Assembly (NCBI GenBank): GCA_026413945.1
Contig: JAOAJX010000003.1
Location: 98,417 to 162,416, forward strand
Direction: 5' to 3'
From: Candidatus Iainarchaeum sp.
Lineage (GTDB): Archaea > Iainarchaeota > Iainarchaeia > Iainarchaeales > DTGL01
DNA length: 64,000 nt
Below, one piece after another: positions 1 to 64,000 of this stretch. The translations under genes were made by a program, and so were the position numbers. Position 1 is the stretch's first letter; every line of letters begins with the position of its first letter. The notes under the pieces were generated by a model. The model was given only the letters and a program-made list of their open reading frames with translations. It was not told the origin of the DNA and did not search any database.

Positions 1-254
1 ACATCTTTGCTGTTCACCATAAATGCAAAGAAGTAAATTACAGCTGAGATTATGATCCAAGCAAAGTAGCTTGCTGCACCGTGTTTTATTGTGTCTAACA
101 GGTCAAAGCCAAAGCCAGCAAAAAGGCCAAACATAGTGTAAAGAATGGTTGGGGATAAAATAATCAAAAAGGATATCTTGAAGTCAGGTTTCGATATCGT
201 TTTTTCGATGGTTTTTTTTGGTTTTATAAAAATATTTATTGGGTTAATTTCCAT
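1..254 (-). CDS. Yip1-like membrane protein, truncated by window edge
   Basis: Hand translation from ATG 254: MEINPINIFIKPKKTIEKTISKPDFKISFLIILSP...FAWIIISAVIYFFAFMV; the IFxKPxxT start followed by TM helices resembles Yip1. Confidence 0.55.
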   Translation of the reverse strand, partial: MEINPINIFIKPKKTIEKTISKPDFKISFLIILSPTILYTMFGLFAGFGFDLLDTIKHGAASYFAWIIISAVIYFFAFMVNSKD

Positions 255-314
255 ATGAACCAAATAAAATTATACTTAACACTTATTTAAACTTATCCTT
301 GCGAAACTTACTTA

Positions 315-779
315 ATGGAGCATAAAAAATTGGTGATGGCTTTCGGGACATTTGATTTTTTTCATTATGGGCATCTATACTATTTGGAAAGGGCAAAGAA
401 GCTAGGCGGTAAGCTGATAGTGGTTGTTTCAAGGGATGAAAACGCTTTTTTATCAAAAGGAAAAAGTACTTTGCACAATGAGAAAGAGCGCCTTAAAGTT
501 ATAAAAGCGCTAAGCTTAGTTGATGATGCGGTTTTAGGGCTAAAAGGCAACACTTTTGGAATTCTGCTGAAATATAAGCCTGATATAATTGCACTTGGCT
601 ATGACCAAAGAGTTGACATTAAAGCATTAAAGGCCTTCATTTCAAAAAAAGGCCTCAAAACGAGAATAAAAAGAATTCCTGCCTACAAGCCCCATATTCT
701 TAAAAGCTCTAATTTCAAGGCTCTGAAAAAAGAGCTGCAGGAAAATAAACCTTTAGAGTTGGGCAGGGACATACTCTAA
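315..779 (+). CDS. ribL: FAD synthetase / cytidylyltransferase-family nucleotidyltransferase
   Basis: GTFDFFHYGH (HxGH), ER..VI, KPDIIALGYDQ motifs. Confidence 0.8.
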   Translation: MEHKKLVMAFGTFDFFHYGHLYYLERAKKLGGKLIVVVSRDENAFLSKGKSTLHNEKERLKVIKALSLVDDAVLGLKGNTFGILLKYKPDIIALGYDQRVDIKALKAFISKKGLKTRIKRIPAYKPHILKSSNFKALKKELQENKPLELGRDIL

Positions 780-844
780 TTTTTTACATCAATTGCCAAC
801 AACGAAAACTTTAAATAGTAAAAAAACCTAATTTTTAAGCTCTA

Positions 845-3129
845 ATGGTGATGTTTATGCGAAAAGATTTAAGGAAATTTTATTCAAACAGGCTTTTTAT
901 TTTTTTTATCGCTGTTCTAATCCCTACTTTGGCTTCAGCTTATTGTACCGGAACTCCAAGGCCTTGTTCATATTGGTCGAATAGTTTTAACTGCAGGGAT
1001 GCTGGCTGCACATGGGATTATGATTATTGCACAGGCACGCCAAACAGCTGCTCAACTTATTACAATGAATGGGGTTGCAGAACAGCCGGTTGCACCTGGT
1101 ATGGCGCAACTCAGACACCAAAGCCGAGTGGTTGCTATTCTTGGTCGTATCAATGTGAGTCAGCAAACTCTAGCAAATGTTCTTGCTATGATGCTGTTGA
1201 GTGCCAATATATTGGGATTACGACTGCTATACTTTCTGGTATTGCGACAATACAAAGTGCAACAAGCCAACAGGCTGTTATGAAAACTCTGGAAGCTGCT
1301 ACACACAAAATGCATCAAAATGCTCCTGCAAGGAAGCAGTAAAGTGCAAATACAACAGCACTTATAATTGTTATTCGTTTGATTATTGTGATACCTCAAG
1401 ATGCCCACCAACCGGATGTGTCGGCGCACACACTAATTGCATAGCACTTAACGAGAGACGTTGTGATTGCAGAGAGGCTGTAAATTGCCTTTACAATACT
1501 CTACACGATTGCTATACTTTTAAAGATTGCAACAATAGTGTTTGTAAAGAGCTCGATTGTTCTTTTATTTATATATTAAGCCCACGCAACGCCTCTGTAA
1601 AGTGGAATGAAACTTTATCTGCGCTAGTCATTCTAAGTTGCAATAAGGCTGTAAGTTCTATCACAGTTAATGCGGGTACCAAAAGCAATACATGTTATAA
1701 TCCCTCTGGAAGCACGTGTAAAATCGAATATACTGAAACCATTCCACAAAGTAAGAGCATAGGTAAATATTATATTGACATATCAGGAACAGTTGTAAAA
1801 GGAAATGAGTCAAAAAACTATACAGGTCGCATTGAATATAATGTAATAGAACCACATGATTGCAAACTTAGCTATTATTTAAATTCTAGTTCCCTAAAAC
1901 CAGGCGATTATATATCAGGTAATGCTACCTTGACATGCTATAATAAAGTGGATTTAATAGTTATAACTTTTGGCTCATCTAGAAATAGTTGTAACGCATC
2001 TACATGCAGCATAGATCATCGTGAAAAGATTCCAATAGATAGAGAACCAGGAAATTATACGGTTGCAGTATATGCAACAGCCACAGTGGCAGGAATCCCC
2101 AAAACATATCATGAAACTATTACTTATTCAGTCAAAGATGCATCATTATGTAGAATCCATTTCAACCCACTTAGCGCTTCAGTGAAACCAGGAGACATCT
2201 TAAAAGTTGATGCTGACGTATCATGTAGTACCGGAATGGATTCTATAAGTGTTAGTCTTGGTACCTCAAAAAGGCAATGTCAAAACTTATCTTCATGTAG
2301 CGCCACTTACCAACAAAAAATACCTGATAGCATGAGGCCTGGCAAATATGAAATATTAGCAGAAGCAGCTGTTACGAAAGAAGGCGCATCGAAAAAATAC
2401 AATGCATCTTTTTCCTATACAGTTGAAGAGCCGCCAAAGCCTTGCAGTATAAGCTTTAACCCATCAACCGCGTCCGTATACAAAGGTAGCTCATTTAAGG
2501 TGACAGCAACCATTGGCTGTGGCGATATTATGGATTCCATTGATATTCAGTTTGGCTCAGCTTCTAACAGGTGTCAGAAATCAGCTAGCTGTAGTGTCAC
2601 TTTTGAAATACCCCAATCTTCGACTGCAGGTGTAATATTTGTACATGCATCTGCAAAAGCAACAAAAGGTGGCGTATTAAATACTTATAGCAATATTTTC
2701 AAATATACTGCTACAGACGAACCTTATTGCTTCATAACATTTAGCCCCTCAACAGCAACAGTTGTTGCTGGAGATATTTTGTATGTCAGCGCTATCCTTG
2801 AATGTGATACTACTATAGAACGTCTTAGCATTGTTTTTAGTACAGCATCTAACTATTGCAGCAATTCAAAAGGTTGTATGGTAAGCATAACCATACCAAC
2901 ACGAGGCATAGCACCAGGTGATTATACAATCAATGCGTCAGGAAGTATTGCCTTTAGCGGAAAATCAAAAACATATAGTAGTGCCTTTAAATATAAAATA
3001 ACAAAACCAACGACTTCAGCAGGTTCAACAGCGACATCATCAACTTCTGCACAGTCAACTTCAACCACCTTTGAACAATTCATAGCAGTTATTAGGGAAA
3101 CAATACGTTTTATTTTCCCATTCGGCTAA
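845..3129 (+). pseudogene. Large Cys-rich secreted/surface protein split by a 1-nt frameshift near 1211 (ORFs 845..1342 and 1201..3129)
   Basis: Signal peptide, 2 CTGTP..C repeats and 3 (K/P)P(S/T)GC repeats whose first copy spans both frames, about 5 Ig-like repeats, S/T linker, C-terminal amphipathic helix. Confidence 0.8.
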
Positions 3130-3138
3130 ACCGTGTCC

Positions 3139-3594
3139 TTAAAATTCTTTCTTCAGAAGCACAAGATTTTTGTATTTAGATCCTTCTTTTGTGCCTTTCT
3201 CAAGTAAGCCATATTGCACAAAACCAAGCTTCTCGAAAACCTTTAAGGATACTGCGTTATCATCATTGACTTGGGCTGTTACTATTTCGGTTCCTTTTCT
3301 AATGTTTTTAAGCGCATGCTTTAAAATATGCTGAGCTATTCCTTTGCCTCTATGCTTTTTCGCAACTATAAGAGAATGCAAGCTTGCAATGTGCTTATGG
3401 GGTCCAATGCCATACTTGACAAGCAGATGTGCAATAACTTTGTCGCCCAATTTTGCCACATACCTTTTTTCATTTTTTGAAAGAAAGCTGTTTATAACAC
3501 GCTTTCTGGAGAGTTCAAGACCCCAATGCGGATAAAGCTTTGCTATTCCTGTAGAGTCCTCAATTCTTGCTTCGCTTATCTTTATTTCCGGCAC
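3139..3594 (-). CDS. GNAT family N-acetyltransferase
   Basis: V..KHRGKGIA acetyl-CoA motif A; N..SL..FEKLGF. Confidence 0.85.
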   Translation of the reverse strand: MPEIKISEARIEDSTGIAKLYPHWGLELSRKRVINSFLSKNEKRYVAKLGDKVIAHLLVKYGIGPHKHIASLHSLIVAKKHRGKGIAQHILKHALKNIRKGTEIVTAQVNDDNAVSLKVFEKLGFVQYGLLEKGTKEGSKYKNLVLLKKEF

Positions 3595-4006
3595 CTTCTT
3601 TCAGCCCTTCAATATTTTTTCTCCGCTTTTCCCCCATATGAATTATGAACTCACTGCCAAGGAAATCTCTTCCGACCAATACTGGAAGCTTCATCCCAAA
3701 ACGATCAGCTATAGTGAAAAGCGTCTTTTTTCTTTTTCCGCACATTTCAAGGATTCCTTCAGCAACAGGCCTCCTAACATAGCCTCTTGGTTCAGTCTTG
3801 CTCTTTATCCTCAACACCCTTACAATAGGGCCCAAACCAGCTTTTGCAGCAATTTTAAGATCAACGCTCGATCTTTCAGCACCAGTATCAAGCAAGGCAA
3901 GCGTTTCAACCGCCTTTTTTTTGCCTATTATCTTAACATGCTGAACAAGCCCCACAATCTTTTTCTTCTTCTTTTTGTTGCAAGAAATCCCCCTTTTTTC
4001 AGCCAT
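3560..4006 (-). CDS. RimK-associated retropepsin-like aspartic protease (RimB / putative ATP-dependent Zn protease family)
   Basis: ALLDTGAERSS, RRPV, FTIADR..MKLPVLVGRDFL. Confidence 0.8.
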   Translation of the reverse strand: MAEKRGISCNKKKKKKIVGLVQHVKIIGKKKAVETLALLDTGAERSSVDLKIAAKAGLGPIVRVLRIKSKTEPRGYVRRPVAEGILEMCGKRKKTLFTIADRFGMKLPVLVGRDFLGSEFIIHMGEKRRKNIEGLKEGAGNKDKRSKN

Positions 4007-4094
4007 AACGAGAATAAGTAAAAATCAAAAACTTTTTAAACAAATGAGGAGAATACATATTCACATACGTTTGCCTTTTTGGCATGTGTCTTTT

Positions 4095-4931
4095 ATGAAA
4101 AAGCTGATAATGGCTGTTGAAGGTGAACGCAAAAGGTTTGCATTGCTTAGAAACGCATTTGAGCAAAAAGGCTTCTCAGTTAAGTTACTACCGGTAAGGC
4201 GCCTTACACTTTTTGCTGATAGGAATGGCTCCAAAGCAAAGATTTTTGGCAATGGTAAGTTCGATGGGGCAGTTTACCTTGAAACACCATTCATGCTCAC
4301 TCAGTTTGTCGAGCCGCTTCTTGATTACATTGAAACAAAAGGTTTCTATTGCCAAGTGCATAAAGGAGCCTATTATGTTGGAAGCAATGAGCTGCTTCAA
4401 ATAAGCTTGCTTAGTAGCTATGGTATAAAAATTCCTTATACAAGGATTTTTGGAAATATTGAGCAAATACGAAAAGCCAAGGAGAAGTTTAGCTACCCTG
4501 TCGTTGTTAAGGTTTACAAGAATGGTGAAAAGATACAAAGCATGATTGCTAAAAACTCTGATGCCTTAGCTTCGCTAACCGAGAGGATTGAAGGTGACAC
4601 AGCAGTTGTGAGTGAATTTATAGAAGGTGATATTGAGCATTGTGCCGTTATTGGAGAAGAAGTTTTTGCCCTTAGAAGCACTACATCAGATCCGACAAAA
4701 GTACGACTTATGAAAAATGCAGTTAATGTAAAGCTCTCAAAAACTGAAGAAGAAACAGCCATACAAGCTGCCAGCATTTGCGGCTGTGACATAGCAACGG
4801 TAAAAATGTGCCGTGGCTTTGTTACAAGAGTGAAGCCACATGTAAATATGATTCTTTTTACTAAGAAAACAGGGCGTAACCTTTTTGAAAAAGTGGCAGA
4901 GTTGTTTTACAAGAAAAGTGGTGGTGGCTGA
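4095..4931 (+). CDS. Degenerate RimK-like ATP-grasp protein (probable pseudoenzyme)
   Basis: Collinear with the neighbouring RimK (IPYT, YPVVVK, SEFIEG), but Gly loop and WRAN loop absent; VD->VK, EVN->RVK; likely ATG 4095. Confidence 0.7.
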   Translation: MKKLIMAVEGERKRFALLRNAFEQKGFSVKLLPVRRLTLFADRNGSKAKIFGNGKFDGAVYLETPFMLTQFVEPLLDYIETKGFYCQVHKGAYYVGSNELLQISLLSSYGIKIPYTRIFGNIEQIRKAKEKFSYPVVVKVYKNGEKIQSMIAKNSDALASLTERIEGDTAVVSEFIEGDIEHCAVIGEEVFALRSTTSDPTKVRLMKNAVNVKLSKTEEETAIQAASICGCDIATVKMCRGFVTRVKPHVNMILFTKKTGRNLFEKVAELFYKKSGGG

Positions 4932-5815
4932 TGCCAAGCATTGTAATAATTGCTGCAAAGAACTACAATAAGGGAAATAATAAGCTACTTCTCGAAGAGG
5001 CAAAGAAGGCATTTGATAAGGTGCTGTTTGTGCCTATAAATAAATTAACCATCGTGCACAAAAACGGCACCTCAAAATTGTTATACAAGGGGATAAACCT
5101 TCTGGATTTTGATGCATGTTATCCGAGGTTTGGATCAACCGATTACTTTATGGGGGAAGCAGTACTAAAGGTGATAGAAAGCTCTAAAATATACTCTCCG
5201 GTTTCACTGAAAGGCTATCAAATATCTAACCATAAATTCTATACAATTCAAGAGATTGCAGAAAGCGGCCTTCCATGTGTGCTTACCTCATTGAGTGCTT
5301 CGCCGCAAAGCATGGAAAGCATTGTAGAAGAAATGACATTTCCTCTGGTTTTGAAATTAATAAGTGGCTTCGGTGGACGGGGCGTTATGCTTATCTCAAA
5401 CAAAAACGAGCTTCAATCTATATTAGATACTGTGCACTTATTCGAAGAATATATAACAGCCCAAAGATTTCTGCCTACCGGCAGCACAGACATCAGATGT
5501 TATGTTTTCGGGGATGATGTCTTGAGCGTTAGACGCACAGGTGCTCCAAATGACTGGCGTGCTAACATTTCGCGCGGTGGCAAAGCAGAGATAATAGATG
5601 GTAATCCAAAAATGGAGGAGTGTGCCATTAAAGTTGCTAAACTCCTTGGCTTTGACATATGTGCAGTTGATTTCATTGAAACAGATCTTACCAAAGAGGG
5701 TTTTGCTGTGATAGAAGTCAACTTTCAGCCAGGGCCCTTCAGAAAGTTTTTAGGCAACGTAGTGCCAAAGAAGATGATGGAATTCATAAGGGCAAAGATA
5801 GAAAAAAAGAAATAA
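4931..5815 (+). CDS. RimK/LysX-family ATP-grasp amino-acid ligase
   Basis: PLVLK..SGFGGRGV, QRF, DIRC, WRANISRGG, AVDF, IEVN..PG; TGATG coupling with upstream gene. Confidence 0.9.
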   Translation: MPSIVIIAAKNYNKGNNKLLLEEAKKAFDKVLFVPINKLTIVHKNGTSKLLYKGINLLDFDACYPRFGSTDYFMGEAVLKVIESSKIYSPVSLKGYQISNHKFYTIQEIAESGLPCVLTSLSASPQSMESIVEEMTFPLVLKLISGFGGRGVMLISNKNELQSILDTVHLFEEYITAQRFLPTGSTDIRCYVFGDDVLSVRRTGAPNDWRANISRGGKAEIIDGNPKMEECAIKVAKLLGFDICAVDFIETDLTKEGFAVIEVNFQPGPFRKFLGNVVPKKMMEFIRAKIEKKK

Positions 5816-5821
5816 AACATT

Positions 5822-7084
5822 TCATTCCTGCGCTTTTATTAGAGTTTGTTTTCTTTCTGGGCCATAAGAAATCATTCGTACCCGAATTCCAACATTTTTT
5901 TCAATAAGCTTTATGTAGCTTCTTGCCTCAGATGGGAGATCATAAAAGCTCTTGAGTTCATGGCTAAGTTCAAAACCTTTAAGCCTTACATACATTGGCT
6001 TACACTTCTCGAGCAAAAAGGTATCCGCTGGTACCTCTTTCACTTTTTTGCCTCCAATTTTGTAAGCTGTACTAACTTTTATTTCTTTAAGCCCTGATAA
6101 AACATCGAGTTTTGTTAGTGCAATTTCAGTAAAACCACATATCCTTGAAGCTGTCCTAAGCATTGGCAAATCTAACCAGCCTACGCGCCGAGGTCTGCCA
6201 GTGGTAGTGCCGTATTCATTGCCTTTTTCTCTTATAGCACTGGCAAGTGAGCCATTTATCTCGGTTGGAAAAGGCCCTGCGCCAACTCTCGTACAATAAG
6301 CTTTAGAAACGCCGATCACTCGACATTCATGGTAAGCAATTCCAGCACTCATAAAAGCGCCTGCACTTCCAGTGTGTGAGCTTGTCACATATGGATATGT
6401 GCCAAAATCATTGTCAAGGAAAAAACCCTGTGCGCCTTCAAGAAGAACCTCTTTGCCATTTTTTAGAGAAACGTGTAAATATTTTGAGACATCCATCTGG
6501 TATTTTTTCAACTTGTATGACATTTTGCTAAGTTCTTTGAAAAGCGCCTCTGCATTTTTTTGTTTAAGACCAAATGCTTTAAGCTCCAAGTTTTTTAATG
6601 GCACAACCTCTTTTAACCTTTCATAAAATTTATTCTTGTTAATGAATTCAGAGAATCTTATGCCCTGCCTTGAAGCTCTGTCAGCATAGCATGGTCCTAT
6701 GCCTTTCTTTGTTGTGCCAATTTTTTTACATTTTTTTTCTTCTGAAGCGCCATCAAGCAGCAAATGGTAAGGCATTATTATTTGTGCGCGTGGATCAACA
6801 AAGAGCTTGACTTTTCCGACCTCCTTTTCAATCAGTTCTATTTCTTCTAAAAGAGTTTTTGGATTTATTGCTACTCCACTCGCAAGGCAACAGATTTTTT
6901 TCTGCACAGCCCCACTCGGCATGAGATGGAGCTTGTATGTTTTATTGCCTACAACTACTGTGTGGCCTGCATTGTCGCCACCATTAAACCTAACAACAAT
7001 GTCGGCTTTTTCAGATAGATAATCAATTATTTTTCCCTTGCCTTCATCCCCAAACTGGGCGCCAATTATAACGCTTAACGGCAT
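5822..7084 (-). CDS. purA: Adenylosuccinate synthetase
   Basis: GAQFGDEGKGK, NAGHT, GTTKKGIGP, EGAQG, GTTTGRPRRVGWLD, TKLD. Confidence 0.97.
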   Translation of the reverse strand: MPLSVIIGAQFGDEGKGKIIDYLSEKADIVVRFNGGDNAGHTVVVGNKTYKLHLMPSGAVQKKICCLASGVAINPKTLLEEIELIEKEVGKVKLFVDPRAQIIMPYHLLLDGASEEKKCKKIGTTKKGIGPCYADRASRQGIRFSEFINKNKFYERLKEVVPLKNLELKAFGLKQKNAEALFKELSKMSYKLKKYQMDVSKYLHVSLKNGKEVLLEGAQGFFLDNDFGTYPYVTSSHTGSAGAFMSAGIAYHECRVIGVSKAYCTRVGAGPFPTEINGSLASAIREKGNEYGTTTGRPRRVGWLDLPMLRTASRICGFTEIALTKLDVLSGLKEIKVSTAYKIGGKKVKEVPADTFLLEKCKPMYVRLKGFELSHELKSFYDLPSEARSYIKLIEKNVGIRVRMISYGPERKQTLIKAQE

Positions 7085-7150
7085 ACTAGCACAAATTATT
7101 TGCAACAGCAAAAATTTAAATTACATATGTGCTTCTATTTACTGAGCACA

Positions 7151-7447
7151 ATGGCTACAGAAAAAATAGAAATTGCCCTAAAAAAACAACTAATTGAAAG
7201 GATTGATGTTTTGGCAAAAATGTCAGGCAAAAGCAGGAATGCTTTTATAAATGACTTTTTAGAGAGTTATCTTGACAAGTTAGTTGAAGATCTTGCGCTT
7301 GAGAAGGATGCTATAAAGCAGTACATGGCTGGAAAGATGGAAGAGAAACAGCTTTCGCTCATCGTTGGCAAGGAGAAAACAGAAGCAGCAAAGATTAGCA
7401 AGCGCATAGGCGCGAAAGGAGAAGATTTGTTAAAAGCATTTAAATGA
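7151..7447 (+). CDS. Ribbon-helix-helix (CopG-like) DNA-binding protein
   Basis: IEIALKKQLIERIDVLAK.SGKSRNAFI RHH pattern; C-terminal half resembles UPF0175-type. Confidence 0.65.
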   Translation: MATEKIEIALKKQLIERIDVLAKMSGKSRNAFINDFLESYLDKLVEDLALEKDAIKQYMAGKMEEKQLSLIVGKEKTEAAKISKRIGAKGEDLLKAFK

Positions 7448-7470
7448 TCTTTATAACCCAAATTAAAAGC

Positions 7471-7495
7471 GCTGGCCCATGTTACATGAGCCAGC
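7471..7495 (-). terminator. GC-rich hairpin followed by T-tract on minus strand
   Basis: GCTGGCTCATG-TAA-CATGGGCCAGC then GCTTTTAATTT on minus strand. Confidence 0.35.
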
Positions 7496-7668
7496 CCAAA
7501 ACCAACTCTCTCAGCAATAAAATAATTCCTTTGTTTGCACCTTAAATATTTTTTGTTGATGCTTTAGAGTTTAATATTTTTGGTTTAAGTTGTTACATTT
7601 GCATCACACCGTCCAAATTGCGTATGTTTAAAAATGTTCCCTTGCAATTTTTTTTCATGGTGATTGCA

Positions 7669-8832
7669 ATGGTTGAGACTGAAGATAATAGTAAAGCATT
7701 AACTGAAGAAAAAAAAGAAAAGAAGCCAAAAAATAGATCTGCTCAAATTGTTGAAAGCAATGAAGAAAGTAAAGGAAAGATTAGCTTAGATACGCCTGTT
7801 TTTGCAATGTTTTTAGTGCTTGCCTTAGTAGTGGGTGCACTTATATCTGCTGCTATATTCTATTTTTACTTTAAGCCAACCAATAATCAGCCAAATAATA
7901 GCACTTGCACATTGCCAATGGATTCAAAAAATTGCATTGCTGCGATAAAGCCAGAAGAAGCTGGCGAAAAAGTAAGGGCTTTTCTTGAAGAAAGCTTTCT
8001 GAAAAGCTATGGTTATAAGCTTATAGTGAATAAAGTTACCGCTTATAACGAATGCCTTTATGACTTAAATGCCTCAATCGTGACTGAAGATGGAAATATG
8101 CCAGCCGGACTATTATTAGTCACAAAAGATGGCAAAAAGGTCATAATAGCATCTGCAGTTTATGATACTAATGCACCAATAAAGCCGACACCAGTTCCTT
8201 CACCAACACCTTTCCAAGCAAAAATAAAGAGCGACAGGCCGGATGTGCTGATGTTCGTGATGACATTTTGCCCCTATGGGCATGTAGCCGAAAAAGGCCT
8301 GAAGCCGGTTGCTGAGCTTTTCGGCGATAAGATAAACATTGAACCACACTATGTTATCTACTCCGGCGAATACGGCTATACATACCCTGATGACTGCATA
8401 GACAAAGAGAAAAAATACTGCTCGATGCACGGAGTATCAGAGCTAAACGAAGGTGTAAGGCAGCTGTGCATTTTCAAATACCAGAAGGACAAATTTTGGG
8501 ATTATATTGCAAAGATTTATGAAGGAAAGTGCACATTGAAGAACATTGACTCTTGCTGGAAGTCTCAAGCAGAAGCTGCTGGAATAGATACACAAAAGAT
8601 AGAAAAATGCTTCGAAGAAGAAGCAATATCTTTGCTCGAAAAAGAAGTTGAGCTAAATAAAAAATACAATGTAATGGGTTCGCCAACAATTATAATTAAC
8701 GAGACCGAATACCGAGGTGGCAGAGCACCGGAGAATTATAAGGCAGCGATATGCACTGCTTTCAACACACCGCCTACCGAGTGCTCTAAAACACTTAGCT
8801 CACAAGGTGGAACAGCAAGCGGGCAATGTTGA
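7669..8832 (+). CDS. Membrane-anchored DsbA/thioredoxin-fold protein
   Basis: N-terminal TM, FVMTFCPYG, V.GSPTIIIN cis-Pro loop; SD GGTGA before ATG 7669. Confidence 0.75.
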   Translation: MVETEDNSKALTEEKKEKKPKNRSAQIVESNEESKGKISLDTPVFAMFLVLALVVGALISAAIFYFYFKPTNNQPNNSTCTLPMDSKNCIAAIKPEEAGEKVRAFLEESFLKSYGYKLIVNKVTAYNECLYDLNASIVTEDGNMPAGLLLVTKDGKKVIIASAVYDTNAPIKPTPVPSPTPFQAKIKSDRPDVLMFVMTFCPYGHVAEKGLKPVAELFGDKINIEPHYVIYSGEYGYTYPDDCIDKEKKYCSMHGVSELNEGVRQLCIFKYQKDKFWDYIAKIYEGKCTLKNIDSCWKSQAEAAGIDTQKIEKCFEEEAISLLEKEVELNKKYNVMGSPTIIINETEYRGGRAPENYKAAICTAFNTPPTECSKTLSSQGGTASGQC

Positions 8833-8848
8833 AACTCGAGGTGATTAA

Positions 8849-9067
8849 ATGAAAGTATTACAAGAACCTGAAAAATGCATAGGTTGTGGAACATGTGCTG
8901 CAATCTGTCCAGCTCTATTTGAGATGGATGGTGCAAAAGCAAAGCTAAAAGGAGCCAAGTCTCAAGGTAAAAGTTTGGTACTCGAAAAGAAATTTACAAA
9001 AGATGAGGAAGATTGTGCAAAGGCATCCGCTGACAGTTGCCCTACAAGTTGTATATACGTAAAGTAA
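8849..9067 (+). CDS. Single-cluster ferredoxin
   Basis: CIGCGTCAAICP ... CPTSCI; SD GAGGTGA. Confidence 0.9.
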   Translation: MKVLQEPEKCIGCGTCAAICPALFEMDGAKAKLKGAKSQGKSLVLEKKFTKDEEDCAKASADSCPTSCIYVK

Positions 9068-9072
9068 TTTTT

Positions 9073-9372
9073 ATGGTATCAGAGCAAGCAATAATTAGGG
9101 AACTTAAAAAAGTGATAGACCCAGAAATAGGCATAAATGTCATTGATTTAGGTCTTATATATGATATTAGCGTAAGCAATGATGCTGTTTCAATAAAAAT
9201 GACTGTTACTAATCCTTATTGCCCTCTGCAGGAACATTTAAAGCAGCTTGTAGAGAATGCACTTTCTTCAATTAGAGGTATAAAAGAAGCCTCAGTAGAG
9301 CTTGTTTTCGATCCCCCATGGACACCGGAGCGTTTGTCTCCAAAAGCTAAAAAAGAGCTTGGATTTGGATAA
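9073..9372 (+). CDS. DUF59 / SufT-PaaD-like Fe-S cluster assembly factor
   Basis: DPEIGINVIDLGLIY, T..YCP, FDPPWTPE. Confidence 0.92.
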   Translation: MVSEQAIIRELKKVIDPEIGINVIDLGLIYDISVSNDAVSIKMTVTNPYCPLQEHLKQLVENALSSIRGIKEASVELVFDPPWTPERLSPKAKKELGFG

Positions 9373-9380
9373 TTCTTATT

Positions 9381-9464
9381 TGCAGGGGGGCGGGCTCGAA
9401 CCGCCGAAGGCACTAAGCCACCAGATCTTGAGTCTGGCCCGTTTGACCGCTTCGGTACCCCTGC
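9381..9464 (-). tRNA. tRNA-Leu(CAA)
   Basis: Cloverleaf GCAGGGG/CCCCTGC, anticodon arm CCAGA-CT CAA GA-TCTGG, long variable arm, GGTTCGA T-loop; no encoded CCA. Confidence 0.95.
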
Positions 9465-9475
9465 TTTTGAAATTT

Positions 9476-9856
9476 TTACTCAATTTCCAAAACATCGCCT
9501 GGTGCAACCCGCACATTCCTAGAATTTATAAATATAGCTCCAGAGTCGCCTTCGTGTAGAACATCTACTTTTTTTTCATTAATCCAAAGTTCAGATATTC
9601 TTAAAGGTTTTTCACCAAGAAGAATTTTATCTTTCTTGGTTATGGTGCCTTTGGTTACTGTGCCTTTTATTACCGACAATTCATGGAGCTGGAAACTGTC
9701 AGTAACCGAAAAAAGAGCCCTTGCACTTTTGCTTTCTTCTAGGGGTTTTAGTTCTTCTTCAAGCGGTTTTGTTGTCTTCTCAATTCTTACTTTTTGATGC
9801 TCCGGGATGCACAAGCGATCTTTTTTTTCCTTGGTTTTACCCCACATAGACATCAT
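9476..9856 (-). CDS. Stand-alone EF-Tu domain II-like beta-barrel protein
   Basis: FSVTDSF...VIKGTVTKGTI..KD, ISEL...KKVDVL.EGD.GAI pattern. Confidence 0.6.
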   Translation of the reverse strand: MMSMWGKTKEKKDRLCIPEHQKVRIEKTTKPLEEELKPLEESKSARALFSVTDSFQLHELSVIKGTVTKGTITKKDKILLGEKPLRISELWINEKKVDVLHEGDSGAIFINSRNVRVAPGDVLEIE

Positions 9857-9901
9857 ATTAAAAGCTACACTTAAAAAGAATTAAAAAATATCAAGTATAC
9901 T

Positions 9902-10759
9902 TTAATGCCTTCCACAACGCCTTTTTTTCATATTTGTTTTTCTTTTAAATCTAGCTCCAAAAGTTTTGTTTTGGATCCTGTTGTATAAGTAATTTCCAAA
10001 CCTTTCAGGATCAAAACAGATAAAATGAGGGTTTTTGGTCAATAATCGCCTAGTTTTAGCCATTGTCAATCCATAAGTTCTGCCAAGTAGAAAAAGTTTT
10101 TTTATTCGATCTTTCAGTGCCGGTGGGTTTTGTGGGAATTTGCCATGTGCAAACCATGTTATTAGAAGTGGTCTCATCATATGGGCTAAACCATACTGCG
10201 AAAGCACCTGCTTCATCTCAATCAGCTTTTCTTTATCAATATCAAAAAGCCACTTTGCACCTTTGGCAGTTGAAACAATTGCAAACACTTCCTCTTTTTT
10301 AAAACCAAACTCGCTTAAAAAAGTAATTTTGCTTCCAAAAAATCTCTCTAGAACAATTTCCTTTGCCTTTTGATATCTTCTCTCAGCAAGAAACTCTACA
10401 AAAACACTTGCCTTTACTTCTCCAATATCCTTATTGCTTAACCCATAGCGGCTGATCAATTCATTAAAGACTTGTAAAGTTGCTTTTATTTCGGTTAGAG
10501 TTGGAAACCTGCCGCGAGTTGCCTTAATGCGTCTCCAATTAGCAGGATCTAGTAGCCTAATTAGTAATTCTCTACTACTCTGGCCAAAATTTGATAATAA
10601 AATGTTTGCCATCTCCATTAGATCTTTTTCGGGCATTCTTTCTATTTCTTGCCAGATAGCTTTTGACCTTATCCGCAAAGCTTCATCTGTGGTAAAACCG
10701 AGCATTAGAAGAAATTTTCTTCCTTTTTCAACTTCTGACATTAAAGAGCCCTTAGACAA
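9902..10759 (-). CDS. Hypothetical helical, K/R-rich protein
   Basis: 285-aa ORF with TTG start and TATA about 25 nt upstream; repeated xxFG/YGL units; basic C-terminal tail. Confidence 0.7.
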   Translation of the reverse strand: MSKGSLMSEVEKGRKFLLMLGFTTDEALRIRSKAIWQEIERMPEKDLMEMANILLSNFGQSSRELLIRLLDPANWRRIKATRGRFPTLTEIKATLQVFNELISRYGLSNKDIGEVKASVFVEFLAERRYQKAKEIVLERFFGSKITFLSEFGFKKEEVFAIVSTAKGAKWLFDIDKEKLIEMKQVLSQYGLAHMMRPLLITWFAHGKFPQNPPALKDRIKKLFLLGRTYGLTMAKTRRLLTKNPHFICFDPERFGNYLYNRIQNKTFGARFKRKTNMKKRRCGRH

Positions 10760-10808
10760 TAATTTTTTACTTTTCTCTTATTTAAACATTTTGTTTATCT
10801 ATTTGCAT

Positions 10809-11705
10809 ATGGAGGGAGAAACACTTCTTCGATACAAAGATATAATTCCTGATTTCGATGCACTTATTGCTTCTATTAATAGGCCTCGCGATATCACAAT
10901 ACGCTGGAACCCACATAAGATTGAAAGAAATCAGCTTTTTGCAATGCTAAGGGAAACCTTTAACGAAGTTCATGAGATTGGCTGGTATAATCATGCTTTT
11001 AAGCTTGGCCAAAATGAGCGACCCGGCAAAAACTTTCTACATGCTCTTGGATACTATTATGTTCAGGAAGAATCAGCCATGGTAGCGCCTATTGTTCTTG
11101 CACCTTCAAAAAATTCTTTTGTTCTTGATATGTGCGCTGCTCCAGGTGGTAAAACAACCCAACTTTCAGCCTTGATGGAAAATAGTGGCACAATAATAGC
11201 CAATGATAAGGCAATACCGCGGCTTAAAAGCCTAGTTTCAAACGTGTCGAGGTTAGGTTGTATAAATGTTGTGGTAACTTGGAATGATGCTAGGAATTTA
11301 AGCATAAAGGATTGCTTTGATTATGTGCTTCTTGATGCCCCGTGTACAGCTGAAGGCAACCTTTTTAAAAAGATAAAATTAATGCCAAAATTTATGCGAG
11401 ACAGCCTAACTAATTTGCAAAAAGCACTGCTGCATAAAGCGATTGAAATAGCAAAGCCCGGATCAACAATAGTTTATTGTACCTGTACCTTTGCTCCAGA
11501 AGAGAATGAAGGTGTTATTGCAAATATTTTGGCAAAAAACCTCGCAAAAATAGAGCCAGTAAGGATTAAAATACCACACGAAAAAGGCCTTGAATATTTT
11601 GGTAAAAATGAATATGGCGGCGAGCTAAAGAAAGCAGTTCGTATATATCCATATCATTTAAACTCAGGGGGGGCTTTCATTGCAAAGCTTAGAAAAAGAG
11701 ATTGA
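10809..11705 (+). CDS. RsmB/NOP2 family RNA cytosine-C5 methyltransferase
   Basis: YYVQEESAM, VLDMCAAPGGKTT, LLDAPCT, YCTCTFAPEENE. Confidence 0.95.
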   Translation: MEGETLLRYKDIIPDFDALIASINRPRDITIRWNPHKIERNQLFAMLRETFNEVHEIGWYNHAFKLGQNERPGKNFLHALGYYYVQEESAMVAPIVLAPSKNSFVLDMCAAPGGKTTQLSALMENSGTIIANDKAIPRLKSLVSNVSRLGCINVVVTWNDARNLSIKDCFDYVLLDAPCTAEGNLFKKIKLMPKFMRDSLTNLQKALLHKAIEIAKPGSTIVYCTCTFAPEENEGVIANILAKNLAKIEPVRIKIPHEKGLEYFGKNEYGGELKKAVRIYPYHLNSGGAFIAKLRKRD

Positions 11706-12114
11706 AGAACTTCTTTTAAGTTTTGGAATAAATCTCGCAATTATTGAAAAGTGGCATATTGAAAAAGCTGGAAACTCATTTTGGCTCACATCAAAAGGCC
11801 TCAAAATTTGCGAAGGCTTTAATATGCAGTGCAAAGGCCTTAGGGTTGCCGAAAAAACGAAGCTTGGCTGGAAGCCCACAAGTTATTTCCTTCAATTTTT
11901 TGCAACTTACATTACAAAAAAAATAGTTGAAATTAACAAGAACGAACTTTTATCAATAATCAAGGGCACACCCGTAGAAAAAAACTGTGAAAATGGGTAT
12001 GTGGCAATTCGCTTTAAAGGCCATATTGTGGGCTGCGGGCTTTGCAAAAATGGAAAGGTTTATTCCCAATTGCCAAAGGAATTAGCAATAGCGCTTTCTG
12101 AAAACTGTAGGTAA
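11680..12114 (+). CDS. PUA-like/Nip7-like partner of the m5C methyltransferase (RsmF C-terminal-like)
   Basis: KPTSYFLQ, GYVAIRF....GCG....GKVYSQLPK; overlaps the methyltransferase stop. Confidence 0.65.
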   Translation: MQSLEKEIEELLLSFGINLAIIEKWHIEKAGNSFWLTSKGLKICEGFNMQCKGLRVAEKTKLGWKPTSYFLQFFATYITKKIVEINKNELLSIIKGTPVEKNCENGYVAIRFKGHIVGCGLCKNGKVYSQLPKELAIALSENCR

Positions 12115-12127
12115 TAATGATGAATAA

Positions 12128-12212
12128 CGGCGGGACCGGGATTTGAACCCGGGAGAGCTCATCGCTCAGCAGCTTAGCAGGCTGCCGCCGTGGACCGCTG
12201 GGCCATCCCGCC
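12128..12212 (-). tRNA. tRNA-Ser(GCT)
   Basis: GGCGGGA/TCCCGCC acceptor, GCAGC-CT GCT AA-GCTGC, long variable arm, discriminator G. Confidence 0.95.
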
Positions 12213-12299
12213 AACCAGAGCATATAAAAATATGCTGGCAATCTTTAAAAATTGAACATTTTAAATACTTTCCCAAGAGAGATTTCTATGGGGCTAAGC

Positions 12300-14078
12300 A
12301 TGGCTGTTAAAGAAGTGCGTTACTTATTTAGGAAAATATACAGTGGAGACCGCCTTTTTGAGTTTGGTGAACGCACTTTAACAATAAGCTCTAACGTAAA
12401 GCTTAATGACAAGGAAATATTAAACCTGCTTAAGAAACTTCTTTTAAAGAAAGAAAATCCTGTAAGAATAACAATGAGCATATGCCCAAAATGTGCCGAT
12501 GAGAAGAAATGGGCTGAAATGCGCATACCCGCACTAATATTTGAAAAAGACAAAAAAGTAATGATAAGGAAAGAATGCCCAAAGCATGGAATATATCAAG
12601 ATGCGTACTGGGAAGATTCTGATTATTACTTTAAGCAACAGAAATTCGCTGACCAAGGCCTTGAGCTTTCAGTTGTACAGGTAGATAAGCCACTATCTGA
12701 AATTGTCTGCCCAAACGATTGTGGGTTATGCAAGCAGCATAAAAGCCACACGGCATTGGCGAACCTTGTTGTGACAAACAGGTGTGATTTGTCATGTTGG
12801 TACTGCTTCTTCTTCCAGAAAATGAATGAACCGGTTTACGAACCTTCACTGGATGCAATCAGAGCCATGCTAAAAAATCTGCGCAACGAGAAGCCAATCG
12901 CATGTAATGCTATACAGCTTACAGGCGGAGAGCCAACGCTTAGGGAAGATATAGTGGAAATTGTGAAGATGTGCAAAGAAGAGGGCTTTGAACATGTCCA
13001 ATTCAATACTAATGGCATAAGATTGGCAACTGATGCTGCATTTGTTGAAAAAGTTGTTAGAGCCGGTGCAAACATATTCTATATGAGCTTCGATGGTGTA
13101 ACACCAAAAACAAACCCAAAAAATTATTGGGAAGCACCGAAAGCTATTGAAAATGTGAGGAAAACCCGGGCTGCTGGCATAGTGCTCGTGCCGACAATTA
13201 TAAATGGCTTTAATACCCACGAGCTTGGCGATATAATAAGATTTGCTGCCTCACAAATTGATGTAGTTAGGGGCGTAAATATGCAACCAGTGTCACTTGT
13301 CGGTATGATGCCTAAAAATGAGCGCGAGAAACAACGCATAACCATACCAAGAGCAATAAAGCTAATTGAGGAACAAACAAACGGAGAAATAGGTCTTGAT
13401 GATTTCTATTGCGTACCTTGTGTAGGGCCAATAACAAACTTAATAGAAACACTAACGGGAAAGCCACAATATAGATTATCATCTCACTTTGCGTGTGGTG
13501 CAGGCACTTATGTTTTTATAGAAGGAAAGCGCTTTCTGCCAATAACGCGGTTTGTTGATGTTGAAGGGTTGTTTGAATATCTGCAGTCGTTGGCTGGTGA
13601 GCTGAGAGGGAAAAAGCTTGGAAGATTAGGCAAACTTTTGACAGGTAGTAAGATCCTTTATAGAATAAACTCATTTATAGATCAAGAAAAGAAGCCAAAG
13701 AACTTGAAGCTCAGTGATATCCTCGCAAAAGCTCTTCTTAGTGGAAACTATAATGGCCTCAAGGAATTTCATTACAATTCTCTATTTATAGGTATGATGC
13801 ACTTTATGGATCCATATGATTATGACATAGACCGTGTTGAAAGGTGCTGCATACACTATGCAATGCCTGACAATAGAATTGTTCCTTTTTGTGCTTTTAA
13901 TGTGATCCCAGACCTATACCGGGATGCAATACAAAAGAAGCATTCTGTTCAGGCTAAAGACTGGGAAAAACTAAGAGGTAAAAAGCTTTGTAATGACAAA
14001 TACAGAAGAAATATCTCAAAAGAAGAACAGCAAAAGATAGATGCCTATTACAAGGAAAACATAGATAAATTCAAATAA
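12300..14078 (+). CDS. tes: Radical SAM tetraether lipid synthase homolog (Tes/GDGT-MAS, MJ0619 family)
   Basis: CPKC...CPKHG, CPNDCGLC..H, RCDLSCWYC, TGGEPT, H..CG, RCC.HY....IVPFC; start could be 12288. Confidence 0.85.
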   Translation: MAVKEVRYLFRKIYSGDRLFEFGERTLTISSNVKLNDKEILNLLKKLLLKKENPVRITMSICPKCADEKKWAEMRIPALIFEKDKKVMIRKECPKHGIYQDAYWEDSDYYFKQQKFADQGLELSVVQVDKPLSEIVCPNDCGLCKQHKSHTALANLVVTNRCDLSCWYCFFFQKMNEPVYEPSLDAIRAMLKNLRNEKPIACNAIQLTGGEPTLREDIVEIVKMCKEEGFEHVQFNTNGIRLATDAAFVEKVVRAGANIFYMSFDGVTPKTNPKNYWEAPKAIENVRKTRAAGIVLVPTIINGFNTHELGDIIRFAASQIDVVRGVNMQPVSLVGMMPKNEREKQRITIPRAIKLIEEQTNGEIGLDDFYCVPCVGPITNLIETLTGKPQYRLSSHFACGAGTYVFIEGKRFLPITRFVDVEGLFEYLQSLAGELRGKKLGRLGKLLTGSKILYRINSFIDQEKKPKNLKLSDILAKALLSGNYNGLKEFHYNSLFIGMMHFMDPYDYDIDRVERCCIHYAMPDNRIVPFCAFNVIPDLYRDAIQKKHSVQAKDWEKLRGKKLCNDKYRRNISKEEQQKIDAYYKENIDKFK

Positions 14079-14081
14079 GTC

Positions 14082-15239
14082 GTGGTTGTTTTGGAATATC
14101 TTTTTCTCTTTGGCAGGAACCCAAAGCTTTCTTATATAGAGTTGCTCAGCTATTTTTTATCCAGAAATGTAAATTTTGCTGTTGTTTGCTTTTGTGAAAA
14201 AGCAGCTATAATCAAACTACAAACTGATATTGATTTGGATGAGATTATAAATAACTTAGGCGGTACTATAAAAATTGCAGAAATTCTTTTTTGTTGCAAC
14301 GAAGCGTCTCTTGAAAAAAATTTTAATGTAGCTTGCCTTTATACGGGAACTTCAAACAAAATTGTTTACAGTTTAGAAACCATTGGCGCTTCCTCATCTA
14401 TAATCTCTTACTTCCAAGAAAACTTCAAAAAAAATGAAATAAAAGCAGTGCATAAAGAGATAGCGCCTCATACTATTGCAAAAAGCAATAAAGAGCTACT
14501 TAGCTTTGTAGTGCTTAAGGTGGGGCCTTTATTTTATGTTGCAAGAGCTGTAAAATTCTTTGATCCACATACTTTTAGAGAAAGAGATATATCCAGACCA
14601 AATATTCAGCCAGAGATAATGAGCTCAATAAGGCTTTCAAGAATCTTAATTAATCTTGCTGGAGTTAAACCTAAAGCAAGGATGCTTGATCCTTTTTGTG
14701 GAATAGGCACTATCCTTCAAGAAGCATTGCTCTTAGGTTATGATGTGACCGGCGTTGATTTGAACCGAAAACGCACACAGAAAGCTTCAGAAAACCTTAA
14801 CTGGGTGGAAAAAACTTATTGTGTTGATAGTAAATGGTCTGTTAGGCAAGGTGATGCCACAAAACTATCACAATATTTTCCAGATGATTATTTTGATTTC
14901 ATCACAACTGAACCAGAACTTGGGCCTTTGCTTAAAAAAGCGCCAACTGATAGAGAAGCAGAAAAAACAATAAATGATCTTCAGAAGCTATACAAAAAAT
15001 TTTTCACTGAAGCTTCTAGGGTTTTGAAAGCAAAAGGGCGAATATCTATAGTCATCCCTCGCATAAGGGCCAAAAGCACTAAAACATATCGCATTGATAT
15101 GGACTATATTTTGAGAGAAACTGGGTTTAAGAGCTATAATCCAACATTAAAAAGCAATTTTGAGGTAAAATTGCCTGTGTTTTACAAAGAGCAATGGCAC
15201 AAAATAGAGCGCCTTATTTATATCTTAGAGAAAGCATAA
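14082..15239 (+). CDS. Trm11/TrmG10-like tRNA guanine-N2 methyltransferase
   Basis: LSRILINLA, MLDPFCGIGTIL.EA, QGDAT, ITTEPELG. Confidence 0.75.
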   Translation: MVVLEYLFLFGRNPKLSYIELLSYFLSRNVNFAVVCFCEKAAIIKLQTDIDLDEIINNLGGTIKIAEILFCCNEASLEKNFNVACLYTGTSNKIVYSLETIGASSSIISYFQENFKKNEIKAVHKEIAPHTIAKSNKELLSFVVLKVGPLFYVARAVKFFDPHTFRERDISRPNIQPEIMSSIRLSRILINLAGVKPKARMLDPFCGIGTILQEALLLGYDVTGVDLNRKRTQKASENLNWVEKTYCVDSKWSVRQGDATKLSQYFPDDYFDFITTEPELGPLLKKAPTDREAEKTINDLQKLYKKFFTEASRVLKAKGRISIVIPRIRAKSTKTYRIDMDYILRETGFKSYNPTLKSNFEVKLPVFYKEQWHKIERLIYILEKA

Positions 15240-15282
15240 TGGCAACATTTTAAAATAATTCTGAAATTATTAATTAATACAA

Positions 15283-15433
15283 GCCCAAGTAGTCTAATGG
15301 TCAGGATGCGGCCCTGTCGCACCACTTTCTTTCAATGAGTAAGGGAGAAAGCGCAATCAATATTTTTAGTATTTGTTTTAGCAGTGGTGGGTGCAGTGAG
15401 GCTGCGATCCGGGTTCAATTCCCGGCTTGGGCG
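15283..15433 (+). tRNA. tRNA-Asp(GTC) with 79-nt intron (15320-15398) at position 37/38
   Basis: GCCCAAG/CTTGGGC acceptor, CGGCC-CT GTC G|intron|A-GGCTG; BHB central helix CTGT/GCAG. Confidence 0.92.
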
Positions 15434-15522
15434 TAATCTTCTTTTTTCTCGAGTAGAATTCATATACCCACAACATTTTGCTACCCATTTAATCTACCTT
15501 AAGGTAATTCAGAGAATCTTAA

Positions 15523-16278
15523 CTAACTTTTTCCCCTCGCTTTCCTTAATCCTTTAGCCAAAAGCAGAAAGTGAACCGAAAGCGCACAAGCCACAACAAT
15601 TATTAAAATCGCTATAATCAATTCAATGCTAATGCTATTTTCAACTGGTTTTAGAATTCCTGTTTGACTTCCGTCTTTTTTAGGTTTTTCGCAATCTTTG
15701 TCAAAGTCCTCGACACAATCTGGGTCACATATCCCATCTGTAGCCATGTCACATATTTTGTCATCATAACCAGTGTTGCAATCCTCGGGACAATTAATGT
15801 AATTCTCACCAAGATTAGAAGAACATTTTCCATCAATAGCGCACTTTATGTCTATTGAATGGCTCTTTAGATAGAATTTTTCCTGCTCAATAATTGCTTC
15901 TGCCGGGGTAATTACATACGCTCCAATATTTTTAGGCTCTATCCAATATGCTATAGAAGCAGATTCTCCAGGCCCTAATTTTATCTTCCAGAAATAGTTC
16001 CAAAATTTAGCTCCATAATCGGTTTCAATATACTGCGCCTCGTTTTGGTCGAAGTTTGCTGCACCTATATTCTCCCTTATGCTTATTTCTTTTTCTTGGC
16101 TAGACTTATTTTCAATATGAAAGCCGATCCAGATCTTTTCTCCAGCGTATGCTTGCTGGGGTGCAATCCTTCTTATATAAACACCGTTTATATTTTCAGC
16201 CATTAGCACCTCAGCAAGTCCTAAAACACCTGTTGACAATAAAAGCAGCAGAAAAACAAAATTACGCACTTTCGGCAT
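15523..16278 (-). CDS. Secreted Ig-like, Cys-rich protein with C-terminal TM anchor
   Basis: Signal peptide, GENYINCPEDC..DGICDPDC..DKDC, TM plus basic tail; TAAATG coupling to upstream gene. Confidence 0.8.
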   Translation of the reverse strand: MPKVRNFVFLLLLLSTGVLGLAEVLMAENINGVYIRRIAPQQAYAGEKIWIGFHIENKSSQEKEISIRENIGAANFDQNEAQYIETDYGAKFWNYFWKIKLGPGESASIAYWIEPKNIGAYVITPAEAIIEQEKFYLKSHSIDIKCAIDGKCSSNLGENYINCPEDCNTGYDDKICDMATDGICDPDCVEDFDKDCEKPKKDGSQTGILKPVENSISIELIIAILIIVVACALSVHFLLLAKGLRKARGKS

Positions 16279-18783
16279 TTAGCTGCACCCCACAATCTGA
16301 TTTATGCTTGGTGCGAAATCAGGAAGCCTAAAATTGTCCCTTGCACAAGCAACGCCCGGGCCGCATTCCGGGGCATATGAGCGGTTGAAGTTGAAATCTA
16401 TGCCACCATACCTTCCTGTGAAACCAGGTGTTCTGCAAGTAGCGAAAGCGAAAACTCTTCCGGCATCCCTGGCTCTCCAATATTCATCAGCATCATACGT
16501 TGTAATATTTTTGAAGCAATAGTTTGCCTCATTTAATGCAAAACAGTAAGGGTAGTCTCCAGGCAAACCACCTAAAACCACCCCAATGTTATTATTTGTT
16601 GTATCAACCACGTGCCATTTTGCATCGCCAGGGAATTTAACCAAATTGTAGCAATGCGCCCCATCACAATAGTTTGCGACTTCTCTCTGAGTGTATCCTG
16701 CTTTTCTGAGGAGAGTTGCAAGTGCTCCTGAGTAATCCCTACAAATGCCTTTCTTGTGATAGTTTATCAATCTTTCTGCAGGCGCTGCTGATGCCCATGC
16801 ACCGCATACAAAGTAGTCCATTAAGCTGTTGCGGAAGTATCCGCGCATCCATCTTGCGTAAGGTCCAAGGCCTTTTATTATGTAAAGACCAACGCATTTC
16901 TTGCAGTTTGAGCCACCCCCACGCAACGATTCTCTACAAAGATTAGGATCTACTGTGCGATTAACATCATCCCAGCTTGTCGAGCTGCAACATTTGAGTG
17001 CCTCTTCTATTACATGATCGAGGTTCTGGTCACAAACCTCATAAAACTGGCAAGGACATTCACCACCGCCTTCTGTCCACTCAAGCTCTATTTTGTGCAT
17101 GTCACTCAAATTCTCATCTGAAATAAATTCATACTTGTAAAAATTCGCGTGTGGATAAGGCGTACCACGAACAATTGCTCTGCCACCACCTATAAAGTGG
17201 CTCGTGCATGGGGAATCATTTGGAGCATACTTTACTGTACCAGAACAAACAGAATTGCATGGTGGGCATTTTCCACCGCAATCTACCCCAATTTCATCTT
17301 GGTTTCTCACCTTATCAGCGCACGTTGCAGTGCCTGTCGAGCAGGTGATTGGAAATGCTTCGACTGGAGTTGTCTTGCAAGCACCGTTTTCACAGCCATA
17401 CCTACAGTCCATTGTCCTTGAAGGATTTGTTTCGGTCTCTTCATTACCAGAGCCGCAGTAATTTTCTATTAAGAGACTCCCAACACAATAATCTACTGTT
17501 TTACTCCGCCCTTTAATTAAGACTGTTCCTTTTTCAAATGGTTTAATACCACCATCAGAATCCTTGCATACGCAGCCGTTTTCGAAAACTTGTTTGCCAG
17601 AAGGCGTTCTTGGGCAGTTGTCGGCCATGTTTGGCACACCGTCACCATCATAATCATCGAAAGCGCTTGGCATAATTGGACCTTCTCGAACTATTTCCCT
17701 GCCAGTTTCTTTGAGAGTTATTTCCAAACCATCTTCAGACCTTATAGAAAAAGACCTTCCAACTTGCACATCTACGTAAGATGGCGTTGCAGTAACCAGT
17801 GGTGCTTGATCGGGGCAGCCATCTGAGTCTTCAAATCCATTTAATGTTTCCATCTCATGTGTGCATTTGTCCTCACAGTTTTTTATACTGTCTCCATCTG
17901 AATCCCTGTCATCACATTCGTCACAACTATCTCCAATGCCATCTTTATCAGAGTCTTTCTGGTCCTGATTGTAAACAAATATGCAATTATCCTTATCATC
18001 CATTGCACCGTCCTTGTCAGAATCATCACAGGCATCCCCAAAAGCGTCTTTATCGCCATTTTCCTGACGGGGGTTGTAAACATTGACACAGTTGTCAATC
18101 GAATCGTCAACTCCATCTCTATCTGAGTCTTCGGGCTTTTCGCATGCGTCCCCAACACCGTCTTTGTCCGAATCTGCCTGTTTTGGATTGTAATTTTGTG
18201 GGCAATTGTCACAATGATCGCCTATGCTGTCTTGGTCAAAATCTTCCTGTTTCGGATTGTATTTATTCAAACAGTTGTCAGAGGCATCCGGAACACCGTC
18301 TTTGTCATTGTCAGGCTCTGGGGCAGCGCCTACCTTCAGATAACAGGCCTGCCAGTTTTCAGGACCTGATTTATACTCTTTCCCTGATAATATGTGGTAT
18401 GAAGGCCAAACAACCCAAGAGCCAGCCTTGTCGAGTTTCCTCGACGCAGAAACCGAGACAATTTTACCAGCCTCAAAAAGCGTGTTTGCATAAGAAAAAC
18501 CAAAGGACGTATCCAAAGAATCAGGATCTTTTGCATGAGCATATATGCCGCGCACTCCGAGCTTTACAGTATTTTGCCCGTAGTTTTGCAGGCTGAACTT
18601 TACAGTTACAGAATCTCCAACTTTAAGCTCCGAAGGCCCCTCAACGCTTAGCCCAGTAAGCCGCATATAATCTTCAGACAAATCTGGTCCTTTGAAGTAG
18701 CACAGCGTTTCCGCATATGCTAAATTTTGGATAAAACTAAGCGATAAGGCAACAGCCAGTAAAAATTTTATTTCAAGCCTTAT
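16279..18783 (-). CDS. Surface protein with thrombospondin type-3 Ca-binding repeats and a transglutaminase-like domain; start codon uncertain
   Basis: Many D.D.DG..D..DNC repeats, DSDGG and NQDE.GVDCGGKC motifs, GICRDY...AHCY...VDTT triad; the frame stays open upstream of 18681 through a signal peptide. Confidence 0.8.
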   Translation of the reverse strand: MRLEIKFLLAVALSLSFIQNLAYAETLCYFKGPDLSEDYMRLTGLSVEGPSELKVGDSVTVKFSLQNYGQNTVKLGVRGIYAHAKDPDSLDTSFGFSYANTLFEAGKIVSVSASRKLDKAGSWVVWPSYHILSGKEYKSGPENWQACYLKVGAAPEPDNDKDGVPDASDNCLNKYNPKQEDFDQDSIGDHCDNCPQNYNPKQADSDKDGVGDACEKPEDSDRDGVDDSIDNCVNVYNPRQENGDKDAFGDACDDSDKDGAMDDKDNCIFVYNQDQKDSDKDGIGDSCDECDDRDSDGDSIKNCEDKCTHEMETLNGFEDSDGCPDQAPLVTATPSYVDVQVGRSFSIRSEDGLEITLKETGREIVREGPIMPSAFDDYDGDGVPNMADNCPRTPSGKQVFENGCVCKDSDGGIKPFEKGTVLIKGRSKTVDYCVGSLLIENYCGSGNEETETNPSRTMDCRYGCENGACKTTPVEAFPITCSTGTATCADKVRNQDEIGVDCGGKCPPCNSVCSGTVKYAPNDSPCTSHFIGGGRAIVRGTPYPHANFYKYEFISDENLSDMHKIELEWTEGGGECPCQFYEVCDQNLDHVIEEALKCCSSTSWDDVNRTVDPNLCRESLRGGGSNCKKCVGLYIIKGLGPYARWMRGYFRNSLMDYFVCGAWASAAPAERLINYHKKGICRDYSGALATLLRKAGYTQREVANYCDGAHCYNLVKFPGDAKWHVVDTTNNNIGVVLGGLPGDYPYCFALNEANYCFKNITTYDADEYWRARDAGRVFAFATCRTPGFTGRYGGIDFNFNRSYAPECGPGVACARDNFRLPDFAPSINQIVGCS

Positions 18784-18871
18784 TCTTAAGCCCCCAACTC
18801 AAAATTCTTTTGAACGCAATAATCTTAACCCTTTCCTATGACGCCCATATTAATGAGATAGTTCAGTTTAC

Positions 18872-18942
18872 GCCCCGGTAGTATAACGGAAGAACTCCGG
18901 CTTCCGGAGCCGGCAATCCGGGTTCGAATCCCGGCCGGGGTA
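18872..18942 (+). tRNA. tRNA-Arg(CCG)
   Basis: GCCCCGG/CCGGGGT acceptor, CCGGC-TT CCG GA-GCCGG, GGTTCGAATCC. Confidence 0.9.
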
Positions 18943-18988
18943 TTGTAATAGGATTAGTTTATTAAATCTAAATTAGCACTTCTTACAT

Positions 18989-19333
18989 ATGGCTTCAAGA
19001 TTTAAACGAGTAAAGAGTGGAATTGGGGGTGTTTTGGCTAGGGCAAAACAGCGTTTAGAGGCCCGCAGGCAATCCAAAATTAAAAAATTAGAAGACAGAA
19101 TAGCCAAGCTAAAAAAAGAAATCGAAAGGGAATACAAATTGCTTAATAATGCTTTGAACAGAAGATCTATTCTTCTCAAAAAAGGGCCACTTTCAGAAAA
19201 AGAAAAAAGCTTGCTGGCTATTGATGGTGAATTGGTATTACGTCACAGACAAAGAATTCACTATTTAAAGAATGAAATAAGTATTTTAGAGAGTTCTCTA
19301 AAAAGACTATCTGAAAAAAAAAGAAAGAACTGA
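18989..19333 (+). CDS. Hypothetical basic coiled-coil protein
   Basis: K/R-rich heptad pattern; TTTATTAAA about 25 nt upstream. Confidence 0.7.
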   Translation: MASRFKRVKSGIGGVLARAKQRLEARRQSKIKKLEDRIAKLKKEIEREYKLLNNALNRRSILLKKGPLSEKEKSLLAIDGELVLRHRQRIHYLKNEISILESSLKRLSEKKRKN

Positions 19334-19470
19334 CTAAATTAGAATAATCCGAATTTTTGCAATAATATAAAGCATCGAGAATATTTGCATACTCATGAGT
19401 AAAAACAAATAATTAAAAATAAAAAAATACTTACTATTTTCCATAATTTACATAAAATAAGTGATAAAAT

Positions 19471-20640
19471 ATGACTTTTTCATTCAGAGCCACCTTGGCA
19501 AAATTTTTGCTGTTAGTAACTTTTCTGGTTTTAGTGCTGTATCTCTCAAAAAATTCATTTTCAGCCCCAACCCTAAGCCCAAGTGAAGTATACAAAATAA
19601 TAAAATTTGAAGAAGAAGGTGGCAGTGGGCCAAATGGAACAAGACCATCCTGCGTAATAACTTCAAGTGACCTCAGAATAGGCGAAGAGAACACAATAAC
19701 TGCTGATGTAACAGACTCTGACGGTAATTTAACTGATGCATATCTATTCATAAAATCTCCAAGCACTAAGTCGTATTACAACAAAGCCTTTTATGAGCTA
19801 ATGGCTTGTACAGGCACAGAGTTTTCTATGACTTGCAAATACACAATTGAGCCAAATTCTTCCTGGGGCGTAGATGCTAAAATAGAAGTTTCTGGTGTTG
19901 ACGACGGGGGTTTAGGCGAATATTGTTCTAAGATAGTGCGGGTAATTTCTCCAGCATCACCAACACCGATACAGGCACACCAAAGCCCAAGCCAAACACC
20001 AACAATCTCATCACCAAATGTAAGGCCGACCGTTAAGTTGAGCGCCCAAGAGCTTAAAAGATATGAAGGAAATCAAATTACTGCAAATATTACAGATCCA
20101 GATGGAGATGCTGATGCCTTGGCTGTTTTAATTTACATAAAGTCACCAAGCACTGAAGAAGCATTTAGAGTTAATGGGCAAAAAATGCCATGCGCAGGCA
20201 CAGGTGCAAGTTTAAATTGTTCCTATGTGGTAAGACCTGACTCTAACTGGGGCAATGACGCTTTGATCGTTATTCTGGCAAGTGACAAAGTAGGCAAAGG
20301 GCCTGAAGCAAAGCAAAATGTATTAATTAAGCCCGAGATAGTGCCATCACCAACCCCAAGCCCGACACCAACACCAAGTCCATCTCCAACGTTAAGCCCT
20401 TCACCAACACAGATTCCAACACCCACTCCAAGCCCAACACCAACTGTAAAAACAACCCCGAGTGTAGAAAAAACTGCACAGCCGTCACCGACTCAAAGCG
20501 TTCCACCTTTTTCCCCAGTAGTTTCCCCATCACCAAAAAAAGAGGAAAAAATGGATACTTTTATTCTGATAGCAACTACAATCTTTGTATCAGCAATAAT
20601 ACTTGCGCTTGTATATTATGTTGTGCGCAAAAAAGGCTAA
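19471..20640 (+). CDS. Surface glycoprotein: two Ig-like repeats, Pro/Thr/Ser stalk, C-terminal TM
   Basis: Duplicated N.ITA..TD.DG...IKSPST...M.C.GT...C.Y...P.S.WG.DA unit; PSPT repeats; TM then RKK. Confidence 0.85.
20341..20535 (+). repeat. Low-complexity (PSPT)n coding repeat
   Basis: ccatcaccaaccccaagcccgacaccaacaccaagt... encodes [16 protein letters not shown]. Confidence 0.8.
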
Positions 20641-20657
20641 AAAATCTGCAAATAGAA

Positions 20658-22346
20658 CTATTTTAGCCCCAGCAATTTTTTCATCTCTTCATAAGGTGGT
20701 GGCACTCTAAGCGCAGCAGCTATTTTTCTTTTTCTCTCATCAGAACTTTTTGTTTCCACAATTCTATGAAGCGATTTTTCTATTTTCAATTCGTGGTTAA
20801 GAATCTCCTCTCTTACAGATCCCCATTTTTCAGGGCTGTTGAGAAATCTGATAAAAACATTTCTTTGGGTCTCAATTAAAGCCCTTCTGTCCCCTATAAA
20901 AAGGCCACAAAATAAAGGCGCCAATGTTTTGTTTTGTTCGCTAAAGGGATTTATAAAGTGACCGTGTTCACACAGCCTTAACCTCATTTCTTTTGCGATC
21001 TCCTTCAACCTTTTTTCTGCCGAACTATCAGAAGCAATTAACGCATAGTCGATATCACTGCCTGCTCTTGCGTAGCCTTTCGCTAAGCTGCCGAGTATAA
21101 CTATGCCTATGAATTTGTCCTCATACTCTCGTTTTAGCTGTGTGGCTGCTTCACGAAGCGGTTTTATGTCCGCTAAAATTTCCTTCAGATGAGGCATTGC
21201 TGCAAAAGGCCTTCTTGTTAATAGCAAAAGTTCTCTTGCATTAATCATACTAATAGCCTCTTCAGCATGCCTGCGCAAGTGATAATCCCCTTTTTCAACC
21301 ATCATGGCAAGCGCTCTGAAATCTTTTTTCTCGAGGTAATATCTCGCAAGGGCTTCAGCAGCATACTCTTTCGTTACCCAATCCTCATCAAGAAGCAGTT
21401 TTTCAAGTGCCTTAACGCCTTTTGGGCCAATTTTAAGTAAGGCTCTTGCAGAAGGCTCCTTACGATCTAATTCACTGTTTCTCATGATTTCCATCAAAGC
21501 AGGTATTGCAGCTTCACCTCTCTTTCCAAGCTCCTGAGCAACAGCTCTTGTTATATCATATGAATTTCCGGCTTTTGCAAGCTCTACTAATTTGCTTATG
21601 CCTTCTCTGCCTGGAAATATTCTAGAAATTGCGGCGACCGCTTCTCTTTTCGCCAACCAATGTTCGCTCCTTAGAAGTGTCATTAATAAGGATAACCCAC
21701 GTTTCCCCATCATTGCGAGCCCATGTGCTGCGCCGGCTCTTATCTGCCCGTCTTCATGGTAAACAAGGCCTCGCAGTGCATTATAATCGCCCTGCTTTGC
21801 ATATATTATTGATGCTGCTTTGGAAAGATCCATCCATGCTGAAACCTCCAGTAATGACAGATTGTTTAATATTTTATTGGCCAAAGGCGCTGCCTTTTCG
21901 CCAGCAAGATGTAATGCTTCGACAACTGAGATCTGGATAGAACTTCTGCCACTATCAAAAAGTCTTTCAAGGTCGGCTATCCGACCCTGTTTTGCATAAC
22001 GCCTCGCCAGGGATAAAGACGCCCTTTTCACCACATCGTAATTTCCAGAGCGCAAAAGCTTTTCCAATTCATTAGTTGTCAGGCTTTCAAAGGGTCTTTT
22101 TTCTATGATCAGCCTTTCACAAGCTGCCTTTCTTATAACTGGATCTTTACTTAGAGCCATTGTGGATAGTAGTTTTGCGCTAACTTTCTTCTTCTGGAGC
22201 CGCCTTATCGCATAATCATAAGGAAGTTGCTGCCTTGGGAAAGTAGAGGCGGGCGGCTTTATGCCAGATGCAATTATTTCTTTTCTGGCATCTTCCCTCT
22301 GCACGCGTAGCATACTGGGCTTAGGCTTTTTGAACTGTGGTTTCAC
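20658..22346 (-). CDS. HEAT/PBS-lyase repeat protein fused to a C-terminal Pol-beta-type nucleotidyltransferase domain
   Basis: Repeats such as D..IRAGAAHGL.MMG and D...K..AA.AL; GIVILGSLAKGYARAGSDIDY. Confidence 0.8.
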   Translation of the reverse strand: MKPQFKKPKPSMLRVQREDARKEIIASGIKPPASTFPRQQLPYDYAIRRLQKKKVSAKLLSTMALSKDPVIRKAACERLIIEKRPFESLTTNELEKLLRSGNYDVVKRASLSLARRYAKQGRIADLERLFDSGRSSIQISVVEALHLAGEKAAPLANKILNNLSLLEVSAWMDLSKAASIIYAKQGDYNALRGLVYHEDGQIRAGAAHGLAMMGKRGLSLLMTLLRSEHWLAKREAVAAISRIFPGREGISKLVELAKAGNSYDITRAVAQELGKRGEAAIPALMEIMRNSELDRKEPSARALLKIGPKGVKALEKLLLDEDWVTKEYAAEALARYYLEKKDFRALAMMVEKGDYHLRRHAEEAISMINARELLLLTRRPFAAMPHLKEILADIKPLREAATQLKREYEDKFIGIVILGSLAKGYARAGSDIDYALIASDSSAEKRLKEIAKEMRLRLCEHGHFINPFSEQNKTLAPLFCGLFIGDRRALIETQRNVFIRFLNSPEKWGSVREEILNHELKIEKSLHRIVETKSSDERKRKIAAALRVPPPYEEMKKLLGLK

Positions 22347-22436
22347 AATATTATTAGAATTGATTGTTTTTTATTGGTTTTGAAACCCTCTTTCTTTTTA
22401 AAACATATTAAAAAACTTTGCTTCAAGTTGTGATTT

Positions 22437-24053
22437 ATGGATTTGGGCCCTTTAATAGCCCCAATTTTTGGAATTCTCGCAGGCCTTGCCGTTTTCCTTT
22501 TTGGCATGTCAATGCTTTCTGAAACACTCAAGAGCGTTGCGGGCGAAAAATTAAAAAAATTGCTTGAAAGATTTACAAACAGCCGCATTAAAGCGTGTGC
22601 AGTAGGCGCTTTTGTAACCGGAATTCTACAAAGCTCTTCATTAATGATGGTTGTTTTCATTGGCTTTCTTAATGCAGGTATGATGAGCCTGGAGCAAGCA
22701 GTATGGGCAATGCTTGGGGCTGAGATAGGCACTACTGTTACTGCACAATTGCTTGCTGGGGCAGTGTCCTTCAAGTTGGTTGACCTTTTAGGCATGCCTT
22801 TCCTTGCAGCTGGCTTTTTTGCCCAGCTGATGTCTAGAAAAAAATCTTTCAAGAGCGCCGGAAAAATAATTTTTGCAGTTGGTCTTATCCTTCTTGGAAT
22901 GGACTTAATGTCTGATGCAGTTGGCCATATTAAGAAAGATCCAAACGCAAAAGACTTACTAGCATCTTTTGGTACACAGCCAGTGCTGGGTGTTTTGGCT
23001 GGAGCTATTTTCACTGCAATAGTACAGAGCTCGTCAGCTACTACCGCACTTGTCATAGCTATTTCAACAACAGGCGCTATTACACTGCCAGGAGCAATTG
23101 CAATAATCCTCGGCGCGAACATAGGCACAACATTTGATACGCATTTAGCAGCGATAGGTTCAAACATTTCCGGTAAAAAACTAGCTTTTATACAAAGCAC
23201 TGTAAATGTGCTTGGGGCAATAGCTTTCATCCCATTCATTTACCAGTTTTCAGCCGTTATGGCCGCCACGAGCAACGAGCTTCCCAGGCAGATTGCAAAC
23301 AGCCACACGACATTTAATGTTGTCTGCACTGCAGTTGCGTTGCCACTGTCTGCATATCTAGTGAAAATTTCTGGCAGAATCATTAAAGGGCATGATGTTA
23401 GAGTTGAGCGCGGTCTGAAACATATTAACAAAAAAATTGCAGCTGTGCCTTCCGTTGCGTTGGCACAGATTAAGAAAGAAGTTTTGCGTATGTCTGATAT
23501 TGCATTAGAGATGATAAAAATATCGAGGAAAGCACTTCTTGAGAATGATCTTTCAATGAAAAAACAGCTCTATGAATACGAGGATACGCTTGATGAACTT
23601 AAACTAATACTTTTTATAATGGTCGAGGATTTGTGCAAAGGCGAGCTTAACTGCGAAGATCATAGAAATGCGGCAATGCTTAAAAGTCACATCATCGATA
23701 TCGAGCGCGTGGGTGACCATGCAAACAATCTTTTTGAGCTTGCAGAGAAAAAGCGTGAACTTAAGACAGAATTTTCCACAAAAGAGAAAAAGGAACTAAA
23801 CCACTATTTTGAACTCGCAACTGAAGCTTATTTGGCTGGCGCTAAAGCACTTAGGTGCGCTGAAGAGGTGCATTATAAAAAAATAATAAAAAACGAGCAG
23901 GAACTTGACATGATTCAGGAAAGGATTGAAAAAATTGAATCAAAGGAAAAGGAGAAAAAAAGCGCTATAATAATGGTTGAGGCATTTCTCAATCTGGAAA
24001 GGATAAGCGATCATGCCAAGAACATTATGAGAACCTTGCAGCAAGGTTTTTGA
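22437..24053 (+). CDS. Na+/phosphate cotransporter with PhoU domains
   Basis: QSSS x2, GAEIGTT/GANIGTT, DIERVGDHA, LERISDHA. Confidence 0.93.
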   Translation: MDLGPLIAPIFGILAGLAVFLFGMSMLSETLKSVAGEKLKKLLERFTNSRIKACAVGAFVTGILQSSSLMMVVFIGFLNAGMMSLEQAVWAMLGAEIGTTVTAQLLAGAVSFKLVDLLGMPFLAAGFFAQLMSRKKSFKSAGKIIFAVGLILLGMDLMSDAVGHIKKDPNAKDLLASFGTQPVLGVLAGAIFTAIVQSSSATTALVIAISTTGAITLPGAIAIILGANIGTTFDTHLAAIGSNISGKKLAFIQSTVNVLGAIAFIPFIYQFSAVMAATSNELPRQIANSHTTFNVVCTAVALPLSAYLVKISGRIIKGHDVRVERGLKHINKKIAAVPSVALAQIKKEVLRMSDIALEMIKISRKALLENDLSMKKQLYEYEDTLDELKLILFIMVEDLCKGELNCEDHRNAAMLKSHIIDIERVGDHANNLFELAEKKRELKTEFSTKEKKELNHYFELATEAYLAGAKALRCAEEVHYKKIIKNEQELDMIQERIEKIESKEKEKKSAIIMVEAFLNLERISDHAKNIMRTLQQGF

Positions 24054-24069
24054 TGTTTAGGTGAGTCAT

Positions 24070-24288
24070 ATGGTCAAAAAAGCAGATAACCCAAAAAAGC
24101 TCTACCGATCAAGCAAAAACAATTGGCTTGGCGGCGTTTGTGGCGGCATAGGCGAATACTTTGAAGTTGATCCAAATATAGTCCGAATCGTTTGGATTGC
24201 CCTTACACTGGCTTCTCTGGGCTTTGGCCTGTTGCTTTATATTGCCGCGTGGCTTATAATACCACTGAATACAGAACAGTCAAAATAA
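24070..24288 (+). CDS. PspC domain protein
   Basis: LYRS.....LGGVCGGIGEYF.VDP..VR ... LLYIAAWLIIP. Confidence 0.92.
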   Translation: MVKKADNPKKLYRSSKNNWLGGVCGGIGEYFEVDPNIVRIVWIALTLASLGFGLLLYIAAWLIIPLNTEQSK

Positions 24289-24411
24289 TCAGAATATTCT
24301 AAACTATCCCAAGTTTTTTAATATGTTTTGTACAAAAATTTTATTTTAATGTATAACGAATGGAAAAAATACAATAGAAAAAAATTCCTTAAAAGTCTTG
24401 AAAGGAAAGGA

Positions 24412-25083
24412 ATGCAAGTACATTTAATAACTCACCCTCTAATTTTGGAGGAGCTTACAAGACTTAGAGACAAAAGTACCAATCGCTTCGAGTTTAGGCA
24501 TTCACTGCGAAGGATGGGAGAGCTTTTAACATATGAGCTCCTTAGGTTTGGGAAGATCAAAAAAATACCTTTGGTTACGCCACTTGGCAAATCTCACGGC
24601 TATAAGCTTGAAGATGGCTATGTTGTGGTACCTGTTTTAAGAGCTGGAGTTCCAATTGCAGAAGGCTTCAATGCAATGATAAGCAGTGTTGAGATTGCCT
24701 TTGTTTCATGCTGGCGTGACAAGGATCTTAGCGTTGTTGTTGAGTATGCAAAAGTTCCAGACATAAGCAATAAGCAGGTTATAATAATAGATCCTATGCT
24801 AGCAACAGGCCACAGCTTGTGCGCAGTCTACGAAACTTTGAGAAGGTTTGGTAAGGCCAAAAGTTGGAAGATACTTGCTGTGATCGCAAGCCCTGTTGGC
24901 TTGAAAGAGATCAGCAAGAGCTTTCCAAAAGGCACAGATGTTTTTATCTGTGCTTTAGATGATAGTGCTTTTGGCAAGGATTTCTTAGGGCCTGGTCTCA
25001 ATTCACACGGTTATATTGTGCCAGGCCTTGGCGATGCTGGAGATCGGGCCTATGGTTCACCTTTAAAACTAAGTAAGAAATAA
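24412..25083 (+). CDS. upp: Uracil phosphoribosyltransferase
   Basis: HPL, VPVLRAG, DPMLATGHS, GYIVPGLGDAGDR. Confidence 0.95.
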   Translation: MQVHLITHPLILEELTRLRDKSTNRFEFRHSLRRMGELLTYELLRFGKIKKIPLVTPLGKSHGYKLEDGYVVVPVLRAGVPIAEGFNAMISSVEIAFVSCWRDKDLSVVVEYAKVPDISNKQVIIIDPMLATGHSLCAVYETLRRFGKAKSWKILAVIASPVGLKEISKSFPKGTDVFICALDDSAFGKDFLGPGLNSHGYIVPGLGDAGDRAYGSPLKLSKK

Positions 25084-25116
25084 GAGCAGTATTTATAGTG
25101 CTTTGGCCTTTTTTAC

Positions 25117-25641
25117 CTATTTTCTTCTTTTTACGCTTTCAGCGATTTCTTCATCAAGTTTTTTAAGTTCACTCTCACTTAATTCAAATTCGCTTTCTTT
25201 GCTTTTTCTCTCAAATAATATGAAATATGAGCCAAGCATCAAGGCATATCCAAAAATCAAAGTACCAGCCCCTAAAAGCATAAGAATTATTCCTTCCTCT
25301 AAAGAAGGGTTAAGCATTGCAAAGGCTATGCCACCAAAATAAAATAACGCGAAAACAATAAGCAGTATTTGAGCATATAACCTTCTTTTTTCGCTCACGA
25401 GCTTTTCGTCGTAAAAAGGCTTCAGGCCCTCTTTTCCTGAATTTTTAACGCAGCTTTTACAAAGGACGCCGTCTTCTGTTACAAACAAGCATGCACCACA
25501 AACCGCTCTGCTGCAGTTAGGGCATTCGTAAATCGAAAGGTCAAATATTGGTGGAAAGCCACGATGCACAGAGCACCATGGATATAAAATTTGCTTTCTA
25601 ATTATAGACCATTTACTTTCAGGGTTTTTATCGTCACTCAT
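25117..25641 (-). CDS. B-box-like zinc finger protein with two TM helices
   Basis: CSVH...CPNC...CGAC...CKSC then two hydrophobic segments. Confidence 0.7.
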   Translation of the reverse strand: MSDDKNPESKWSIIRKQILYPWCSVHRGFPPIFDLSIYECPNCSRAVCGACLFVTEDGVLCKSCVKNSGKEGLKPFYDEKLVSEKRRLYAQILLIVFALFYFGGIAFAMLNPSLEEGIILMLLGAGTLIFGYALMLGSYFILFERKSKESEFELSESELKKLDEEIAESVKRRK

Positions 25642-26831
25642 CTCAATGACCTAGCGAATTCCTCTATCTTGTTGAAGGCTTCTTCAAGGATATTTAATGG
25701 TGGTAGGATAACTATTCGGAAGTGTTTTGTGCCTTGCTTTTGCCCAAATCCAGAGCCATGTACAACACAGACGCCTTTTTCCCGCAACAAACCTAATGCA
25801 AATTCCTTATCATCTTTCACAGGAAGCTCTATTTTTGGAAATGCATAAAAAGCAGCATTCGGCTTTTGACAGCTTATACCTTTTATTTCATTTAACCTTT
25901 TTACAGAATAATCGCGCCTCTTTCTTAGCTTTTTCACAGCATCCTTTATGTGCTTCTTGCTGCCTTCAAGAGCCGGCTTTATCGCATACTGAAATGGATG
26001 TACTGCACAGAGCCTAGCTCTTGCCAACCTTGAGATAGCATCCATTATGTCTGAATTTTGCAGCAGGAACTCGTTTGGCGCAATCCAGCCCATTCGAAAT
26101 CCGGTTGCTAAATAGTTTTTGCTAAGCCCATTTGCCACAATGACTGGGACATCTTTTGCTAAAGCCCCCATGCAATAATGCTTTTCTTTTTCATCGAGAA
26201 GAAGTTCATCATATATTTCATCAGAAAATATCACTAGCTTGTGCTCTGCCGCTATGCTTATGATTTCTTCGAGTGTTTTCTTGCTGTAATTCGTGCCTGT
26301 CGGATTGTTTGGGTTTATCACCACAATGGCTTTAGTTTTTTTGTCAATGTTCTTTCTTATACTCTCTATATCAGGCTGCCAACCTCTGCTCTCATCCAAA
26401 TCATAATATTTTTCCTCTACATCATAAAAAGGCAAAGCTGCAGAATAAACTGGATAGCAGGGCCTTGGGAGAAGTATGCTTTCCCCAGGATTTGCAACGC
26501 AGCTCATAGCAAACCAAATCAACTCAGAGGATCCATTGCCAAGCAGCACATTTTCAGGTTCAACCCTCATCCCTTTTCTATTGAAATTCTCTGCGATTGC
26601 TTCTCGAGCCTCTTTTATACCCTCACTCGGCGCATAGCTCTCTCCTTTCTGCTTCGAATCAAAGACAGCTTTCCATAAGTGCTCCGGAGTTCGGAAGTCA
26701 TATTTTAATGGATCCCCAATGTTTAAGTAGAGCACTTTTTTGCCCTGTTTTTCCAGTTTTGAGGCCTCCACTACAATATCTCTAATTGCATATGAAACTT
26801 TCTCGGAACGTTTTGAAGCTTTGAAAAACAT
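25638..26831 (-). CDS. Class I PLP aminotransferase (alanine aminotransferase-like)
   Basis: YAIRD, LNIGDP, NPNNPTG, SDEIYD, GLSK..LATGFRMGW. Confidence 0.9.
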   Translation of the reverse strand: MFFKASKRSEKVSYAIRDIVVEASKLEKQGKKVLYLNIGDPLKYDFRTPEHLWKAVFDSKQKGESYAPSEGIKEAREAIAENFNRKGMRVEPENVLLGNGSSELIWFAMSCVANPGESILLPRPCYPVYSAALPFYDVEEKYYDLDESRGWQPDIESIRKNIDKKTKAIVVINPNNPTGTNYSKKTLEEIISIAAEHKLVIFSDEIYDELLLDEKEKHYCMGALAKDVPVIVANGLSKNYLATGFRMGWIAPNEFLLQNSDIMDAISRLARARLCAVHPFQYAIKPALEGSKKHIKDAVKKLRKRRDYSVKRLNEIKGISCQKPNAAFYAFPKIELPVKDDKEFALGLLREKGVCVVHGSGFGQKQGTKHFRIVILPPLNILEEAFNKIEEFARSLR

Positions 26832-26920
26832 ATATGTTGAAAGAGATATCGAAAATTATTAAAAATAATGTGTTGTTATAGCGAGATGGCTATTTACTAA
26901 ATAGTCCCTAATCTCTTTTT

Positions 26921-27367
26921 TCAAACATTTTGCAAGATTTCTATGCTGTTCTCCGTGTGATACTTAAGAATTAGCTTACAGATGGCTTTTTTTATCATCT
27001 GTTTAGGTGGATAGTTGTATATTTTACCTTTGTAAAAATACACTCTACAACCACACTTGCACTCCTTTGTAACATATTCTGAGGCCCCTCCGGTTTTATT
27101 AGCAATTTTTTCACATGGAATGCATCTATTTTTAGCGATTGTTTCTTGGATGTCTTCACCATTAATTCTAACTGTTGGGGACCCAACAAAATTAAATTTT
27201 TTGGCTTTATTCTCCGAGTCGATTATAATTTCTTCCACCTCTGCTTTCAACCCCAACTCCTTCAAGCTTTCTTTAACTAACTTCTTTGTTTTTACACACC
27301 ATGGGCAATCTAAAAGGTACAATACCTGAATTTTTATTTTCGACTTTTTATCAGTAGTTTTTATCAT
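26921..27367 (-). CDS. Thioredoxin-fold protein (DUF2703-like)
   Basis: CPWC, FVGSPTVRING.DI, C.CRVY. Confidence 0.75.
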   Translation of the reverse strand: MIKTTDKKSKIKIQVLYLLDCPWCVKTKKLVKESLKELGLKAEVEEIIIDSENKAKKFNFVGSPTVRINGEDIQETIAKNRCIPCEKIANKTGGASEYVTKECKCGCRVYFYKGKIYNYPPKQMIKKAICKLILKYHTENSIEILQNV

Positions 27368-27421
27368 CCCTATCAGCTTTCCACATCGCAGTATATTGCT
27401 TTTGTATTTCTGAGTTTTTTT

Positions 27422-27483
27422 GGCTCAGGGTTGGATTGTCTCCTCATTGCTTGCGCTCTGCCGGTGTTAACCTCATCATTGCC
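27422..27483 (-). ncRNA. Box C/D 2'-O-methylation guide sRNA
   Basis: GGC A ATGATGA(C) GGTTAACACCGG CAGA(D') GCGCAAGCA ATGAGGA(C') GACAATCCAACC CTGA(D) GCC; two 12-nt guides, terminal stem. Confidence 0.9.
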
Positions 27484-27613
27484 GTAAAAATATTCCTCTG
27501 TAAGTCAATTAAAAATTATGTTTTGAGTTGAGCAACACCTTTATTTTTCCTGATCTGGGTGCTTTACTTTGCTCTTTTTAAATGGTACTTTATCTTTTAC
27601 TTCAGCATATTTT

Positions 27614-27976
27614 TTATAGTGCCAAGATTTTTGGGTTCAGCAAAACGCCCGCCGCAAATGAAAAAGCGTTCATTGCCAGCGCAAGCATAAAAACTTCTTT
27701 TGGTTTTTTTTCGAGAGCATGCGAAAGCAGCAGGGTTTCTGCTGCCACAACAAAGGCCTCAACCGCAAGCAGAAAAATAAGGTTAATCTTTAGCAAACCA
27801 AGGTTATACACAAAAAGAACTATAAAGTTTGCCAGCGGATTTGTTGCCAGATTAACTAAAAAGATTACAATAAGCTCATGCCTTTGCCTGTATTTAAGCA
27901 TCCAAGCTACAGTGAGCTCAATTACTTCAGTGAGAACTAATGCTATTGCAAAATCACTTATTGGCATTCTTTTCAC
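27614..27976 (-). CDS. Small 4-TM membrane protein
   Basis: LTEVIE..VA, VNLATNP, VEAFVVAAE, MNAFSF..G. Confidence 0.7.
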   Translation of the reverse strand: MKRMPISDFAIALVLTEVIELTVAWMLKYRQRHELIVIFLVNLATNPLANFIVLFVYNLGLLKINLIFLLAVEAFVVAAETLLLSHALEKKPKEVFMLALAMNAFSFAAGVLLNPKILAL

Positions 27977-28169
27977 TTTGCTTTGCCTGCGCCTTTTTTT
28001 GACCCTTTCTTTTACTCAGCAATATTATGACTATCACTATTATAACCGCTATCACAACGCCAATCACTGCAATTAGTGTCAAATCAGCAGGAGTTGGCAG
28101 ACCTATTAAATCCGCGAGTATATTTTGCAAAACTGCAAAGAACGCAGGCAAGAAAACAGAGTTTGCCAT
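27954..28169 (-). CDS. Small single-TM membrane protein
   Basis: SD GGTGA, hydrophobic helix followed by basic tail. Confidence 0.65.
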   Translation of the reverse strand: MANSVFLPAFFAVLQNILADLIGLPTPADLTLIAVIGVVIAVIIVIVIILLSKRKGQKKAQAKQSEKNANK

Positions 28170-28184
28170 GAAGATCACCAAATA

Positions 28185-29276
28185 TTAATATTCATCAGGT
28201 TTTATAATTCTTTCATATAACTTCAAGGCTAACAGGAGCACCATTGCGGAGACAAGCACAGAAAAAAAGACCGCCTCTTTGTTTCCAAAATAATTTCCAA
28301 ACTCTGAAAAGAAAGGAAGCGCTCCTGCTAAAAGCGCCGTACATGCAAGCCCAAAAGACAGGCCAGGCCTTTTTTCAAGCAAGTTTGCTATTGCAACCAA
28401 AGTTATTGGCATAGTCATATTGAAAAGCAGTGCACCAATTAGGCCGGCTAATGCAAAATCCCAGCCAATATAAAGCAGAGGCGCGGAAACTACAAGGCCG
28501 GCGACACCTAGCCTTATCCAGCCAAACTTATCCCCCAGAACGCCGCCAATTGCTTTGCCAAGAGCTATGCAGAAAACAAGCGCCCACAAAAGAGCCTGGT
28601 TTCCTTTCCACGGAAAGTTCATTGCAAAGCCGATAAAGGACCTTGCAGCTATTGTGATAAGCAGCAGAGAAAGCCCTAGAACCAAAAAGTTTGACTTGTC
28701 AGGCCTTTGCTTTTCTGGAAATTTTTCAGGATTGTTAATTTTTGGCTGTGCCAGAAATAGAATCAATACAGCTGGCACAATGAGCATGCATGCAAAAATA
28801 AATTGATTGAAGAAGCCGCCTTTTCCTGCCAAGGTTCCAAGAAGCAAGCCAACTGCGCCAGGGGCAACAAAAAGCCCGGGTGCTGAGGCCTTTTTAGGAA
28901 TAAGGTTCAATGAAATAACTCCACCCCCAATATGGAACAGTGCATTTCCAATGCCAGCAAAAAAGACGGCTGTTGCTGTCTGGGAAGACGGGATGAATAT
29001 TGCAATTGCAGTAAGAAGTATGCCCAACAGAGCAATCTCTTTAGGCTTTTTCGTTATGTCTGCTATCCAACCAAATGGAAGCTGGAGACCAAATGCAAGA
29101 ACATTGTATAATAAAATTAAGTATGCAAAATAAGGAAGATTATTTCCAAATGAACCAAAACCGCTGAATATTATCCCAGCGCATGCAGCATCTACTGCAA
29201 AATGCAAAAAACCATACACGGAAAGGTTGCTACTAACCCCAAATAACTTTGACTTAACAAAAGAATTGACGCCCAC
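28185..29276 (-). CDS. MFS-like membrane protein
   Basis: HFAVD, G.IAD, GNALFH.GG, GG.LGDKFG; about 12 TM. Confidence 0.75.
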   Translation of the reverse strand: MGVNSFVKSKLFGVSSNLSVYGFLHFAVDAACAGIIFSGFGSFGNNLPYFAYLILLYNVLAFGLQLPFGWIADITKKPKEIALLGILLTAIAIFIPSSQTATAVFFAGIGNALFHIGGGVISLNLIPKKASAPGLFVAPGAVGLLLGTLAGKGGFFNQFIFACMLIVPAVLILFLAQPKINNPEKFPEKQRPDKSNFLVLGLSLLLITIAARSFIGFAMNFPWKGNQALLWALVFCIALGKAIGGVLGDKFGWIRLGVAGLVVSAPLLYIGWDFALAGLIGALLFNMTMPITLVAIANLLEKRPGLSFGLACTALLAGALPFFSEFGNYFGNKEAVFFSVLVSAMVLLLALKLYERIIKPDEY

Positions 29277-29332
29277 GTAAAAAAATTGTTTTTCTTGTTA
29301 AAAAAGCTATCCTTTACCTGAAGATTTTTACA

Positions 29333-30145
29333 TCATAAATACTCGCTTTTCTCGAAAAAATAAGCACCAACAAAAACAGCTATTAATGCAAAAAAAAGCG
29401 TTGCGCCAAAGCTTGTCATTATGCTGAACTCTGAAAACCCAGTAAGCGATGCCCTCAAGCCATCTACACCATATGTGAGAGGATTGATATAAGAAATTAT
29501 CTTTATTGGTTCTGGCAAACGATTAAGAGGAAAGAGCGCACCCGATAAAAAAAACAAAGGAAAAATAAAAAGGTTCATTATTAAGTTGAATCCGTGCATA
29601 TCTTTCATTCGTGAAGCAAAAGCCAAGCCAATGCTTATGAATGTCACCGACATTAAAAACATGTAAGCCAATGATAGAATGAAGCCAAATAAGCTACCTA
29701 TTTTAAACCATAATAAAGTTGAAAGGAACAGTATCAAACTGCTTTGAAAAATGGTAATTGTTGTGCCACCAGCAATTCTTCCCAGTACTATTGAAATTCT
29801 GCTCACCGGTGCTATCATTACCTCTTTAAAGAAACCGAACTCCTTATCTAATAAAACTGATATTCCGGCAAAGGTAGAATTAAACAAAATAGTCATTCCG
29901 AGAATCCCTGGCACCAAAAAGATTTTATAGTCTAAACTGACATTTCCCAAAAAAACATCAGAGCCGGAGAAGCCAAACCCCATAAATACCATAAAGAGCA
30001 ATGGCGTAGCAAGAGTTCCGATTATGCGTGATTTTGACCTATAAAACCTTATTATGTCCCTGACCCACAAAGCATAAACTGCTGAAAGATTTATTTCAAA
30101 AAAGCCAAACATACTAACCACTAAATTAACTTCCTTTTTTGCCAA
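29333..30145 (-). CDS. ABC-2 type transporter permease (DrrB-like)
   Basis: DKEFGFFKEV.IAPVSR, FLSGALFP, NPLTYGVDGLR. Confidence 0.93.
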   Translation of the reverse strand: MAKKEVNLVVSMFGFFEINLSAVYALWVRDIIRFYRSKSRIIGTLATPLLFMVFMGFGFSGSDVFLGNVSLDYKIFLVPGILGMTILFNSTFAGISVLLDKEFGFFKEVMIAPVSRISIVLGRIAGGTTITIFQSSLILFLSTLLWFKIGSLFGFILSLAYMFLMSVTFISIGLAFASRMKDMHGFNLIMNLFIFPLFFLSGALFPLNRLPEPIKIISYINPLTYGVDGLRASLTGFSEFSIMTSFGATLFFALIAVFVGAYFFEKSEYL

Positions 30146-31088
30146 TATTGTTAAACTCGTCAGATATTTTCCTGCCTGTTAATTTCAGAAAGGCATCTTC
30201 CAAGCTCGGCTTCCGAAAGCTGACGTAATCTATGTTTAAACCTAATTTATCTGCCTTCTTTATAATCAGTGGCAACTTTGTCTCACCTTTTTCGACAGTT
30301 ATATCTAATAGACCATTTCTTTCATTGATCTCCTTTGCAAGACCATTTTTTATTAACTCATCTTTAAAAGGTTTGGCTTTTCCATCAATCTTAACTGATA
30401 TTATTTCGCCGCCAACCATTTCTCTTATTTTTGAGGGTTTTTCTACTGCAATTATTTTTCCTTCATTGATTATCGCTACTCTGTCACAAAGATAGTCGGC
30501 TTCTTCAATGTAATGGGTTGTAAGCAGTATTGTTATATTTTCTTCTTTCCTCAAGTCTTCTATATAGTGCCAAATTTTTCGTCTCGTTTGGACATCTAAG
30601 CCGAGGGTCGGCTCATCTAAAAACAAAACCTTAGGTTTTTGCAAAAGCCCCCTTGCAATCTCAAGTCGCCTTTTCATGCCTCCAGAGTATTTCTCAACAA
30701 CAACATCTGCTTTTTCTGTGAGTTCCACAAGCTCTAAAACTTCTTTTATTCTGCTACTTCTGCTCTTTTTATCAAGTCCGTACATTCTTGCATGAAAATC
30801 AAGGTTTTCCCTACCAGTTAGTTTATTATCAAGCGCCGGATCCTGAAAAACAATACCTATATTTCTTCTCACCTCAGGTCTGTTTTTTATATCAATGCCG
30901 GCCACCTTGACAAATCCAGAGGTTGGTTTTAGAATGGTTGTAAGTATATTTATAATGGTGGTTTTTCCTGCGCCGTTTGGACCTAATAATCCGAATATTT
31001 CGCCTTCATGGACGCTGAATGATACGCTATCTACCGCAGTAAAGCCGCCGAACTTCTTTACTAGGTCCTTTACATATATAGAATCCAT
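30126..31088 (-). CDS. ABC transporter ATP-binding subunit (DrrA-like)
   Basis: GPNGAGKTT, YSGGM, LFLDEPT, TTH, C-terminal PSLEDAF. Confidence 0.95.
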   Translation of the reverse strand: MDSIYVKDLVKKFGGFTAVDSVSFSVHEGEIFGLLGPNGAGKTTIINILTTILKPTSGFVKVAGIDIKNRPEVRRNIGIVFQDPALDNKLTGRENLDFHARMYGLDKKSRSSRIKEVLELVELTEKADVVVEKYSGGMKRRLEIARGLLQKPKVLFLDEPTLGLDVQTRRKIWHYIEDLRKEENITILLTTHYIEEADYLCDRVAIINEGKIIAVEKPSKIREMVGGEIISVKIDGKAKPFKDELIKNGLAKEINERNGLLDITVEKGETKLPLIIKKADKLGLNIDYVSFRKPSLEDAFLKLTGRKISDEFNNIGKKGS

Positions 31089-31123
31089 CAGAGACTATTT
31101 AATCAAAGGAACAATTTTAAATG

Positions 31124-31138
31124 TATCGGACTCCGATA
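31124..31138. promoter_or_regulatory. Perfect 7-1-7 palindrome upstream of the ABC operon TATA box
   Basis: TATCGGA-C-TCCGATA, adjacent to TTTAAAA on the minus strand. Confidence 0.55.
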
Positions 31139-31167
31139 TAATAAAAAAGAAAAAAGGGTTGTAGATT

Positions 31168-31362
31168 CTATACTACATCCCCAATTTCCATTTCGCTGTC
31201 CTCTTTAATCAATGTTTCCTGAAAATCGCTGATGGTTTTACCTTCGTCCAAAATCGTTGTGCTGCCTTCCGGTGTTGGAGTTGGCCCAGTTTGCGTAAGT
31301 AAAACCACAATTAGTGCAATCACAACTATGGCAATAACCGCTATTAGCAAAATCTTGTTCAT
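31168..31362 (-). CDS. Small membrane-anchored protein
   Basis: N-terminal TM, acidic tail; ATGA overlap with upstream gene. Confidence 0.7.
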   Translation of the reverse strand: MNKILLIAVIAIVVIALIVVLLTQTGPTPTPEGSTTILDEGKTISDFQETLIKEDSEMEIGDVV

Positions 31363-32348
31363 TTAGACGCACCCCCATAGCCATTTTGTTTTCCGCTAGG
31401 ACTGCCTCTTTTCATAGTCGGAATTTTTGGATTTGCAATTCTTTCCTGAATCCTTGTTCTTAAGCGGTTCATATCAATGTTCATATCTGCGTAGCGGTTT
31501 CTAAGCCTCTCAAGTCTGCCTTCCAGTCGCTCAATTCTGCGTTCCATGAAACGTCGCTTTGCAGCTATTGCCCATTGTTGCTGCAGAACTCTTGCTTTCG
31601 AGGCTGCTTGACCAAGTCCAAAGACAATGTTTTTCCTTTGCTCTGACCCTAAGCCACGAATTGTTTCCCTTAATTCTTTCGCAGCTTCTTCAGCAGAGAT
31701 TTCGCCTTTCTTCAGTTTTTGTGAGAGCTCTTTAGCTTTCTCTGGAATCTTGTCAAGAGCTTCCTCGATCTTCTTTGCGTTGTATTCCCTTATGAGCGAT
31801 ACTATTTCATTGTGTAGCTCTTTGTACTCCGTCCAATCAATGTTTTTGAATTCATCCGCTAGCCCAGACTTGTTTTTGTCCTTAAGTATGTTTCTTGCTT
31901 CATCTCTGAACTGCTTGGTGAGGCTTATCGCATCATTTTTTAGGTCTACAAATGTTTTGACAATGTTTTCATCTGTATTCTGTATGCCCTTTGCCTTTTC
32001 AGCAACCTCGTCTTTTAGAACCCTCATCTCTGCAATTATTTCTTTAAGATTGTTAGTGTCTTCTTCAGGGTAGTTTTTCTCTATGTAATTTATAACTGCA
32101 CCACCTCTTAGAATCGCTCTTAAAATTGATTTTTCAAGCTGCAAAAGCCTTACCTTTGCTCCGATGCCATTAACCATTGCTACCATTTCCTTTTGCGTGT
32201 TCTGGTCTACAATTGGCTGTCCTGTCTCTGGGTTTTGTTCTTCTGTTTTGTTAGTATCTATTTGATCAGCGAATGATGTGTGAGTTGTCACTAAGATAAT
32301 CAAAAGCAGTAGCGCAAAGCTGTAAAAGCAATTTTTTCTTTTTTGCAT
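31359..32348 (-). CDS. Secreted long alpha-helical/coiled-coil protein
   Basis: SD GGAGGTGA before ATG 32348, signal peptide, GAKVRLLQLEKSI, E/K-rich helices. Confidence 0.8.
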   Translation of the reverse strand: MQKRKNCFYSFALLLLIILVTTHTSFADQIDTNKTEEQNPETGQPIVDQNTQKEMVAMVNGIGAKVRLLQLEKSILRAILRGGAVINYIEKNYPEEDTNNLKEIIAEMRVLKDEVAEKAKGIQNTDENIVKTFVDLKNDAISLTKQFRDEARNILKDKNKSGLADEFKNIDWTEYKELHNEIVSLIREYNAKKIEEALDKIPEKAKELSQKLKKGEISAEEAAKELRETIRGLGSEQRKNIVFGLGQAASKARVLQQQWAIAAKRRFMERRIERLEGRLERLRNRYADMNIDMNRLRTRIQERIANPKIPTMKRGSPSGKQNGYGGASK

Positions 32349-32387
32349 TCCTTCACCTCCATAATTGTTTGTTTTTATAAATTGCAC

Positions 32388-32458
32388 TGGAACAGGATTT
32401 ATATCTTTCGCGGAATAAGCGGGACAAACATTAAAAAAGGCGGAACAGAAACGGAACA
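32388..32458. promoter_or_regulatory. Cluster of five YGGAACA-like heptamers around the promoter
   Basis: TGGAACA 32388, CGGAATA 32411, CGGGACA 32420, CGGAACA 32441, CGGAACA 32452. Confidence 0.55.
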
Positions 32459-32469
32459 ACTTGCTTTGC

Positions 32470-33180
32470 TCACTCATTTTCGCGATTTATTCTGATATAA
32501 TTACTCATGCCTCTCTGCTCTCTTTTTACATAGCCTTTTTTGAGCAAAGCCTCGATGTTCCTTGAAACTGAAGATTTTGGTAATCCCAAAGCGTTTGTAA
32601 TGTCCTTTTGCGTAGCTTCACCGCCTTTATTTTCTAAAAATAGCATTATGGCACACTGCCTCTCACTGAGTCCTTCATAAGTTTTTGTTGTTTCTTTATG
32701 CTGAGATGCTTTTTTACTCTTAAACAAGTAATATGCTAAAAAAGCCGCCAAAACAAGTGTGGATAATATTAACAGCAAAAAAGCGGTGTTGTTGGACATA
32801 TCATTTTCAATGTAATATTCAACATACAACCTCAGCGGCTCTTCCTTTCCAGTGCCATTTATTATAATCGTATTGTCTGAGGCTTGTATTAAAATTAAGC
32901 CGCTGTTGCTGATCTTAGTTATGCGTGCTTTTTGTGGCATATGAATCTCATAAACAAAATCCGAGAATTTTTCATTTATATCGAGCACAAACTTCCACTT
33001 TATCCCTTCTTTATAAGTTAATTCGTAATGTACGCCTTCGCTGAGCCGGGGATGATTAGTAATTCCTTTTATTTCACAGCCCCCATCTTTACCTACAATT
33101 ATACTCAAGTCTGCATAATATGCAGAAAAAGCCAAAACAAAGAACTGCAATAAAAAAAGAAGTAAAAGCGCTTTTCTCAA
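32470..33180 (-). CDS. Membrane-tethered winged-HTH transcription regulator with extracellular domain
   Basis: Signal peptide, TM, then LSERQ..IM..L...GG..TQ..I...LGLPKSSVSR.I..L..KG.V. Confidence 0.85.
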   Translation of the reverse strand: MRKALLLLFLLQFFVLAFSAYYADLSIIVGKDGGCEIKGITNHPRLSEGVHYELTYKEGIKWKFVLDINEKFSDFVYEIHMPQKARITKISNSGLILIQASDNTIIINGTGKEEPLRLYVEYYIENDMSNNTAFLLLILSTLVLAAFLAYYLFKSKKASQHKETTKTYEGLSERQCAIMLFLENKGGEATQKDITNALGLPKSSVSRNIEALLKKGYVKREQRGMSNYIRINRENE

Positions 33181-33187
33181 ATCACCA

Positions 33188-34168
33188 CTACCTTAAAAGC
33201 ACATTTCTTTTTATTCTGTCATAAAACATGAAGTCATCTTCTGTGTCATTTTTTGCACCTTCAATGAAGTCATAAATTTCAGCTGTTTTTGAGCTTAACT
33301 CATCTGCATAATAAACTATGAGTGCTTCAGCAAACATAGGTTCCTTTGGAGAACCATATTCTTGCTTTCCGTGATGGCTAACAACTATGTGCAGTAACTT
33401 GTTTTTCGTCATTTCGTCAATTTCAAATTCTTGGCATTTACGTTCTAAAAAAACAGCCCCAAGAGTTATGTGACCCAAAAGCTGACCTCTTGTCGTGCTT
33501 TTTATCCTAGACGTAATTTCCAATTCTTCAAGCTTCCCAATATCATGCAAAAGAGCCCCAGCAATTAGAATGTCTTTATTAATTGCGGGATAGAATTCAC
33601 AAACTTTTTTGCAAAGCTCTACAACTTCCCATATGTGCTCTAAAAGACCACCTAACCAATTATGATGTATTTCAATTGCACCAGGATGCTTTTTTATCTT
33701 CTCGCTAATTTCTCTTGCACAATAAATATTTTTTACCATCCGGCGGAGCTTTTCGTCTTTTATGTTATCTATTTCTGCGGTAACTTTGTTGTAAAGTTCT
33801 TCCGTGTTCTTGACCCCAACTCTTACAAAAGAAGTCTCATCATATCTGCCTTTTTCTATAACCTCAATTGTATCTGGCTCATTTGTTGTTAGCTCTAATT
33901 TTCCCTTATATGTTGAGACTTTGCCTTTTACTCTCACAACGCAATCCGGTTTTATCGAATCATAGATCTTCCGCACTTTTTGCTCATCCGGCCCTCCCCA
34001 ATATTTATAAGTTAAACTTTTTCCACTGTTGTCTGAGAGCACAAGCTCGAAAGCAAAGCCGTTTGAATAATGTATGAATCCTTTCTTGATCTTTACTACA
34101 AAGACATCATCAACGCTTTCACCTTCCTTTAAGAGCGAAAGCGGCTTTTTTTTGGCAATCTTTTCCAT
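33188..34168 (-). CDS. YhaM/Cbf1-like 3'-5' exoribonuclease (OB-fold plus HD)
   Basis: PGA..IHH...GGLLEH, LLHDIGK, GHI, SHHG. Confidence 0.9.
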   Translation of the reverse strand: MEKIAKKKPLSLLKEGESVDDVFVVKIKKGFIHYSNGFAFELVLSDNSGKSLTYKYWGGPDEQKVRKIYDSIKPDCVVRVKGKVSTYKGKLELTTNEPDTIEVIEKGRYDETSFVRVGVKNTEELYNKVTAEIDNIKDEKLRRMVKNIYCAREISEKIKKHPGAIEIHHNWLGGLLEHIWEVVELCKKVCEFYPAINKDILIAGALLHDIGKLEELEITSRIKSTTRGQLLGHITLGAVFLERKCQEFEIDEMTKNKLLHIVVSHHGKQEYGSPKEPMFAEALIVYYADELSSKTAEIYDFIEGAKNDTEDDFMFYDRIKRNVLLR

Positions 34169-34219
34169 ATCACTCAATTAATTTTTAGCTGGATTGATTT
34201 AAAAATTATTGCAAAAGCG

Positions 34220-36877
34220 CTAAGAAAATATGTCCTCAGCCCAGCCACCTTTTGTGCGGTCTGCATAATTTCTTTGCTTAATTATAAATTTCATTATATC
34301 GATAGCTACAATAACTGAGATAGACAGAAGTGCACCAAGCCCCCAATAAAAAATAGGCAAAGGAGTTGTCTCGAAAGGTCTGTTTAACGGGGTGTATACG
34401 ATTAAAATTGTTGCCATAATTGAGGCAAAAGAAGCATATACGAGATGTTTGTTTGCAAACAAAGGCAGCTCGTAAAAACCATAGCGCAATGATCTGAAAT
34501 TGAAGGCATTGGCTATTTCAAAAATTATGAGCGTTACTAATGCAGCAGTTCTTGCCATTACTTCACCGCTTTTGAAATAACCATACGCAAGCATGAATAT
34601 GGAGATTGTTCCAACGCCCATTATAAAAGCTGATAAAAGTATCAAAGGTAATGATTCTTTATCTATGAATTTCGTTTTTCTCCTAGGCTTTGATTTCATA
34701 ACATCAAATGAAGGTGGACTTAGGCCTAAGGTTATCGCTGGCAGATCATCAGTTACGAGATTCATAAAAAGTATTTGTAAAGGTAGAAGAACCAAGAATG
34801 GTGTTGCGATAAGGCCAAGCATTATTATGCTCATTTCAGCAAAATTACAAGAAAACTTATATGATATGAATTTTTTCATGTTATTAAATATCGTCCTACC
34901 CTCGCTTATTGCAGTAACAATAGTGGCAAAATTATCGTCTTTTAGTATAAGGTCTGCCGCTTCTCTCGAAACGTCTGTTCCGGTTGTGCCCATGGCAACG
35001 CCTATGTGTGCCTCTTTAAGTGCAGGCGCATCATTTACCCCATCACCTGTCATTGTTACAATTTCACCAAGGTTTTTCAGTGCTTTGACTATTCTCATTT
35101 TGTGCTCAGGCCTTACCCTTGCAAATATTGCTGTTTTCTTGACTATGCTCTGAAGCTCTTCATCGCTCATTTTGTCAAGCTGATCACCAGTAACTACACC
35201 ACCCCGGAGCCCAATTTGGCTTGCTATTGAAATTGCTGTTTCTTTATGGTCGCCGGTTATCATTTTTACATCAATGCCGGCAATATGACAGGTTTTTATA
35301 GCCTCTTTAACCTCTTCTCTTGGTGGATCCTCCATTGAAGCTATTCCCAAAAAAACCATATCCTTTTCAAAGGCACCATTTACACCTTCTACATTAAGGT
35401 AAGCAAGAGCAAGATTCCTATAGCCTTTCTTGGCAAGCAACCTATTTTTATGTAGTATTGATTTCTTTTCCGAATCATTAAGTTGCTCAATGCTATTGCC
35501 TCTTATTATATATGCACACCTTTTCAGAATTGCTTCAGGAGCTCCCTTTGCATAAACAAGAAATTTACTATGCTCTTGGCAAAGCACCGCCATCATTTTG
35601 CTTTCTGATGTGAAAGGCACTTCTTCAATTCTTTTTGCGTTTAAATCATCTTTGTAAACACCGGCCTTAGCAGCCATTATGAGTAGCGCTGCCTCTGTTT
35701 TGCTTCCAAATATATTAAATTCCATATCCGTGCCTTTCCTTGTTATTCTTGCGTCATTGCACAGCACACTAGCTTTAATTAGAGTTTGAAGTCCAAAATG
35801 CTTCTCAATTTCAATCTTTTTCCCATTCACTAAGAAATCTCCTTCAGCTTCATAACCAACACCACTAACATCATAAGCACAATCCGCAGTAATTATTTTT
35901 TTCACAGTCATCTCACCTTTGGTTATTGTGCCTGTTTTGTCAGAGCATATAACTGTTGTCTCACCAAGGGTTTCTATGACTGACATTCGATTGACAATTG
36001 CATTTTTTTGTGCCATGCGCCTAACACCTATAGCCAAGGTTATTATAAGCACAAGCGGAAGACCTTCCGGGAATGCCGCAACTGAAAGTGCAATTATGGC
36101 CAATGCTATCTCAACAAGTATTATATCAGTTAGTGGCATATTTCTCGAAGCCAATATTGTGCCGCTTACAATTGCTGACAATAGCGCAACTACAACCATC
36201 ACTTTAGCAATTTTGTTTATTTTTTCTTGTAGCATGGAATGCTTTTCTGTTTTGGAGACCATGCTTGCAATTTTTCCAAATCTTGTTGCCATGCCGGTGC
36301 TTTCAACTTTAGCTATTGCCTTTCCATTCATAATAAGCGTGCCCATGAAAAGCATATTTTTGTCAGAAATTAGGCTTCCATGTTTAAAAGCAACCTTTTT
36401 TATTTCTTCAGATTCACCAGTCAACACTGATTCATCAACTTTTAGATCTTTCTCATGTAATATTATACAATCAGCTGGAACTTTTTCTCCAGTGCGCAAT
36501 ATTACAATGTCGCCTGGAACGAGCTCCCTAGAAGGCACTTCTGTTTCTCTTCCATCTCTTATTACAACAGAAATAGGCATCAGCATGCTCTTCAATGCTT
36601 TTATGGCTTTTTCTGCCTTGTATTCCTGAATAAAGCCGACTGATACAATAATTATTATAATTGCAAAAATGGTGTAAGCAGTTACACTTTTGCTAACTAT
36701 AAATGATAAAGTCGCTGCTATGAATAACAAATATACTATGAAGTTTCTGCTTATTTGCCTTAGAAGTATTTTCTGTGGCGATACTTTAGAAACCTCAAAG
36801 ATCTCGTTGAAGCCAAAAGTTTTCAGCCTTTCTTTTGCTTCGTTGCTATTGAGACCTGTGTAACCAGATTCATGCAT
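34220..36877 (-). CDS. P-type ATPase, P2 (Ca2+-like) cation transporter
   Basis: TGES, PEGL, DKTGT, KGAPE, MITGD, TGDGVNDAPAL. Confidence 0.95.
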   Translation of the reverse strand: MHESGYTGLNSNEAKERLKTFGFNEIFEVSKVSPQKILLRQISRNFIVYLLFIAATLSFIVSKSVTAYTIFAIIIIIVSVGFIQEYKAEKAIKALKSMLMPISVVIRDGRETEVPSRELVPGDIVILRTGEKVPADCIILHEKDLKVDESVLTGESEEIKKVAFKHGSLISDKNMLFMGTLIMNGKAIAKVESTGMATRFGKIASMVSKTEKHSMLQEKINKIAKVMVVVALLSAIVSGTILASRNMPLTDIILVEIALAIIALSVAAFPEGLPLVLIITLAIGVRRMAQKNAIVNRMSVIETLGETTVICSDKTGTITKGEMTVKKIITADCAYDVSGVGYEAEGDFLVNGKKIEIEKHFGLQTLIKASVLCNDARITRKGTDMEFNIFGSKTEAALLIMAAKAGVYKDDLNAKRIEEVPFTSESKMMAVLCQEHSKFLVYAKGAPEAILKRCAYIIRGNSIEQLNDSEKKSILHKNRLLAKKGYRNLALAYLNVEGVNGAFEKDMVFLGIASMEDPPREEVKEAIKTCHIAGIDVKMITGDHKETAISIASQIGLRGGVVTGDQLDKMSDEELQSIVKKTAIFARVRPEHKMRIVKALKNLGEIVTMTGDGVNDAPALKEAHIGVAMGTTGTDVSREAADLILKDDNFATIVTAISEGRTIFNNMKKFISYKFSCNFAEMSIIMLGLIATPFLVLLPLQILFMNLVTDDLPAITLGLSPPSFDVMKSKPRRKTKFIDKESLPLILLSAFIMGVGTISIFMLAYGYFKSGEVMARTAALVTLIIFEIANAFNFRSLRYGFYELPLFANKHLVYASFASIMATILIVYTPLNRPFETTPLPIFYWGLGALLSISVIVAIDIMKFIIKQRNYADRTKGGWAEDIFS

Positions 36878-36912
36878 TTAACAATTAATGCAACAAACTT
36901 TATAAACTTTTT

Positions 36913-38013
36913 TCACTTCTTTGAAACCTCACTATAGAGAACGTCAAACTTATCTGCAACTCTTGACTGATCAAATAAGTTAGCATATGCTATGGAATTA
37001 CTCCTTTTTACTTCCTTTTCATCTTCTTCAAGAGACATTATTTCAGATAATCTATGCACCGCCAATTCAATATCGTGAAAATCAATTATGTAGCCATTTT
37101 TTCCTTTGTCTACGAAAGTCTCAAAGGTTGGTATTTTGCTAAGCACAGGTATGCAGCCAGCTTTCATGGCTTCAATAGTGCTTATGCCAAAACCTTCATG
37201 GCTTGAAGCAGAAATAAAGAAATCACATCTTGATAATATTTCTTTCAGCTTTTTGTCAGAGCATCTGCCAAGTATCTTTATTCTGCCTTCAGCACCATGT
37301 CTTTTCACAAGCTCTTTAAGAACTTTTATTTTTTCATCAAACTCACCGCCAGCAATATAAAGCATTGCATTGTTTTTTTCACTAGATTTTGCGAAAATTT
37401 CTATAAGAAGTGGCAAATTCTTGTTTTTGCTTAAGCGACCAACAAATATAAATGTGTTCTTTTCTTTCTTGCCCGGCTTAAAACCTGTTAGGTTGAAAGG
37501 AACTGTAATATACTCAACTTTACTATTTGGCAAAATTTCTCTAAAAATTTTTAAATCATTTTCGCTAACAGCTACAACTTTGTGAGCGAGCCTTAATATT
37601 GCCCTACACCAAAGGTAAAAATAAATCCTCTTAATTAAGCTTTTGCCGGTATGAAATATGCCGCCGTGTGTGCTTATTACTACTGGTTTGCGGTGAAAAA
37701 TTTTTGTAAGCAGAAAAAAATCTGAAAAGAAGCCAATGCCATGTATATGGATAACATCCACATCTTTTGTATATTCAATTACCTTTGGGGCTATCTTGTA
37801 AATGCCAAGGTCAAGAAAAGGCACACGCAAAATTTCGATTCTCTTGTGTTTTTCTCTACTAGACAAAATGTCCTTGCTGTTTCCACATCTGTTTAGGCAG
37901 ATTACTCTGCAAAAATGTCCTTTTTTCATTAATTCAATGCAAAGCGTTTCTATCGAGCTTTCAACTCCTCCGATGCAAGGCCAAAAATGGTGTGTAACAT
38001 GGGCAATCTTCAT
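36913..38013 (-). CDS. GT4 glycosyltransferase
   Basis: GGVE, FVGRLSKNK, EGFGISTIEAM. Confidence 0.92.
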   Translation of the reverse strand: MKIAHVTHHFWPCIGGVESSIETLCIELMKKGHFCRVICLNRCGNSKDILSSREKHKRIEILRVPFLDLGIYKIAPKVIEYTKDVDVIHIHGIGFFSDFFLLTKIFHRKPVVISTHGGIFHTGKSLIKRIYFYLWCRAILRLAHKVVAVSENDLKIFREILPNSKVEYITVPFNLTGFKPGKKEKNTFIFVGRLSKNKNLPLLIEIFAKSSEKNNAMLYIAGGEFDEKIKVLKELVKRHGAEGRIKILGRCSDKKLKEILSRCDFFISASSHEGFGISTIEAMKAGCIPVLSKIPTFETFVDKGKNGYIIDFHDIELAVHRLSEIMSLEEDEKEVKRSNSIAYANLFDQSRVADKFDVLYSEVSKK

Positions 38014-38046
38014 AAAGTAAATCTCCTGTGGGAAGTTTTTAAAGCT

Positions 38047-39018
38047 TCAATGTTGTGTAAATAAAATCTTAATAATACCAAGGGAAAGGCCCGCAATAAA
38101 GACCATATCACGTAAAAAAAGAAAAATTGGTGATACTAAACCAACTAATGAATCACGCTTCATGGCAAAAAGAGTAAAGGGAAGCATTGCAACTATCATG
38201 GCCAGAAAAGAAAAAAAAGATGCAGTAAGCAATCTTTGTTCTAAAAATGAGCTTAAGCCAAAAAATATAGCTAAACCCAAAAAAATAATCTGTGCTTTTA
38301 AAGCCTGTGGTGTATATGAGTCTTTAATTGCTTTGTCCTTGTGTAACTTGTAGAGTAGTATTCTCCAATATGCATGCTGAAATTTTTTCTTTAAGTAATT
38401 TGAAATCTTCTCGGGGTGAGTGTGATGCACAATGGCTTTTGGATTAAAAATTATTTTACCACCTTTTTTTTGTATCCTGTATGAGAGTTCAGGATCTTCG
38501 CCGCTTGCCTTCGTGAAGCGTTCATCAAAGCCACCTTCTTGCAAAAATATTTCCCGTCTGTATGCTGCGCTATATGTACCTATCCAGTCGACTTCTTTTG
38601 ACCTTAGCATCTTTTCATAACGCTCTTCGATCTCAAGCTGCACAAACCTTGCAACAAGTGATTTTTGCTTTGTTTTGTATGCGCCTTGTACTGCCGAAAC
38701 CTTTGAATCAACAAAAGGTCTCACCATCTCTTTAAGCCAGTTTTTTTCGGCAATACAATCTGAGTCAATAAAAAGTAAAATGTTGCCTTTTGCAATCCTC
38801 GCACCATTGTTCCTTGCCTTTGCAGGGCCGCTTGGTTGCTGTTTTACAATCTTGGCTTTAGTTATTTTTGAGACAACTTCTGCTGTGTTGTCTGTGCTTC
38901 CATCGTCAACTACTATTATCTCATAAGGTCTGTCGAAATCCTGCTTTTGCAGCGCATTTATACAGGTCTCTATTTGTCTTGCACCGTTTCTAACAGGAAT
39001 TACAATGCTTGCATACAT
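38047..39018 (-). CDS. GT2 glycosyltransferase with C-terminal TMs
   Basis: VVDDGSTD, FIDSD, GGFDE, GED. Confidence 0.92.
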   Translation of the reverse strand: MYASIVIPVRNGARQIETCINALQKQDFDRPYEIIVVDDGSTDNTAEVVSKITKAKIVKQQPSGPAKARNNGARIAKGNILLFIDSDCIAEKNWLKEMVRPFVDSKVSAVQGAYKTKQKSLVARFVQLEIEERYEKMLRSKEVDWIGTYSAAYRREIFLQEGGFDERFTKASGEDPELSYRIQKKGGKIIFNPKAIVHHTHPEKISNYLKKKFQHAYWRILLYKLHKDKAIKDSYTPQALKAQIIFLGLAIFFGLSSFLEQRLLTASFFSFLAMIVAMLPFTLFAMKRDSLVGLVSPIFLFLRDMVFIAGLSLGIIKILFTQH

Positions 39019-39108
39019 TCCTAATATCTAATTATAGAAATAATATAAAATATTAATCAAAAGAATGATAAACAAAAGATATAAAAAAAGCAAAATCTTT
39101 CTTTATCT

Positions 39109-39609
39109 ATGCGCAATAGAAAAAGGATAAGGCGCCAACTTCCTAAGCATTCTGCTGAGCAGAAAGCCCCATCTCCATTGAAAAGAAAAAAAGAAGCCGC
39201 AAGAGCAGGGTATATTCTGAGTGCTCTTGCTTCGAAGCTTTATGACCCAATAATTGTAAAGGACCTTGCAAGGTGGAACTCGGCCCTTGTAAATTATACT
39301 TCAACAACTATTTCTATTGGTGCTTTAAGGCACTTCAACGCCATGCTAACTAATCTTAAAGCCCTAATGGGCCGCGATTATCTAAAGAATACTTGGCATT
39401 CCAGAAGAATTGCAGAGACTTTGGAACAGCTTGAAAGGCTTAGGCCTTATTTTCAGCAAGTCTCGCTTGCCGAAAACCAAACCGAACTAAAGAAGAGATT
39501 TGCAGCAAAACTTTCAGCCATACATAGCCTCAATGCAGAGCTTCAGAGTGTGGATCCAAAATCGCGCATATATTTTGAAATGTTATTAATTAGGGCCCAG
39601 AAGATTTAG
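39109..39609 (+). CDS. Hypothetical protein with basic N-terminus
   Basis: 166-aa ORF with its own TATA; lies antisense within the glycosyltransferase cluster. Confidence 0.65.
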   Translation: MRNRKRIRRQLPKHSAEQKAPSPLKRKKEAARAGYILSALASKLYDPIIVKDLARWNSALVNYTSTTISIGALRHFNAMLTNLKALMGRDYLKNTWHSRRIAETLEQLERLRPYFQQVSLAENQTELKKRFAAKLSAIHSLNAELQSVDPKSRIYFEMLLIRAQKI

Positions 39610-41062
39610 CTTTTTTAGGCCTCAAATACTTCAAAAAGGTCTTGCCAGCTTTTGCAATCCTTGGTATTTCTTTTGGGTTTCTTAAGCCCCTTGCAATCGT
39701 TTTTGCTATAAACTTTGGCCTCATATAGAATTCTCTTCTTCCCTTATCGCACAATTCAACAAGTTCTTCATTGCTCAAACCAGGCCTAGAGACAACACAA
39801 TTATGCTCGCCTGATTCAGAAACCCATTTTGAATAATCTTCTGTTGTCAAGTAACCAGCCTTTTTATAATACTCGTAATCTTCAGTACCTGGGTATACCA
39901 TTATTGGGAAAAATTGTGCAGTATCAGGATCCAGCTTCTTTGCAAATTCTATTGTTTTTCTTATGGTGTCTTTCGTTTCGCCACGATTGCCCAAAATAAA
40001 ACAACCATGCACCAAAAGCCCTGCTTTTTTCGCATCTTGCATGAATTTTCTTATTCCTTGAATAGTAGTCCCTTTGTGTATTTCATTCAATATCTTTTGC
40101 TCTGCGCTTTCTATGCCGACACAAAGAAGCCTACAACCTGCTTTTTTCATTATACTCAAAGTTTCAAAATCAACATCAGTTCTGGCATTACACGACCAAG
40201 TAAAGTCAATGCTTTCCTTAATTATTTTCTCGCAGAACTGCCTTACGCGATATCTGTTAGCAGTAAAAGTATCATCCTCGAAAAATATTTCCCTTGCTTC
40301 TGGAAAGTTTTCTTTTATGTATTTTATCTCATCAATAACGTTTTCTATGCTTCTTGTTCTATAAGCACGGCCATTCATAACTTGAGGGTAAACACAAAAT
40401 GTGCATCTATATGGGCAACCTCTGCCGGAAATTATTGTAACCTCGGGATAAAGGTTTGCGGGGTAAAAATAATTCTTTATGTCAAGATGCTTTTTGTATG
40501 TCTCTGAAACAAATGGAATCTCATCAAGATTTTCGATAAATGGCATGTTTTTATTGTGAATAACTTTGCTTTTCACTGCATATGATAAACCTTTTACTTT
40601 CTTGAGCTCGGGCCTTTTCTTTTCTAATTCGGATGCTAGATCTCGTACAATATAGTCATACTCATGCCTCGCAACTGCATCTATGCTTTGGCTCTGTTTC
40701 AATGTCCACTCAGGCAATGCGCTAACATGAGTGCCAACAAGGCAAATAAAACAGCCGATTTCGTTTTTTAGTTCAGAAGCAACTTTGATATCATTTATTA
40801 TACTGGGTGTGCTAGTGTCTAATATTGCAAGCTCTGGCCCGAACTTTTTTGCAATATTAATAACCTCCTCAATCGTCTTATTTTCAGCCGGCGCATCAAT
40901 TAGCTTTACTTTATGCCCTTCTTTTTCAAGAACGCCTGTTGCATACGCAAGCCATATTGGATAATAAACACAACCTCCTTTGCTTACCGCAGGGCTTCTT
41001 GAGGTTCTTGAAAATTTTGGCTTAAATGGTGGATTGAGCATTAGAACATTCATTCGAACCAC
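39590..41062 (-). CDS. B12-binding radical SAM protein (HpnJ-like)
   Basis: NPP, YYPIWLAYA, RGCPYRCTFC, FEDDTF, GIES. Confidence 0.88.
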   Translation of the reverse strand: MVRMNVLMLNPPFKPKFSRTSRSPAVSKGGCVYYPIWLAYATGVLEKEGHKVKLIDAPAENKTIEEVINIAKKFGPELAILDTSTPSIINDIKVASELKNEIGCFICLVGTHVSALPEWTLKQSQSIDAVARHEYDYIVRDLASELEKKRPELKKVKGLSYAVKSKVIHNKNMPFIENLDEIPFVSETYKKHLDIKNYFYPANLYPEVTIISGRGCPYRCTFCVYPQVMNGRAYRTRSIENVIDEIKYIKENFPEAREIFFEDDTFTANRYRVRQFCEKIIKESIDFTWSCNARTDVDFETLSIMKKAGCRLLCVGIESAEQKILNEIHKGTTIQGIRKFMQDAKKAGLLVHGCFILGNRGETKDTIRKTIEFAKKLDPDTAQFFPIMVYPGTEDYEYYKKAGYLTTEDYSKWVSESGEHNCVVSRPGLSNEELVELCDKGRREFYMRPKFIAKTIARGLRNPKEIPRIAKAGKTFLKYLRPKKAKSSGP

Positions 41063-41157
41063 TCACATATAGTGTTGAGCCCCGTAAATAGTTTTCTCAA
41101 ATAGCTTTTTTTAAATGTTGTTGCCTAAAAGATATTTGTTAGGTATTAGGTGAATTT

Positions 41158-41778
41158 ATGAAAAAACTTTTCTATGACATAATTGCTCTGCTTTATTTTT
41201 TTCTTGTGTTGGGCCTTATAATAACAAATCTTGACCTGTTGATAGCTCTTACAAATTCATAGCCGCTGCCAATGGGCTTCCTAAAATTTGCGGCGTTTGC
41301 AACATTCGGTGAAATGCTCAAAATACGCCTTGCTACAAAAAGATGGAGTTTAAAAGATTGGCATTTAAAGCTAATTGTGTGGGGCTTCTTTGGAATGTGG
41401 TTTGCTATTGTTTTCCCGCTCTTTTATGCTGGTGTCAGAGCCGTTATATCAAAAGGCCTTTGGCCTAACTTTGGTGAGATTTTCATAGCATTTTCAGTAA
41501 GCCTTTGGATGAATTTGTTGGCGCTTTACGCTTGGCCAATGATGCTTCTTCATGAGTATTTCAATAAGGTAATTGAGAAAAGGAGATTTTTTCCATTAGT
41601 TCAGTTTGCAGAAGAGCTTGACAAAAGAGCTTGGTTTGGCACAATACCTTTAACAATAATATTCTTCTGGTTGCCTGCGCACACAATAACATTTATGTTG
41701 CCTGAACATTTCCGTGTGCTTGTGGCTGCGCTGCTATCGGTTGCGCTTGGCTTTTTCCTCACAATAAGAAAGAAATAA
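41158..41778 (+). pseudogene. Mpv17/PMP22-like membrane protein interrupted by in-frame TAG at 41260-41262
   Basis: SD AGGTGA plus ATG 41158 in frame with ORF 41272; GFLKFA..ATFGE, FFWLPAHTITFMLP. Confidence 0.75.
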
Positions 41779-41816
41779 AAGATTAATTCCCAAAACTTTT
41801 ATATCTTCTTGCAGGG

Positions 41817-42992
41817 GTGTTAGCAATAGCAGTTGCCCGATACATGGAAGAGGCGGAAAAGGAAAGCTCATGGATAAGGCGAATGTTTGAGCAAGGACTT
41901 AAGCTAAAGCAAGAATACGGCGCAGAGAATGTTGCTGATTTTTCCATAGGTAACCCTGATCTTGAGCCACCACCAGAGTTCATAGAGGCACTTAAAAAGC
42001 ACGCTTCTGACAAAGGCATACATAGATATATGCCAAATGCCGGATTTGTTGATGTAAGGGCGAAAGTGGCAGCATGGCTAAGAAAGGAATATAAAATTGA
42101 TTTCGGTTATGAGCACGTAACTATGACTATTGGCGCGGCAGGTGCAATGAATATAGTTCTGAAAACAATACTAAACCGTGGCGAAGAGGTTATAATTTTT
42201 GAGCCCTATTTTTGCGAATACAAGTTTTATGTAGAGAATCACTACGGGAAGCCAGTTGTTGTTAAAACTACTGATAACTTTGAGTTTGATTTTGATTCAC
42301 TCAACGAAAAGATAAATAAAAAGACTAGGGCTATTATAGTCAATTCTCCAAATAATCCCACCGGCAAAGTTTATAGTGATAGAGAGCTAAAAAAGCTTTC
42401 AAAGTTCCTTGAAGAGAAGCAAAATGAGCTTGGCTCTACAATTTATGTTCTATCTGATGAACCATACCGGGAGATTGTTTTTGACTGCAAATCGCAAAGC
42501 ATAACTTCTTTTTACAACAACTCTTTTATGGTTTATTCTTGGTCCAAATCATTGGGTGTTGCAGGTGAGCGCATAGGCTATGTTGCAACAAACCCAGAAA
42601 TAGATGATAAGAGGATATTTGAAAAGCTAGCATTCTCCACCAGAATACTCGGCTTTGTAAACGCTCCTGCTTTGCTTCAAAAAGCCGTGGCTGATGTTCT
42701 TGGCATCAAAGTCGATGTAAATATTTATAAAAAGCGCAAGGAAATCATAAGCAAAGGCCTTAGGAAAGCTGGCTATGAGTTTTTTGAACCGCAAGGGACC
42801 TTTTACTTCTTCCCAAAAAGCCCAATTCCTGATGAATTAGAGTTTATAAGGAAAGCATCTGAAAAACTCGTTCTTCTCACACCAGGCATTGGTTTTGGCA
42901 GAAAAGGACATTTCAGGATCTCTTATACTGTGGGCGAAAGAACTATTGAATTGGGTCTTGAGCGAATGCAAGAACTCATAAATGGTGTTTAA
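41817..42992 (+). CDS. Aspartate/aromatic aminotransferase
   Basis: SWIRRMFE, NSPNNPTG, SDEPYRE, SWSK.L...GERIGY. Confidence 0.92.
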   Translation: MLAIAVARYMEEAEKESSWIRRMFEQGLKLKQEYGAENVADFSIGNPDLEPPPEFIEALKKHASDKGIHRYMPNAGFVDVRAKVAAWLRKEYKIDFGYEHVTMTIGAAGAMNIVLKTILNRGEEVIIFEPYFCEYKFYVENHYGKPVVVKTTDNFEFDFDSLNEKINKKTRAIIVNSPNNPTGKVYSDRELKKLSKFLEEKQNELGSTIYVLSDEPYREIVFDCKSQSITSFYNNSFMVYSWSKSLGVAGERIGYVATNPEIDDKRIFEKLAFSTRILGFVNAPALLQKAVADVLGIKVDVNIYKKRKEIISKGLRKAGYEFFEPQGTFYFFPKSPIPDELEFIRKASEKLVLLTPGIGFGRKGHFRISYTVGERTIELGLERMQELINGV

Positions 42993-44550
42993 AATGAAAG
43001 AAATCTTGCTTGGTTGTGAAGCAGTGGCTCTCGGGGCTCTGCATGCTGGCATTTCAGCAGCATTCTCTTATCCAGGCACACCAAGCACTGAAATAATGGA
43101 ATATTTTCTGCAAAAGAAGGAAAAATATTCCATAAATGCAGAATGGTGCTCAAATGAGAAAACAGCTTACGAAGCAGCACTTGGAGTGTCTTTGGCTGGA
43201 AAAAGAGCGATTGTTTCAATGAAGCACGTTGGTCTTAATGTTGCAATGGATCCATTTGTGAATTCGGCAATATCCGGTATCAAAGGCGGTCTCGTAATTG
43301 CAGTTGCCGATGATCCAGGTATGCACTCATCTCAGAACGAACAAGATTCAAGATATTTGGCTGATTTTGCAAAAATTTTTGTTTTTGAGCCTGCAGATGC
43401 ACAAGAAGCATACAATATGACTTTTGAAGCCTTTGAGCTCTCGGAAAGGTTTGGCTTGCCGGTGATGATACGCCTTGTTACACGAGTTTCCCATACAAGG
43501 GAAGCAATTGAAACAAGATCTTTGAAGACGCAGAATAAAATTGACAAAACAATGCCTTGTAAAGAATGGGTACTTTTGCCAACCAATGCACGCAATCAAT
43601 TCAAGAAGCTGTTAGAAAAGCAGAAAGACTTGCTTATAGAATCAGAGAAAAGCGTTTTCAATAAAACATCAAAGAAAAAAAATTCTTGCTGTGCAATCTG
43701 CTCAGGCATTGCTTTTAATTATTTTATGGAAGTTACCAATGGAAGCATTCCTTACTTTAAGCTATCTACCTATCCCATGCCAATAAAAAAAATAAAAAAT
43801 TTTTCAAAGGATTTCAAAAAAATTTATGTTTTTGAAGAAGGTTATCCCTTTGTCGAGGAAAAACTATGTTCTATGCTCCCAGCGAGAAAAATTTTGGGCA
43901 AAATTTCTGGGGCCGTACAAAGAACTGGCGAGCTTAATTGCGAGATAGTTAAAAGTGCACTTGGCAAAAAAATAATTCAAAATTTAAAAGCCTCAATTGA
44001 GTTGCCTCCAAGGCCACCACAGCCATGCGCAGGTTGTCCACATGTCGACCTTTACAAAGCGCTTAATGAAGCGAAAGGCTCTTCTGAAATAATGGTTTTT
44101 GGTGATATTGGCTGCTATACTTTAGGCGCATCTGAGCCTCTTAGGGCAATCGGGAGTTGCATTTGCATGGGCGCTTCTGTCAACAATGCCAGAGGTGCGT
44201 CGATAGCTGGTGCGGCGCCTTCAGTAGCAATAATAGGCGATTCAACTTTTGCGCATAGTGGAATTCCTGCATTGGTGGAGGCGGCTAAACACAACAACAA
44301 TATGGTTTTGATCATACTAGATAATGGCACTGTTGCAATGACCGGCGCACAAGAAACAATGCTATCTGGTAATTCTCTGCTTCAAATAATTCTGGGTGCC
44401 GGAGTTCCGAAAGAGCGTGTAAAATTCATAGAACCATTGCCACAGAACCACGAACTAAATGTATCCATCATAAAAGAAGCTTTAAGCTGCAAAGGATTGA
44501 CCGTCATTATCTCAAAAAGAGCATGCATTCAACTTTTGAAGAGGCGATGA
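42982..44550 (+). CDS. iorA: Indolepyruvate:ferredoxin oxidoreductase alpha subunit (short form)
   Basis: YPGTPSTE, MKHVGLNVA, SSQNEQDSR, C.GCPH, GDIGCY, GDSTF.HSG. Confidence 0.93.
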   Translation: MVFKMKEILLGCEAVALGALHAGISAAFSYPGTPSTEIMEYFLQKKEKYSINAEWCSNEKTAYEAALGVSLAGKRAIVSMKHVGLNVAMDPFVNSAISGIKGGLVIAVADDPGMHSSQNEQDSRYLADFAKIFVFEPADAQEAYNMTFEAFELSERFGLPVMIRLVTRVSHTREAIETRSLKTQNKIDKTMPCKEWVLLPTNARNQFKKLLEKQKDLLIESEKSVFNKTSKKKNSCCAICSGIAFNYFMEVTNGSIPYFKLSTYPMPIKKIKNFSKDFKKIYVFEEGYPFVEEKLCSMLPARKILGKISGAVQRTGELNCEIVKSALGKKIIQNLKASIELPPRPPQPCAGCPHVDLYKALNEAKGSSEIMVFGDIGCYTLGASEPLRAIGSCICMGASVNNARGASIAGAAPSVAIIGDSTFAHSGIPALVEAAKHNNNMVLIILDNGTVAMTGAQETMLSGNSLLQIILGAGVPKERVKFIEPLPQNHELNVSIIKEALSCKGLTVIISKRACIQLLKRR

Positions 44551-44551
44551 A

Positions 44552-45109
44552 TTGGAAAAGAACATCATCATTTGTGGGGTTGGTGGACAAGGGATTTTAA
44601 CAATAGCAAGAATAATTGTTTCAGCTGCACAAAAGGAAGGTCTCTCGTTCAAGCAAGCAGAGATACATGGCATGAGTCAGCGTGGAGGCGCCGTTTATGT
44701 ACACCTGCGCATTTCTAAAGGTAAAATTTATTCCCCAATAATTCCTGAAGGTTACGCTGATCTTATCCTTTCAATGGAACCGCTCGAAGCTCTCAGGTAT
44801 TTAAAATATTTGAAGAAGAATGGCAAAATTATATCTTCAATTTGGAAGTTGCCTAATATTTCTTATGACGAAAAAGTCGTTGTTTCAGAATTGAAGCGCC
44901 TTAAGGCAATTTTAGTTGATTTAAAAGGAATAGCGCAAAAGACAGGCAACCCATTGGCTGAAAATATGGCATTGCTTGGCTCTGCAAGCAGTTATCTTGG
45001 TCTAAAAGAGGAAAATCTTAAAGACTGCATACGCGAAACTTTTATATCGAAAGCAACCCTGATGGAATCTAATCTGAAAGCATTTGAGCTTGGCAATAAA
45101 AGTACTTAA
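44552..45109 (+). CDS. iorB: Indolepyruvate:ferredoxin oxidoreductase beta subunit
   Basis: GVGGQG, EIHGMSQRGG, EPLEALR. Confidence 0.93.
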   Translation: MEKNIIICGVGGQGILTIARIIVSAAQKEGLSFKQAEIHGMSQRGGAVYVHLRISKGKIYSPIIPEGYADLILSMEPLEALRYLKYLKKNGKIISSIWKLPNISYDEKVVVSELKRLKAILVDLKGIAQKTGNPLAENMALLGSASSYLGLKEENLKDCIRETFISKATLMESNLKAFELGNKST

Positions 45110-45110
45110 T

Positions 45111-46433
45111 TTAGATTTTCCTCTTGTCGATAACCCTTTTTGCTTTTCCTTCGCTTCTTGGCAGGGAGTTTGGCGCCAAAAGAGTAACGTCTGCCTTTAT
45201 TTGCAAAACCGACTGAAGCTTGTCAGAGAGTTTTTTTCTGAGCTCAGTTTCAATGCTGTCTCTATTTGCATACGCTTCTTTGCTCATTTCAACTTGAACT
45301 TCCATTGTATCTAGGTTATCCCTTCTATCTACTATTATTTGGTAGTAAGGTTCAAGACCTGCAATCTCAAGAGCAACGGACTCTATCTGCGATGGAAAGA
45401 CATTTACACCGCGAATCTTTAACATATCATCTGAACGTCCACTAATACGCGCTATCCTTGGGTGTGTTCTGCCGCAAGAACATTTTTCTGTGTATAATAC
45501 TGATAAGTCTCTTGTCCTATATCTTAATACAGGAAAGCCCTCTTTTGTAACTGTTGTAAAGACAAGCTCGCCTTTTTCTCCAGGTGCAACTGGTTCTAGA
45601 GTTTCTGGGTCGATAACTTCTACTATATAGTGGTCGTCATAAACATGCAACCCAGATTTCTCTTCACATTCCGCAGCAACACCAGGCCCTATTATTTCTG
45701 TAAGGCCATACATATCAAAAGCATTCAAGTGCAGTCTTTCTTGAATTTCTAAACGCATCTTTTCGCTCCATGGCTCTGCGCCAAAAAAGCCAACCCTAAG
45801 CTTAAGCTTTGAAAAGTCAACACCCAAACGGTTCATTTCATCCGCAATGTAAAGCGCATAGCTTGGCGTGCAGCAAAGCACAGTGGTGCCAAAATCTTGC
45901 ATTAGCATTATTTGTCTCTCAGTGTTACCTGTTGCGGTTGGCACTACGGTAGCTCCAATCTTTATAGCGCCGTAATGAAATCCTAAACCACCAGTAAAGA
46001 GGCCATAGCCATAAGCGTTTTGAACAATATCTTTTGCTGTAACTCCGGCAGAAGTGTATGCCCTTGCCATTGTTTCGCTCCAAACATTCTCAAGGTCATT
46101 TTTTGTGTAGCCTACAACTATGGGTTTGCCAGTTGTTCCTGAAGAAGCATGTATTTCAACAATATCTTTCATCGGCACGGCAAACATTCCGAATGGATAA
46201 GTGTCCCTCAAATCAGTTTTTACAGTGAATGGAATCTTTGTTATATCCCTTAGTGTTTTTATATCTGCTGGCTTAAAGCCAGCTTCTTTAAAGCGCTTCT
46301 TGTAAAAATCTAACTTTGCGCATCTTGCAACCACGCTTTTAAGCCTTTTCAGCTGAAGCTTCTCGCGCTCTTTAACTTTCATTGTTTCCATTTTTTTATT
46401 CCAATACAACACAACACCCCCGAGTAAGGACAT
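45111..46433 (-). CDS. paaK: Phenylacetate-CoA ligase
   Basis: HASSGTTGKP, YGYGLFTGGLG, YGLTE, GRSDDM..IRGVNVFP; start may be GTG near 46412. Confidence 0.93.
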   Translation of the reverse strand: MSLLGGVVLYWNKKMETMKVKEREKLQLKRLKSVVARCAKLDFYKKRFKEAGFKPADIKTLRDITKIPFTVKTDLRDTYPFGMFAVPMKDIVEIHASSGTTGKPIVVGYTKNDLENVWSETMARAYTSAGVTAKDIVQNAYGYGLFTGGLGFHYGAIKIGATVVPTATGNTERQIMLMQDFGTTVLCCTPSYALYIADEMNRLGVDFSKLKLRVGFFGAEPWSEKMRLEIQERLHLNAFDMYGLTEIIGPGVAAECEEKSGLHVYDDHYIVEVIDPETLEPVAPGEKGELVFTTVTKEGFPVLRYRTRDLSVLYTEKCSCGRTHPRIARISGRSDDMLKIRGVNVFPSQIESVALEIAGLEPYYQIIVDRRDNLDTMEVQVEMSKEAYANRDSIETELRKKLSDKLQSVLQIKADVTLLAPNSLPRSEGKAKRVIDKRKI

Positions 46434-46464
46434 TCTTTAAAATTTTTAAAATCATAAAGCTTTA

Positions 46465-46881
46465 CTAACCTATGACCTGAACGATAATCTCCCTTTTTCT
46501 CGGTTCCCTGTCAAAATCCAGCAACACTATTTGCTGCCATGTTCCCAAAAGCAGCTTCTTTTTATGAAATGGCACAGAGAGCGATGGGCCCAAGATTGTT
46601 GCGAGAATGTGTGATGCCCCATTCCTGTCATTCCATGTTTTGTGATGCTCCCAATCCTTTTCAAGTGGTGCGATTTTTTTGAGAACTTCTGGCAGATCTT
46701 TCAAAAGGCCAGGTTCAAATTCCATTGTAGAAATGCTTGCTGTTGAACCAGGAACAAAAACTGCTGCAATACCATTTTCAATCTTTGATTCTGCAACGGC
46801 ATTTTCAATCTCTTTGGTTATATCCATTATGCAAATGTCACCTTTAGTCTCTACAAAAAATCTTGCGGTGTGTGAAGCCAT
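46465..46881 (-). CDS. YjbQ/UPF0047 family protein
   Basis: PGSTA, NGASH, LLLGTWQQIVL.DFD. Confidence 0.92.
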   Translation of the reverse strand: MASHTARFFVETKGDICIMDITKEIENAVAESKIENGIAAVFVPGSTASISTMEFEPGLLKDLPEVLKKIAPLEKDWEHHKTWNDRNGASHILATILGPSLSVPFHKKKLLLGTWQQIVLLDFDREPRKREIIVQVIG

Positions 46882-46930
46882 TTTAACCAGCCTTATGCTT
46901 ATGCAGAAACTTACTAAATCTGATAAGCCA

Positions 46931-47188
46931 CTATTTTTCTATTATCCTGTAAACTTCGCAGCCTTCGTGCGCTGGTTGGTCAAGTTTTAGGCCTATTTCC
47001 TGCCCTTTTTTAGCCAAATCAATGTTCTTGTGCTCAATCTGCATGCTCTGCACAATTTGCTCAAATTCAATTCCTTTGCCCTTAACCTTTATTTTATCCC
47101 CTTTTTTTAGAGGTCCAACAAGCTTTATCACTGCTACATTTATTTTGCCAAAGATATGCGTTATTTTACCAACAAGCTCTTCAGGCAA
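46931..47188 (-). CDS. Translation elongation factor-like small beta-barrel protein
   Basis: VGKITH.F.KINVA, V.SMQIEH..I..A.KGQEIGLK. Confidence 0.8.
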   Translation of the reverse strand: MPEELVGKITHIFGKINVAVIKLVGPLKKGDKIKVKGKGIEFEQIVQSMQIEHKNIDLAKKGQEIGLKLDQPAHEGCEVYRIIEK

Positions 47189-47279
47189 ATGCCCACCCCC
47201 ATACTATTACAGAGGATAATCCTTTAAAGCATTAAAGAGCCTTGCTTTACAAGGCCTTGCGCTTCCAAATTGCTTTTAT

Positions 47280-47534
47280 TCAGCTTCCCTTTGCTTTCTG
47301 TGCTACTCTGCCAATCCAGATTGTTACAACCACGGCAATTATAGTAACAATAATGGGATAGGCCCATTTTCCTACGGACTGCAGAAAGTAAAGTTCACCA
47401 TTTGGTTTAAATAATCCGCTTATTGTATCGTTCCAAGCAAGCGCCGCAATTAGCCCAAAAGCAGCCGTCATCAAAGCAGATATCTTTTCAATTACTTCTG
47501 CTTTTGTTTTATTGATCTCTTCTTTTGCTGCCAA
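47280..47534 (-). CDS. DUF5654-like small membrane protein
   Basis: TAAFGLIAALAWNDTI motif. Confidence 0.8.
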   Translation of the reverse strand: MAAKEEINKTKAEVIEKISALMTAAFGLIAALAWNDTISGLFKPNGELYFLQSVGKWAYPIIVTIIAVVVTIWIGRVAQKAKGS

Positions 47535-47600
47535 TTAACCACCCCATTATAACTTTTGAAACGGAAATATTAAAAGTATATTTTTGGCCTAATTTTATTG

Positions 47601-48515
47601 CTATATCAGAAGCTTCCTAAACCTTATGCTTGCAGTCAACCTTGCAAACTTTAATGCAATAACCCAGCAAATGCCAAGAAATATTATTGCTAAAGCATGC
47701 AAAGGAGTTTTATTTTCAATAAATACAAGGCCTCTTGGTGAACTCAACTCAAGCCTTCCACCATGTTTCCAAAGCCCTGTAGCAACTTTGAAGTCAAATA
47801 AAGGGCTTACAATAAAACCAAACTTTATATGTAAAAATTTTCTTGTAAGTTCATTAGGGTGTTTTTTGTAGAGCAGAACGTCATTGCCGTGCAGCTTTAA
47901 TCTTTTGTAACCATATCTTAAAAGGCCAATCAATCCCTTTGGCTTTTCTTCCTTGTGATCATGCAAAAAATTTGCCTTTACAAGTTTGAATTCGTAGCCA
48001 AGCTCCATTATTTTGAAGCTTAGGTCAGTATCTTCTCTGTGGAACCTATACTCCTCATCATATCCTCCAACTTTAAGCACCAAATCCTTGCGGAAAGCAG
48101 TGCTTGTTCCACCATAATAACCATAGCTTGAGACAATGCCGATTTTTTCATCTGTAAATCCGCTAACAAGATCTGTAAGCCAGCTTTTGTTTGGTATGCA
48201 ATCATCATCCATTACTACAACAATCTCATATTTTGCTGCTTTAATGCCAGCATTTCTTGCTCTGCAAACGCCTTGGTTTTTATCGAAATTTATTATAGTG
48301 ATTTTATTATTGCCAAGGAACTCATTTTTTAGCATTTCTTTTGTTTCATCTTTGCTGCCATCATTTACAACTATTATTTCATATTTTGCTGGATAGTACA
48401 AATCTAGCATTGCTCGAAGGGTTTTTCTTAAAGTGTGCGCCCTATTATGTGTTGCTACTATTATGCTTGCATTTAGCATCTTTTCATCGGTTTTTTTTCT
48501 TTTCATCACACTCAT
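47601..48515 (-). CDS. GT2 glycosyltransferase
   Basis: VNDGSKD, MDDD, GGYDE, EDTDL. Confidence 0.92.
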   Translation of the reverse strand: MSVMKRKKTDEKMLNASIIVATHNRAHTLRKTLRAMLDLYYPAKYEIIVVNDGSKDETKEMLKNEFLGNNKITIINFDKNQGVCRARNAGIKAAKYEIVVVMDDDCIPNKSWLTDLVSGFTDEKIGIVSSYGYYGGTSTAFRKDLVLKVGGYDEEYRFHREDTDLSFKIMELGYEFKLVKANFLHDHKEEKPKGLIGLLRYGYKRLKLHGNDVLLYKKHPNELTRKFLHIKFGFIVSPLFDFKVATGLWKHGGRLELSSPRGLVFIENKTPLHALAIIFLGICWVIALKFARLTASIRFRKLLI

Positions 48516-48981
48516 CTAAGAATTTTTTTATTCTTGCAATTAGTCTTTGTCTGCTGCTTTGCATTTTAGAGCATGTTTTTTTTGCATTCAACAATGCTTC
48601 GCATAGGTTTTCCATATCGCAAACTACTTTTGCTTTGTTCATCCTCTCAAGAGCGTTCGCAATATCAAGTTGGTGATCATCAGTGTGCTCATCATATTTT
48701 TTAAGTCTCGGCACAATTATAAGTGGCTTTTTGTTTGCCAATGCACTTATTATTGAGCCTGCGCCAGAATGCGAAACAACAACATCAGCTTTCTTTATCT
48801 CTTCTTCATACTGCTCTGGACTCAGAAATTTTTTGAATTTGCAATGTTTAGGCACGTATGTAGAATTTCCAGTTTGTACAAAAAACTCTATGTTTTTTTG
48901 GCTTTCAGCGATTTCATCAACTGCTCTTATAAGCCTGTTGAATGGTTTCTCATGTGTCCCAACTGCAACAAAAACCCTCAT
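48484..48981 (-). CDS. Alg13/PssE-like GT28 C-terminal (nucleotide-sugar binding) subunit
   Basis: VAVGT...FNRL, SHSGAGS, VPR....EH.DDHQ. Confidence 0.9.
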   Translation of the reverse strand: MRVFVAVGTHEKPFNRLIRAVDEIAESQKNIEFFVQTGNSTYVPKHCKFKKFLSPEQYEEEIKKADVVVSHSGAGSIISALANKKPLIIVPRLKKYDEHTDDHQLDIANALERMNKAKVVCDMENLCEALLNAKKTCSKMQSSRQRLIARIKKFLDECDEKKKNR

Positions 48982-49427
48982 TAGAAGACACTCCCCGCAT
49001 ATTCGGCTTTTGGAAATGCGCCCTTATTTTCGGGCCACTGCACAAAGAATAGATCCGCAAACTTATACATTATCTTAGCGCTTAAGCTTGCATCACTAAT
49101 TCTGCAAAATGATTCTATAAAAATCACTTTCTTCAGGAAAAGCTTTGCAAGTATGCATAGTGGCACGGCAGTGTCAGCTCCAGTGCTTATTACAATATCT
49201 GGCTTCTCTTTTGCAAGTATATAAAGTGCTTGAATTGTGTTTACTATGAGCTTAATAGGATTTCTTCTCGGGCAAACCACAAAATAAACCTTTTGTTTTT
49301 TATTGAGTGCAACGGAATTTGTGCGCACATCGGAAACATAAAAATGAGGATATTTCCTCCAAGCTTCTTTTAACTGCAAAAGCTCTGTTAAATGGCCCCC
49401 GCCAGATGCTGCAAGACAAACTTTCAT
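48981..49427 (-). CDS. Alg14/PssD-like glycosyltransferase subunit
   Basis: SGGGHLTEL, STGA, FIESF, FFVQWP. Confidence 0.9.
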   Translation of the reverse strand: MKVCLAASGGGHLTELLQLKEAWRKYPHFYVSDVRTNSVALNKKQKVYFVVCPRRNPIKLIVNTIQALYILAKEKPDIVISTGADTAVPLCILAKLFLKKVIFIESFCRISDASLSAKIMYKFADLFFVQWPENKGAFPKAEYAGSVF

Positions 49428-50452
49428 TTAATCATCCCTAAAAACATAATTCCTAAAGCACAAATTATTGATTGCATTCCAAGTATTGTTAAAACAACCT
49501 GCTTTTCATTTAATCTACCAAGACCCATTACAATGTGTGTGAGTGAGCAAGCCTTTTTTGGTGCCTTTAATGTCCCGTCTTTTTGAGGCAACCCGAATGA
49601 TTCACCTTTAAAACCACTTCTTGCCTTCAGTATAAGTTCAACAAAGTATAATGACATTAAAAAGACGCCAAGCTTTTCCATGTCTCCTATTATTGCCATA
49701 GCAGCTATGGTTGCACCTCCTGTTAGGGTAAGAGTATCCCCTCCAAATACCCTGGCTGGATACCAATTAAAAAACATAAAAGCCAGTAAAGAGCCAGCCA
49801 TTGCAATGCCCAAAACAAAGGCCTCTGTCTGACCAGAAAAAAAGCTCGAAAAACTCAATGTTGAAATTATTAGAAAAAGCATTCCGGCTTCTAGACCATT
49901 AAGCCCAGCCAACATATTTGCTGCATTACTTGCGCCGGTTACACCGATGGGCACAAGAACAAGTGAATAAAAAAGGCCAAATGAGATGCCACCAATAAAA
50001 GGGATTATGAGCTGAGAAGGCAGAGGCCCAATCAATGGCAGTACCATCGGTGCGTTATTTATTTCTATTGCCATTAGTGGCAGAGCAGCAAACAATGGCA
50101 ATAAAGCATGCTGCCACTGTTTTAGGCCTTTCTTCCAGCCAAGCAGATCATCTATAAGTCCAAGGAAAGATATCATCAAAATGGTTGCAAAAGCAGCAAG
50201 AAGTTTTATAAGGTCCATTGCCAAGATACCTAAATAAGTTCTTAAAAATATTGCCGACATAAGTGCGGCAGAAAAACCAATAACAACAAAAAGGCCTCCA
50301 AGCTCGGGAATTTTTGGTTTTCTCGCTTTGTTCATATCAATGCCAACCAAGCCCCTTATTTCAAGCCTTGGTATAAGCTTTTTTGCAACTAAGGAGGTCG
50401 CTAAAAAAGAAATAGCAAAAACTATTGCACCGGCCAGAAGCATAATAATCAT
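49424..50452 (-). CDS. UDP-GlcNAc:dolichol-phosphate GlcNAc-1-P transferase (AglH/Alg7, MraY family)
   Basis: DMNK, PELGG, GLIDD, NMLAGLNGLE, FNWYPARVF.GD. Confidence 0.9.
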   Translation of the reverse strand: MIIMLLAGAIVFAISFLATSLVAKKLIPRLEIRGLVGIDMNKARKPKIPELGGLFVVIGFSAALMSAIFLRTYLGILAMDLIKLLAAFATILMISFLGLIDDLLGWKKGLKQWQHALLPLFAALPLMAIEINNAPMVLPLIGPLPSQLIIPFIGGISFGLFYSLVLVPIGVTGASNAANMLAGLNGLEAGMLFLIISTLSFSSFFSGQTEAFVLGIAMAGSLLAFMFFNWYPARVFGGDTLTLTGGATIAAMAIIGDMEKLGVFLMSLYFVELILKARSGFKGESFGLPQKDGTLKAPKKACSLTHIVMGLGRLNEKQVVLTILGMQSIICALGIMFLGMIK

Positions 50453-52818
50453 TTAAAAGCTTCTTTTTTGACAGTATAGAGCTTTAGTACTCCGGCACCG
50501 AGCTCAACATGTGCTATTTCAAAGTATTCACTAAGCTCTGGTATGCCAAACCAAAGTTTGGCAAACATCGAGTTGTTTAAAGAAGGACCAACTGTGCAAA
50601 GAACACTGTTGTTTAAATCTCTATAATACCACACCGGAGTTCCTGTTTGTGGGTCAGTTGCTGTTGGCTTCGATTGCCATTTTTCAGGAATTGCAATCAT
50701 TTGCTCTTTGCTAATGGCAAATTCGCCACATTTATAGTTTCCATCAATCTCTTTGCAGTTAATGCAATTTCCAAAAGCATACATTACTTTGTTCTTTGTT
50801 TTTGGATCTGTTGCAAGATTGTCTTTGTGTACATTATATGCATATATGTACAGAGATGCAAATCCTGCAAAGTTGTCGCTAGAAAGCAGCACATAATCTG
50901 GGTTATAGCGCTTTATTATGGCAAGACCTTCATTGATATCTTCAGTAACCGCAAACCTAGCATATTCGCCGTCGCTTATCTCCCAATGCAAGTTTCTATT
51001 GTCAGAGAATGGATTGCGCTCTGCTATAAAAGCTATCCAATGCCCAGAACCCCACCAATTGAATATCTTTGCTTCTTTTGGTGTATTGTCATGGATCCAC
51101 CAAAGCATTCTCTTCCACTCGGGCTCTTCTTCAATGTTTGGTGGGTGTTGTAGCATGTAGTAATAAGATGCGGCAATGCTTCCAAATAGTAAAAATGCAA
51201 TTGCCAAAAGAAGTATTCTTTTGCTGAGCATCATTTTGTTCTTCTCGAGATGTTCGATGGTGTGAAAAACCATTGCAGCAAAAAAGCCACCTGCTAAAGC
51301 CACGGGCAGGCCAAAAGAATATGTAAACTTAAGCTTGTGCCAAGCCATAAAAAGCCCAATAGCTATCCAGACAACAGCATAAGGGCTTAACCAATCATCT
51401 TTCTTTAAGAAGACCCATATTGGCGCAACAGCAAGGATTAACCAAGGGAATATTATCTGCATGTTGTATTTATAGCCAAATGTGTCTTTGCCTGCGCTTT
51501 CTTCACCTACGGTTGAGCCAAAGACACCTTTTTCAACAAATCTTTCTGAAAAAAATTTTCCAGGATCTATGATTGTTGCTGCAAGCACAAACGCAAAAGT
51601 GGCGAACAACATCATAGCGCACAATGCTCTAAAAAATAGCGTACGGTTTGGGTTATCTTTCAATGCAGCAAATATAAGGAATACAAACATAGCTAGAATC
51701 ACACTTGTGAAACCAATTGCAATATAACCACCGATCCCTGTTTTTTCTGGATCAAAAGGCACTGCACTCAGGATATAATTGCTAGCTGAATTTATCCAGC
51801 TAAGGCCTCTAAATGGCATAAGTAACGCTGTGAAAACAAGTATTGCAATTAAATAATAAAGCAAAATAGTTTTTATTCGACCTATTGCTTCCGAAGTTTT
51901 GCTACTGCTGAAAGCAAGGACAATTACAAATGGTAGTGAAAGGAATAGTATTATTGGTATCAGTGGATACATTGGCCAGCTCCACCCCATAAAAGCAAAG
52001 AAAAAGCCAGCTAAGACAGCATTTATAATCCCTTCTTTGCTAATTCCACTCTTAAGAGCCCTAAAAAAGAAAATAAAGCCAACTACAAGCCCCAAGAAGC
52101 CTAAAGAGTCATCCTCAAAGAAGCCCCCCATCGTTCTATAAGCATAGGCTTGCATTGTTGCAGTTGCAAATGCTGTCACAAAACCAACTTTTCTACCGAA
52201 AAGCTCCTTTCCGAAAAAGAACATAAGGACACTTATTATTGCACCATATAGTGCCGGCAGAACTTTTACAGTATCTACCAACAGGGCCTTGTTATACCCA
52301 TGACCAAGCGAAAATATTTTGTAAAGTGCAGCACTAAAATACCAGAAGAATCTTCCGTCAAAAGGTGTTGCCTTTTCCTCGGGTGCTAACCCAAAATAAG
52401 TGTTTGAATCAATCTCTGGTGGCGCGCCATCTCTGATAACATAACCAAGCATCCTTGTGTGATAAAAAGAATCAAACTCAAAAAAATAGTCGTAGCCAGG
52501 TTGCACGTTGTAGCATCTTATGGTGTACGCCAGAAGGAATATAAAGAAGAGGATCAACGCTGCTTTTTTATCAAGCCCAAAATAGCACATAAGAACTATT
52601 AAAAGCGCTCCAATAAATATTGCCTGAAAAAAAACAAGATAGTAAAGACCAGAGGAAACAAGCAACCCAAAAAGCAAAATCAATATAACAATAATGATCG
52701 CCATTAAATTAAGGAACATTGTGGGCTTGAATGTAAAGCCAATGTTATTTATTTCACTTTTCATGGCATAGGCTTCCTTTAAATCTGCCTTTTCTTCACT
52801 GCGCTTCTTCCTTGACAT
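50449..52818 (-). CDS. aglB: Oligosaccharyltransferase AglB/STT3
   Basis: FDSFYH, FEDD, TVGEE, about 13 TM, FNWWGSGHWI at the WWDYG position. Confidence 0.9.
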   Translation of the reverse strand: MSRKKRSEEKADLKEAYAMKSEINNIGFTFKPTMFLNLMAIIIVILILLFGLLVSSGLYYLVFFQAIFIGALLIVLMCYFGLDKKAALILFFIFLLAYTIRCYNVQPGYDYFFEFDSFYHTRMLGYVIRDGAPPEIDSNTYFGLAPEEKATPFDGRFFWYFSAALYKIFSLGHGYNKALLVDTVKVLPALYGAIISVLMFFFGKELFGRKVGFVTAFATATMQAYAYRTMGGFFEDDSLGFLGLVVGFIFFFRALKSGISKEGIINAVLAGFFFAFMGWSWPMYPLIPIILFLSLPFVIVLAFSSSKTSEAIGRIKTILLYYLIAILVFTALLMPFRGLSWINSASNYILSAVPFDPEKTGIGGYIAIGFTSVILAMFVFLIFAALKDNPNRTLFFRALCAMMLFATFAFVLAATIIDPGKFFSERFVEKGVFGSTVGEESAGKDTFGYKYNMQIIFPWLILAVAPIWVFLKKDDWLSPYAVVWIAIGLFMAWHKLKFTYSFGLPVALAGGFFAAMVFHTIEHLEKNKMMLSKRILLLAIAFLLFGSIAASYYYMLQHPPNIEEEPEWKRMLWWIHDNTPKEAKIFNWWGSGHWIAFIAERNPFSDNRNLHWEISDGEYARFAVTEDINEGLAIIKRYNPDYVLLSSDNFAGFASLYIYAYNVHKDNLATDPKTKNKVMYAFGNCINCKEIDGNYKCGEFAISKEQMIAIPEKWQSKPTATDPQTGTPVWYYRDLNNSVLCTVGPSLNNSMFAKLWFGIPELSEYFEIAHVELGAGVLKLYTVKKEAFK

Positions 52819-52907
52819 ACACACCCCGAACAAATAGAAATAAGAATATTAATTAAAAACTAACCATTAAGCCATAATTAGACTATCAACGACTTAAAAA
52901 ATTCTTT

Positions 52908-53408
52908 TCACTTTCTTTTAACCAAACTTTCTTCAGCTTTTATGAAGTCCTTGTAACGTTTTTCAATTCTTTCGATCTCCTCAATTATTCTGCGATGCTT
53001 TTTTTCAAGTTTTTCTGGGACTTGCCTTTTTTTCTTTGTTAGGTAATCGTATATAGCTTCATGTAATGCATCCACTGCTAAGAGAGAACAATGCACTTTT
53101 ACCGGTGGCAAGCCTTTAAGTTCTTCAACTATTCTTTCGTTCGAAAGTTCAATAAGTTCTTCAATTGTTTTGCCTTTTGCGATTGTGCTTACTACTGAAG
53201 AGGTAGCTATAGCAGCAACACACCCAAAAGTGCGCCATTTGGCATCCTTTATTATTTCTCGGCCTTTTTTGTCTTTACCAACTTTGATGTAAAGCCACAT
53301 AACATCTCCGCAGACAATGTTGCCAACTTTGCCAACACCATCAGCACCTTTTATTTCACCCATATTTTGTGGGCTCTTAAAGTGCTTCATTGCTTTTTCG
53401 CTATACAC
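52908..53408 (-). CDS. iscU: Fe-S scaffold IscU/NifU
   Basis: GN..CGD, TFGC.AAIA, LPPVKVHCS. Confidence 0.95.
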   Translation of the reverse strand: MYSEKAMKHFKSPQNMGEIKGADGVGKVGNIVCGDVMWLYIKVGKDKKGREIIKDAKWRTFGCVAAIATSSVVSTIAKGKTIEELIELSNERIVEELKGLPPVKVHCSLLAVDALHEAIYDYLTKKKRQVPEKLEKKHRRIIEEIERIEKRYKDFIKAEESLVKRK

Positions 53409-53423
53409 TTAACCACCAACCAA

Positions 53424-54569
53424 TTATTTCCAAAAAGGACTCATGCGTCTAAGTTCGTTTATTACTTCAGGCAAAACCTCACAAAAAATTTCAACTTCCT
53501 TTTCATTATTGTAGCGCCCCAGTGTAACTCTAAGCGAGCCATGTGCTTCACTTGGCTTTCTGCCTATTGCAAGCAATACGTGACTTGGCTCAAGCTTTGG
53601 TGAGCTACAAGCTGAGCCAGTGCTTGCAAAAATGCCATGTTCACTTAATTTCATAACAATGCTCTCGCCTTCAACAAATCTGAATGAAAAATTTGCGTTA
53701 TTCGGAAGCCGCTGCTTAGGGTGGCCATTCAGCAAAGTTTCAGGTATATCTAGGGCTTTCCCAATTATTCTGTCTCTCATTCTTGCTTGCCTTTTGCTTT
53801 CTTTAGGCATCTCTTTGAGCACAAGCTCCATTGCTTTAACAAAGCCAACTATACCTGCTACATTTTCAGTGCCTGATCTTAAGCCGAACTCATGGCCCCC
53901 ACCGTGAAGTAATGGTTCTATCTTTACATCATTTCTTTTCATTAGAAGACCAACGCCTTTTGGACCATAAATTTTATGTGATGAAAGCGAAAGCATGCTT
54001 ATTTTCTTGGTGTTAAGAGGTATTTTGCCAAAGGCTTGAACAGCATCGCTATGCATTGCAACCCCTTTTTCTTGACAAATCTTTGCAATTTCTTTTATGG
54101 GCTCTATGGTGCCAATCTCATTATTTGCGTACATCACAGAAACAAGAAATGTCTTTCTGTCTATAGCCTTTTCAAGAGCTTTTAGGTCAACAACGCCGTA
54201 TTTATCTACTGGAACATATGTTACCTTAAAGCCGTTTTCTTTGAGCCATTCTGCAGTATTTAATACGCAGTGATGCTCTATTGCTGACACCACAAGGTGG
54301 TTTTGCCCATTTTTTTTGGCTTCAAATGCAAGCCCCTTGATTGCAAGGTTGTTGGCTTCAGTAGCTGATGAACAAAAAATAATCTCTTCTCGAGCACACT
54401 TAAGAATTCTTGCTGCCTTTTCTCTAGCGCTTTCAAGGGCTTTTTTTGCCTCAATACCTTTGCTATGCAGCGATGAAGCATTGCCGTACTTTTTACAAAA
54501 AAATGGAAGCATGGATTTTAATACTTCTGATCTTACCATGGTGGTTGCGGCATTATCAAAATAAATCAC
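53424..54569 (-). CDS. iscS: Cysteine desulfurase
   Basis: DNAATT, SSHKIYGPKG, RSGTEN, STGSACSS. Confidence 0.96.
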   Translation of the reverse strand: MIYFDNAATTMVRSEVLKSMLPFFCKKYGNASSLHSKGIEAKKALESAREKAARILKCAREEIIFCSSATEANNLAIKGLAFEAKKNGQNHLVVSAIEHHCVLNTAEWLKENGFKVTYVPVDKYGVVDLKALEKAIDRKTFLVSVMYANNEIGTIEPIKEIAKICQEKGVAMHSDAVQAFGKIPLNTKKISMLSLSSHKIYGPKGVGLLMKRNDVKIEPLLHGGGHEFGLRSGTENVAGIVGFVKAMELVLKEMPKESKRQARMRDRIIGKALDIPETLLNGHPKQRLPNNANFSFRFVEGESIVMKLSEHGIFASTGSACSSPKLEPSHVLLAIGRKPSEAHGSLRVTLGRYNNEKEVEIFCEVLPEVINELRRMSPFWK

Positions 54570-54886
54570 TAAAAACACCTTCTGCCTTTATTGCATTTTT
54601 TTCTTACATGTTCTTCTATTATGTCAAAAAGATTGCCTTCCTTTTTTACATCATTTAGTATACTTTTAGTTAACACATATATGTTGCTCTTTCCATCCCT
54701 TTTACTTTTAACAAATCCGCATTCCTTAAGACGCCTTAGCGCATGCGATACTTTGCTTCTCTCTTCACCCAGACTTTCACTCAATTCTTTTACGCTCATG
54801 CTTTTGCTATGTAGCGAAGCAATTATTTTTATCCTCAAATCGCTTGAAAGAACCCTAAAGCATTTTGAATATGGTTTATGCTTCAT
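54569..54886 (-). CDS. ArsR family transcription regulator leading the isc operon
   Basis: F..LS..LR..I, SV.EL, S.VSH.L..L..CG.V; likely ATG 54886. Confidence 0.88.
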   Translation of the reverse strand: MKHKPYSKCFRVLSSDLRIKIIASLHSKSMSVKELSESLGEERSKVSHALRRLKECGFVKSKRDGKSNIYVLTKSILNDVKKEGNLFDIIEEHVRKKCNKGRRCF

Positions 54887-54907
54887 ATGTGAATTTACTT
54901 TCACATA
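54886..54907. promoter_or_regulatory. 8-6-8 palindrome between TATA and arsR start (putative operator)
   Basis: TATGTGAA-TTTACT-TTCACATA. Confidence 0.65.
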
Positions 54908-54952
54908 AGTTTTTAATTATATCTATGCAAGATAGAATTGGATGGCTTTTGT

Positions 54953-55591
54953 ATGGATTCACTTTTTTTGGATTACAAAAGGTTTGAACCAATTATAAAA
55001 AAACAACTTCGCGAATTCAAGGAAAATTGGCAAAGCGAGAAAGCAATTTTTGAAGAGCTGATATTTTGCCTTCTTACGCCGCAAAGCAAGGCACTTAAAT
55101 GTGATCTTTGTGTAAAAGAGCTCCTTTCCAAAGATCCCGGTGATTGGAACACCTCTTTTGTTGAAAAAATTCTGAAAAAAGGCTCCAGATTTTACCGGCA
55201 AAAAGCAAAAAATGTGCTTATTGCTAGGGATCTTTTCTATTCTAATGGCAAATATTCCATAAAAAGGATTTTGATTGAGAATGGTATCGAAAAAGATAAA
55301 TTAAAAGTTAGAGACTGGCTTGTAAAAAACATTCGTGGCCTTGGTATGAAAGAAGCTAGCCATTTTCTTAGAAACATCGGCTTTTACGATGGCATTGCAA
55401 TAATTGACAGACACATATTGAAAAATATGTTTGAATATGGAATAATAAAAGATATTCCAAAAACTATCAGCAAAAAGAAATACATTGTTATGGAAAATGC
55501 TTTGAGGAATTTTAGTGAGAGAAAAAAGATTCCTATGGAGGCTCTAGACCTTCTGTTCTGGGCCAAAAAAACAGGCTTTGTTTTTAAATAA
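54953..55591 (+). CDS. ogg: 8-oxoguanine N-glycosylase/DNA lyase (Ogg)
   Basis: EL.FCLLTPQ, IRGLGMKEASHFLRN.G, AIIDRHI. Confidence 0.92.
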   Translation: MDSLFLDYKRFEPIIKKQLREFKENWQSEKAIFEELIFCLLTPQSKALKCDLCVKELLSKDPGDWNTSFVEKILKKGSRFYRQKAKNVLIARDLFYSNGKYSIKRILIENGIEKDKLKVRDWLVKNIRGLGMKEASHFLRNIGFYDGIAIIDRHILKNMFEYGIIKDIPKTISKKKYIVMENALRNFSERKKIPMEALDLLFWAKKTGFVFK

Positions 55592-55593
55592 AA

Positions 55594-56112
55594 CTATCTC
55601 CTCGTAAAAATTACTCTAATATTTTCAGGATTTTTAATTCCCATTGCTGTGCCAATCTTTAACGCAACCTCTCCAAGATTTTTCTCTTCTTGCTCAAAAG
55701 CACTTCTCTGCCAAGAGTTTGTTTTTTCACTAGTCCTGACAAAGCCGTCCCTTATAATTTCCTCAATTTGAACAGGGAAAATTATTGCTACGGTTTTGTC
55801 TCCTTTCTTGTGAAAGCTAAGTCCAACGGTTAGATGTACGCGTTGATCACTAATGTTTCCTGTTTTTACCTCTACAGTTTTTCTTAAGAGGTGCACTGGT
55901 TCCGCGCCAAATTTTGGTTGTGTCCTTAGAAATTTCTTTGGCAGGTTTGATGGAAGAAAAGTTTCCCAACCCAAAAAAGAAATTGGCTTTTTTCTGGTGC
56001 GCCTAGATGCAAGATTTAATCTGGCTTGAGCAGCAGCACCAACAACTTTTCTTGCAGCAACACCAATTTTTCTAAAAGGCCTTGGCTTTGCATGTCCCGC
56101 TGGGCTTTTCAT
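55594..56112 (-). CDS. Hypothetical protein with basic N-terminus, immediately downstream of 5S rRNA
   Basis: SD AGGTGG before ATG 56112. Confidence 0.65.
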   Translation of the reverse strand: MKSPAGHAKPRPFRKIGVAARKVVGAAAQARLNLASRRTRKKPISFLGWETFLPSNLPKKFLRTQPKFGAEPVHLLRKTVEVKTGNISDQRVHLTVGLSFHKKGDKTVAIIFPVQIEEIIRDGFVRTSEKTNSWQRSAFEQEEKNLGEVALKIGTAMGIKNPENIRVIFTRR

Positions 56113-56134
56113 TGAAGCCACCTTCAGTCAGAGC

Positions 56135-56252
56135 GGTTGGCAGCTTGCAGGATGCTCCATGCAAAAGCACAGCGCAATCCACGCCCACGCGGGTCTTAAC
56201 TTCCGGGTTCGGAATGAGACCGGGTGTTTCACCCGCTGTATGGCCGCCAACC
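56135..56252 (-). rRNA. rrf: 5S rRNA
   Basis: GGTTGGCGGCCATA...CCCGGTCTCATTCCGAACCCGGAAGTTAAG...GCTGCCAACC with complementary ends. Confidence 0.95.
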
Positions 56253-56309
56253 AAAATAATTGTATTTAGAAACCTTTAAAAACATTGAGAATTGATGTGC
56301 TGTTTTAAT

Positions 56310-56864
56310 TCAAATTTTGTTGCGCTTCTTTGCCACAGACTTGACTATTTTTGCTGCTTTGTTAAGCCCTTTTTGAAGTAATTTTTCTGTCTTTGCGCCG
56401 GCACATATTATTTTCCCATTTTTGAACAATAAAAGAGTCAGCTTTGGCTCATATATGCGAACTATTGCACCAGGAAATTGCTCTGGTTCATACTCAACGT
56501 TATCAAGATTAAGAGCCGCTTTAAAAAGGTCAACATCTTGGTTTAAGCTAGCTGTTGCTACAAGGTTTACTATAGTATATTTTACTTTTGTTATTGGCTT
56601 TATGCTTGGTTGTATATCATGTATAAGCTTTGATGCTTTTTTTATTCCTAGAGCAATTTCTTTTTCACTAGCCGCGCCACTGCATATTGTCTTGCCATTC
56701 TTGAAGAGAAGCATTGAAACCTTCGGTTCCTTAAGTTTAAGTATTGCACCAGGAAACTGCTCTGGTTCATACTCTATGTCTGGGCTTGCCATGGCCAAAT
56801 TATAAAGATCCAGCGTTCCATTAAATGAGGCAGATGCAACAAGATTAACAATCCTATATTTCAT
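56310..56864 (-). CDS. tbp: TATA-box binding protein
   Basis: Duplicated IVNLVA / EYEPEQFPGA / LLFKNGK. Confidence 0.97.
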   Translation of the reverse strand: MKYRIVNLVASASFNGTLDLYNLAMASPDIEYEPEQFPGAILKLKEPKVSMLLFKNGKTICSGAASEKEIALGIKKASKLIHDIQPSIKPITKVKYTIVNLVATASLNQDVDLFKAALNLDNVEYEPEQFPGAIVRIYEPKLTLLLFKNGKIICAGAKTEKLLQKGLNKAAKIVKSVAKKRNKI

Positions 56865-57044
56865 AACAATCACGCCTTAAGCAGCTTATTAAAAAAGCAT
56901 GAGAAACATTTTTAAACCCTTTATAAACCATTTAAAAAGATTCTCTTACATTTTTTTAGTCTCGTGGGACGCTATTTTAAATAGTTTTCCATGAAGAATT
57001 ATTTTATTCTAAAATGTTTGGGTAGAGGTAAGATTGGTGATTTT

Positions 57045-57344
57045 ATGACTGGGAAAAGATCAAGAGGACAGAGGTCAAAAACAAGGCATAAGTTAAGAGC
57101 ACCAAAGAAAGAACTGACAATAAATAAGATTCTTTCAAAACCAGCTATAGATTCAACAGTGCAAATAAACATCAATAGCTCTTTTCATCATGGTCTTCCG
57201 CATCCAAGGTTTCAAGGGATAACAGGCAAAGTAGTTGCTTATAGGGGCGAAGGAGTAGAAGTTAAGATTCATGATGGAAAGAAAGAAAAATTGATTGTAA
57301 CCCATCCAGTGCACCTTAAAGTATTGGAGGTGGGCAAAAAATGA
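57045..57344 (+). CDS. rpl21e: 50S ribosomal protein L21e
   Basis: GLPHPRFQG.TG, HPVHLK; conserved rpl21e-rpoF-DUF655-ksgA synteny. Confidence 0.95.
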   Translation: MTGKRSRGQRSKTRHKLRAPKKELTINKILSKPAIDSTVQININSSFHHGLPHPRFQGITGKVVAYRGEGVEVKIHDGKKEKLIVTHPVHLKVLEVGKK

Positions 57345-57691
57345 TTGGCGAGCAACTAATATCTAGGGAACCCGTAACACTTTCAAAGGCAAAGAACCTT
57401 TTGGAAAAAAGAAAGCTCGATTCAGAGCTTAGCTATGAGCAAGAAGAAGCATTAAAATATGCAAAGATTTTTTCAAAAGTCACCAAAAAGCAACGCGACA
57501 AAATAATGGAAGAGTTAAATAAGCTTGGCAAAATAAGGCCTGAACTAGCAGTGAAGATTGTAGACATACTGCCGCAAGACATTGAAATACTGCGCCTTCT
57601 TCCTGACAAAAAAGATGAACTTAAAGATGAAGACCTTGAAGCTGTGCTTCAGATTATAAAAAAATATGGGCCTAAAAAGAAGGAGAGTTGA
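57341..57691 (+). CDS. rpoF: RNA polymerase subunit Rpo4 (RpoF)
   Basis: LSYEQ..AL.YA..F, AVKIVDILP; synteny. Confidence 0.92.
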   Translation: MIGEQLISREPVTLSKAKNLLEKRKLDSELSYEQEEALKYAKIFSKVTKKQRDKIMEELNKLGKIRPELAVKIVDILPQDIEILRLLPDKKDELKDEDLEAVLQIIKKYGPKKKES

Positions 57692-58254
57692 TGGATAGCG
57701 AAAATATTTTTATGGAAGAGCACGCTTTAGTGCTTGAATACACAGCAAAAGGCAGAGGTAAAACTGCCGATGCAAATGCTCAAGTATTGGGCACAAAATA
57801 CTTTACGCTTCTTGAGGTTTTACCTACGCGTGGGCTCAATGTATTTGAGAAAATATATGTTGGCAAAGATAAAAGGGATGCAATTGCCTCAGTGAAAAGG
57901 CGAATAAGCTATGATGATTTGAGCGGCAATGCAAAAACAGAGCTTGAAGCAGCTATAGAAAAAATTATTGAAAGTGATATAAAGAGGTTTTTGGATTTCT
58001 TTAACAATTCTGCTCCAATTAGTGTTAGAATGCATCAGCTTGAGCTTCTGCCAGGCATTGGCAAAAAGCATCTCAATCAGATCCTTTCTGAAAGGGAAAA
58101 AAGGCCTTTTGATTCTTTTGAAGATATAGAGAAAAGGATACCACTTTTGCCAAACCCAAAAAAACTGATCGTTAAGCGCATAATAGCCGAGCTTACATCG
58201 CCTGATGAGAAGCATTATATATTTGTGAGACCATATAAGAAAAAGCGGTTTTAA
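57691..58254 (+). CDS. DUF655 putative RNA-binding protein
   Basis: FTLLE, RMHQLELLPGIGKK, F.SFEDI..R. Confidence 0.92.
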   Translation: MDSENIFMEEHALVLEYTAKGRGKTADANAQVLGTKYFTLLEVLPTRGLNVFEKIYVGKDKRDAIASVKRRISYDDLSGNAKTELEAAIEKIIESDIKRFLDFFNNSAPISVRMHQLELLPGIGKKHLNQILSEREKRPFDSFEDIEKRIPLLPNPKKLIVKRIIAELTSPDEKHYIFVRPYKKKRF

Positions 58255-58257
58255 GTT

Positions 58258-59112
58258 ATGGCTCTTTTTGCTGAGCTTAACGACCTTTTTGTAAGGTACA
58301 GAATAAGGCCACGCAAAGCATTTGGGCAGCATTTCATGATAAACGAAGAAGTTATAAAAAAAATGGTTGAACTTGCTGATCTTAATCCAAGCGATAAAGT
58401 AATAGAAATTGGCGCAGGCACAGGATTTCTTACGAGAGAGTTAGCTTCCAAATGTGAAGTTTTTGCTTACGAGCTCGATTACGATCTTTGTGATTTGCTA
58501 AAAGAAGAATTGAAAGGATTGAAGGTTTCAATAATTTGTGGCGATTTTCTTAAAGCAGAATTACCACCTTTTAACAAAGTTGCCTCTATACCACCTTATG
58601 GGATAAGCAAGAAAATCATGCTTAAGCTTCTTAGGCATAATTTTGATTCAGCAATTATGATTTTTCAGGAGGAGTTTGTAGAGAAATTGACAGCTTTTCC
58701 TGGGTTTCCAAGCTATGCAGCAATAAGTGTTTTTGCTCAATACAAAGCAGATATTGAAGTAGTTGAAAAGGTTAGTGCATCGTCATTTTTTCCAAAGCCA
58801 AAATCAGACTCAGCGATAGTTAAAATAATACTTAAGAAAAATAAAGAGAATTTGAAAAACGATTTGCTTTTTTACAGATTTGTGGCAGAACTTTTCAGGT
58901 ATAGGAAAAAAAACCTTGGCAATGCACTGACTTGTGCAGAAAGTTTTTTGAATTCAAACTTTGGCCTCACTTACGAAGTAGTCTACAAGAGCTTAAAGGA
59001 TTTCAACTTAGATTTAAAGGTTGAGCTCAATGAAACCGCAGAGTTTTTAAGGCTTTTTGGTACTATTTCTGACTTGGCCAAAAAAAGACAAAAGCAAGCA
59101 CCATTGCAATAG
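58258..59112 (+). CDS. ksgA: 16S rRNA dimethyladenosine transferase
   Basis: GQHF, EIGAG.G.LT, PPYGIS, F.P.PK.DSA. Confidence 0.93.
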   Translation: MALFAELNDLFVRYRIRPRKAFGQHFMINEEVIKKMVELADLNPSDKVIEIGAGTGFLTRELASKCEVFAYELDYDLCDLLKEELKGLKVSIICGDFLKAELPPFNKVASIPPYGISKKIMLKLLRHNFDSAIMIFQEEFVEKLTAFPGFPSYAAISVFAQYKADIEVVEKVSASSFFPKPKSDSAIVKIILKKNKENLKNDLLFYRFVAELFRYRKKNLGNALTCAESFLNSNFGLTYEVVYKSLKDFNLDLKVELNETAEFLRLFGTISDLAKKRQKQAPLQ

Positions 59113-59557
59113 CAAAAAAAGGCACAATGATTTCATTTTCAGGCGCGATGGATTTTATTGTTCCTAGCACAGCGACATTCCTTGTAACAAAACAAGGATC
59201 ACATTTTGAAACAGACGGATTTTGCATTTTTACATCTATTCTGTAGACACCAGATTTCCAAGTTTGGAATGGGTTCCAACTTGAGGACGGCCTTATTACT
59301 ATGGGCGCTGAGTGAAGGGCACTGCACGAATATGCCAGAAATGTCCCACCGCTACTTGGAAAAATTTCCGCACCATCAGGCCCATAAATATGTAGTTCAA
59401 CATAATTGTTATCAGGTGAATAGCACCTTATATAAATTTCCATGTTCTGGTCGTCGTAAATGTTTTCAACTGAAACACTCTGTATTCCTTGTGCAAGTAC
59501 AAATTGAAAAAAAACTAAGCAAAAAAACATTGTAAAGAAAAATCTTTTGCTCTGCAT
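59063..59557 (-). CDS. Secreted protein with C-terminal PE-TM sorting-like segment
   Basis: Signal peptide; APENEIIVPFFAIAMVLAFVFF; overlaps the ksgA 3' end convergently by 50 nt. Confidence 0.65.
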   Translation of the reverse strand: MQSKRFFFTMFFCLVFFQFVLAQGIQSVSVENIYDDQNMEIYIRCYSPDNNYVELHIYGPDGAEIFPSSGGTFLAYSCSALHSAPIVIRPSSSWNPFQTWKSGVYRIDVKMQNPSVSKCDPCFVTRNVAVLGTIKSIAPENEIIVPFFAIAMVLAFVFFWPSQK

Positions 59558-59610
59558 GTTAGAACGACCACTTAGCACAAATACTCTTAAGATAACCTTT
59601 TATTTAAGCT

Positions 59611-61131
59611 TTACTCAATCTTTTTTATTATTATTTTTCCAAGTTCTATGCCATTATCTGCACAAGCTTCTTTTACTGCTGCTTTTAACTTGCTTTCGTT
59701 TTCAGCGTATATTTGATATAATTTTGTACCTTTTCTGATTCTGGTGCCGGATTCAACGTTCAATAGTACACCTGACTTTTTATTATAAGGTGCACCAGCA
59801 ACCCTGGCTATATTTGTGAGGCGCCTTATATTTATGTGCGATACTACTCCGTCTTTTTTTGATATAACATCTGCTTTATAATTAGCAAGCTCAATCTCAC
59901 TCGATTTAAAGATTGTGCCTTTTTGGGCTTTTATTATTTCTTTCATTTTCTTTAGGGCTTTTCCCGATTGCAATATCTTTTTTGCAAGTTCTGTACCTTT
60001 GCCTCTTTTTGATCTTCCTGTCAGCTCGAATAATACCCCGGCGAGCTCACAGCTTTTTTGTGCTAAGTTATCGAAGCGTTTTCCTTCAAGTATTTCCATT
60101 GCATGCTTAGCTTCCAAGGCTGGGCCAAAAGCAGGCCCACAAGGTTGGTTTCCATCTGTTATAACAACCTCAATATGCATACCAAGTTTTTTTCCAACTT
60201 CTATGAATTTTCCAGCCATTATTTCTGCATCGCCCTTGTTCTCTATTTTGAGGCCCTTTCCTATAGGGATGTCAATTACAACATACTGAGAACCAACAGA
60301 GGCTTTTTTTGCAAGAACGCTGGCAATTATTTGGCCTTGCGGGTTTAATGAAAGCGGATATTCAATGCTTATTATTTTCTCATCAACTGGCGCTAAATTA
60401 AGCGCCCCGCCCCAAGCAATTACGCCACCAATTTTTTTTGTTATTTCTTTTATTTCAACATCAGATAGACAAACATTTGCAAGTACTTCCATTGCATCAG
60501 CAGTACCAGCAGCAGAAGTTATTGACCTAGAAGATGTTTTTGGTATATAAATACCGGATGCTGCTACAATGGGCACGATTACCATTGTGGCTCTACCATT
60601 TGTTCCACCTATCGAATGCTTATCAACAATTGGGCTAACACCGAAATTTATTGTTTTCCCATTTTCAATTATCGCTTTTGTCATTGCGATTGTTTCTTCC
60701 ATATTGTATCCATGGATATAAACGGCGCTCAAAAATGCACCCGCTTCTATATCACTTATTCTGTTTTTGTCAATGTCATTTACTATGCTTCTTATTTCTG
60801 CCTCTGTCAGGTTTTCACCAAGAATTTTTTTCTTTATGTAGTCAACGCTTTTTGGCCTTTCAATGGCTCTAACTGAAAGTGGCTCATTGTCAATAACTTT
60901 GAGATCTTCCCAAAGGTCTTCAAAAAGACCTATTTCTTTATCAGATACAAATGTTTTTGTAACGTCAACAATAGCGACGCAGCGTTTCTTTTCTCTAGGG
61001 TTAAATATTTCTATCCTGTCAAGAGGCATTATGCCGAGCTCTCTTGCCTTTTCAGTACCCAAAATAGCAACAGGCTTTCCAGCTCTTATCGGAAGAATTC
61101 TAGCGTTTAAGCTAATAGCATAACTCCCCAT
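59611..61131 (-). CDS. AMP phosphorylase (thymidine phosphorylase family)
   Basis: DKHSIGG, PKTSSRSITSAAGTAD, GPALEA; N-terminal double-psi barrel. Confidence 0.93.
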   Translation of the reverse strand: MGSYAISLNARILPIRAGKPVAILGTEKARELGIMPLDRIEIFNPREKKRCVAIVDVTKTFVSDKEIGLFEDLWEDLKVIDNEPLSVRAIERPKSVDYIKKKILGENLTEAEIRSIVNDIDKNRISDIEAGAFLSAVYIHGYNMEETIAMTKAIIENGKTINFGVSPIVDKHSIGGTNGRATMVIVPIVAASGIYIPKTSSRSITSAAGTADAMEVLANVCLSDVEIKEITKKIGGVIAWGGALNLAPVDEKIISIEYPLSLNPQGQIIASVLAKKASVGSQYVVIDIPIGKGLKIENKGDAEIMAGKFIEVGKKLGMHIEVVITDGNQPCGPAFGPALEAKHAMEILEGKRFDNLAQKSCELAGVLFELTGRSKRGKGTELAKKILQSGKALKKMKEIIKAQKGTIFKSSEIELANYKADVISKKDGVVSHINIRRLTNIARVAGAPYNKKSGVLLNVESGTRIRKGTKLYQIYAENESKLKAAVKEACADNGIELGKIIIKKIE

Positions 61132-61198
61132 ATAAATCACTCTAAACCAACAATATACTAATTAAAGTAAAATAGTCATTCTTTAAAAATATGTGAGT

Positions 61199-61837
61199 TT
61201 ACGCTGAGTTGTTTACTTTTCTCTCTTTTATAAGCAACAATATTAAAAGGCTCAGAAGCAAAAAGAAAAAAGCTATGCCTGCGATGTTCCAATCAAAATA
61301 TGTTCCAACGCTTCCATGTGCTAATACAAATGGCTCAATTTCAGTCATCACTCCATTTCTATCTTTTACACATCTGACAAGGCCAGCATTCTCAACAAAA
61401 ATTGCTGGCACTTCAACAGTTATTAAACTATGAATTATGGGTGTGCCAGTATGGCGCCAACTTTGCCCCTTTTCTAGAAATATATTTTCATTTATGACTA
61501 GCTTTTCACCCCGGTTTTCAAATGTGTATCCCCTAACATTTAAGACCTCACCTTCGCTTTCTTTTGCTATCTGCCGAAGGCACCCGGCTCCGGCCCACCC
61601 CGCCTCATAACTACTAAGATAAATCGCAAAAGCAGCTTGTTTAATCTCTTCTGGCTTAACATCAACACTTTCCACAATACACCCATCTTTATCTAATGCC
61701 GCAACGCATGGGAAATCCACAAAGCCAAAGAAAAGCCCACCTAAAAAATACTCATAAACGAAAGTCAAAATGTAGATTAACAAGACAATAACTATGACCA
61801 TTTTTATTGCCAAGTTAACACGACTGCCTCTTGTCAA
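61199..61837 (-). CDS. Hypothetical membrane protein (N- and C-terminal TMs)
   Basis: Hydrophobic termini flanking an extracellular domain. Confidence 0.65.
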   Translation of the reverse strand: MTRGSRVNLAIKMVIVIVLLIYILTFVYEYFLGGLFFGFVDFPCVAALDKDGCIVESVDVKPEEIKQAAFAIYLSSYEAGWAGAGCLRQIAKESEGEVLNVRGYTFENRGEKLVINENIFLEKGQSWRHTGTPIIHSLITVEVPAIFVENAGLVRCVKDRNGVMTEIEPFVLAHGSVGTYFDWNIAGIAFFFLLLSLLILLLIKERKVNNSA

Positions 61838-61862
61838 TACTTCATTTTTAAGTCCCCTTGCA

Positions 61863-63143
61863 TCAACCCCATTTTTTCATTGCCTCAGCAAGCTCCCTAT
61901 GTCTTTTTGCCGCTTCTTGCAATGGAATGTTGTTAATAACAGCATCTAAGGCCTGCCTGCATGCCTTTGCTCCAGCAACTGTGCCAAGAGGGTGTGCATG
62001 TATGCCACCGCCGAATTGCATTATTATATCATTGCCAAATATCTCAACCAGTTGCGGAATCATTAGTGGCTGCAATCCACCAGATGCAACTGGAAACATG
62101 GGCTTTATACTTTGCCACTCTTGTTCTAATACGTTTGAGCTATAATCCTCTTTCACATGCTTCAGTACACATTCATCTCTAACACAAAGAACTTCAGGCT
62201 TTTCGCCATGCATCTTCCCGACTACTGTGCCAACATGTAATTGATCAAGACCCACAAGCCTTGTGAGCTTTGCCACCATCAGCATGCTTAGGCCATGCTT
62301 CTTGTTTCTTGTAAGTGCAGAATGCATACATCTGTGTGCGTGTATTATGAGCTTTAGGTCTTCATTAGCTTCCCTTAAAGTTTGAAGTGCTGTCCAGCCA
62401 ACAGGTATTATATCAATCATTATATATTCGCTTCCAAGCTTTTTTGCAAGTTTTGCTCTTCTAAGCATCTCATCGCATGTTGGTGCTGTTACATTGCACA
62501 TATACTCCTTGCGTTCGCCAGTTTCCCTTTCTGCCTTTTCTTTTGCTTTGAGGGTAAGCCTAACTCTTTTTTCATAAGGGTTAAATTTTTGGCTTGTTAA
62601 ATTTTCATCATCTTTTACTATGTCACAGCCGCCGAGCCAAGCTTCATAAGCAACTTTCGCATGCTGTTCGCTGTTCAGTCCAACCTTTGGCTTTACAATT
62701 GTGCCAACAAGTGGCCTTTTTTTAACCTTGAGTGCCTTTCTCACGCCTTGCAACCCAAACTTAGGTCCTCTGAATGGCTTTATCATGCTTTGTGGGATTG
62801 TAACATCCTGCAAGCGCAAGTTCTCAAGCAACTTCATGCTGAAAATGTTGCCAGCAATACTGCTCAAAAGCTGTGGAACAGAGCCGTATTCAAAAACTTC
62901 TGGGTTATATGCAACTTTTATTGTGTTTCTCTCATTATCTATGAAAAAAACATGTGGCTTAAGCCTTTTAGCAATTGTTGGTGAAAGTGTAAGTATATCT
63001 GTCCAAGTATCTATTGAGCTTTCACCTGCAAGATGTGTTGCTGCCTCTTCTAAGCTGAGGCCTTTTGCTGGCTCAAGGTAATACTCGCAAACAAGATCCT
63101 TTTTTGTTGGTCTGTAATTCAAATCTATATATTCTTTTATCAT
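61863..63143 (-). CDS. rbcL: Form III RuBisCO
   Basis: GTIVKPKVG, DIVKDDENL, HAHR, GTVVGKM, SGG, GGGIHAHP. Confidence 0.95.
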   Translation of the reverse strand: MIKEYIDLNYRPTKKDLVCEYYLEPAKGLSLEEAATHLAGESSIDTWTDILTLSPTIAKRLKPHVFFIDNERNTIKVAYNPEVFEYGSVPQLLSSIAGNIFSMKLLENLRLQDVTIPQSMIKPFRGPKFGLQGVRKALKVKKRPLVGTIVKPKVGLNSEQHAKVAYEAWLGGCDIVKDDENLTSQKFNPYEKRVRLTLKAKEKAERETGERKEYMCNVTAPTCDEMLRRAKLAKKLGSEYIMIDIIPVGWTALQTLREANEDLKLIIHAHRCMHSALTRNKKHGLSMLMVAKLTRLVGLDQLHVGTVVGKMHGEKPEVLCVRDECVLKHVKEDYSSNVLEQEWQSIKPMFPVASGGLQPLMIPQLVEIFGNDIIMQFGGGIHAHPLGTVAGAKACRQALDAVINNIPLQEAAKRHRELAEAMKKWG

Positions 63144-63294
63144 ATAAAAACCTCCTAAACAAGGTTACAATAATAAAGATTTTTTTCTTTATATAATTAT
63201 CTTTTTTCAAACACGAGCACTCTAGTTCAACGTACTTTACCAAAACATTTAAATACACCTTTTGTTTTATTGCTATTGCTGAGGATGTATTTAT

Positions 63295-64000
63295 ATGGCA
63301 GGTATCTCTGATAAGCCACTGCTGGGCTGGTTCTATAAGCAAAATGATTATACAAAGGCCTCGCTTATAATAAGCTCATATTTTATCGCATTTTTAGCGT
63401 TGCTAGTGATGTATGTGCTTATTGCCATATCAATCCAATTTTATAACTCTACACTATTGGCTATATTTCTGGCTTTTGCAATGCTCATTGTGTGTTTTGT
63501 TTTCTTCAAACTTTTCTATAAAGAACCAAGCAAGTTAGTTAAGAAAACAATATTTGTTCTTGCTTTGATTTCTCTAAGCATTTTGATTTCACTCACAGTG
63601 CCATTTTTTATAACTTTGCCATTTTTTATGGCTGTTTTCATCTTAATCAGTTCCCCTTTTTATGGCTTTTACGGCTTGTACCGCGCAGCTAAAGAGGATA
63701 AGCCATTGTTAGTACCCGTAATTGTTGCGATTATCAGTTTTTCTTTGGCATTTGTTTTTTTTGCCACTGTATTCATGATTCTTTTCCCTACTCCGCACCG
63801 TTTTGTGCGAAGCCCTGTTTATCTCATGGCTAACAAAATCGAGGATGCTAAAAGCAGGCCAACCGTGCCAGTACAAGGCGGTAAGATAAATTTCACAAAG
63901 GACAACAGAACTATTACAACTGAAAGCATAGTAAGTGTAAGTGGTGTTGGTCTTGAAAAAGAACAGATATGCTTAAGCCCGGGCCAATTTATGGGTCAAG
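63295..64000 (+). CDS. Multi-TM membrane protein, truncated by window edge
   Basis: Hand translation from ATG 63295 (SD GAGGA): MAGISDKPLLGWFYKQNDYTKASLIISSYFIAFLALLVMYV...; frame appears open to the end. Confidence 0.7.
   Translation, partial: MAGISDKPLLGWFYKQNDYTKASLIISSYFIAFLALLVMYVLIAISIQFYNSTLLAIFLAFAMLIVCFVFFKLFYKEPSKLVKKTIFVLALISLSILISLTVPFFITLPFFMAVFILISSPFYGFYGLYRAAKEDKPLLVPVIVAIISFSLAFVFFATVFMILFPTPHRFVRSPVYLMANKIEDAKSRPTVPVQGGKINFTKDNRTITTESIVSVSGVGLEKEQICLSPGQFMGQ

Follow-up and report, generated by a model that had tools for sequence, protein, structure and literature searches.

Bacterial ribosomal protein S6 (bS6) is the only target for which RimK-type polyglutamylation is understood. 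In mammals, NAT8L and RIMKLA/RIMKLB act in sequence, acetyltransferase then ligase, to give N-acetylaspartate and then NAAG and NAAG2; the mammalian RimK-family ligase extends an N-acetylated acidic amino acid by glutamate and is limited to one or two glutamates. In bacteria, the Ngg pathway leads to N-acetylglutaminylglutamine amide. RimB cuts poly-Glu tails and stimulates the synthesis of free poly-alpha-Glu by RimK, according to the available text of the survey of RimB-RimK systems (PMC11957791), and this text deals with bacteria only, with 0 occurrences each of the terms archaea, GNAT and paralog. The RloABC system of Pseudomonas, as described in the available part of its report (PMC12239564), consists of the secreted retropepsin-like RloA, of RloB, in which a 7TM region is joined to an inactive transglutaminase domain, and of the ATP-grasp protein RloC, and it is required for hypo-osmotic stress tolerance. 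A further RimK homolog, MyfB, builds the poly-Glu chain of methylofuran (PMC8141765, available part).

Here we analyzed a four-gene locus of Candidatus Iainarchaeum sp., a DPANN archaeon, in a window of 64,000 nucleotides (the whole stretch of DNA under analysis), together with the source genome, which is 92% complete and has 1041 predicted ORFs. We consider it probable that the locus encodes an archaeal variant of the bacterial RimB-RimK module, which would build and trim alpha-linked glutamate chains. The first-pass annotation had proposed a reversible peptide-tailing or polyglutamate-polymer system; its writer, non-catalytic paralog and eraser, as well as a DPANN origin, are supported by sequence, fold, predicted binding and co-conservation. 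The acetyl cap suggested for the GNAT stays hypothetical, and the single promoter held only partly. Since the RimB-RimK pairing is known in bacteria from the available text of the survey (PMC11957791), what is undescribed is the layout seen in archaea, to which a dead paralog and a GNAT belong. Our literature search, in which subscription journals were mostly outside coverage, found no account of an archaeal RimK-retropepsin system.

Locus architecture and co-conservation

The four genes form two overlapping pairs diverging from an 88-nt gap between the divergent start codons (4007-4094), as the ORFs and the sequence both confirm. On the minus strand, a retropepsin-like aspartic peptidase of the RimB/RloA/DUF785 kind (3560-4006, 148 aa; PF05618 just below its cut-off) is followed by a GNAT acetyltransferase (3139-3594, 151 aa, GTG start; PF00583), whose first 35 nt (3560-3594) also form the last part of the peptidase gene. 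On the plus strand, a degenerate RimK paralog, LIG1 (4095-4931, 278 aa; PF08443), is coupled to an intact RimK-family ATP-grasp ligase, LIG2 (4931-5815, 294 aa; TIGR00768, PF08443), through a TGATG at 4929-4933 in which the LIG2 start overlaps the LIG1 stop. A TTG at 3975 is an alternative upstream start for LIG1; we assign the start to 4095 because it is matched in the alignment by orthologs that have no earlier possible start. The tight coupling and the start/stop overlaps recur in the loci of relatives.

The intergenic region contains an A-rich stretch with a TATA-like box, AAAAATCAAAAACTTTTTAAA (4020-4040), ~27-34 nt upstream of the peptidase ATG. When the intergenic regions of 20 loci were placed side by side, at least 10 had a near-copy of the box with much the same spacing to the peptidase start. 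Judged from this comparison, the conserved box is a putative promoter. The earlier suggestion of one divergent promoter for both gene pairs is only partly upheld: the box keeps its distance from the peptidase start, whereas its spacing to the LIG1 start changes with the length of the intergenic spacer, which is 54-219 nt among the 20 loci.

Among 61 genomes of the order to which the source belongs, LIG2 orthologs are present in 32 and the peptidase in 21, and in all 21 the peptidase adjoins the ligase pair. Of these 21 genomes, 16 also have the locus-specific GNAT. Strong GNAT orthologs (E<=1e-20) were found in 17 of the 61 genomes, 16 times beside the peptidase and once beside a single RimK-like gene, so the GNAT is specific to this system; it is absent beside the peptidase in 5 of the 21 genomes and is therefore not essential to the core. 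A MATCAP-family carboxypeptidase shows a similar pattern, being present in 17 of the 21 genomes with the peptidase and in none of the 40 without it. The four-gene layout is not a product of chance, because the peptidase always adjoins the ligase pair where it occurs and the coupling recurs. The gene-neighbourhood comparison suggested in the first-pass annotation thus finds the four genes co-conserved among the relatives of Candidatus Iainarchaeum. In addition, 74 of the 80 retained loci with a peptidase relative in wider archaea have a RimK-family gene adjoining or fused to it, and a dead and a live ligase stand together again in ten non-Iainarchaeal DPANN loci.

The surroundings of the ligase pair differ among lineages. 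In sister Iainarchaeal lineages, the pair sits with a membrane protein bearing a papain-superfamily domain, in the place of the retropepsin. In this protein, a C39-like domain whose Q/C/H/D set is intact is fused to an MscS-type channel; a query with the fusion protein found no match in the source genome. The sister loci also carry genes of the M20, M29 and N-formylglutamate-amidohydrolase families. Near the ligase pair, PurA, a RibL-like cytidylyltransferase and TyrRS recur too, through synteny.

The recurrence of such housekeeping genes would suit the explanation that the four genes are neighbours by conserved synteny only and do not cooperate. We regard this as extremely unlikely, since the peptidase-ligase pairing is found in several phyla and in varied orders (divergent or co-directional, and as a single fused ORF in haloarchaea), the GNAT and MATCAP families track the presence of the peptidase across genomes, and the start/stop overlaps are conserved. 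Moreover, the bacterial homologs act together, according to the available text of the survey (PMC11957791).

The ligase pair, the peptidase and the acetyltransferase

LIG2 belongs to the RimK family both by its score, which lies above the curated cut-off of TIGR00768 (149.6 bits, cut-off 143.4), and by its pre-ATP-grasp and ATP-grasp architecture, with matches to Rimk_N (PF18030, 32.3 bits) and PF08443 (99.2 bits). Among solved structures, RimK of Pseudomonas (7qyr, 8.4e-31) and of E. coli (5zct/4iwx) come closest to it, while ArgX/LysX-type chains are far weaker (3e-16 and worse, compared with ~1e-30 for RimK). The ATP-grasp catalytic set is intact, comprising the phosphate lysine, the Gly-rich loop, the Arg/Asn motif and the Asp/Glu/Asn Mg ligands: K142, G146, G149, G151, D187, R189, R210, N212, S214, G216, D247 and N264 do not vary among 30 sequences, 29 of which also retain E262. 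The sequence, the catalytic columns and the co-conservation of LIG2 all agree with the earlier view that the writer is a RimK-type ligase, even though LIG2 scores below the equivalog model of the S6 ligase RimK itself (NF007764; 109.6, cut-off 331).

LIG2 could instead be a known carrier-protein or cofactor ligase (LysX/ArgX, CofF, MptN or a methanofuran/methylofuran ligase), with the peptidase and the GNAT as bystanders. These are the characterized archaeal roles of the RimK family, and LIG2 has sub-threshold matches to the models for LysX (97.8 bits, cut-off 275.6), MptN (95.3 bits, cut-off 350) and CofF (52.3 bits, cut-off 300); MyfB is a precedent for a RimK homolog acting on methylofuran (PMC8141765, available part). 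However, these equivalog cut-offs are missed widely, and in the tree the ligases of true LysX operons in relatives form a clade separate from LIG2. In line with the first-pass annotation, we find the carrier or cofactor explanation (CofF, MptN or LysX) very unlikely, also in light of the acceptor search below.

LIG1 passes PF08443 (42.2 bits) and reaches only 44.9 bits with TIGR00768, under the cut-off of 143.4, and it is homologous to the LIG2 family over its full length (hhalign probability 99.9 over 298 columns). A column-by-column alignment upholds its earlier designation as a pseudo-ligase: missing are the Gly loop, D187/R189, the R-x-N-x-S-R-G-G motif and also the Mg ligands. The Mg-ligand column of D247 holds K in 24 of 28 sequences, the Gly-loop glycines are replaced by K or Q, and the columns of D187 and R210 fall in gaps; all that remains of the catalytic set is the ATP lysine, in 25 of 28 sequences, and the hinge Glu/Asp, in 26 of 28. 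The dN/dS of LIG1 against its closest relative is 0.055, and PurA has 0.069 between the same two genomes; dS is near saturation and the figures are therefore rough, and they come from the closest pair only, dS being saturated for two genes in the second-closest genome. These values indicate that LIG1 is under purifying selection despite its catalytic loss. The LIG1 and LIG2 subtrees hold the same sub-clades.

A LIG1-LIG2 complex was predicted with an ipSAE of 0.91 in three runs, where the best control had 0.00; 116 of 157 solved complexes attain the mark used for ipSAE, as do 2 of 215 mismatched pairs. The runs share at least 96% of their contacts with a partner pLDDT of at least 87, and the LIG1 invariants E73, P74 and N98 fall within the 51 interface residues of the predicted complex. 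Solved RimK homo-oligomers exist, so this pass may reflect likeness to those rather than evidence for the LIG1-LIG2 pair. From the predicted binding, the sequence and the co-conservation, LIG1 is probably a non-catalytic partner that binds LIG2, in line with the non-catalytic paralog proposed beside the writer. To our knowledge, a heteromer of ligase and pseudo-ligase would be the first for the ATP-grasp family of RimK.

The peptidase sequence by itself matches PF05618 (formerly DUF785) with 24.7 bits, just under the cut-off of 27, and over its C-terminal half only. A profile of 21 orthologs finds 9g58 (RloA, 8e-8), 2pma (1.3e-7) and 9g59 (1.2e-4) ahead of Ddi1. In these orthologs, D40, G42, G112 and R113 of the D-T/S-G and GRD motifs are invariant (DTGA in the source protein), as are K68, R79, D101 and R102, and A43 and D114 are retained in at least 90%. 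An AF2 model (pLDDT 80.7; residues 21-110 at least 91 by 10-residue blocks) was compared with solved structures by Foldseek, and 2pma, 9g58 and 9g59 came out on top (E 1e-6 to 1e-5), followed by HIV-1 protease, with modest TM-scores of 0.47-0.55. In this model, the peptidase has a retropepsin fold nearest to RloA/DUF785.

Residues of the peptidase were mapped to RloA (9g58) by HMM alignment with the RloA numbering given in the available part of its report (PMC12239564), so that D40 corresponds to D48, K68 to K97, R79 to R114 and R102 to R137. In the same part of that report, loss of R114 or R137 impaired poly-E cleavage most (PMC12239564). In RloA, K46, R114 and R137 are basic residues that coordinate poly-glutamate; while R79, R102 and K68 are kept, the position equivalent to K46 is an invariant Leu (L38) in the peptidase family. 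The N-terminus, MAEKRGISCNKKKKKK, is by eye not hydrophobic and lacks a signal peptide; the peptidase is therefore probably cytoplasmic. Taken together, the motifs, the fold, the profile matches and the co-conservation with the ligases argue for a RimB-like eraser, as had been proposed from the sequence.

The GNAT matches PF00583 (52.1 bits, cut-off 20.7) and stays below the model of the S18 alanine N-acetyltransferase RimI (TIGR01575; 37.2, cut-off 86.4). In 17 sequences, R82, G85 and I86 of the acetyl-CoA motif R82-G-K-G85-I-A are invariant, as are N113 and the K122/G124/F125 block, and N-alpha-acetyltransferases are the closest matches of the family profile (6wqb, 8e-15; SsArd1, 1e-13).

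An acetyltransferase beside a ligase could also point to a short N-acetylated acidic peptide that serves as a compatible solute, modelled on NAAG or NAGGN, rather than to a chain. The GNAT would then produce an N-acetyl amino acid, which LIG2 would extend by one or two glutamates, and the peptidase would serve in regulation or salvage. The GNAT subfamily does occur only with RimK-like genes, including a bare pair of GNAT and single RimK-like gene (G034, L076) without peptidase and LIG1, and the M20, M29 and N-formylglutamate-amidohydrolase families of the sister loci have small N-acyl amino acids or peptides as their substrates. Nevertheless, we hold this metabolite to be unlikely. The characterized relatives of the peptidase need at least 8 (RloA) or ~5 (RimB) consecutive glutamates, according to the available parts of their descriptions, which makes little sense for a dipeptide; the nearest relative of LIG2 is the chain-forming RimK; the GNAT barely matches the Ngg model (15.9 bits, cut-off 569); and the G034 ligase falls in a clade other than that of LIG2.

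Candidate acceptors and product

The known RimK-family acceptors are absent from the source genome. A search with PF01250 (Ribosomal_S6) gave no bS6 match in this 92%-complete genome, whereas the control matched in 10 bacteria. LysW (TIGR01206), CofE, CofD and MCH likewise gave no match, which widens the earlier remark that LysW, F420 and methanopterin genes are lacking nearby to the whole of this 92%-complete genome for these four; near the locus, LysZ, LysY and LysJ genes were not found. These absences speak against a carrier or cofactor ligase. On the other hand, that explanation would be favored by a LysW-like zinc-ribbon protein whose acidic tail is long: in 17 distinct loci of relatives it is found no more than a few kb from the ligase pair, and 20 of 20 members match the LysW model weakly, under its cut-off (best 3.1e-7). 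However, this protein was not found in the source genome (the best HMM match, E 0.14, is RNA polymerase subunit P) or in any of 12 genomes of family f1, and it is not commoner with the ligase pair (14 of 32 genomes) than without it (15 of 29). On these grounds, it was rejected as the general acceptor.

Further candidates were sought among protein C-termini. PurA, which in many loci stands tail-to-tail with LIG2 and in the source genome ends in Glu, was rejected: PurA C-termini are not conserved as Glu in 30 loci, so the adjacency looks like synteny. Two FtsZ homologs, with the tails DFTG and DFIP, were rejected for lacking a C-terminal Glu. In the predicted proteome, a terminal E is present in 61 of the 1041 ORFs and a terminal EE in 4 (prefoldin beta, class V FBPase, a GT4 glycosyltransferase and a T2SS-F-like membrane protein), and nothing stands out; no internal run of five or more glutamates is present in the 1041 ORFs. 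Within the RimB-RimK reading, we give a roughly even chance to free or N-acetylated oligo-glutamate as the acceptor, a slightly smaller one to a protein C-terminus, and little weight to anything else.

We propose that LIG2 would be the active, ATP-dependent ligase, and infer that it adds L-glutamate to a terminal carboxylate. LIG1, translationally coupled to LIG2, would be its stoichiometric partner, probably forming a hetero-oligomer with LIG2 and shaping its activity or its choice of acceptor. The probably cytoplasmic and presumably dimeric peptidase would be an endopeptidase cutting runs of glutamate, as RimB and RloA do, and the GNAT, co-translated with it, would most likely acetylate the free alpha-amino group of a starter glutamate or of an oligo-glutamate chain.

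A possible but doubtful extension of this proposal is that the ligase pair keeps a cytoplasmic pool of N-acetyl-capped oligo-alpha-glutamate that is built and cut on demand, as a buffer based on polymerization. Many glutamate ions would then be joined into a single polyanion and released again, buffering osmotic pressure, charge and free glutamate. The cutter would be the RimB-like retropepsin co-translated with the capping GNAT in this genome, and in the sister lineages the MscS-fused cysteine peptidase, which would act as a tension-gated peptidase. Such a pool fits the hypo-osmotic phenotype of the bacterial Rlo system and would explain a RimK system in a genome without bS6.

The logic of writer and eraser appears conserved across DPANN and other archaea without S6, with a writer that has an obligate dead paralog. 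It raises a testable question, namely what is polyglutamylated in archaea, or whether free poly-alpha-glutamate is the product, and the four genes are small and expressible. The alternation of retropepsin and MscS-cysteine peptidase, together with the exclusivity of MATCAP, suggests a wider, unstudied toolkit for editing acidic tails or peptides.

Comparison with described systems

The LysX/ArgX-LysW systems resemble the archaeal locus in that a RimK-family ligase acts on an acidic C-terminal tail. They differ from it in that the source genome has no LysW match and no LysZ, LysY or LysJ nearby, and LIG2 lies under the LysX cut-off and outside the LysX clade. With mammalian NAT8L and RIMKLA/RIMKLB, the likeness is one of pathway, and the mammalian system has neither such a peptidase nor a dead paralog.

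RloABC shares with the locus the combination of a retropepsin-like poly-E peptidase and an ATP-grasp protein, and RloA and RloA2 are among the structures nearest to the archaeal peptidase. In contrast to RloA, this peptidase lacks a signal peptide, and no RloB-like gene was found in the source genome. The sister-lineage membrane protein with its papain-superfamily domain echoes RloB; however, the RloB domain is inactive and periplasmic, whereas the MscS-C39 protein has an intact Q/C/H/D set.

The RimB-RimK (RimABK) module of Pseudomonas, which acts on bS6 (RpsF), combines a RimK-family alpha-glutamate ligase with a cytoplasmic retropepsin-like PF05618 peptidase (PMC11957791, available part; PMC7343187). 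The archaeal locus likewise pairs a RimK-family ligase with a retropepsin-like peptidase, which keeps the catalytic DTG and both key arginines. In contrast to RimABK, the source genome is without bS6, no RimA/EAL gene adjoins the four archaeal genes, and LIG2 lies under the S6-ligase equivalog cut-off. The Pseudomonas genes form one operon while the archaeal genes diverge, and the archaeal set adds an obligate dead ligase paralog and a dedicated GNAT.

Organization and conservation of the four-gene locus

The ORFs and sequence of the window match exactly the four-gene layout described in the first-pass annotation. On the minus strand, a GNAT acetyltransferase gene (3139-3594; PF00583, 52.1 bits) overlaps by 35 nt a 148-aa peptidase ORF (3560-4006), which matches PF05618 at 24.7 bits, just below the cut-off of 27; PF05618 is the RimB/RloA family, misnamed 'Zn_protease'. 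Across a divergent spacer of 88 nt (4007-4094), two RimK-like genes on the plus strand are joined at a TGATG junction: LIG1 (4095-4931), with a weak Pfam RimK match (42.2 bits), and LIG2 (4931-5815), with a full RimK-family match (TIGR00768, 149.6 against a cut-off of 143.4). LIG2 lies tail-to-tail with PurA (5822-7111, minus strand). Because the gaps flanking the locus are 9 and 6 nt, no small gene is hidden there. A search of the host genome, G000 (0.95 Mb, 21 contigs, 92% complete), found LIG1 and LIG2 as its only RimK-family genes and a single PF05618 gene.

The co-conservation search covered 61 genomes of the same order, including G000. LIG2 orthologs (E<=1e-65) were present in 32 of the 61, and a LIG1-like gene adjoins each of them wherever the contig permits. 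The peptidase occurs in 21 of the 61 genomes and always adjoins the ligase pair in the divergent orientation (21/21). Strong GNAT orthologs (E<=1e-20) were found in 17 of the 61 genomes searched, directly downstream of the peptidase in 16, and beyond those 17 genomes the search gave only weak matches to other GNATs. The overlapping or nearly abutting gene pairs are also seen again in the relatives. Compared with the closest genome, a pair whose dS exceeds 0.9 so that the ratios are rough, dN/dS was 0.09 for the GNAT, 0.11 for the peptidase, 0.055 for LIG1, 0.03 for LIG2 and 0.07 for PurA; the low values in all four locus genes indicate purifying selection on each. The four-gene feature is real and conserved.

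The spacer holds a conserved AAAAATCAAAAACTTTTTAAA box (4020-4040), also found in close relatives, at a fixed distance from the peptidase start codon, with its TATA-like part about 27-34 nt from that codon. This spacing suggests a leaderless peptidase-GNAT transcript. Beside the locus, two plus-strand ORFs (845-1342 and 1201-3129) overlap in different frames, and each carries cysteine-rich repeats with the common motif SKCSC...AV.C.Y; together (845-3129) they look like one large protein, secreted or at the surface, that a frameshift or an assembly error has cut in two. A RibL-like cytidylyltransferase gene (PF01467) lies at 315-779 on the plus strand, and beside LIG2 in six fetched loci of relatives (L065, L066, L068, L073, L074 and L093). 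Such genes and TyrRS/TrpRS-type genes (PF00579) are repeatedly close to the ligase pair across the order, and PurA is tail-to-tail with the ligase even in Woesearchaeota- and Nanoarchaeota-labelled loci; this neighborhood is probably synteny.

The two ligases

The solved structures closest to LIG2 are Pseudomonas RimK (7qyr, 8.4e-31) and E. coli RimK (5zct and 4iwx, ~4e-30), with ArgX/LysX-type chains ranking far behind. Its ATP-grasp catalytic columns are invariant in 30 orthologs (K142, the G146/G149/G151 loop, D187/R189, R210-x-N212-x-S214-x-G216, D247 and N264), and E262 is conserved in 29 of the 30. LIG2 falls below the equivalog cut-offs for LysX, MptN, CofF and the S6 ligase, 3- to 6-fold short, and no Ribosomal_S6, LysW, CofE, CofD or MCH match was found in G000, while the control genomes were positive as expected.

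LIG1 can be aligned with LIG2 from end to end (298 columns; probability 99.9 in hhalign). In its 28 orthologs, the loop glycines are replaced by K or Q, the D187 and R210 columns are gapped, the Mg ligand D247 has become Lys in 24 and the remaining Mg ligands are variable; the phosphate lysine is kept in 25 and the hinge acid in 26. These losses, together with the retained residues, indicate a conserved pseudo-ligase, which judging from its sequence may still bind nucleotide. Only E73, P74, N98, P135 and G187 are invariant among the aligned orthologs, and its relatives are annotated as 'hypothetical protein' in public records.

The predicted LIG2-LIG1 complex scored an ipSAE of 0.91 in 3 runs, the best of 3 controls scoring 0.00, although this score may reflect likeness to the RimK homo-oligomer structures already solved. 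In the benchmark, 116 of 157 solved complexes attained this ipSAE mark, as did 2 of 215 mismatched pairs. Contact agreement between the runs was at least 96% with a partner pLDDT of at least 87, and the predicted interface comprises 51 LIG1 residues, including E73, P74 and N98. In a maximum-likelihood tree with LysX of the relatives as the outgroup, LIG2, LIG1 and the peptidase-adjacent ligases of other DPANN group into a single clade (SH-aLRT 98), and the same sub-clades appear within the LIG1 and LIG2 subtrees. LIG1 clusters with the first, dead ligase found in other DPANN at a support of 88, which leaves room for a long-branch artefact.

The peptidase and the GNAT

The retropepsin signatures D40-T/S-G42-A and G112-R113-D are kept in the 21 peptidase orthologs, as are K68, R79, D101 and R102. 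The ortholog profile matched best the PF05618 structures 9g58 (RloA, 8e-8) and 2pma (1.3e-7), with 9g59 (1.2e-4) beneath two Ddi1 chains and the remainder of the match list made up of Ddi1 and HIV protease. The AF2 model (pLDDT 80.7) gave a similar order in Foldseek: 2pma, 9g58, 9g59 and then HIV-1 protease. When the peptidase was aligned to 9g58 and compared with the residue roles in the P. aeruginosa RloA study (PMC12239564), D40 corresponded to the catalytic D48, R79 to R114, R102 to R137 and K68 to K97, while the position equivalent to K46 is Leu. According to that study, loss of R114 or R137 impaired poly-E cleavage most.

The GNAT has an intact acetyl-CoA motif, and its family profile is closest to protein N-alpha-acetyltransferases (6wqb, 8e-15; Sulfolobus Ard1 and Naa30, 1e-13 to 5e-12), with diamine acetyltransferases close after; it reaches no named equivalog cut-off in NCBIfam. 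Since G000 has further GNAT genes, the locus GNAT is not simply a housekeeping enzyme, and the most economical guess is that its substrate is the alpha-amino group of a peptide or amino acid. In G034 (L076:5495-6800), the 17th strong ortholog is found immediately upstream of a single RimK-like ligase gene, which falls in the clade of 'third' ATP-grasp genes, outside LIG2; this locus has neither retropepsin nor LIG1.

From these features we lean, with moderate confidence, toward an alpha-glutamate add-and-trim module, in which a LIG2-LIG1 hetero-oligomer would add alpha-glutamate, the RimB-like peptidase would trim it and the GNAT would act on a free alpha-amine.

Alternative partners, acceptors and known systems

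Eleven genomes have the ligase pair without the retropepsin; ten of these have an MscS-C39 protein (G015, G017, G028, G033, G039, G044, G051, G056, G059 and G060) and one (G027) has neither peptidase. The MscS-C39 protein (490-560 aa; L065:7864-9390, minus strand, with orthologs in L066-L070 and L072-L074) is encoded immediately upstream of LIG1 in the 10 genomes and joins membrane and beta domains of MscS type to a C39-like domain with a papain fold. Its invariant Q283, C288, H383 and D399 are here taken as the catalytic set, and it may be a tension-gated peptidase. The two peptidases never co-occur (21 versus 10 of 32 genomes). The fetched MscS-C39 loci also hold a third ATP-grasp gene and M20 peptidases, and sometimes an M29, N-formylglutamate-amidohydrolase-family or GCS2-like gene. 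In G027, the gene after the ligase pair, on the same strand as LIG2 (L064:4006-5835, minus), encodes a glutamine amidotransferase of the asparagine-synthase type, a hint that the product may be amidated.

The small-peptide and N-acyl-amino-acid hydrolase families that abound in these sister loci, together with the MscS fusion, favor a free, possibly N-acetylated chain as the product, the sole setting in which the GNAT has an obvious job; RimB is also known to stimulate free poly-alpha-Glu synthesis by RimK (PMC11957791). The other reading, that the acceptor is a protein tail, is favored by the RimK precedent, the adaptor-like dead paralog LIG1 and the MATCAP family. Among the 21 genomes with the retropepsin, 17 have a carboxypeptidase of this family (PF08014; G050:C1:309851-311920, G022:C2:43863-44792 and L117:6982-8253, for example), versus none of the 40 others; the search gave none in G000, G002, G004 or G032. 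Some of the carboxypeptidase genes adjoin LIG2 and many sit on other contigs.

As candidate acceptors, PurA, EE-ending proteins, FtsZ tails and a LysW-like acidic zinc-ribbon protein failed. The last is 64-88 aa long, carries a CxxC...CPEC motif, ends at its C-terminus in a long acidic tail and weakly resembles LysW (L098:5727-5948; L063:4646-4864, minus; L065:1426-1629, minus; and 17 more). In 17 distinct loci fetched from relatives, its gene is no more than a few kb away from the ligase pair. Of the 61 genomes, 29 have it, but its distribution does not follow that of the ligase pair, and the search gave no copy in G000.

A pattern scan based on the peptidase alignment over species-representative genomes gave 539 relatives, and in 74 of the best 80 of these 539 loci a RimK-family gene adjoins or is fused to the peptidase. 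Among the same 80, the Iainarchaeal loci are arranged divergently and often include the GNAT; 10 loci labelled Nanoarchaeota, Aenigmatarchaeota, Nanobdellati and similar names carry on one strand, in this order, the peptidase, a dead ligase and a live ligase; and Woesearchaeota-, Bathyarchaeia-, Methanosarcinales- and Acidobacteria-labelled loci have one live ligase only. In haloarchaea, a single ORF of about 450-820 aa places a live RimK-like domain N-terminal to a retropepsin-like domain (L143:2942-4390, L144:3002-4396, L145, L146, L147, L153, L155 and L157).

In PMC11957791, RimB is a retropepsin-like endopeptidase that strips glutamates from polyglutamylated RpsF, and hybrid RimBK proteins are known, the survey covering 5959 bacterial accessions; the terms archaea, GNAT and paralog are absent from its text. 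A full-text literature search found no account of an archaeal RimK-retropepsin system or a RimK pseudo-paralog. In PMC12239564, the secreted retropepsin-like poly-E peptidase RloA is tied to hypo-osmotic stress tolerance along with RloB, a membrane pseudo-transglutaminase, and RloC, an ATP-grasp protein. The window peptidase has no hydrophobic N-terminus and thus resembles the cytoplasmic RimB, unlike the secreted RloA, and the archaeal fusions have the ligase domain first. In summary, the locus is an archaeal variant, so far undescribed, of a bacterial system that is already known.
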